A stretch of DNA of 38,872 nucleotides from Chrysochromulina tobinii (lineage: Eukaryota). The stretch spans positions 1 through 38,872 of the forward strand of contig JWZX01003296.1 of assembly GCA_001275005.1 (NCBI GenBank), given 5' to 3'. Shown here one piece after another: positions 1 to 38,872 of the stretch (its first letter is position 1; each line of letters opens with the position of its first letter). The notes under the pieces are model-generated. The model had not been told where the DNA came from. It saw nothing but the letters and a program-made list of their open reading frames with translations, and did not search any database. A program made the position numbers and the translations under genes.

Positions 1-781
1 TGAACGAGAGCTTCGACTTGCGGCCGTAGTCGACCGAGAGGCGCTCGAGGAGGAGCGCGCCGAGGCCGGAGCCGGTGCCACCGCCAACAGCGTTGAAGAG
101 GAGGAAGCCCTGGAGGCCGGTGCAGTTGTCCGCGAGCTTGCGGATGCGGTCGAGCACGAGGTCGACGATCTCCTTGCCGATCGTGTAGTGGCCACGGGCG
201 TAGTTGTTGGCCGCATCCTCCTTGCCGGAGATGAGCTGCTCCGGGTGGTACAGCTGGCGGTAGGTGCCGGTGCGGACCTCGTCGATCACGGTCGGCTCGA
301 GGTCGACGAAGACGGTGCGGGGCACGTGCTTGCCCGAGCCGGTCTCGGAGAAGAAGGTGTTGAAGGCGTCATCGCCGCCGCCAATCGTCTTGTCCGAGGG
401 CATCTGGCCGTCGGGCTGGATGCCGTGCTCCTGTTGACGGTGGCGCGCGTGCGAGGTGAGGTGAGACACGATTAGGCGAAATGGGAAGGAGGCGGGGACG
501 CGAAGTCGCGCTGGCTGGGGCGGCTGGGATACGGTAGTGTAGAAGGGGATCGCGAGGGGCCGACGCGATGCACGCGCGCTGGACGGTCGGGTGCTTCGCG
601 CAAGGATGTGCGCATAGGGGTTTGCGCGCGCGCGCAGGCCGGCGGGCCAACGCGCGCGCGCGCGAGGGTCGCGCGCGTGGGGTTCGAGAGCGCAGACACG
701 CACGAGGCAGTAGAGCTCCCAGCAGGCGTTGCCGCACTGCACACAGCACTGGCCCAGGTGGATCGAGATAACCTCACGCAT
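1..781 (-). CDS. TUBA: Alpha-tubulin, 5' part (exon 1 781..704, intron 703..431, exon 2 430..<1; runs off the window)
   Basis: Spliced translation [57 protein letters not shown]...[41 protein letters not shown]. Canonical GTGCGT donor and CAG acceptor keep the frame. Confidence 0.97.
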
Positions 782-967
782 TTGTTCTTTCGGTTGGAGA
801 AGGAGTGGTGCACGTGCAACGTGCGGGACGAATTGGCTTTTTGTCAGGTTTTTGGCGCGGTGTAACTGTCTTGAACGGTTACACGACGGCGCCGAACTGA
901 GCACTGAAAAATCGCGGACGAGTCTTCAGACAACAGTCAAGCAAGCAAGCCAAGCACGCAAACAACA

Positions 968-1005
968 GTCAGTTCAATTGAAAAACGTCAGTTCAATTGA
1001 AAAAC
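968..1005. repeat. Tandem duplication of a 19-bp unit (gtcagttcaattgaaaaac x2) upstream of alpha-tubulin
   Basis: Two identical adjacent copies at 968-986 and 987-1005; each contains the palindrome ttcaattgaa. Confidence 0.85.
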
Positions 1006-1254
1006 CGAACGTGCCTGATGTCCCTTCCGCAAAAATTCCCGGAGCGACCGAATCATCGTCTCGTGGGTGAGAAGAGGACACTGAGAGAGAGGACTGAGCG
1101 AGTTTCGCGACCATAAAATGTACGGGTGTGTCTTATCGTGCACGGAGCGCAGCCGCCACGCAAGGGCGCTGGCGCCGCGCTGTGAGGGCGAGGTGCACAC
1201 CGCTGCGCTCTGGAGTCCGCCCAGCGCGGTGATAGGACCCTCGCGGGCCATAGA

Positions 1255-2010
1255 TCATACGTCGCCGCCGTTTTCGCCGGAGTACGTCATGTAAAGGAAG
1301 CCGTCATCCGCGCAGTGCTGGTCGTCGACAGCCTTCAGAGTGGCCACTGAGGGCGGAAGTGTGCCCGAGGCGACGAACAGGAAGATGTCCTGCTCGTCCC
1401 CGAGCTTGATCCGCTTGCGGATCACGTACGTGAACTGGCCGATGGTCAGGTCCGAGGGCACGAGGAACTTGCGCTTGTCCATGTCAGGCAACGAGGCGTC
1501 GCCCTCGCACTTTCGCACGATCACCGGGATGCGGTCGGGGTGCTTGGCGCGGATGGCGGCCGAGGATTGCGCCTCGAGGTCACCCGCATCGGCGGGCATG
1601 GCGCCGTCCCCGTCGCCGCCGCTGCACGGCGCGCCGTACGCACCAAAGACGTTTTCGCCGGAGTACGTCATGTAAAGGAAGCCGTCCTCCGCGCAGTGCT
1701 GGTCGTAGACAGCCTTCAGAGTGGCCACTGAGGATGGAAGGATGCCCGAGGGCTTGCCCGAGGGCGTGCCCGAGGCGACGAACAGGAAGATGGCCTGCTC
1801 GGGCGCGAGCTTGATCCGCTTGCGGATCACGTACATGAACTGGCCGATGGTCAGGTCCGAGGGCACGAGGAACTTGCGCTTGTCAATGTCAGGCAACGAG
1901 GCGTCGCCTTCGCGCTTGTGCACGATCACCGGGATGCGGTCGGGGTGCTTGGCGCGGATGGCGGCCGCGGAGGCCTTGCGCGCCTCGAGGTCACCCGCAT
2001 CGGCGGGCAT
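1255..2010 (-). CDS. ATG8: Tandem two-domain ATG8/GABARAP-family ubiquitin-like protein
   Basis: Two near-identical ATG8 units ([13 protein letters not shown]...[25 protein letters not shown]...IFLFV...[12 protein letters not shown]) in one 251-aa ORF. Unit 2 starts at 1599. Confidence 0.93.
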
Positions 2011-2291
2011 GGCGCTGGGTCAACTTTGGTTGCAGGCTTAGCTGCGCGCACGCGAAGCCCGCTCGGAGCTTTCCGGCCTCACCCTCGCCGCCTCGGGTTT
2101 ACTAAAAGAAAGCGCGCAAGGTGCGCAACGCAAGGCCAGGAAAAGGCGAACGGAACACGATGAACCTCGTTAGCGACGGAAGCTTTGAAGTGCACGGGTG
2201 TTGCTCCAGGATGTTTTCACGGAGGCAATAAGTCTTGGGAATCTTGTCGCAAATCTCGGCTTTGCTCTCCTTCCGATCGATTCTCTCCACC

Positions 2292-4120
2292 ATGGCCCTC
2301 ACCACAGTCGCTGTGGGCGCTCTCGCGGCCTTCGCGCCGCTTTCCGGCCTGCGCGCCGCGTCGCGCTCGGCCGTGTCGTCGGTCTCGATGTCCGCCGACG
2401 AGTACACCCTGGCCATCCTTGGCGACCTTCACGTAAGTGCTGCCCGCGAACGGATGGTTCAATGCACTGCTGCACGGATGGTTCAATGCACTGCTGCACG
2501 GATGGCTCACACGCTCGTGCGCCGCCCCCCGCGCAGCTGGACCCGCGCGATCTCGACCAGTCCTTCGAGGGCCGCGACCACTTCAAGAAGATCTTCGCCG
2601 AGACCAAGAGCAACAAGTTCGTCGTGTCGCTCGGCGACCTCGGTGAGTCAAAGGACTGCAGCGTGCCATGGGGCACCAAGGGCAGCGGCTCGCTGTTCGC
2701 GGGCACGACCGCGTGCTTCGAGCTGGCGCGCTCGTACCTGGACGGCTTCGACGTCCCCTTCGACGTCGTGGGCGGTAACCACGACCTCGAGGGCATCGAC
2801 GAGTTCAAGACCGATGAGGCGAACCTCAAGGTGTACCTCGAGAAGCTCGGCAAGAAGACGCCGCAGTTCTGCCACCAGGTGGCGGAGAAGACGCTGGTGG
2901 TCGGCCTTGGCTCGACGGTCTTCCGCTCGGCCGTGTACACCTCGCACGAGGTCGTCGTGGACCCCGAGCAGGTCAAGTGGTTCGAGGAGACCATCAAGGC
3001 TCACCCGGCGGAGGAGGGCTGGAAGATCTTTTGCTTCTCGCATGCGCCAATCATCGGCTCGGGGCTGCGCGTGCTGCAGGAGTGCCACGTAGTCAACGGC
3101 TGCTGCTGGCTCAACCACAACGACGGCCCCACCTCGCGCCGCTTCATCGAGATCGTGCGCGCCAACAAGTGCATCAAAGGTTGGTTCTCCGGCCATTTCC
3201 ACTTGTCGCACGATTATGAGGATTCGATGTCCTTCCCCGGCGGCAACAACCGCGGCGACTGCGTGTTCGCGCAGACGGCGGTGATGACGAAGCGCTCGAC
3301 GCGCGACGGGCGCCGCCAGTCCCGCATGGTGCGCGGCAACAAGGACGGCTTCGAGATCTGCACCGTCAACCATGCCAAGGGCGGCGAGGTCCGTGTGGAT
3401 GCGACGATCACTTACGGCAACGGCGGCACCGTGGCGGTGATGGCGCACCCGCACGAGGACCTGCAGCACGATGCTTTCTTCCGCGCGTACACGCCGCAGG
3501 AGGAGGATGGGTGCTACCTCGAGAACAACGGCGGCGTGCTCAACGAGGACGAGGACTGGAGCGAGAAGACTGTGTGCTGGTGGCACATGGGTGATGGCGC
3601 CGTCCTCGGAGTGCACGATGGCATGGTGATCGAGTACGACCCGACGACGCTCGCGCCCCTCGGCATGGTCGTCTCCAAGGATGAGCTCCTCGGGCGCAAG
3701 GTCGCCGTCATCGACTCGGGCCTCGAGTCGTGCAACGTCTTCGACGACGGTGCCGAGTGCGCGGAGCTTGGCCCCAAGGAACAAGCTCTCATCCTGTACG
3801 ATGACGAGACGAACGACGTGACCGTGATCCAGCCCAATGAGGACGGCTCGTATTGGCGCAAGATCGTCCGCAACAAGATGGTGCGCATGAAGGAGTCGCG
3901 CCGCGTCAAGGCCGCCAAAAAGTGGCTCGAGGCCAAGGTTGGCGCCGAGGCGGCGACCCAGGCGTCCGTCCTTTCGTCGTGGGGCCCGTACACGTCGACC
4001 ATCGGTCAGGTGTACAAGAAGAACGACCTCGCGCTGCCCGCCGTCTCGACCAAGGCGCTCGACTCGACCAACCGTGGCAAGACCATCCCGGTCGCCCCTA
4101 AGGCGGCCGCCTCGGCCTAA
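2292..4120 (+). CDS. Calcineurin-like metallophosphoesterase, probably plastid-targeted (exons 2292..2432, 2537..4120)
   Basis: GTAAGT...GCAG intron at 2433..2536 joins GDLH|LDPRDL in frame. Metallophos motifs GDLH, LGDLG, GGNHD, FSH and GHFH are present. The N-terminus MALTTVAVGALAAFAP... looks like a signal peptide, an ASAFAP-type motif and a Ser/Arg-rich transit peptide. Confidence 0.88.
2451..2506. repeat. Intronic 24-bp tandem repeat (cggatggttcaatgcactgctgca x2 plus a partial copy)
   Basis: Directly visible inside intron 2433..2536. Confidence 0.85.
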
Positions 4121-5078
4121 GAAGGCGGCTAGGCAGCCTGTCGCACGCATGCGTGCGTGCGACGGCGTGATGTTCGTGTGAGGCCCGCGCGGGCGCGCGC
4201 TGGAGATAGGGGCGCGCCGAGGGTGCATGCGGGGGCATCGAGAGACGTACACACACGGACGGACCGCGAGAGACGCGTCGAGGGGGCGCATGCGCGTGAG
4301 CTGGGGCCAGTGAGGTCACAGAGATCACGACACCCCCTCGACGACACATACGAGGATCAGCGGTGGTGCCGCCCGCACGAGCATTAGATAGAGAGGAGTC
4401 AGGAGAGTCTCCCCTGAGCCGAGATGTCCGCGACTCAAAAAAATTAACTCGGGGTTTGCAGCCCGTCGCCAGATCGGATCTTAGCCGCAGATCTTTGTGC
4501 GATCCCGTTCCGCTTGGGCACAGTCACACGGTCTCGGTCTCCGGGTGGTCGTGGGTTCTCGACTTGCGTGCCTTACCCGTGACGAGTTCGAATACCAGAG
4601 TCTGCGGTTGATCGTGCTTCTCGAACTCTTCGACGTCCTTGCACAGGGCAATGCCAACATGATGAGCTTGAGTGTGGAGGGCTTATAGAGCATGGTTATA
4701 ACTGAGTACGAGCACTGGTTGGTTGTCAGGCAGAGCCGACGGCGACGGATCTATCGGGTCAGACGATGCTGGCCACTGTATCTCGAACGCTACGTACCCC
4801 TCTTACCCGTTACCGGTCTCGGTGCCCGCCGAACAAGGCGGGTGGTTTCATGCAACTACGGTGGTTTCATATCAGGGGGCGTGTGTATCGCTCCGGGATG
4901 TGTATACCGCTCGAGTAGCGCGAAGCGGGGCGTGGGGATCCCCGGGGATCGTATAAAGAGGGTGGAGACGTATCACAACAAAGGCGAAGTGGCGAACGTG
5001 GGTGCGTTGGGTCCGCGCCCGGGTACACTAGTCATGTAACTGTCCCCCCGGTACGCGTGCCGTCGATACGTCCCCGGG

Positions 5079-5261
5079 GTGTCGAGGTCTGTCGAGGTTT
5101 GTCCGAGCTGTCGAGCTGTCGAGCTTACATGTACACCTTGAGCACGCCCAAGGCGCATGCACAGTCAGGGGGGTTTCTGTCGAGTAGCTGTCAAGGTCTG
5201 TCGAGTCGCTGTCGAGCTATCAAGAGCTATCCTGTCAAGTAGCTGTCGAGTTCCTGTCGAG
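5079..5261. repeat. Array of about a dozen same-orientation CTGTC(G/A)AG motifs, resembling a transposon subterminal repeat array
   Basis: Repeated ctgtcgag/ctgtcaag with short variable spacers, in an intergenic block of lower GC. Confidence 0.7.
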
Positions 5262-5502
5262 TCTGAGGCCAGGGCTCAACAGATGTGTGCGCGCGGCCTG
5301 CTTCGCTGAGTGACATGGAGTGAATGGGTTGTCCTTTTGTACGTTAGAAATTGAAATTTAATAGCCAATTGTGTACAGTAGAACAGCCTTGAACCATTCA
5401 CAGCTCTTTTGGGCCCATAAATGTTCCCACCATGAAGACGGAACACCAGCCCTGGCCTTGGGCCCCTAATATTAATTAAGCCTGCACGCCTCGCCTCGGC
5501 AA

Positions 5503-5981
5503 TAGGGGTGTCTAAGAGTTTCGCGAAATTTAGAGAAAAATTTGGCAGAGGCGCCGCAGGCGCCGAAATTTTTCGAAATTTGCCACACACCGCTCTCGCT
5601 CAAGTACAACGAGCGTGCTGTTGGCTGAACCTGAACCTCAATTCAACGTTTCAACCCCGGGGCGAGCGTAACAAAGGCTTTCAGAATCCCCCCCTCACAG
5701 AGGTCAGAGCCGGGTACTGTCTACTGACGTACTGTAATGGTCTGGTAAAATAGTGACATTGTTATAGTGTGTGCCGCGCTGAGTCGTGAGTGCGTGTGGG
5801 TGGGGTTGTCCCTGCGTATTGCTCACCGCAGTACGAATTGATCCGGGGTGAAATCCACGAAATTTGCCATAGCTGGAGCGAAGTGAAAAAACGAAATTTT
5901 ATTGAAATTTGACACACACGATTCGAAATTATGGCCTCGAAATTTCCTATGGCAGCCATTCGAAACTCTTAGACACCCCAA
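5503..5981. mobile_element. Non-autonomous hAT-like DNA transposon (MITE), 479 bp
   Basis: Perfect 19-bp inverted repeat ggggtgtctaagagtttcg (5505-5523) / cgaaactcttagacacccc (5961-5979), extending to TAGGGG...CCCCAA ends. Exact 8-bp target-site duplication ctcggcaa at 5495-5502 and 5982-5989. Subterminal cgaaatt motifs near both ends; no transposase ORF. Confidence 0.9.
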
Positions 5982-6632
5982 CTCGGCAAATTGACGTGAC
6001 TTTTTTGCTTGCTTGCTGGAATCCCACGGAATCACTAGTATGGAATCCAGCAAGAACCGGGAACGATTCCTTTCGATTTTCAAACCAAAGTACCAAACCT
6101 CGATCCAAAATAATTTAAGGGACTCCAACCAATTACCGAATTTGGAGATCGCGATTTGGGCGCACCTCATTCGGTCGACACGCTGCAGGCCATCCCTGCT
6201 GGCCGGCAAAAACGTTGCACTCACCAAGAAATCAAATGATCCATCCGGAGCAGCTCGGTGAGGCTTACCCCGTCCAATGGGACACGTCCATGCAGTCCAC
6301 AAGGATCCTTCGCCCGAGCGCATGGCAAAACACCGTGCGCGCGGTCGAGCCGGAGGTGCTCCTGCAACCTCCCTTCAAGAAGATCAAGGAGCACCACCAG
6401 CTGCAGCCGCTCGAGCATGCGCTTACGGCCGTCAGTGGCTTCGTCCACACCTCGGTCTGGGATCCACAAAATGACACGGCCACGTTGGTGAGTTCTGAAT
6501 ATACGTTCTGCGCCGCTCCCCGACTCAGACCTCCCGCACGTGTGCGTATTGGCTTCGATGCGCGCGACCCGTGCGCCGCTCCCCATATTCGACCTCTGGC
6601 ACACTAGATCGAGGAGCGAATTGGAACCACAG

Positions 6633-6682
6633 CACATGCACATGACATGCACATGCACATGCACATGCACATGAATATGCAT
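6633..6682. repeat. (CACATG)n minisatellite
   Basis: cacatgcacatgacatgcacatgcacatgcacatgcacatgaatatgcat. Confidence 0.85.
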
Positions 6683-7543
6683 ACCTGCAGCAATAAGTGT
6701 CTCCTCCATTAAGACGAGGTCGTTTGTTGGTCGGGTGGGGGCCAGAGTAGTTGTTGTTTAAATGTGCGATACGGCGCTCGGCGGTACGGGCTAGCGCACC
6801 GCGGAATCACGTAATACCTAACACATTCGCGATCGGATGTCGCGCCGGCCGTGAGGCGCGACCACAGTACTCAGTCGAGTCGCCGCGGGCCGTTAACTAA
6901 GGCTTAACGCCGGGCGCGCCCAAGCATGCCGTGGAGGTGTGCATGGCGGCGCCGGTAGGCGCGTAGCTACCGCCGCCCCGGCCGGCCGGGGGCTCGGCGC
7001 GTCGCCGGGCGGAGATACCCGGTCTCGCGGCCGAAGCCCCCGGGACCTCGGACCAATGCCTCGGACCCGGACCACCGACTGAATTGTCAAGGTGAATTGT
7101 TCGACCACTCGAACGTCTGAGCTCGCTCCGGCGCCCTCCCGTGAGCCGCTGCGCGCCACGAAGCGGCCACCGCGGAGCCATTGCGCAGAGCGACACTCAG
7201 GTCGAGGAGGCCATCCAAGCCATCCTCTCCGCCAAACCCGCGCCCAGACGTCAGAGTCGGCGCGGGAAGCCTAGAGTCGCGCACTCGTCACTTTCTGAGG
7301 CTCTCCGAACGCAAAGCGGCACGTCAACTATCAAACCACGTAGACCGTACCCTGACCGAACCACGAATGCCACGTCCGCGCGCGCGGCGTGTGGCGGCTC
7401 GGCTGCCGACATGGGAATGCACACCGATGTTCGAGGGCGTGTGTGCCCAACCCTCTCCGCGCTCTCCCCCTCTCGCGCGTCTTGCGCAAGGCGCCCACTC
7501 AAAGTCGCGCGTGCTCAGTGCGCCGCGCCGTCCCGGCAAGCAG

Positions 7544-8320
7544 TCATGCCTTTTTGGCATTGGCGATGGCGGCGACGATCTCAGCGAATTCGGACTTGAG
7601 AGAGGCACCACCGACGAGGAAGCCATCGACATCGGGGCACGCCGAGAGCTGGGGCGCGTTTGCGGCGGTCGCGGAGCCGCCGTACTGGATGCGGATCGCC
7701 TCCGCCGTCGCCGGGTCCTTGTTCTCGGCGATCCACTTGCGCAGGGCCGCATGCGTTTCCTGGGCCTGCTCGGGCGACGCGGTCACGCCTGTGCCGATGG
7801 ACCAGACGGGCTCGTAGGCGATGACGAGCTTCTCCGCGTCCATGAGCGGGAGGAAGGGCTTGAGCTGCTGCACGCAATACTCCAGCACAGCCTCGATGCC
7901 CTTCTCGCGGATGGAGAGTGGCTCGCCGATGGCGTACACGCACTTCATACCCTTCGAGTACAGGTACTCGCACTTCGCGGCGAGGAGCGCGGAGCTCTCA
8001 GGGGGCGTGGGCAGGCCGAACTCGCCACGGCGCTCCGAGTGGCCGATCAGGCACCACTTGAGCCCCATGTCCACCATCTGGTCCGCGGCCATCTCGCCGG
8101 TGAAGGCGCCGCAGCCCTTGAAGTTGCAGTTCTGCGGAGTGCACCAGACGCCCTCCTTGAACTTCGTGTACACGATGCCGACGTGGAGGTTCGACGGGCA
8201 CACGTAGACATCGCAGTCAGTCGTGTCGCACGCGTTGATGTTCGCCACCAAACCATCGAGCTTCGAGACCTCAACCGGGTTGCACTTCCAGTTGCCACCA
8301 ACAATGGGACGGCGCGGCAT
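7544..8320 (-). CDS. TPI: Triosephosphate isomerase (intronless, 258 aa from MPRRPIVGGNWK)
   Basis: Catalytic and signature motifs GGNWK, GHSERR, AYEPVWSIGTG, IQYGGS and GFLVGGASL. Confidence 0.97.
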   Translation of the reverse strand: MPRRPIVGGNWKCNPVEVSKLDGLVANINACDTTDCDVYVCPSNLHVGIVYTKFKEGVWCTPQNCNFKGCGAFTGEMAADQMVDMGLKWCLIGHSERRGEFGLPTPPESSALLAAKCEYLYSKGMKCVYAIGEPLSIREKGIEAVLEYCVQQLKPFLPLMDAEKLVIAYEPVWSIGTGVTASPEQAQETHAALRKWIAENKDPATAEAIRIQYGGSATAANAPQLSACPDVDGFLVGGASLKSEFAEIVAAIANAKKA

Positions 8321-8718
8321 CTTGTGATGTGTTTGGCTGCTGCGCGGCGAAGAGGCGAAACAGCGCACATGACGTCAGTGCCACACCTCGGATTGCGCGC
8401 GCGTGTGCGAGGGCGGCGCTCGCCCCGAGCGTGAGGCGACGTGTCGTGCGTGGCGAAGCACATGGAACTCACACGACACGGAGATCGCGTGAGCTTGTCT
8501 TCGCTCGCAACACGTGGCAGCGCACAACTTCAAACCTCGTGGCTGGTTGCTGTCCTATAAAGCACGCTGTTCATGTCATGATGTGCCGGAACCCATTTTC
8601 CGCCGCGTCTGCCTTGCCAAAAATGGGTTCACCTCGGTCTTAGGAAAGACTCGTCACCCACGCTGCCCACCGAGGCTGCGGCCCTGGGTGCCAGCATTGG
8701 GCTGACTCGTTTGCTAGA

Positions 8719-9738
8719 ATGGCGTGGTGCTTTCAAACACGCGACACCAAGGACAGATCCAGGTCATTCGAACCGTTGTGGGTTTACGACCTCGTCAAGC
8801 ATGTGAAGACGGGCGATCTCATCCTCACCTCGAACAAGGACTTGGGAGCGAAGATCATCCAATTCTTCACAGCGACAGATTGGAACCATGTGGGGATCAT
8901 CGTGAAGCCGTCTCCAAACAAGGCCTATCTAGTCGAGTGGGGCGGCGGGTTGTTTGTGTCGGAGCTCGTTGAGCGTCTAGAGGAGTACGCTGAGTGGGAC
9001 ACGGTCGATCTCGTGCTGCGATCGCTCAGCTTCGAAGAGGGCAGCACGGATAACCGCAGGGTCGTCGAGGACCGCATGGAGAAGTTTCTCGACATGCTTT
9101 TCCGTGAGAGCAAGGGTTCCAATCGGGGCATCCCCCTGGGTGACGTGCTCCGGGCCGCCCGCGACCAGTACTCGACCTGGACCGAGAGGAGCGACGCGAT
9201 CGTGGTCGACGACCTCGATGTGCTCTTCTGCAGCAAGACGGTGGCCGTGGCGTACAAGGCAGCGGGGCTACTCGCGCCGAGCCGCAAGGCGAGCCGTTTC
9301 GTGCCAAAGCACTTTGCGTCCGAGTCGGACAAGTACCTCGACCTGCAGGCCGGCGCCCGACTGGGTCCTGAGCAGCGCATTACCTTTGAGTCTCGTCAGC
9401 TCAAGGACGCCATTCACAACCTGCTCAACATGCCGCTCATCGGGGTGGTGACGCGCCCCTTCACAGCGCATGCGATGCGCGAGGGCAAGGCGGCGCAGCT
9501 CGTCCAGAGGTTTGTGCGCAAGCTTGCCGCGCGTCGCGAGCTAACACGCCGAAGGGCTGTGGGCAAAGCGAAGTCGACCAAGCTCTACGTGAACGCTGAG
9601 GACCACGGTACGCGGAAGCGCGCGCAGCTGCTGCAGCAGGAGGCGAAGAAGCCGCACAATACGCCCAAGGACACGCTGCACTCGTCGTGGCATGGAGTGG
9701 AGGTGCGAGCTCAAAGCACTGGCGAGCTCCTGCTTTGA
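8719..9738 (+). CDS. Permuted papain-like NlpC/P60 (YiiX/YebB-like, C92-type) enzyme with a C-terminal IQ-like motif
   Basis: VKTGDLILT...WNHVGII (His first) and LFCSKTVAVAYKAAGLL...FVPKHF (Cys later) give the permuted catalytic order. IQ-like AAQLVQRFVRKLAARR follows. Confidence 0.75.
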   Translation: MAWCFQTRDTKDRSRSFEPLWVYDLVKHVKTGDLILTSNKDLGAKIIQFFTATDWNHVGIIVKPSPNKAYLVEWGGGLFVSELVERLEEYAEWDTVDLVLRSLSFEEGSTDNRRVVEDRMEKFLDMLFRESKGSNRGIPLGDVLRAARDQYSTWTERSDAIVVDDLDVLFCSKTVAVAYKAAGLLAPSRKASRFVPKHFASESDKYLDLQAGARLGPEQRITFESRQLKDAIHNLLNMPLIGVVTRPFTAHAMREGKAAQLVQRFVRKLAARRELTRRRAVGKAKSTKLYVNAEDHGTRKRAQLLQQEAKKPHNTPKDTLHSSWHGVEVRAQSTGELLL

Positions 9739-10226
9739 GGGCTAGCTAGACCGGACTAACATGTGAGAAGCTGGTCGTTCTACAAAAATAGCCCGCGGGG
9801 CGGGGCTCATTTCGTTTTACATCGAGAGACGCGCCCGTGATCGCCCCAGAGCTGCGGAGGTGGGCACGTTGGCTACAAGTACAAGCGCGTCATCCGTTCC
9901 ATCTCGACCACAACCGCACACAACTGTGCGTGATGGTTCCATCGGCCAGCGCCCCTCCCGCCCTTACATTACGAGACATGCTACATCGTTCAGGCATCCC
10001 TCACTACCTGCCTCGCACGCTGAACGGAATCCGGATTGCACAAACACCACCACCACCACCGTCCGCAGCCGGCGCCAGCCGCTCCGGATTGCGACACTCA
10101 ACGCCCCCACTCGAGCCACTAACCACAGTCCAACCACCCCCCCTGATCAGCAGGCGCGCTCCCCACGCGCATCACTGCCGCCTGTGCTCCCGAGCTTGCT
10201 CCAAGCGTCTTTGATGCCCGTCGCTG

Positions 10227-12883
10227 TCAGCCGAGATCCATCGCATCTTCACGATCTGGCCGCTCGAGAGTGAGACCTGGCCGTTCGAGATTGAGACCTG
10301 CAATCAGTGGATGCAGCATGTCGTAGACATCACCGGCAAGGTCGGGAGGGAGCTTCGCCAGCTCGTTGCGCGTAACGTTCTTCTGACGCCGCGCAAGAAA
10401 GGCGGCATATTGATCCCCCGGGAAGAACATGTCAGCGCCCTCCGGCTTCTCATTGCATGCGGCCACGTGAGCATGGTTCTCATCGTTTCTTGTCGAGGGA
10501 TGCAGGCACCACGCGCAGAAATGCGCCGAGCAGCTGCGGCACTGGAGCGCGCAGCAGCCCTGGAAGTCGATGAAGGCGGTGCTACACCGCGGACAGCGGG
10601 GGGTGAGCAGCTGGGCGATTGCCATGTAGTGCGAGCGCACCAAACGCTCACGCTCGCTCAGCGCACTGAGCCGCGCGAGCTCCGCCTGCAGCAGCTCCTG
10701 CATCCTCGCCTCCGACTCCCGTGCCAGTCGCTGTTCGGTGAGCTGCTGGCGGCTGACCATGTAGGCCACAAACGTGTGGGAAGGCAGGGCGCGCGCAAGC
10801 GACGCCTCACTGAACGCGGGCGCGCGGCACTCTCGCGGGTGGAGCGGGCAGCAGACATGGCCTTGTCGCATCACGTGCTGGCGTTGCATGCGCGCGCGCT
10901 CGGCCTCGTCATCGTCGCGGTTCCCGCTCGGCGGCAACTCGAGAGCCGCACGGCGCACGTGTGTGTGGAGGCAGTCGCGGCACGTCAAGTGTACTGGCTC
11001 ATCCGGCCGACCGGGCGAGCAACACACCCCATCGGAGAGCTGCCGAGGCTCGAGGCAGATGACGCACTCGCGCGTACCCTCGAAGCGCCCCGCCAGGAGC
11101 GGCGCAAAGTATGCGTGCTGCGCGGCATGGGCTGCCGAGGGACGTGCCGCCGGATCCTGACGCGTCAGCTGCTCGATCAACGCCGAGAGGGGCGCCGAGC
11201 GCCTTAGCGGCTCGTCAGGCACGACCGCCTCGATGGTGCGGCCGAGTGAGTAAAGATCGGCTGCGGCGCTCGCCTCGGCGCCCGCCTCGAGCTCGGGCGC
11301 CACGAAGCCATCGGTGCCCACGCGCGTCACACCCATGTGCGTCTGCCGCCGCGCCACGGCGCGCGTCGCGCCGTCGTGCGAGATGTCGTAGTCGGCAATA
11401 TGCGGCCGCCCCGCGGCATCGATGAGAATGTTCTCAGGCTTGAGGTCAAGGTGGAAGACACGGTGGGCGTGCAGGTGCGCGAGCGCCTCGAGCACCAGCT
11501 GCAGCACCGTCGCCAGCGCGGTGTGGTCGGGCTGTTGCTGCTGCGCCCATTGGCGCAGCGTGCCGCGCGCATAAAACGGCATTTGCAGGTACAGGTTGGA
11601 CTCAAAGGCGAAGATCGCCTCAATCTCGACGATTCCCGGGTGATGCAGCCGCCGAAGCACGAGCGCCTCCTTGTAGCAGCGCGCGAGTGAGCGCGCGTCC
11701 GTCCGATACTCTTTCAGGGCCACGCGCCGGTCATCGAGGAGTGCCTGGTACACGACGTGATTCGACTGGAACTCGGTGTGCAGAACGCACGTCGCCTTGT
11801 CAAAGATGCCGCCGTCGATCGATTGGTATTGGTGAAGGCTTCGGTGCTCGCGATAGATGGGCGCGAGCTCGAGCGGGACCGTCCGCGCCAGCCGCCGCTC
11901 CAGCTCCGGAAAGAGGTGCAGCTGCTCGTGCGCCTGTGCGTGGGCGTGGTGCAGCCGCGCCTCTATGGAGTTGACTGCGTCGCGGGCGGCCTGCAGCGCG
12001 GCCGCGGTGGCCACCGGATCGCCGGATGCATTGAGCGGACGCGTCGCGCGGCGCAACTTGGTCGTGGCATCCTCCAAACTGTCTTGCCCCTCGACGAGCT
12101 CTGCATGGAACTGCTGCAACTCGGCCATGAGCGTCTGCACACCACCTGTGCGCGACAACCGCGCCGCTTCGAGGTGCATCGACCGCTCCGCCGCTAACTT
12201 AGACGCCTCGCCCAGCACGCTGGTGTAGTGCACCTCGAGCTGCCGTAGCCTCTCCACCTCAGCGCGGCTCGCGGCGAGCAGCGCGTGCAACGGGAAGGCT
12301 TCCACTGGGCTGTAGCTCTTCCAAAACGCACTCTCAGCTGCGATCGCCGCGTGCAGAGCGCACAGCTCACCCACGATCGCAGCTGCGGGGGGTGTCGTCG
12401 AGGCCGCAAAGAGATCGACGGCAGACATTGCATGGCTGCAGCGCAAGGCAGCGGCCTCCGTCTGTTGCACCGTCGGAGGCGACATGTAGTTGTCAAGCAT
12501 CGCCACCGCCGATCCGATGAGCGCTGTGCTGAGCGCTGTGCTCTCGCCATCAGCCGAAGCGAGCTTGGCGGCGGCGTCGTGTGACAGAGGCGGTCGGCTG
12601 CCGAGCCGTGGATCGATGGAGGCAGCGACCTCGGTCGCGGATCGTGCGGCGCTCTCCATGGCATGCCTGCGCTGCTCCGTTGCCCTCACCATCTCCTCTA
12701 GCTCCCTGTCGCTGCCGGTGCCCACGAGGCTCAGTTTCCGGTCCTCGGCCACCTCGAGCGCCTTGATCAGCCGGTCACGGCTGCAGTCACGTGCGCTCTG
12801 CGCCGGCGCTAGCTCTGCATCCTCGGCCGAGGCGATCACCGCTTGCTTTGCTTGGTAGTCATCCCGCGACTCGTTCAATGCAA
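10227..12883 (-). CDS. Coiled-coil + Ser/Thr-type protein kinase + RING1/Rcat (RBR-like) E3 ligase module; probably the last exon of the sacsin-like gene
   Basis: Kinase motifs VALKEY, HLDLKPENIL, IADYD, GTDGFVAPE and DLYSLG. RING CVICLE...HLTCRDC...CCPLHPREC. Rcat-like CPRCSTAFIDFQGCCALQCRSCSAHFCAWC. There is no ATG at the 5' end of the ORF. Confidence 0.85.
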
Positions 12884-12948
12884 CTGGATCAACACGGCGC
12901 CCATCATCCAAGGCGACCGATGGCTCTCCCAATAGCCCTCGTCAGTGA

Positions 12949-15900
12949 CTAGCGAGCGCCACGGGCGAGAGGGCTGTGTTGGGCGCCACGGGCGAGAGCG
13001 TGCACTGTGTGGCCGCCTCGCGAAGCAGACGCACCACCTCGCCGAAGGCGCTGAGCGCGGCCTCGTTGGGCACGACGGCGGCGGCGTATCTCGGGGAGCC
13101 GCTCCATCACGCTGCAAAGCAGCAGCGTCGCCGAGTTGCTTCCAGTGCGCCCGACGGCCGTATGGACCGCTGTGATGGCCTCTCCCGATAGTGATTGGTT
13201 GAGGCGCCGCTTGAGCCGGCAAGCTAGGAAGCCCCGCGCGGCTGCCTGCAGCCGTGTCGCGCCGTTCGCCCGTCGGCTCAGGTAGCGGCGGGCAGCACTT
13301 TGCAGTTTCGTATGCTCAACGGTCAGGCCGTAGTCGTCGGGCGTAAAGTGACGGCGCACGCCAAGACTCTCCAGCAGCCTTGGAAAGAAGGCGTGGCAGG
13401 CTGGATGGAGGCAGTGGAGGCGAGGGTTGAGTGAGTACGACTGGAGAGCTGGCTGCGAGGTGGGCACGAATTCTGCCAATGTGCGGCTGTTGTAGGTGCC
13501 GCAGCGCGGGTTGTTGCAGGAATCTGCACTGAGCTGCGTGCTGCAGCACGCCATGCAGAGGTAGCGTGTGGGCCCGGCCTCCGCAGGCTCAGCCTCGCTC
13601 TGCTTACTGAGCGCCACTTCGGAGGGCAACCTCATTACCACACCGCCCAAACTGGTATGCTGCCCTCTCTCATCTTGAGCACTGACGGGCACGCATCGCA
13701 AGCTCGCTAGGTCTTCCTTCCATTGTGGCTCGATCTGGTCCCAATCATCCGAATCCGCGAGTGCGGCGTACAGTGCCACCACCTGCTCTATGGACGGCTG
13801 GAACTCCTCTTGGCCCGCATCATGGCCCGCATCGGCCGCCGCGGGCGGCGAGATGGCACGCAGCTGCATGAGCAGCACCTCAAGTGGAACTCGCTCGTTC
13901 CAGCCTAACATGTCCGCGAGCCTGGGCGGAGCGAGTGGGGCATCGGACTTGAGCACCTGACTAGAGGCCGACACCAGGAAACGTTTGGCGTAAGGCTGTA
14001 CGGCGGCGCACGGCGCAAAGGGAGTTCCATGCACGCCCGCCGGCCAGGGCACGCCCGGCTCGCCCTGCGCCATCACAGGCAGCTTCAGATCTCCCAGGAG
14101 CTCCACCACAAAGTCCTCACTGCTCATCGGTGCCACGTGTAGCCGTTGAGCGGGTACCCGCACGGGCTGTTCGCCAAAAAGGGTCGCGTGGTTGAGCACA
14201 AGGCAGGCCCAGACAGCCTCCGAAGCCTGGCCCGACTCTACTCGCCGCGCCGCCGCCAGGATGCCGCGCCGACTGTCCATGCCAAGCCGCTCGAGCTGCG
14301 CCGTCGGAACGGTGCTACGCAGCGTGGCATCTGGCGCAAAGAACACAGCGTCGAACCCCTCCTTGTTGACCTCAGGCGCCACGTTCGACACGGTATCTGG
14401 ATGAGTCAGCTCACTGAGTCGAAGCAGTCCTAAGGGAGAGTTGATGCAGGGCAGATTCTTCAACGCGTCGAAGGCGCGCTCGCCACCTTCGCTGACGAGG
14501 CTGTCCAAGTTGCTGAGCATATGCGCGACAAACTCGCCGGCCTCGGGTACGGTCTGCATGAGCGAAGACAACCGCGGGAAGATCTCTTCGATGTAAAAGT
14601 CAACCGTCTTCAGCTGCGGCACGCCCAGCAGGCCGAGCAGCCGCTCCTCATCGACATCCGCGCACTGCAGCCATCGCGCTCCAGCCGGGCCGGCCAGACC
14701 CTTAAGGCAGGCACCGACCGAGAGCCACCACGCTGGATGCGGCTCATCCACACGTCTCGCACCGAGCAACTTTGGCAGGAGTGACACTTGTCGATGCCAT
14801 CCCGATTCTGCCTGCACTGCCTCAGGTATAGTGAACACGGGTAAATCAAGGATGGCTGCTTTCAGATTGTTCACCACGAGGCGCGAAAACCCTCCGCTCG
14901 TATTCACCGAGCTGAGAATGGCAAGCAGCTGCGGATAACAGTGCAGTACCCAACGTCGCAAAGCCGCACCATTCTCTGGAGCGGAGACCCAGGCACGAAG
15001 CTCTGGGACACACTCACGCAAAAGGGTGCCGACCCACACGTCGAGCTGAAGATTCTTATCCTCACGGCTGTCAGCGTCCATTCGCTTCACAGCCATCAAG
15101 TTGGAGCACAATGCACCCTTCACCCTGACTGGGTCGGAATGGCCAGGCATGCCAGAGGTCGTCTCGTGTGCACGGGCGCTCGCAAGCTTAGTGACAAACT
15201 CGAGGAGCTTCCCTTCGCCTACACCGTTCATGGCGTGTGTGTCGACCACACGGTGCACCTGATAGAGGAATGCGTCCACCCAGCCTGTTGGCTCTGAAGC
15301 CTCTCTGGTGAGCCCAATATCAGTGAGAAACTCTGGGCTCAGCAGTGCAAGACGCGGAGCCTGGTTGCCTCGGAGATCCCGCTGGAGTTGGAGTGTGGCC
15401 CAATGCAGCTGCCACGGCGCCTGGGGCGCAGCAAGGATGGGCAGAAATGGCAGACCTGAAAGCTCGTGCATGTGAGGGTTTCCAGTGATTAGGAGCGGAG
15501 TGTCGAGAGTGATGTGCTCGTATAGACAGAAGAGCAGCAGCTTGACTCCCGAGATGCGGCTGAGGTGTTCCAGCCAGGCCATCTTGCCAGGCCACTGAGC
15601 TTCGGTTCTGCGAAAGAATCTGCGTGCTACCTGCGGATCGATCTGCTTGAGCGTCGACAAATCGAGCGCCTGCAGTGCGTCTTGGAGCAGTTTGAGTACC
15701 GGCGAAGGCAACACCACTTCCAGTACAGCCACGCCCGCGCGCGAGAGCTCGTCGTTTGCCGTCTGCCGAAGTGCCCTCCTGATGCCATCATTGGGCAGAC
15801 CTTGCTCTGCTCGCAGCATCACCTTTGGCTCGTCACGTGCGGGCGAAAGCCAGCGCTCGCGCCCAGGCAGGACCTTGAGATGTACAATGCGGCGATACAC

Positions 15901-18900
15901 TGCCTTCACCATGCTTTGAAACGACTCCGCGACCTCCGTTGGCCATAGCGTGAAGAAGTGTCCCGGCGGCACCATTTCCGCTACCTTGACCAGCACCGCA
16001 CTGTAACACAGCGAGACAACATCCGAGATCAGCAACTGGTTCCAGAGGGCCTTGACGGAGGCTTCACCCTGCAGCCCATCGCGCATCGTCCAGAGCTTCT
16101 CGCGCCCATCGATCACTTCGAATGAGCCGTTCACGTGCACCGGCAGGCCAGTCTTAATCGGCAGCGGGAGGGACGAGAAGGCACGGCCCTCGATAGGCTC
16201 TTGCTCAAGTTTAGCAGCCGCCCCCACCCACGGAATCAGCTTCAGACCAAGCCCCTCGTTGCTCAGGCACAAGGTACGCATCTCTTCCGTCATCGTCAGC
16301 GCATTGCAGACTAGCCATCGGCTCTCTGATATTGGCTGCTCGGGCGCAATTGGAGAGGTCACGCGCATCGTGAGCATACGACTCTCGATGATCGCTTCTG
16401 CCGTCACTAGATGTTGATACAGCTGCTCGTGCTGGGGCATACTCTGCACGCACTGCGCAACAGCACGCGCGCCGCTTGCCCACTCTTCCTGACGCTCGAC
16501 ACGGAATCGGAGCTTAGTATGGAAATTACTAATGTTGCTTCGGGTAGGCCGTCCTCCCGGGTCGCGTGCGTAGACTTCAATGCGGCGCACATTCTTCAAG
16601 AAGAGTAATATCTCGGGGCCACGCGCGCGCAGACGATCCAACAACTGATGCGCCTTGTCGTGCGAGTACGGGCCGCCTAGCTTCGATCTTTCGCTAGCGC
16701 GCCGAAGCGGCAGGCGTAACAATGTGCCGCGGTACCGAGAGCGCATATCCCAGTGAGTGTCGCCATCATCACCACCGCCAAAGAGGCAAAGTGGACTAAA
16801 CTGGTCAGCAAAGTCGGTAGGGCTTGAAGCTGCGTCGCCATCATAGTCGGCACCGACTGCCAGTTTTACCTCAGTGCCGCCGTCAGCAAAGGCGCGCCGG
16901 TGGGGATCAAAGAAGAGCCAGCGGTGGTTGCTGAGTAAGGCGGGAGTGTCGGTCAGGTGATACATGGAGTTGATTCCTGGGCGGAACAGACCGCTGGTGG
17001 CTCGCCCAGCCTGGCTATCGGACCGGATGTAGCGGATTGCAAAGCAGTCTTCATCATCCGGAAGGCCAACCCCGTTATTGTAGCAGTAGAGACCCGGTCC
17101 CTGCGACGACTCATCACCTTCGTATACGTGCTCCTGAAGCTGAGGCCACAACGACAGCGTGCCGTGCTGCACGCCCTCTTCTTCCAGCACCAGACGTACG
17201 ACGGTGGCGCCCGAATCGTCTGCGTGTTGCAGCAGCTCGTCCAGGACTGCATCACCATCAGGGTACTGGCCAAGTATTCCTTTGATCTCATTGAGGATGG
17301 AGTCCGACATGAACGCCTCGTCAGTACCCTGTCGATCTCCCTGAAGCAAGGCGCGAATCGTCTTCTCCGCCGGCTTCTCTTCAAACGGCACCGTGCGAGC
17401 CTCAGAGACTGCCCATTTAACATCGGCGGCATCAAAGGCTTGACGCACTCCGAGCATGTCCATGACTGTCTCACAGTGCTGCTGCAGCCACGGTGGCAGC
17501 TTGAAGAGGTGCGGCATGAGGTTAGCGCCGCCGCACCCGCTCTTTGCGACGCGCAATGGAGCGACGAAGCAGAAGCGATCTTCGAGCCACACACACGCAG
17601 TGACTCCCACCCTTTGAAGGTGCGCCGAATCTTGGTCAGAGGGCTGCTCAGGCTTCAAGCTGCACAGTACACGATCCAGAGTCTCGTAGAGCTTCCTCAT
17701 GTGCCCGCTGAACTCTGTGTGTTGCGCCCGATTCAGATCGTCCACGGAGACCAATGCCATGGCTTGAAGCTGTGCCAGTAAGACTGACAAAGGTGGCGGC
17801 TGGTTCCACCCGAAGAAACTTTTCACCTCGGCAGGCAGCGGCGAGAGATGGCAAAGCAGGCGTGTGGACGCGGAGACGAGTGGAGCATCACTCTCAGGTC
17901 GGACGTCGTACGCTCTGGCACGAGGCGACGAATGTCTCTCCTCAGGCAAGGGCAGGACCCCACGGTCGTCGACACGGACTGGAAGCCACTCGATACTACA
18001 CATCTCCGATCCGAATGCCTCAAGAGCCATCGTGGTGTCAGTCTCGCCACAGACGAGCAAAGTGTCATTGCAAATATGCTGCAGGAGAGCCGCTGAGAGA
18101 TCGCAATCTCCGTCCATTTGGCTGCTCTCGATAGCCAGGTCCACGACAAATCGACGCGTCACGCTGGTCCTCAGACCGAGTGTCTCGAGGGCCTGAAGCT
18201 CGGAAGGATCCTCGCACGTCAGCAGCCACCTGAGCTGGATGAAGCGCGCGTGACAGGTTGCCTTGCTCAGGGCTTCTCCCAGTGGAGTCATGAGGATGCA
18301 CTTATGAAAGAGCTCCGAGGGACGGTGCAGTGAGCCGTCTTCCGACGGCACAAAGGCCATCTCCATCAGTGCTGCTTCAATCTCGGCGCCCATCTCTCCC
18401 TCTTTGAGCTGTGTCAAGCTACGCAGGACCAGGTGCATCACGTGATCGCTGAGCTCTTGTGGCAGATCATCGATCCTAGGCAACACGTGCTGCATGTAGA
18501 ACGAGCTCAACTCAAGCTTGGGCACATTGAGATTATGCAGGAGTTGGTTGAGTTTCACGTCCGTGACACAGAGGCCAACCGCGGGGTTTGTGAAGTTGCG
18601 TAGAAAGATGACCCTCTCGTGGCCAAGCTTGCAAAGCTGATCGAGTAACTTGGCGTTGAAGCTGTCGACGCCGACATCGACGGGCGGTAGCATGTGCACT
18701 TCCAGATCGATGGATGTGAAGTCCTCAGCAAATCCTGCGACCTGGAATATAGGTAGCGAGCGTACAAGGCGCGATTTCGTGAGCACATCATACGAGGCGC
18801 CCACGTCCTCCTGGCCAGCAGTGCACGTTTGCTCATGCGCGATCACCACCTCGTATGTGCTCACGAAATCGCAATGGTCGCATTGGAAGATCTCTTCGCC

Positions 18901-21694
18901 GTCCTCTGCAGGACGAGCATCAGACAGGGCATTGCGAAAAACGTGGACGCCTGATGTCAGGAAGTCGCGCAGGGAGTGGCGTTCAGCAGGTGTAGCCTCG
19001 ACGAGCCGTTGCTCTGCGAGGAGCGCCGACGTCCTACCTGATGCTGCGCTGTCCCGATCTGCTGCTGCATCTAAAGGCGTGGAGCGCAGCGCCTCTTGCA
19101 GCGCTTGAAGTGCCGACTCGACGCTCAGCAGCGGTGTACAAGCAACCAAGTCAGGGTGCATCGAGAGGGCCTCCGACTGATGCGCCTGGAGCCGATGCGT
19201 GTACCACTCCTGCACTGCCGGGTGGAGATACACACAGCCGAGCCGCTCCAGGCATCGTTGGAGAAGATCACTCGAGCCGTCCGGCACCTGCAGCATCGTT
19301 GTGTGGCCGAATGCGTGGGCAGTCCCGTCGGTGGAAGGGATCATCGGCCAGGAGTTGAACACGTCGGGGACAACACTCGCTGCATGATGGCGTGAAATAA
19401 AGGCCCACACGCGTGCGAGCTCCGCCGCGGAGCGTCCGTCCTCCACGTCGTCGTCATCTGCCAGTCGCTGATGCGTCTGGTGCTCCCAGTGTGCCGGTAG
19501 CACTAAGCGCGGCAGCAACTCCAGAGGCAACTTTGGCAGCAAGCTAAGCTTGCCACTGAAAGCATCGACGTCGACGAGCTCGTGCAAGTGGGCCCAGAGC
19601 AGAGAGGTAGGATGGACAGACATCACGAGGGCTGGCGTCAGGCGCAACATCAAGTCCTCGGCCGAGCACAACACGACGCAGATTGCGCTGGATGCGAAGC
19701 AGGTTCGGTTGCCGTTCCTCAACGAGATGAGAGGCAGCTGGCTCACCTCGTCGTGGATGCGGCGCGCTTGCTCCTTCTCCTCTGCTGAGGACGCCGAGGC
19801 TGGGTCGAGTGCTTCACTGCAAAGATCTGAAAGACAGTACTGAAGCAGCTCTTGGCACTGCGCATCGTTGAGCTCGCCCTCCCAGCCGCTGTGCAGGGTC
19901 ACAAGATGGTTGCGCACCACAGCAGGGGTGGCTTTTGCGATCGAGTTGGGGTTGGCGCCGCTCCGTGAGCTTGTGTGCACACAGGCGCTACGCAGCAGCA
20001 TCTCCACTCCGGGCGGCGGCTCGACGATCGGAAGCTCGAGGAGCATTAGCGTCGAGCGCAACTCATGGTCCATTTCGGCCGTGGGGAAGAACGCGGCGGT
20101 GGGTGCGATCCACTGTCCGGCGCCTTTGCCGCTCTCGAACCGAAGACATTTGCGCTCGAGCAGCAGCACGTACCTGTGGAAACGGGCGGCATGAAGGCGT
20201 GAGGGCAGAGCCCCTCGGGGGCTGGCTGCGTGAGGGTTCGTGATGCACGATGCGTTACAGCTCATCGACTAGCTGAGCCCAAGGCTCCGCTGGTCGAGCA
20301 TGCGGCCAGATCTCGTAATACTCCGACCAAGTGTTCGTGAGCTCTTGCGCCGCCTCGATCAAGGCCACGTAGCACGGTGCCACCACCGACGCTAACAGAG
20401 CCGCGTTCCAGTTGGCTTTGAGCAAGGCCAATCCGACGCCCGACGTGTCGGTCCAGACGTCGCGCCGGCTGGTGCTCAGTTCGAAGAAGCCATTGATGTG
20501 CACTGGCAGGCCTGTGTGCGGCGGCAGCGGAAGCGTGCAAGAGGGCCGGCCTCGTACTGCGAGCTCAATGCGCGACCGTTTGAAGCTCGGGCCAGCCCCC
20601 TCGAGCTGACGGGTAGGCTGCTGCAGTCGTGCGGCCACGCCACCCCATGGCAGCGGCCTGAGCCCACGGCTGAGCACGTCTTGATCCACGCTCATCTCCA
20701 GTGCTTTGCCGCCACCAAAGGCTTGCGCGACCAACCAGGTGTACGCCTCGCCTTCGGCGCTGCCGGCCTGGGACAGTCTCACGCTCAAATGATCCAAAAA
20801 GTGGTGCACGCCCAGCCGTGTGAGGTCCTGCGTGGCTCGTCTGTCCAGTAGCTCTCGTAAGTGGGCTCTCGGCATTGAATCGGCGGTTCCACAGGCGCAC
20901 GTCTTCTGCTTGGCGAGCAGCCGAGGCGCCGCCTCGCCGACCCGCCATTCATAGACTTCGACTGTGTGCACGCACTGCAGGAACAGGACGAGATCCGGCA
21001 GCGACTCCACGAACTTCTTGAGCAGATCGTCGGCGTCGCTCAGCGAGTACGGCCGCGGTGAGATGCCTTCACCAGCCGAGCCGCGAACGTGGGCCCTGGT
21101 GCGCAGCGGCAGCCGAAAGATGGTCCCGTTGAATTCTTTGGCCGGGTCGCAGCCAAAGATCCGCCATGGCGCGAATTGATCAGGCGCACTGTCGACGTGT
21201 CGCTGGTGGAGGTTGAAGCCAATGCCGGTGTCGCCGTTGGCGAGGTGCTTCTGGCTGGGGTCAAGGAACAAAAGACGCTTGCCAGTCAGAAGACCCGGGC
21301 AGTCGGTCACATGATAGCAGCTATTGAACCCCAGCCCAAACTTGCCAGTCTTGGTACGGCCGTCCGCATCATTTTTGAGCGAGTTGCCCACGCTCTGAAT
21401 GCTAGCGAGGTCCTTCTCGGTGAACCTTTCGTCGTTGTACGTGCAGATGGCTGGGCCCTGGAATGAAGCGAGGCGACCCTCGAGAAGTAGCTTGCGGTCC
21501 GGATGTTTTCGACGGTCGAGCATGACCTTGAAAGTGCTTGCGCCCGCATCGTCTGCATTTTGCACCATCTCTTTGAGTAGCCCATCCTCAGGGTAGTTGG
21601 CGAGACATTCGCGGAGGCGTGCGCAGAGGTCGACGCGCTGGCCAAACTGGAACATGTCCTCAAGAGGAGACTCGCGCCGAGCCCGCTGAGACAT
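12949..21694 (-). CDS. Sacsin-like protein with two HSP90-like (GHKL) sacsin repeats, zinc-binding inserts and IQ motifs (exon 1 21694..20259, intron 20258..20174, exon 2 from 20173)
   Basis: FGQRVDLCARLRECLANYP, KEMVQNADDAGAS, YNDERFTEKD, TGKFGLGFNSCYHVTDCP, GTIFRLPLR and LPPHTGLPVHINGFFEL are sacsin repeat motifs. A second repeat lies at about 17300-15900. The 85-nt GTAACG...CACAG intron joins the two ORFs in frame (DEL/YVLL). Confidence 0.88.
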
Positions 21695-21934
21695 GGTTCG
21701 CCGCGCTCGTGCCCTTGGCGCGGCGAGCCGGAGGGACGGCGAGGGACGCCGGGACGGCGCGTTTACGCGCGGGCGGGCGGGCGGCTCTTCTGATGTCGTG
21801 CAGAATGTTCCGCAAAAAGCAACAAGTTTTCTTGCTTGCTTGTGTCCAGCTGTTGTCTTTCATAGGCGCCGTGCCGGTGTGAAACCCGGTTTCGGCCGCG
21901 CTCTCGGTTCAAGCTGCCGAAGCCGCAGTCAAAC
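21695..21934. promoter_or_regulatory. Probable bidirectional promoter between the divergent sacsin-like and TBC genes
   Basis: 240-bp gap between head-to-head start codons. No specific elements identified. Confidence 0.45.
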
Positions 21935-24900
21935 ATGTCACTCAACGTGACGGGCGAGGACGACCGCACTGAGTTGACTGCAGAGCAAGAGAGTGACCTC
22001 GCGCCCATCGAAAAACGATGGGTGCAGCTCGCCAAGACGGCTGGCCGTGGGGAATCTGAGAGCACACTGCGCAGCCTCCTCCGGACTGGCGTGCCGCCTG
22101 CGCTCCGCTCGCGGGTGTGGATGGCGTTCTCCGGGGCGGCGGCCGAAGTGCAGCCCGGTATGTACGAGCAGCTTCTGGCCGGGAAGAACAGCACGCGCCG
22201 CACGACCAATGAGACGCAGATCGAGCTCGATATTCCCCGCAGCGGCATACTCGACGAGGCCACGCAAAATCGTCTGCGTCGCGTCCTGCGCGCCTTCGCG
22301 GCGTTCCGGCCGAGCTGCGGGTACGTGCAGGGTCAGAATTTCATCGCGGCAGGGCTGCTCCGCGTGATGCACGAGGAGGACGCCTTCTGGCTCCTCGCCA
22401 TCATCGTCGAGGCTTACTTGCCCGACCATTTCACCCAGCACATGATCGGCTCGCTCGTCGACTCCCAGGTGCTCGCCGAGCTTCTGGCGAAGCGGATGCC
22501 CGATGTGGCGGCCAAGCTGGCGGCTCTCGAGGTGCCGGTGCAGCTGCTCGTGATGCGTTGGTTCCTCAGCCTCTGGGCGAATGTGCTCCCCGTGCCCACC
22601 CTTCTGCGCGTATACGATCTCCTCTTCGTGCTTGGGCCGCACGTGATGCCCCTGGTGGGGCTCGCATGCTTCCACGTGATGCGGCCGACCATCCTCGCGG
22701 CGAAGCATGCGGACGAGCTGTCGGCCTCTCATGCGTTGCAGCCGCTGCGCGAGGCGCCACCCGATCAGATCGTGAGCGCCATCCTGAGCGCCATCGTCAC
22801 ACAGGGTGGGGAGCCTCTCAAGCCTTCCACACTCGAAAAGCTCCGAGCCAAGGCGCGTCAGGCGCTCCTCCCGCCGCCTGCGCTTGCCCTCGCCGCCGCC
22901 GAGGCTTCCGCCGCCGCCGCCGCCGCCGCCGCCTCCGCCGCCGCCTTCGCTAACCCCTCAGCCGCCTCCGCTGGCGCACCTCGCCCACGATCTCGCGCAG
23001 TCGAGATACGATCTCGCTCAGTCGAGATACGCGAATCTCTCGTCGCCTCGACTCGCGTCGTTCTGAGCGCTTCGACTCGGTTTGGAGCGTCGATGAGCCT
23101 CGGTCCTCGAAGTGCGAGCGCCGTGTCGAGCGCGCCCGATCCCCCGGAGGTTGTGATGAGATCGCGCGAGATTGTGATGAGATCGCCCGATCCGCCGGAG
23201 GTTGGCACCGAGCGCCGTGTCGAGCGCGACCTGGGAGCTGATACGAAAGGCGCCAGTGCTGGTGCGGAGGCGGGCAGGGATGTGCAGCGGTATGCCATCG
23301 GAGCGCGTGTGATGGTCAAACGGAGCGATGGCAGCGAGTCGGCGGCGGCCATCGTGCAGTTCGATGCAGCGACGAGCCTGTACACGGTGAGGCTCGCTGG
23401 CGGCCTGAAGCAGAAGCGTGCGTGTGAGGCGGACCTGCGCACGGAGCCGGGCGAATCGGCGGCGACGGAGGCGGCAACGGAGATGGCGACGGAGGTGGCT
23501 GGGGAGCATTGTAACGCCCTCCGACCGTGCTCCCATAAGCGGACACTATCTGAGGGGGCGCCCAAGCCTCGGCACGCCCTCCACCGGCGCTCCAATTCCA
23601 CTGCCAATGCTCGCTCGCACAACCCGATGATCTCGAGACCCGATCCTACCGGTGCCGACCCTATGAGCCGAGATATCAGCCGAGATATGAGCCGAGTTGC
23701 GCCTCCCGCCGAGAGGAACGAAGCGATTGAGGATTCCTCCGCGTCGACGGCGTTGGCGGTACCCGCGTTGCCGCGGGCGCGGGTCCGCTCGTCCACCCGC
23801 ACAGTAGCAGTGCCTCTACTCTATCCGATTCCGGCCTCGCCTTCCGGTGCCACCTGCCTAATTAGGGCGGCCTCGGCCCAAGGTGCCACCCAGACCGTTG
23901 AGTCGCCAGCGCTGCTGGAGACGACGAAGAGCGTATGCTCGGAGACGGTGAAGCGCGCGCGCCTTGGTGCGCACGAGGGCTCCGACCAAAAGGGCTCCGA
24001 TCCCACCACCGCCCCCACCGATTGGGGAGTTGCTGTTCGTGCACGGCTCGAAGAGAAGCGTCGCGCAAAAGAGGCGGCCTTGGCGGCCGAGAGCGAGGTG
24101 CGGCGCACGATGCAGCCTCAGGGGCTCCTCTACAAGGAGGTGAACACCGAGGCACTCGAGCGCGCGATCGCGAGCGCGCGGGCCCGCGATGTGAATGCGG
24201 CGCTGCTCAACGAAGCGCAGGCGGCGCTCGATCATAAGCTGGCGGCTCGGCTGGTGCAGCGCGCGCTCTCGCACGCAATGGAGGACGTCACCAAGGAGCA
24301 AAAGGCGCAGGCGCGAGCGGCCAAACAATTCGCCGACGAGGCAGCAGCGGAGGAGCGACGAGTCCGCGAGGCGATGCAGCCGCGCCTCTTTGGTCGCGGC
24401 ATCGATCTGATGGCGCTCGAGAGGGCGCTCGAGCGTGGACGCTCTCAAGAGGATCATAAGAAGGTGGATGCGACGCTCTTGGCCAAGGCCCAGCTGGTAC
24501 TGGATCAGGGCCTCGCCGCCTTGCTCGCGCAGCGCGCGTGCGTGTGGGAGGCCCAACGGGCCGATGCTGAGGAGAAGGCGGCGGCCAAGAAGGCGGAGGC
24601 GGAGGAGAAGGCGGCAGCTAAGAAGGCGGAGGCGGAGGAGAAGGCGGCGGCCAAGGAGGCGGCAGCCAAGGAGGCGGCAGCTAAGAAGGCGGCGGCAGCC
24701 GAGAAGTCGGCGGCAGAGAGGGCGGCGGCCGAGAAGGCGGCGGCCGAGGAGGCGGCGGCCGAGAGGGCGGCGGCCGAGAAGGCGGCGGCCGAGAAGGTGG
24801 CGGCCGAGAAGGCGGCAGCCGAGAAGGCTACGTGTCTGCAGCCCCCCTCGTCTCCTGATGGCCAAGCTGATCCCCAAGGTGTGATCAGCTCCCCGAATGG

Positions 24901-25033
24901 CGGCAAGAAGAGTGGACTCGCGCGAGAGCACGACGGCTGCACTAGCGCGTGGCGAGCGGCAGAGGCGACCACGCGTACTCAACTGCTGCAATTACTCCAG
25001 GCCGCGGATGAGGCCGCCTCGCCCGCCTCATAG
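21935..25033 (+). CDS. TBC-domain Rab GTPase-activating protein with a long low-complexity C-terminal region
   Basis: [20 protein letters not shown] (Arg finger), [10 protein letters not shown] (Gln finger), EEDAFWLL and RWFLSL. Unrecognised introns in the C-terminal part cannot be excluded. Confidence 0.88.
24567..24829 (+). repeat. Coding tandem repeat encoding [11 protein letters not shown] / AEKAA units
   Basis: gaggagaaggcggcggccaag and gccgagaaggcggcg repeats inside the TBC ORF. Confidence 0.85.
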
Positions 25034-25771
25034 GTAGCGGACGCCTCAGTTGATAGGTAGTGGAGAGGATTGGATAGCCTGTGCTGCCAACCGCCCTATC
25101 CTCGCCACGGCAGAATGGGTGCCTACCGGCGCCGCGCCGCCGATGACATTCGCAACGACCCTTCCGCGCGCGCCGATCCCGCGAACGATCCAACGCTGTC
25201 AACTCGTATGGACTATCGACTTGGCGCCAGTTATCAGTCGCGCGCGGCGCATGTGTAGTTTCAGGTCTCAGGCTGTGGAAGCACGACCATGGAGATGGAC
25301 CGCGCGACGACCGACCGAGTCGGTCGAGGTAACGGGTCTATCCGAGAACCGCCTTGGGGCGCGCGACCGAACCGCGCTCGGGCGGGGCTAATCGGTCGGA
25401 TCGCGTGTGGAAAACCGGTCTGTGGACATTAACTGCGTGGACGGTCCGTGGACGATCCGATCACTTACACGCTTTGGAGTTTCGGGTACGGAGGTACGCT
25501 GAAACGCTTCCCCGTTCCTTCCTGCGATCGGTCGCGTCCCGGCCCGTCCAGCTCCAGGCATTTATAGATACAAGCCCACCGGGCACCGGCTGACGATGCC
25601 AGGTTAAGAACACATGAATATGCGCGGCACAGCCACACTGGGGCTGGCGTCCGTTGTCTGGCTTTTGTTGTCTACTCAGTGACGACCGAGTGAGACGGCC
25701 GCTCCGGAACGGCTTGCGCTTGGTGCCCGGTCGCAGCGTGCGGCGCTCCTGCGTACTTAGCGACACGTGGC

Positions 25772-27180
25772 TCAGGGACACTTTTTATGGATAGCTGAGG
25801 CGCCGTGCTCGTCATACTCCTGCTTGGACATCCAGAGCTGCTGGAAGGAGCCGAGCGACGCCAGGATCGAGCCTCCGATCCAAACGGCAAACCGACGCTC
25901 CTGGGGAGTCTGCGGCGCGATGATCTTGACCTTCATCGAGATCTGGGGCACGAGCTCGTTGAGCCGGCCGTGGAGCCGCTCGGTGAGGCCGGGAGTGAGC
26001 GAGCAGCCGCCGCTCACGATGATCGAACCCCACAGCTCGCGCCGCACGTCCGTGTCGCAGCTGCGGATCGTCTCGGCCACGAGATCAGGCAGGGCCATGT
26101 AGCCGTCGGGCACCATCCCCTGGAGCTCGGCGGCTCCGGCGGCGATCGCGGCCGCGTCGGCACCCCCGCCTGGTTGGAGGCAGGGCGGCAGGCTCGAGCG
26201 TAGCAGGCTCGGCTCGAAGAGCACCTCTGGCACGTGCATGCGTTCCCAAGCGACGTCGAGCAGGGAATGGTCGGGGAGTTCCACGTCCCATTTGGAGGAG
26301 TCGAGGGGCACGGCGGGCGTGGGGGCGATCATCGCGCAGCGACAGGCAGACTCCTTGACGTCGCGGAAGAGCTGGAGCAGGTGGTACCGGTGGAAGGCTG
26401 GGTGTGTCCCCGGCGCGTCGATCGGCGAGTACATGAACTCTCCCGGGCCAACCTCCGATCGCTTGAGAGAGTATAGGGGCAGCAGCGGCTGCGGAGGCGT
26501 GCGCAGCTGCACCGAGCGCGCTACAAGCTCGGTGATCGCGTCGCCCGCAAAGTTGTGCCGGCGCACGGAGCGCGTGAGCGCGTACCCGTCGTGCACCGCC
26601 GTCGCCGATATGATGCCGCCACCGACGTCGAGCACGAGGGCCGTGCCGCGCCCGGAGGCAAAGGCCGCGAGCACTGCATTCTTCGAGAGGAAGGCGGCGG
26701 GCACGTCGAACTTCTCAAAGGCGAGCTCGCAGAGCTTCTCGCGCGCGGCGGCAGTGTTGTGCGACGGCTCCGTGAAGAGCACCGGATGCTCCGACGGCAC
26801 GCATGCCAGGCACGACTTGAACGTATGCTCGAGGATCGCCTCGCACGCGTCCCAGTCCTGCACGATGCCGTCCGAGAGCGGGCTGCTGATGCGCATACCG
26901 TCGACCCGATGGCAGAGCGCGTTTGTGCCGACACGGTACTCGGCTTTCGCGCCCGCCTCCTCGCCGCCCAGGATGCCGACCGAGGATGGCACCACGAACT
27001 TGGGGCAGTCCTCGCCCGCAAAGCCCGACTTGGTGCATGTCGAGCCGATGTCGATGACGATCGCGGAGACCTCGTCTGAGGAAGGAGAGAGACGCAACGC
27101 AGCGTGAGTGGCGTCTCTATCAGGCGGGCGCACGCGCGCGTCCTTCGAGCAGCACGCAGGGCCTCACCGCCTCCGTACAT
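25772..27180 (-). CDS. ARP4: Actin-related protein 4 (ARP4/BAF53; exon 1 27180..27168, intron 27167..27076, exon 2 27075..25772)
   Basis: Spliced start MYGGDEVSAIVIDIGS...KSGFAGEDCPK and C-terminus WIGGSILASLGSFQQLWMSKQEYDEHG...KKCP are typical of ARP4. Canonical GTGAGG/CAG splice sites. Confidence 0.93.
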
Positions 27181-27471
27181 GGTCACTCGATGGCGGCCTG
27201 ATCAGTCGCCTGCGCGCGCGTGCCTGCGGAGATAGCGACATGCAATCTGTCAGCGTAGCGAGAGAAGGCTGCAGGCGAGCCGTGTGGGAGAGTGGCGCAA
27301 TCGAACGCGCTGGAGTCTCTTCGCGGGCACTGCGCAAAGGGTGTGTGACATGCCAATGGGTGTGCAACACGGCGCGCATCGGCACGGCGCGATCTGGATT
27401 CTCATACGCGGACGAATGTACATGAATCGATTCGCGGACGATTTTTTTTCACAGAATTAATCTTGCGGGAA

Positions 27472-28400
27472 ATGGCAGGCCCTCTCATTAGCCTCTACAC
27501 ATCGATCGCGCTGCTGCATGCGCCGCTCTCCGTGCCGTCGTTATCGCGCTGCCCCGCCCCGCGCTGCGCCGAGGGAGATAGCCTCTTCTCGGCCTTCGCC
27601 AATCTTTTCAAGGAGGACCCGGACGCTGCCGCGCGCAAGGAGTGAGCGCCAGAGGATTCGCACCTCCGCCTCGGCTCCATGCCTCCGCCACTATACCGCC
27701 GCTAGCCTAGCTGCGCGCCGGCCCGCAGCGCCGCAGCCGCACCTCGTTTCCACGCGCGTGCTGTGTGCTCACCCGCGCCAACCTTTCGACGCTCCGCAAC
27801 CGTTCATCCGCAGGCAGCAGTTTCGCGAGCAGCAGGAGATCCTCGAGCGGCGGCGCAATCCAAAGGCGCGCGAAAAGTACCTAAGAGAGTCCGAGGAGAA
27901 CCGTAGGGTGGCAAGCCGCGAGGCCGCCGACCGCATCGGGTGGCAGCAGAACCCGTTTCAGGACCCGATCAAGGAGTGGAAGAAGCGCAAGGCCGACGAC
28001 AAGGTGAAGCCCCTCGGCTATGAGGATGTGCCCAAAGGCGGCATTCAGTTCCCGATGGCGTCGTTTGGCGTGGGCGGCGAGTTTGGCACCGGGGGCAAGT
28101 ATGACAGTGAGGCCATGCCGCCGAGGCCCGAACGCGCCCTCGTATGAGCCTGCGCTGCTGCGGCTCGCTCGCTCACCGTGTGCTACTATTTGCCGCCGCT
28201 GCTGCCCCGGGCTCGCAGACGGCGAGCGCTTTGACCTCCGGCTGCCGTACGTCGACCAAGGCTGGGTCGAGGGTGGCGATGCGGCTGAGGATGACGCGGA
28301 GAGCGTCGACTTTTTCGCCAATTTGCTCTCGGGCGGCAAGCTGCAGCGCGAGGCAGACGAGCGGCGGCGCAATCAGGGCAAGTCGAAGGGTAATAAGTAG
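27472..28400 (+). CDS. Uncharacterised, probably plastid-targeted protein (exons 27472..27641, 27814..28106, 28219..28400)
   Basis: Two GTGAG...GCAG introns restore one frame: ...AAARKE|QQFREQQEILERRRNP...GGKYDN|GERFDLRLPYVDQGWVE.... The N-terminus looks like a signal + transit peptide. Confidence 0.75.
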
Positions 28401-28752
28401 CCTGAGTCTGCTCTGTGTAACGACCGTGCGAGATCGGGCCGGTGCTCCACACGTGTGATCACACTGGATAACTCGCGAGACGAGGCCACGGCTCCGAATG
28501 CGCGCGAGCGCGAGAGACGCGCGAGAGCTCCGAGTGCCGGCTCACCAGCGCAGCGCCTAAAAATAGCCACAGGTGCGCGAGGCCCCGCTCAGCAGTGTCG
28601 CCGGGATGGAGTGCCTCTCAACACTCCCTGCGCGGTCGTTCCATGCGGAGAATGAGCATGGAGGACGATAATATATTAACTACACGTCTACATAGGACGA
28701 GCACAGATGCGCTTATAAGGTTTGCAGTTTGCCTGTCATCTTTGCACAATCA

Positions 28753-29088
28753 TCATTGCGGTGTGAGGTAGCCCTCGTTATACGCCCAGAGCCCGGCGAT
28801 GACGGGCACTGCGATGGCGATGGCGCCGCCAATGGCGTAGATGGAGCTCTCGACGCGGCGGCTCGTGCCAAAGTCCTCTGTCGCGTCGACACCCGCAGCA
28901 GCACGCTTCTTGGCCATCCACTCCTCAAACTCCTTGTCCTCCTTCGACTTCATCATGAGGCCCGGACGCAGTGCCGCGGCAGGTCGGCCGACGGCCAGAG
29001 GCGAACGCTGAGCGCTCCCGACCACGAGCGACTGTGCGAGACACGGCAGCACGCACACGAGCAGCAAAGTGCGCAAAGACACCGACAT
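28753..29088 (-). CDS. Small single-pass membrane protein, probably plastid/thylakoid-targeted (111 aa)
   Basis: Signal peptide MSVSLRTLLLVCVLPCLAQS, basic transit-like segment, charged helix KEDKEFEEW, and C-terminal TM IYAIGGAIAIAVPVIAGLWAY. Confidence 0.72.
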   Translation of the reverse strand: MSVSLRTLLLVCVLPCLAQSLVVGSAQRSPLAVGRPAAALRPGLMMKSKEDKEFEEWMAKKRAAAGVDATEDFGTSRRVESSIYAIGGAIAIAVPVIAGLWAYNEGYLTPQ

Positions 29089-29269
29089 GGGCTGTGAGCT
29101 ACAGCGAGATCGCGTTGACCAAACCCGCGCAACGAAACCGTAAAGTAACATGTCATCACGACACCCATGCTCCAAAGCGCCGAAGGGAAATGTATGCAGT
29201 GGTTGGACTTTCGGGGAAAAGCGAGCGGCCGAGCCAAAAGGACTCTCAAAGGGATACGGACGGGGCAAC

Positions 29270-29613
29270 ATGGCGACGACCGCCGTTGCTGCGCACTGCG
29301 TTGCCGCCTCGCCGTTCATTTGCTTTCAGCTGAATTTGCTCTGCTCACCACCGCGCCGTGCCACTCCGCCGAGGCCGACGTCCAGCCTCGGCGCGCTGCC
29401 GGTCGATTGCCTTGAGCTCATCGCAAAGGGCTGCTCTTCCGACCTAGGTCGCTTTGCTGCCGTGAGCAAGACGATGCGATCCGTGGCCAGCCCATCATCA
29501 GCACTCTGGAAAGAGGCTTACCAGGCAAAGCACGGCGACGACGCCGACCTGGACGTTCTCTCGAGCTCTCTGATGCGTGCGTGCGTGCTCCGGGAGCATC
29601 CACCAAAACAGAT
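29270..29613 (+). CDS. F-box-containing protein, first exon; downstream exons unresolved
   Basis: LGALPVDCLELIAKGCSSDLGRFAAVSKTMRSVA...LWKEAY is F-box-like. The ORF ends at a GTGAGC donor-like site. Confidence 0.5.
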
Positions 29614-30166
29614 GTGAGCGGCGCTGAGCGTCATTAGCCGATCATTAGAGGACAGGCGAGTAGCACCGCATGCATACCCATCAGAGTTGCCTATGTACTG
29701 AATCCAGCGAGCAGTGCAGCCGTCCCGACCACGGACCGCAACGTTTGCTCGTCTCTTACCGTACGCCGTGGTCGTTGTTCAATCGTTGTACTTCTCCGCT
29801 TGTGTCTGCTGATTCCCGTACTGGTACACGTAAGACGTATTTTCGTTTCTGTATCCAAACCGGTGACTACAGGTCTCCCCAACTGTTCGTCTTGAAGGCC
29901 GATGTTTCCTTTCTATTGTGTAGAACAAACGTGTGCATGACGATCGCAACACGTACTCGAGAAGCATCGTTCCGACGTCGAGGTTCAGAATCATATCTGA
30001 CACGCCACGTACTCCACCGCCGGGCCGCGGCACTTCGACGCGTAATTGATCCGGAACCGCGGAAGAGCCTCGCGTTTGTATTGCCGTACGACCCGAAATC
30101 GAGTGACGAGCTTGTTGAGCATCAGTTTCCCCACAGCGCGGCTGCGAGGCGACCCGCTGGGCCGGG

Positions 30167-31159
30167 CTACCACTTCATCGCGTGCAGCAGTACGCCATGG
30201 CAGGTTTGTGGATTTGTGCAGAGCTCTTTGAACAACTCCTCGTCCACCTTCGCGTCGTGATTGTACTGACGCTTCGGATCGGGCGGGAGGGTGCTCGGGT
30301 GCAGCGCGACGCATTTGAAGTTGGCCGACGAGATGCACAGAGAGACCGCGAATTGCTCGGACCAAGCTGAGCACCCAGCGTCGCACTGCCTGGCCAGCTC
30401 GTCTAGGAGGCGGGCGGAGAAGCGCTGCGCATGCTCCTTGGTCTTCCATCGCCGCTCGCTTGGCACCAATGCATTATAGAGATCTGTGCAAGTGTCATGC
30501 CAGCACCAGCCTTGCCACACCACGGGCTCAGTGGCGACCAGATCTGGATTCAGCTGGCACCGGACGGCGCTCAGCGGCTCGCTCTGCGTCGGCTCGTCGG
30601 TGATGAGATCCGCCACCCCATCGTTTGCGTACGCTGCGACGAGCGCCGCGAGCTCGGCCGTGTAGCCCACATCATCCTCCAGCACCCAGATGGCTTGAGG
30701 TCGGTCACCATCTGCGCAGTCGGGGTAGACGGACCGCCACCATAGACTAATGGCCTCGGCGTGGAAGCCCCAAGCAAGTGAGTGCCGCTTGCCAGCCCAC
30801 TTTCGCCAACCACCTGCCAATGCTTCACCAATCTCCTCTGGCGTGGTGTTGTCACCCAAGCTCTCCAATCCCGACCACTTGCGTTCACCTGGCATCGTAT
30901 GTATCAACTCACCCAGATACGGAAACGCTCGCAGGAGTTGCTGTTCGTCATAAGTATGCAGAGTGGCACCCGGCACCGCCTCGACCACACAGTCTGCTGC
31001 GTCGCGTCCGTGTGTTACATCCATGGAAATATGCATGCGGATGCCTGCATCAGCAAGCGAGCGGTGCCACTCGCGCATTCGTGCCACCATGGCTTCCGTT
31101 GGCTTGTGCGAGCGCACAAGGACCGTCGTGGTAAGGATCGCCTTAGTCGTCTCCGCCAT
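30167..31159 (-). CDS. Putative GT-A-fold glycosyltransferase-like protein
   Basis: Intact 330-aa ORF with WVLEDDVGY (DxD-like metal motif after a hydrophobic strand), WSEQF and a terminal LLHAMKW (HxxK-type end). No signal peptide. Confidence 0.55.
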   Translation of the reverse strand: MAETTKAILTTTVLVRSHKPTEAMVARMREWHRSLADAGIRMHISMDVTHGRDAADCVVEAVPGATLHTYDEQQLLRAFPYLGELIHTMPGERKWSGLESLGDNTTPEEIGEALAGGWRKWAGKRHSLAWGFHAEAISLWWRSVYPDCADGDRPQAIWVLEDDVGYTAELAALVAAYANDGVADLITDEPTQSEPLSAVRCQLNPDLVATEPVVWQGWCWHDTCTDLYNALVPSERRWKTKEHAQRFSARLLDELARQCDAGCSAWSEQFAVSLCISSANFKCVALHPSTLPPDPKRQYNHDAKVDEELFKELCTNPQTCHGVLLHAMKW

Positions 31160-31549
31160 CTCTATTCTAACTGTGAAATGGCTGATATGGGGTTCGTTGA
31201 GGTTCGGTACAAAAAGTAAGGCGTGTAAAAATTGCGCTTGAATTGCGGAGGTCGTCGCCGACGTCGGAAATCCTGATGCGCAACCATTTCCACAGGCCTT
31301 CGACTAGGCAGGTACTCACTCCGTGAACTTGCGAGCGGTGTGAATGGGCCCGGTTTGCACGGTTAATACTCAACCGCCTACTCGGAATGGGCCTTGTCGG
31401 CTTGTGAAGACCAAAACTCGAAACTGCGTCGATTTGTTACGATAACTTATACAAGAGGGTGCGTACGAGAGGAAAAAGACGACGACGTGATGTGAACTCA
31501 CGGACGACGACTGGACTCTAGACGACTCGTAATGATGCATGCACACGAC

Positions 31550-32751
31550 TCACGCGAGCTGCGGCTGCGCGGAAGCCACCACCACTCCGACGGAGGGCCC
31601 TTGATCGCTGTCTGCAGTTGCAGCGGCGACATTGACAACGCCCCGATCCTCCTCGGAGAAGTCCGATTCCCTCAAGCCGCGCTCCTCGACGAGGATCTTC
31701 CCATTGGCCACGTAGCCGACGTGCGTAGCCGCGATCGTCTCGCAAAAGGCGCGATCGTGCGACACGACGACGACCGCGCCTTCATACCGGCCGATAGCGT
31801 CGAGCAGTGCCGCGATCGCCTCCACGTCGAGATGATTCGTCGGCTCATCAAGCAGGATCACATTGTACGGCGACAGACAGAAGGTGGCGAGCGCCACGCG
31901 CGCCTTCTCGCCGCCCGAGAGGTCACGAATCTGGCGGAGGGCCTTCTCACCCACGAGGCCGAGGGAGCCCATGATGGTACGGCACTTCTCTTCTGTGATA
32001 GAAGGGTCGGCCACACGCACGGTCTGCGCCACGTACTCGCACGCACCCATATCCTGCGGCAGGTCCTGAGCCAGGTCCTGTGCAAAGACGCCCAGCTTGA
32101 GGCGCTCGTCTTCGAAGCGCATCGAGGGCTTCTCGAGCTTGATCGTTCCGGAGAGCGCCTTGAGGATCGTGGACTTGCCCGCTCCGTTAGGCCCGCGCAA
32201 GATGAGACGCATGCCCTTGAGGACCTCCAGATTCGCCTCAGTGATGATGTCCTGCTTGCCCAAAGGGTGGCGGATGTTGGCTTTGCGAAGCGCGAGAGGG
32301 GCCATGCCGCAGGAAGGTGGCTTCGCCAGCGTGAGGACGGGCTTCCTCTGCTCGCCGATGAGGAGTGCCTGCGCCGCCGCCTGCTTGATCGCGAGCTTCT
32401 CGAGCTTGCCTTTGCGGTCGGCGGCCTGGCTGGCCTTCGAAGCCTTGGCACCCATACGACCGATAAAGTCCTGCATCCGCTTGCGCTCGCGTTCCTGCGC
32501 CTCGATCGTCGAGCGGATGCGTGCTTGCCGCTCCTCACGCTCTGTCAGGTACTTGTCGAAGCTCATCGACTTGTAGAGCTCAAGCCGACCTCCCGCCACC
32601 TCGGCGATCGAGTCGGCCGCTCGGCGCACGAACTCGGCGTCGTGCGAGACCACGAGCACCGTACCGTCATACTCTCCGACGTCTGCAACGTGGCACCGAC
32701 TCGATCCCAGTCACAGTCAGTTATAGCGCCAGGGCAGCGGCATCATCAGAC

Positions 32752-32802
<51 letters not shown>

Positions 32803-33623
32803 GCAGCAGCAGCAGCAGTAGCGGCAGTCGCAGTGCTTGGAGGCTCAGTATCTCGGTGTTCGAGAGCGTACGCACAGTTGCCGAGCCAGCGACGCGCGGA
32901 CGCGTCGAGATGGTTCGTAGGCTCATCCATGATGAGAAGCTCGGGCTCGCTCAGGAGCAGGCGAGCGAGCCCGATGCGCATCTGCCAGCCTCCCGAAAAG
33001 GAGGAACATTTGCTGTCAAACTCCTCTGGCTTGAAGCCCAAGCCCTGCAGTACCTTCGAGACACGAGCCTCGATGTCGTAGCCGCCGCACGCCTCAAACT
33101 CCTCTTGCGCCTTCTCAAGGCACGCGAGCTCCTCCTCAGAGCCCAAGACGCAGTTCTCGACGGCCGCGTTGAGGGCCTTGGTCGCAGCTTGGAAGCGCGC
33201 CATCCGAGACACGACTTCTTCGCGCACAGTGTTGTCCGATCCGGAGACGGCCGTCTGCTCTAACATGCCCATGCGGAGCGTCGCGTCGACCAGGATCAAG
33301 CCCTCTTCGAGCTTATCGCCTTTCGCACTCGCGGCGATGGCACGGAGCAAGGTGGACTTTCCACAGCCGTTCGTGCCCTGAATAGCCCATCGCGACTTGG
33401 GCATGATGTCCCAGTTGACGTCGAGGATGAGCGGCGAATTGCCGGCCCAGACATCAACCTCTTTGCACACGATGGCAGCGCCGCCGGTGTCGACTTTCAT
33501 GCACGGCAGGGACACACGCGAAGCCGTCGACCGTGTATTCACGCTGGCATAAGCGCCTACGGCGTACGCATCAACCGTGCTGAGCGCTGTGAGGAAGGCA
33601 CATCTGAAGAAGATGCCTTGCAT
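31550..33623 (-). CDS. ABC-F family ATPase, probably plastid-targeted (exon 1 33623..32876, intron 32875..32683, exon 2 32682..31550)
   Basis: Two NBDs (GTNGCGKST/FSGGWQMR/LLIMDEPTNHLD and GPNGAGKST/LSGGEKAR/ILLDEPTNHLD) and no TM domain. The splice gives WLGN|YVGEYDGTVLVVSHD. Bipartite-type N-terminus. Confidence 0.92.
32751..32826. repeat. Compound (GCG)n(GCA)n trinucleotide microsatellite inside the ABC-F intron
   Basis: Directly visible, and lies within intron 32683..32875. Confidence 0.9.
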
Positions 33624-33812
33624 CGTGGCGTTCCTATTTGTTCGCTCAGTCGACCGACCGTTTCGCTGAATTCTCCGCGGTGAGCTCGCGCGGTCACGAG
33701 TCGGGGCTCGTGTAGTGCTCGTAAAGTGAGACAATGTACCGTATTGGCCACGAAATGTACGTACGCGTTGGTTCCGCTGATCACGGGGAACACAACAGTC
33801 CCCCACCCTCGT

Positions 33813-35110
33813 TCAAAGGAAGCGCCAGAGAGCGCACTCGACGCCGGCGCCGGGGCCCATGGTGATGAACATGCCATACTCACCGCGTTTGGCGATCTTC
33901 TCGCGCAGCAGCGATTCGTACGCCCAGAGGAAGGATCCGCTGGACATGTTGCCCATCGCCCGCAGTGAGTTGAGCGAGTGCCGGATGGCGTGCTTCGAGA
34001 GCCCGAGCGAGTACATGACGCAGTCGAGCACCTTCTTGCCGCCCGAGTGGACGACCCAGTGCGCGATGTCCTCCTTACGCAGCCGGTGCTTCGCCAGCAG
34101 CCGGTGCACCATGCCAGGGATCTTGAGGCCCATCAGGTAGGGCACCTGCGGCGAGGCCATCAGCATGCAATCAGCATGCAATCAGCATGCAATCACCTGT
34201 GATGAGGGAGGCCATCAGCATGCAATCAGGTAGGGCACCTGCGGCGAGATTGTGAACGAGTACTTGTGATACTCCTCGAGCCACGTGTAGCAGAGGGAGT
34301 CGAGCGAGTCGGGCAGCAGCAGCGACTCGAAGCCGTAGAGGGCCGGCTTGGGCGCGGCGTTCGTTGAGGCGATCGGACGCTCGGGCGTTGGGCAGAGCAG
34401 CACGGCCGCGGCAGAGCCATCGCCGAAGAGCGAGTTGGTGAGGGCGACGGCGAGGTCGGGCTTGCTGGCGTCCCAAACATAGCCGGCCGAGACCACCTCG
34501 CATGCGAACATGACGGCGGGTACTCCCGGGTTCGCCTCGGCCCAATGGGCGGCGGTTGCCATGCAGTTGAGCCCGGCGTGGCAGCCCATGCCCACGATGT
34601 CGACGCGCTGGATGGTCGAGGGCAGCCGCAGGTGGTTGGCCACGTGGGCGGAGAGGCCGGGAGAGGAGAAGCCGGTCGTGGTGCACACGACGAGGAAGCC
34701 CACCTGATGAGGGGTGCAATCAGGTGCAATCAGGTGCAATCAGTGGTGCACACGACGAGGAAGCCCACCTGATGAGGGGTGCAATCAGGTGCAATCAGGT
34801 GCAATCAGTGGTGCACACGACGAGGAAGCCCACCTGATCGAGCGCCACACCCGCCGCCTCGCACGCCTGCGGGATGGCGGAGGCGGCGAGCTTCTTCGAC
34901 CAGCGTAGGTGCTTGGCGAGCAAGCCACCCTGGGTCACCCCACCAGCACGCTGCTCGGCACCGATCTCGGCCAGCCGGCGAGACTCGATGTGGGCAGACG
35001 AGTAGATGGCTCGCATGCGAGGGTCGTCCACGCCGAGCAGGTTGGCCACCTCGGCTTGTGTGTACCGCTCCTCCGGGGCGGCGGTGCCGATCCCGACGAG
35101 CACGGCGCGA
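33813..35110 (-). CDS. dpgA: Type III polyketide synthase domain, DpgA-like (3,5-dihydroxyphenylacetyl-CoA synthase); C-terminal part of the fusion gene, introns 34704..34833 and 34146..34238
   Basis: Catalytic triad intact: DIVGMGCHAGLN (Cys), HWVVHSGGKKV (His), GNMSSGSFL (Asn). Also VGIGTAAP..YTQAEV, QGGLLAKH, NSLFGDGSAA, PQVPY and ITMGPG, which closely follow actinobacterial DpgA as I recall it. Confidence 0.88.
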
Positions 35111-38100
35111 GGCTTGTACTTGGCCTCGTACAGCAATCCCTCGGCGATGCGCTCCGAGCGGAGCGAATCCTCGTGTGCGCCGCCGCCCACACGTGCGTCG
35201 ATGAGCATCTTGGCGAGCGTGCGGGCGAGCGCTTGGTCGGTGCCGAGCTTGGCGGCGAGCTCGAGCGCCGCCGTGAGCGGTGTGGGCGAGAGGGAGAGCG
35301 CGAGTCCCCATTCGAGCGCGCTGTTCGCACTCAGTCGCCCATGGAAGAGGATGACTTGCTTCGCGCGCGCGGCGCCCACTGCCTCGGTCAGACGCGTGCA
35401 GCCGCCCGCGGCAGGCACGAGGCCGAGGGAGGTCTCGGGCAACCAGAAGCGCGCCCCCGGCCCGACGAGGCGCACGTCGCACGCCAGTGCCCACTCGAAC
35501 CCGCCCGCGACGGCGGCGCCCTCGACGACGGCGATCGAGACGAAAGGAGCCTTGGCAAGCGATTCGAAGACGCGCTGGCTCTGGAGCTCGAGAGCGTCCA
35601 TCGCGCGCGGGTTGGAGACACGTTCGAGGTCGGCGCCGGAGCAGAAGAAGCGAGGGTCCGATGACTTGAAGATGACGCAGCCGCACCGTTGGGCTGAGAG
35701 CATCGGGATGAGACGCTCGAGGGCATCGAGCATTGGGCCGTCGTACGCGTTCGCGTAGCTCGGCCGGTTGATGGTGACGATGGCGAGCGCGCCCTGGCGC
35801 AGAAGCTGCAGCGAGTGCGTGCCGAGTGCATCGGGCGTCACGTAGCGCGAGTCCTCCTCGAGTGCCCGCGGCAGCGCCGCCTCGGACGCTGGCACGATCA
35901 GCGCATTGAGATGCTGCTGGAGCAGGGGGAGCGCCGACTCGGGCTCGAGCTGTGGAAGACGCACGAGGAGCCACTCGGTGCGTCGTCGGAGCTCGGCCAG
36001 TTCAGTCAGCCCGGCCACCTCGCGCAACCATGCAGCGGATGCAAAGGGGCGGCGGGCCGGTTCGGTGAGCATGCCGCCGCCGACGAGTAACGCCTTGTCG
36101 GACAGTTCGGCCGCCGCGCTCGCCATCGCCTCGCCGAGACAGTCGACGCGCGTGCGGCCGACGGCGAACCCGCCGTCACGGTCGCATCGCCGCTGGCCGA
36201 GGGCGTGCGCGAGGTGAGCGTTGGCGAGGGCGGTGCGACCTCCCGCCTGGCCAGCACACGTGAGAGAGCGCCTGGCGCGTCCACCTGGGTGGCAAGTCGC
36301 TCGAGCCGCGCCATCACATCAGCCTCGTCTTCACACGGCGGCGCCTCGAGGACGCCCCACTGGACGAGGGACTCGAGGTCGGCCGCGGGAGTCGCGAGGA
36401 GCACGCGCATGAGGGATCCGATGCGAGCAGAGCGGCCGAGCTGCCACACGCGCGCGCCCGGCACCATTTTGGCTTGCCAGCCAGCGAGGCGCACACACAC
36501 TGCCGCCGAGGCCGCCAGCCGGTGCTTGCATGCAAGGCACAGCTCGAGCGCGAGCGCGCCAAGCTCGCCGCGCATGAGCGCCGTGGTGGGCACTTGCGCC
36601 GTGAGCGCGTCGAGCGCGTCGAGCGCCGTGGCGAACGCCTCCCTCGAGGCGCACGTGTTGTCGAGCCGGAGCAGGTGTCCGCTCTCTTCGTCGAGGTCGA
36701 GGAGCACCCCGAGCGTGGGCCCGAGCGGGGGAAGTGGGGGAGGCGCGCCTGCACCCATCGCCGAAGGCCCAAGCATCATCTGCGCGGAGGTGCCATGCTC
36801 GAGTTTGGCCATCTCCACCGCCTCGAGAGTGGTCAACGCCTCGGTGAGGGCCCCGAGCGCCTCCGCCGTTAGTACGCTGCCCGTCAGCCGAAGCCGCACC
36901 ACACACCCGAGGCTGCCCAGCGGCTCGGTACTCACACGCACATTCAGCGGCGCGCCGCCTGCGTCCGCCGTGCCAGCCTCGGTCGTCTCAGCCGCGGCTC
37001 CCTGGGCGGCGCGGGCGCCCGCCCGCGCCCATTCGAGCTTCCATTGCCACGCCTCGGTCGGCATGATGAACTGGTCGGGGAAGAAGGAGGCGAGCTGTTC
37101 GAGCTGGGCCGACGAGATCTTGGACGAGAACGCATTCACCGGCGGGGCCGCCTCGACGACATCCACTCCTCCTTCTCCCCCTCCTTCTCCGGCGTCCGCG
37201 CCGCTCGTGGCGGCTGCTGGCGCCGTGTGCCACACTTTGAGCATCGCCCGGAGCTCCTCGGGGCGCGCCATCCAGATGGTATCCTGGAGCAGGTAGCGGC
37301 AAAGGAGAAGGGAGGCGCCGTGCGCGGCGCGCGCGAGCAATGCGCCGAGCCACGCGCCCACCTCGGCCGCGGGCGCGTCCGCCGCCGCCGCCTTGGGCGC
37401 CACGATCCATTGTAGCGCGCCTACGCGCAACGCCTCGGTGGTGCCCAGTGGGGAATCCTGCGCCATGAGCGCCATCGCGACGCCCGCGCCCACGTGCTTC
37501 GCGAGGCGGAAGGCGAGGGTTCCGGGGAGCGTGCCCGAGGCGGCGCCAAAGTCGAGCGTGACGCTGGGCGCCGCCGCGCGCAGGTCACACGCGAACGCGA
37601 TCTGGAGCGCCGTCGCGCCGACCGATCCGGTGCCCACGAGGACGCACACGGTGGGCAGGGGCAGCGTGTTGAGGCTGGCGAGTGCCTTCTCGAGCTTGGT
37701 TAGCCATGAGACGAGGCGCATGTTGAAGTGGCCGTTGGCACCGCCGACCGCGTGCAGCGCGAGCAGCTGCTGCGGCATCGGCAGCCGCCCCGCCCTCTCG
37801 GACGCGAGCATCCGGAGGACGAGGCACGTGGGCAGGGGCGTCACCGGTGGCGGCGAGCGCGGCTAGCCCGCGGTTGAGCTGCTCGAGCACCTTGCTGAGC
37901 TCGTCGAGGGAGATGAGCTCGAGCTCGGAGGGCATCGTGAGCACCCACGCCTCCTCGGACCGGTGCACCTCGTACTCGAGCGGCACGAGAGGTGGCAGCG
38001 GGGCGTGCGCGGCCGCCGCTCGCCCGACCGCGTCGGCGATGACGAGGGACGAGACGGCGAGTGAGTGGCCGATGACGTCGGTGCCCGCGACGGACGAAGG

Positions 38101-38713
38101 TCTGGAGCACGATGCGCCGGAGCAGCGCGAGCGGCACATTTGGCGGCACGGGCAGCCGCGCCGCGTGGAGCGCCGCCACGGTGGGGCACAGCGCGTGCAC
38201 CACGTGGCAGTCGAGCAGTTCGTGCGTGCCCGCCGGCTGCGTGCGCCAGAGCAGCTTCTGCGCGCGCAGCACGCCCGCGTGGAGGGCGAGCGAGGCGAGC
38301 CACCAGATGGGGAGCGGCACGTACGGCTGCGTCGCGCCCGTCGCCTGCGACGCTGGCCGCGCCGGCAGGCACGTGTCTGCCGTCCCGAGCCGGAAGTCGC
38401 ACGCAAGCGCGAGGCTGAGCGACAGGTCGCAGAGCGCGCCGTCGAGAGCGGCGACGAGCAGGAGGCTGCGCTTCTGCAACTTGGCGAGCGCGAGCTCGTA
38501 CCGCTGCAGCGCCGCCGCCGTGCACACGGGCACGACCAGCGGCCCGCCGCGGATGCACAGCACGACCTTGGTGGACTTGTCCCTGTCGAGCTGCTTGCAC
38601 AGGCGCTCGACCGTCTCCGTGTACTCGACGAGCGAGGTCGGCGGCTCTACCTCGATGACGGTCGTCTCCGGCGGCACGAGTATCGACTCGGGGTCGGGGC
38701 CGGGCGTCTCCAT
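33813..38713 (-). CDS. Multidomain gene: three DpgB-like crotonase-fold domains + one catalytic enoyl-CoA hydratase (DpgD-like) + DpgA-like type III PKS (about 1500 aa); two unresolved +1 frame breaks, and the 5' end may lie outside the window
   Basis: Repeated crotonase motifs LALACDFRL, IAFACDLRAA and LCLACKHRL. The fourth domain has FFCSGADL, AVAGGFEWALACDVR and LPETSLGLVPAAGG and runs in frame into DpgA. Likely 92-nt intron at 36193..36284. Frame breaks near 38095 and 37838. Confidence 0.78.
34146..34238 (-). repeat. 93-nt intron with a (tgattgcatgc)n core flanked by a 24-nt direct repeat ctcgccgcag|gtgccctacctgat
   Basis: The direct repeat spans both splice junctions, the intron contains an in-frame stop, and removal restores ISPQ|VPYLMGLK. 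Confidence 0.9.
34704..34833 (-). repeat. Intron made of two identical 65-bp units, each a 26-nt copy of the next exon + (tgattgcacc)x3 + cctcatcag
   Basis: The exon-junction sequence recurs at 65-bp spacing (34701, 34766, 34831). Removing 130 nt restores LDQ|VGFLVVCTTTGF. Confidence 0.9.
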
Positions 38714-38872
38714 CGTCCGACCGAACGGCGCTGACTCGCCGGCTCTCCCGGATTGAGTCGTACTGTCGATGCCAAGTAAGGGCAAACAGAGAGGCCGCGC
38801 GTCGGGGCGCTGTGGTGAACTGTAGGTGCCGTGACGCATGCAAAGGGGGAGGAGGGGGGGAGGGGGGGGGGG

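Follow-up and report, generated by a model that had tools for sequence, protein, structure and literature searches.

The question raised by this locus of Chrysochromulina tobinii is whether one eukaryotic gene encodes, in a single chain, what bacteria make as separate Dpg proteins, and, if so, from where it was acquired and what it produces. DpgA-type polyketide synthases (PKSs) are used by bacteria for a ring found in vancomycin. A first-pass annotation of the window (the whole stretch of 38,872 nucleotides that was analysed, contig JWZX01003296.1) had described a gene of three DpgB-like domains, a DpgD-like hydratase and DpgA, derived from a bacterial operon. We located the gene on the minus strand with its ATG at 38713 and its stop at 33813-33815, in agreement with that description, every motif quoted in which was also present in the sequence. 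In the reading that we favour, with a probability of about 0.6, this is a single expressed gene whose DpgA-type domain would condense four malonyl-CoA and whose fused hydratase would dehydrate the product to give 3,5-dihydroxyphenylacetyl-CoA or a close relative, the whole having originated from a fused bacterial E-dpgA-dpgB cluster, in which E denotes a hydratase. The features of the locus are as follows.

33813..38713, minus strand: whole gene; exons 38713-34834, 34703-34239 and 34145-33813; 1,558 aa once the three assembly indels are removed
38008..38656, minus strand: D1 (residues ~20-235), a crotonase-fold domain of DpgB-like type that lacks the catalytic Glu pair (NCBIfam, tree, fold)
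37227..37965, minus strand: D2, DpgB-like domain, residues ~250-495 (NCBIfam, motifs, tree)
36267..36944, minus strand: D3 (residues ~590-815), the crotonase-fold domain that has diverged most, of probable DpgB descent (profile, fold)
35128..35820, minus strand: D4, intact enoyl-CoA hydratase domain, by profile, tree and motifs the ortholog of bacterial hydratase E
33816..35115, minus strand: DpgA-type type III PKS with C1334 (34583-34581), H1481 (34049-34047) and N1514 (33950-33948) (profiles, tree, columns)
34704..34833, minus strand: intron 1, 130 bp, GT-AG, its ends bearing duplicated exon sequence (RNA joint in 3/4 runs)
34146..34238, minus strand: intron 2, 93 bp, GT-AG, with a 24-bp duplicated flank and a high-copy repeat (RNA joint in 2/4 runs)
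38095, no strand: assembly error, extra base (DNA reads, loci L123/L124)
37840, no strand: assembly error, extra base (DNA reads, loci L123/L124)
36135..36136, no strand: assembly error, one base (G) missing behind 36135 (DNA reads, RNA, loci L123/L124)

All three single-base frameshifts in the window were found to be assembly errors. A 3,685-base contig differing from the window by exactly these three indels was present in 4/4 Illumina DNA runs, and two other contigs, loci L123 and L124 (99.95% identical over 13,053 bases), contain 1,358 codons in an open frame that runs through the three positions. Since the frameshifts are absent from the DNA runs and from both contigs, exon 1 (38713-34834) spans D1 into the PKS; the five domains thus lie in one corrected frame as a single polypeptide, and the uninterrupted frame already noted for D4 and the PKS extends back to D1. 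The earlier description of an intron-containing algal gene was correct for the PKS, inside which lie the gene's only two introns, their splicing being seen in RNA contigs, and incorrect for the first three domains, between which there is none: introns as joints between D1-D4 were ruled out, the joints being the single-base errors. No C. tobinii RNA contig across the whole gene was obtained from the four RNA runs. The algal gene is intact, spliced and expressed, and its single reading frame, its five domains, their catalytic residues and the clade of every domain except D3 are matters of observation. Because no targeting peptide was evident by eye in the predicted protein, the cytosol is the likely site.

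The C-terminal domain carries the complete Cys-His-Asn triad that had been reported for it, and the predicted model of a close relative matched type III PKS structures. Against the DpgA model (NF042429), three full-length orthologs scored 360, 368 and 386 bits, under the curated cut-off of 425, and exons 2 and 3 of the window alone scored 145 and 144 bits. Its named top bacterial matches were all DpgA or DpgA-type PKSs (39-45% identity); the best solved structure reached only 134 bits and Ectocarpus PKS1 (PDB 4b0n) 104 bits, no DpgA being among the 60 best solved-structure matches. In a tree with five other bacterial type III PKSs as outgroup, the plant and Ectocarpus enzymes being compared by score only, all 10 algal-clade rows formed one clade (support 100/100) inside the DpgA clade (100/100), and 82/100 DpgA-conserved columns were retained, as against 45-57 in the outgroup. 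By these sequence criteria the PKS belongs to the DpgA clade and is not of the chalcone or alkylresorcinol type, as had been proposed.

The function may be considered by analogy with the DpgA chemistry, for which passages of PMC6274091, PMC8773403 and PMC5132015 describe a 35-fold gain from DpgB plus DpgD. In the manner of DpgA, the PKS would build and cyclise a tetraketide from four malonyl-CoA; D4, having both Glu residues, would remove water and aromatise the ring, a role held by DpgD in actinomycetes; and D1-D3, from which the Glu pair is missing, would not be classical hydratases but, like DpgB, helpers that raise the rate by binding the CoA-tethered intermediate. Neither DpgC nor a transaminase was found among the ORFs scanned (24 in the window and 10 upstream). 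Since no DpgC lies close by, the product would be left as a CoA thioester, to be hydrolysed or handed to an acyltransferase, in whose place the bacterial clusters of the donor type have a GNAT-like gene. This predicts 3,5-dihydroxyphenylacetyl-CoA, or a close relative of it, as the likely product.

An unlikely alternative, albeit one to be taken seriously, is that origin and architecture are as proposed and the product is another one, the PKS having drifted to a different starter or ring and D4 preparing or editing an acyl-CoA starter. Such drift would be consistent with the long stem branch, the scores under the DpgA cut-off, the deviation at 18/100 DpgA-conserved columns, among them the replacement of Asn by His beside the catalytic Cys in 22/22 algal-clade rows, and the variability of pocket positions (bacteria mostly have Ala where the window has Gly and Cymbomonas has Glu); D4, moreover, resembles an ordinary active hydratase in sequence, and the product of the donor-type bacterial cluster is uncharacterised too. 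However, at positions that we take to be equivalents of the chalcone synthase pocket residues, the window PKS has the same bulky Tyr, both Phe and Ser as bacterial DpgA, and it retains DpgB-type helpers, which stand beside DpgA in 77/80 loci (the best 80 of 579 relatives).

Crotonase-fold profiles matched the protein at residues ~20-226, ~334-459, ~706-823 and 972-1198, and AlphaFold modelling of the N-terminal part of a near-identical 921-aa relative gave three separate crotonase-like folds, whose listed Foldseek matches were all crotonase-family structures; four crotonase-fold domains ahead of a type III PKS, as first described, were therefore borne out. DpgB was the top NCBIfam match of D1 (30 bits, among nine matches) and of D2 (49 bits), both below the 140-bit cut-off of the DpgB model (NF042431), under which three donor-type bacterial DpgBs likewise fell with 120-125 bits. 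Both domains were placed in the DpgB clade (support 100/99), on long branches flagged in the tree. D2 and bacterial DpgB also have in common the motif LPGx-xxxRLAKxVG and, at the first catalytic position, Gln; in an unbiased search, the 135 non-top matches of D2 scored best with the generic hydratase profile in 72 cases and with DpgB-type profiles in 61. D3 scored 24.7 bits with the DpgB-type profile vs 9.5 with E and 9.0 with the generic one, and the DpgB-type profile was top in 3/3 species (tree support 83/45, p-AU 0.17). The tripled DpgB of the first-pass annotation was accordingly retained for D1 and D2, which judged by sequence are members of the DpgB group, and as a probable derivation for D3. 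The claimed absence of the catalytic Glu motifs was right in that the pair is missing from all three domains, and wrong in that D3 retains one of the two; donor-type bacterial DpgB keeps one invariant Glu, which is lost from D1-D3 of the window. A DpgC-like nature of D1-D3 was rejected (DpgC profile ≤ 14 bits).

The architecture recurs, domain for domain, in the haptophyte Prymnesium parvum, of which one transcript (supplement of PMC7284882) begins at the end of D1 and continues to the stop, and in the green alga Cymbomonas; Oxyrrhis and Karlodinium have shorter relatives without D4. In P0042 and P0043, the second alone of two N-terminal DpgB domains was clear, and the N-terminal part of the Oxyrrhis-like P0044 matched no crotonase profile.

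These comparisons bear on whether D1-D3 have decayed into passengers or serve only as a scaffold, with D4 and the PKS alone at work, which we regard as rather improbable. The three domains diverge fast (26-46% identity between algae vs 53-72% for D4 and 49-72% for the PKS), they have lost the Glu pair, and AlphaFold did not pack them against one another (pTM 0.43 from an alignment of 18 rows), giving no support for an internal pseudo-trimer. Nevertheless, all three are kept in the same order in haptophytes and Cymbomonas, each being most similar to the domain at the matching position, and actinomycete DpgB lacks the second Glu too, yet raises the rate.

D4 has the features of an enoyl-CoA hydratase (crotonase), with the oxyanion motif FFCSGADL and, as had been stated, both catalytic Glu residues (E1073 in GGFE and E1093 in LPE). 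Its assignment as DpgD-like was overturned: DpgD (NF042430) ranked only 22nd of 72 NCBIfam matches (77 bits, cut-off 400), D4 carries SGADL where 20/20 DpgDs have VGQDL, and a clade with DpgD was rejected (p-AU 3e-6). D4 grouped instead with E (clade support 100/100), which it matched with 245 bits vs 74 for DpgD, and E was its best match in 5/5 donor-type genomes (169-195 bits, next paralog ≤ 107). D4 is hence classified by sequence as the ortholog of E and not as DpgD. The junction ERIAEGLLY-EAKYK-PRAVL leaves five residues between the end of E and the start of DpgA, which matches the gene order E to DpgA of loci L029, L032, L039 and L072; an AlphaFold model of D4-PKS had a pTM of 0.64. D4 may not be essential, because E is absent from 15/79 dpgA-bearing draft genomes and the shorter eukaryotic relatives do without D4.

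In uncultured Myxococcota-type bacteria, E lies upstream of dpgA in a cluster E-dpgA-dpgB-GNAT that has neither dpgC nor dpgD. Within one class, E was found in 65/121 genomes, 64 of which also have dpgA; the two share a contig in 27, with E upstream on the same strand in 23 and within 300 bp in eight. DpgC was found in 0/121, its positive control being detected. Among the best 80 of 579 relatives, examined with flanks of ≤ 7 kb, the 42 non-actinomycete loci hold a DpgB-type gene in 40, a GNAT-like gene in 35 (by a profile built from nine rows) and E in 11, and DpgC and DpgD in 0/42 each, the donor-type cluster being over-represented because the relatives were ranked to a non-actinomycete query. 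A hydratase at L004 was dropped as an E on tree evidence, which brought the count of E from 12/42 to 11/42. No match to the GNAT-like gene was seen in the window with an earlier profile that had four wrong-frame rows among its members.

It is quite improbable that, as first envisaged, the gene came from the transfer and fusion of dpgA, dpgB and dpgD of an actinomycete, with D4 as DpgD. On the PKS tree alone, actinomycetes as the sister group were not rejected (p-AU 0.16), and in one tree D1 and D2 adjoined actinomycete DpgB (87/85). Against this stand the evidence on D4, as to which the actinomycete version is largely refuted, the finding of E in 0/38 actinomycete loci among the same 80 and in 0/5 actinomycete dpg genomes, and the preference of D1-D3 for the non-actinomycete over the actinomycete DpgB profile in 9/9 cases. 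Because D4 corresponds to E, which lies beside dpgA in non-actinomycete bacteria without dpgC or dpgD, the actinomycete glycopeptide operon appears to be the wrong donor model. What stands of the earlier proposal is a bacterial origin; the likely donor, as the sequences suggest, is the E-dpgA-dpgB cluster of uncultured Myxococcota-type bacteria, acquired horizontally and then fused.

It is very improbable that the gene is a beta-branching cassette, with HMG-CoA synthase next to tandem ECHs, for a type I PKS: tandem ECHs of modular PKS proteins do occur among the D2 matches (P0276, P0329), but the thiolase-fold domain scored 144 bits with DpgA vs 24 with HMG-CoA synthase, and scans of 24 ORFs in the window and 10 upstream gave neither an ACP nor a type I PKS. 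That the locus is a pseudogene, or a set of separate genes merged by assembly or gene calling, as the three frameshifts might suggest, is refuted by the independent reads and the two other contigs, the spliced RNA, the Prymnesium transcript and a codon-position GC resembling that of neighbour genes (GC3 0.88 vs 0.69-0.87), and hardly deserves any weight.

The algal gene resembles the DpgA-DpgB-DpgD (+DpgC) systems of the glycopeptide, venemycin, kendomycin and Xanthomonas META-B clusters in its DpgA-clade PKS with Cys-His-Asn, its DpgB-type crotonase partner and its second, catalytically complete crotonase. It differs in being one eukaryotic polypeptide with two or three DpgB-type copies, in that its complete hydratase is E and not DpgD, and in that no DpgC, transaminase, NRPS or type I PKS lies near it. 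With the E-dpgA-dpgB-GNAT cluster, from the class that holds 'Deltaproteobacteria bacterium UBA796', it shares the E ortholog, the E-DpgA order and junction, the top-scoring DpgB type and the absence of DpgC and DpgD, whereas the bacterial cluster consists of separate genes, with a single DpgB downstream of dpgA that keeps one Glu, and has the GNAT-like gene unmatched in the window. The small dpgA-dpgB clusters of Moorea and Roseofilum, described in PMC6836626, likewise pair DpgA with DpgB outside actinomycetes, but are unfused; they were left out of the trees. Ectocarpus PKS1 is also an algal type III PKS, but a distant and stand-alone one. The Steely hybrids of Dictyostelium, too, are large eukaryotic fusion proteins with a type III PKS at the C-terminus, but theirs is fed by a type I FAS/PKS, in place of which the algal gene has crotonase-fold domains; PDB 2h84 is the Steely1 domain.

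In the literature searched, DpgA chemistry was described from bacteria only, mostly as a step toward antibiotic building blocks, and no description of the algal fusion was found. The conservation and expression of such a gene in bloom-forming haptophytes and in a green alga point to gene flow out of uncultured bacteria and to an as yet unreported aromatic metabolite of plankton. More tentatively, we suggest that several unrelated algae (haptophytes, Cymbomonas and dinoflagellates) might share one horizontally acquired single-chain resorcinol synthase whose source would be an uncultured bacterial class with a near-core pathway, that in these bacteria and algae alike 3,5-dihydroxyphenylacetyl-CoA could supply the acyl group for a shared family of metabolites not yet described, and that the fusion could model how DpgB works. 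The unusual ring closure of DpgA still calls for a structural study according to a passage of the review PMC6274091; in a natural single-chain enzyme, the hand-off between DpgA, DpgB and hydratase becomes testable by domain deletion, and a one-gene route to 3,5-dihydroxyphenylacetate is a possible use.

Relatives have appeared in one paper as 'chalcone synthase-like': the 'CHS/STS-like' set of PMC7284882, whose main text contains neither the word 'Dpg' nor 'hydratase', includes those of Prymnesium, Oxyrrhis and Karlodinium as its first-branching clade. In Table S3, two entries for C. tobin are given as 'type III PKS'; these and a third were recognised by sequence as type I fragments, none of them this gene. 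The gene itself is easily missed, being broken by assembly errors in the window and mislabelled as an ABC protein in one published genome table.

The fusion gene lies on the minus strand and is split by the window sequence into six open frames, with the following features.

38713 to 33813-33815, minus strand: whole gene, from ATG to stop
34704-34833, minus strand: intron 1, GT-AG, inside the type III PKS; skipped by RNA contigs in 3/4 runs
34146-34238, minus strand: intron 2, GT-AG, inside the PKS; skipped by RNA contigs in 2/4 runs
38095, 37840 and 36135: single-base frameshifts

These frameshifts are assembly errors, because one 3,685-base contig had exactly three indels at the frameshift sites in 4/4 DNA runs, the G missing from the window at 36135 was present in RNA contigs of 2/4 runs, and the loci L123 and L124, which match the window at 99.95% identity across 13,053 bases, provided 1,358 stop-free codons. 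The first-pass annotation of an intron-containing gene was thus correct for the two spliced introns, while the other three breaks were introduced by the assembly. After correction, the protein comprised 1,558 aa, from which the spliced L123 copy differed by one residue. Since exon 1 covers the four crotonase-fold domains (D1-D4, N- to C-terminal) plus the start of the PKS, the proposed one-gene fusion was upheld independently of the splicing model. RNA contigs reached all domains; one bridged the D4-PKS junction, and none spanned the whole gene. At 35339, the window has C versus T in 4/4 DNA runs and L123/L124, placing Gly for Glu at residue 1125; this C is probably a fourth assembly error.

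Long, exactly duplicated stretches of exon sequence (24 and 31 bp) flank each intron around the AG/GT site, with a third copy of the duplicated sequence inside intron 1, and both introns contain short GCAATCA repeats. The summed contig depth was ~50,000 for intron 2 versus 70 for the gene, indicating that the repeat is very high-copy. Both introns were absent from the related sequence L122 and look like recent gains. They differ from the introners reported for Chrysochromulina in 10.1101/2022.06.06.494994, whose duplications are 4 bp long.

Profiles made from bacterial dpgA neighbours detected all four crotonase-fold domains. In an AlphaFold model of a near-identical 921-aa relative (mean pLDDT 61, pTM 0.43), D1-D3 formed three separate crotonase-like units, and the Foldseek matches listed for it were crotonase-family structures. 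D4 possesses an oxyanion motif and both Glu residues, and the Glu pair is absent from D1-D3. The PKS was confirmed to retain an intact Cys-His-Asn triad (C1334, H1481 and N1514). Its assignment to DpgA was likewise borne out against an outgroup of five other bacterial type III PKS, since 10 algal-clade rows were monophyletic (100/100) and nested in the DpgA clade (100/100), although the DpgA model scored the PKS of three full-length orthologs at 360-386 bits, under the cut-off of 425. The window PKS retained 82/100 columns conserved in 80 bacterial DpgA, versus 45-57 in the outgroup; the top solved-structure match was 134 bits. Beside the catalytic Cys, His replaces Asn in 22/22 algal-clade rows. 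The suggested triplication of DpgB held for D1 and D2, which clustered with DpgB (100/99), while D3 is only a probable third copy (tree support 83/45, p-AU 0.17). The non-actinomycete DpgB profile was top-scoring for D1-D3 in 9/9 cases. An unbiased D2 search returned, at low scores, 61/135 DpgB-type proteins and 72/135 generic hydratases, and the DpgB-like domains, like the PKS, missed their family cut-offs.

Full five-domain orthologs were found in Prymnesium parvum (KAL1522882.1, 1,385 aa) and Cymbomonas tetramitiformis (KAK3249796.1, 1,331 aa), in both of which every domain was nearest its positional counterpart, and many environmental relatives matched parts of the protein. The gene is real, intact and conserved. 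A shorter fusion (P0042/P0043, 821 aa), one copy of which lies on a 70-kb contig, combines DpgA with at least one DpgB-like domain without D4. Another shorter form (P0044, 887 aa) was near-identical to an Oxyrrhis marina sequence in the PMC7284882 supplement, which also contains a relative from Karlodinium and, for P. parvum, one transcript running from the D1 end to the stop. That paper names the algal relatives 'CHS/STS-like', and both 'Dpg' and 'hydratase' are absent from its main text. In the supplementary gene table of PMC4580454 (Chrysochromulina tobin), a gene with the same N-terminus, whose row ends after 400 letters and whose model skips D3, is labelled 'ATP-binding cassette superfamily'; the fusion gene is not among the type III PKS listed in Table S3. 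Elsewhere, dpgA with dpgB (PMC6836626) or dpgA (PMC8086630) is described in cyanobacteria, and dpgABCD in Xanthomonas (PMC3849588). No eukaryotic DpgA or such fusion was found in the open full-text literature, a coverage lying mostly outside subscription journals. The gene represents a new, single-chain form of DpgA-DpgB chemistry in a eukaryote.

The identification of D4 as DpgD had to be abandoned, as a clade with DpgD was rejected (p-AU 3e-6) and D4 joined E (100/100), a hydratase encoded upstream of dpgA in uncultured Myxococcota-type bacteria. The actinomycete glycopeptide operon is likewise an unlikely donor, E not being found in five actinomycete dpg genomes; the fused hydratase directs attention away from glycopeptide producers and to a bacterial cluster that is uncharacterised. 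Five residues separate the last E motif from the first DpgA motif at the algal D4-PKS junction, as would be expected from read-through of adjacent E-dpgA genes. In the PKS tree alone, with cyanobacterial DpgA outside the sample, an actinomycete sister for the algal PKS was not rejected (p-AU 0.16). Chrysochromulina, Prymnesium, Cymbomonas, Oxyrrhis and Karlodinium are prey feeders, and gene transfer through feeding would fit.

Among the best 80 of 579 bacterial dpgA relatives, ranked to a non-actinomycete query, the 38 actinomycete loci carried DpgB (37), DpgC (34) and DpgD (20). The 42 non-actinomycete loci carried DpgB-type (40), GNAT-like (35, assigned from motifs and a weak Pfam match) and E (11) genes, with DpgC and DpgD each in 0/42. 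In a survey of one bacterial class, covering 121 draft genomes and including the record 'Deltaproteobacteria bacterium UBA796', DpgA was above cut-off in 76 and fragmentary in a further three; E was found in 65, 64 of them also with dpgA, and lay upstream of dpgA on the same strand in 23 (within 300 bp in 8). DpgC was found in 0/121, the control being positive in 2/2 actinomycetes. The dpgA pathway is near-core in this class of uncultured Myxococcota-type bacteria. Where dpgA passed its cut-off in these genomes (G002-G125), and at L039:6235-9506, it was accompanied by dpgB and a GNAT-like gene. An ATE (arginyl/leucyl-tRNA-protein transferase) gene lay next to E, on its upstream side and in divergent orientation, at eight loci (L001, L024, L027, L028, L029, L032, L034 and L039). 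In the Competibacterales locus L072 (4675-6339), E-dpgA-dpgB is followed by a formyltransferase-sulfotransferase fusion, and the GNAT-like gene of other clusters was not found there. L004, L022 and several 'Enterobacterales' loci hold the Myxococcota-type cluster despite their Klebsiella or Enterobacterales titles, which are probably placeholders.

DpgA condenses four malonyl-CoA with C8 to C3 ring closure (PMC6274091), its efficiency rises 35-fold with DpgB and DpgD (PMC8773403), and DpgC oxidises the pathway product (PMC5132015). By analogy, the algal fusion would work like DpgA-B-D: the PKS would perform the same condensation and C8-C3 closure, D4 would dehydrate the cyclised intermediate, and D1-D3 may serve as DpgB-like helpers. 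Without DpgC, the product would be the CoA thioester, followed by hydrolysis or transfer; in the bacterial cluster, the GNAT-like gene suggests acyl transfer. We give this DpgA-type thioester a probability of about 0.6; a product changed from the DpgA-type one appears rather unlikely. The fusion differs from DpgA-B-D in that D4 is not DpgD, and neither its PKS nor its DpgB-like domains reach their family cut-offs.

The window neighbours are of an ordinary eukaryotic kind (ABC-F, actin-like, TBC, sacsin, kinase, TIM and ATG8), an MFS gene is located upstream of the fusion gene, and no gene cluster was found around it in the window and the upstream genes. The sacsin-domain gene at 12952-21859 consists of two long frames (2,439 and 534 aa) and may be split by a similar assembly error or by an intron. 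An apparent intron of the downstream ABC-F gene (32686-32874) is rich in GCC/GCA triplet runs.
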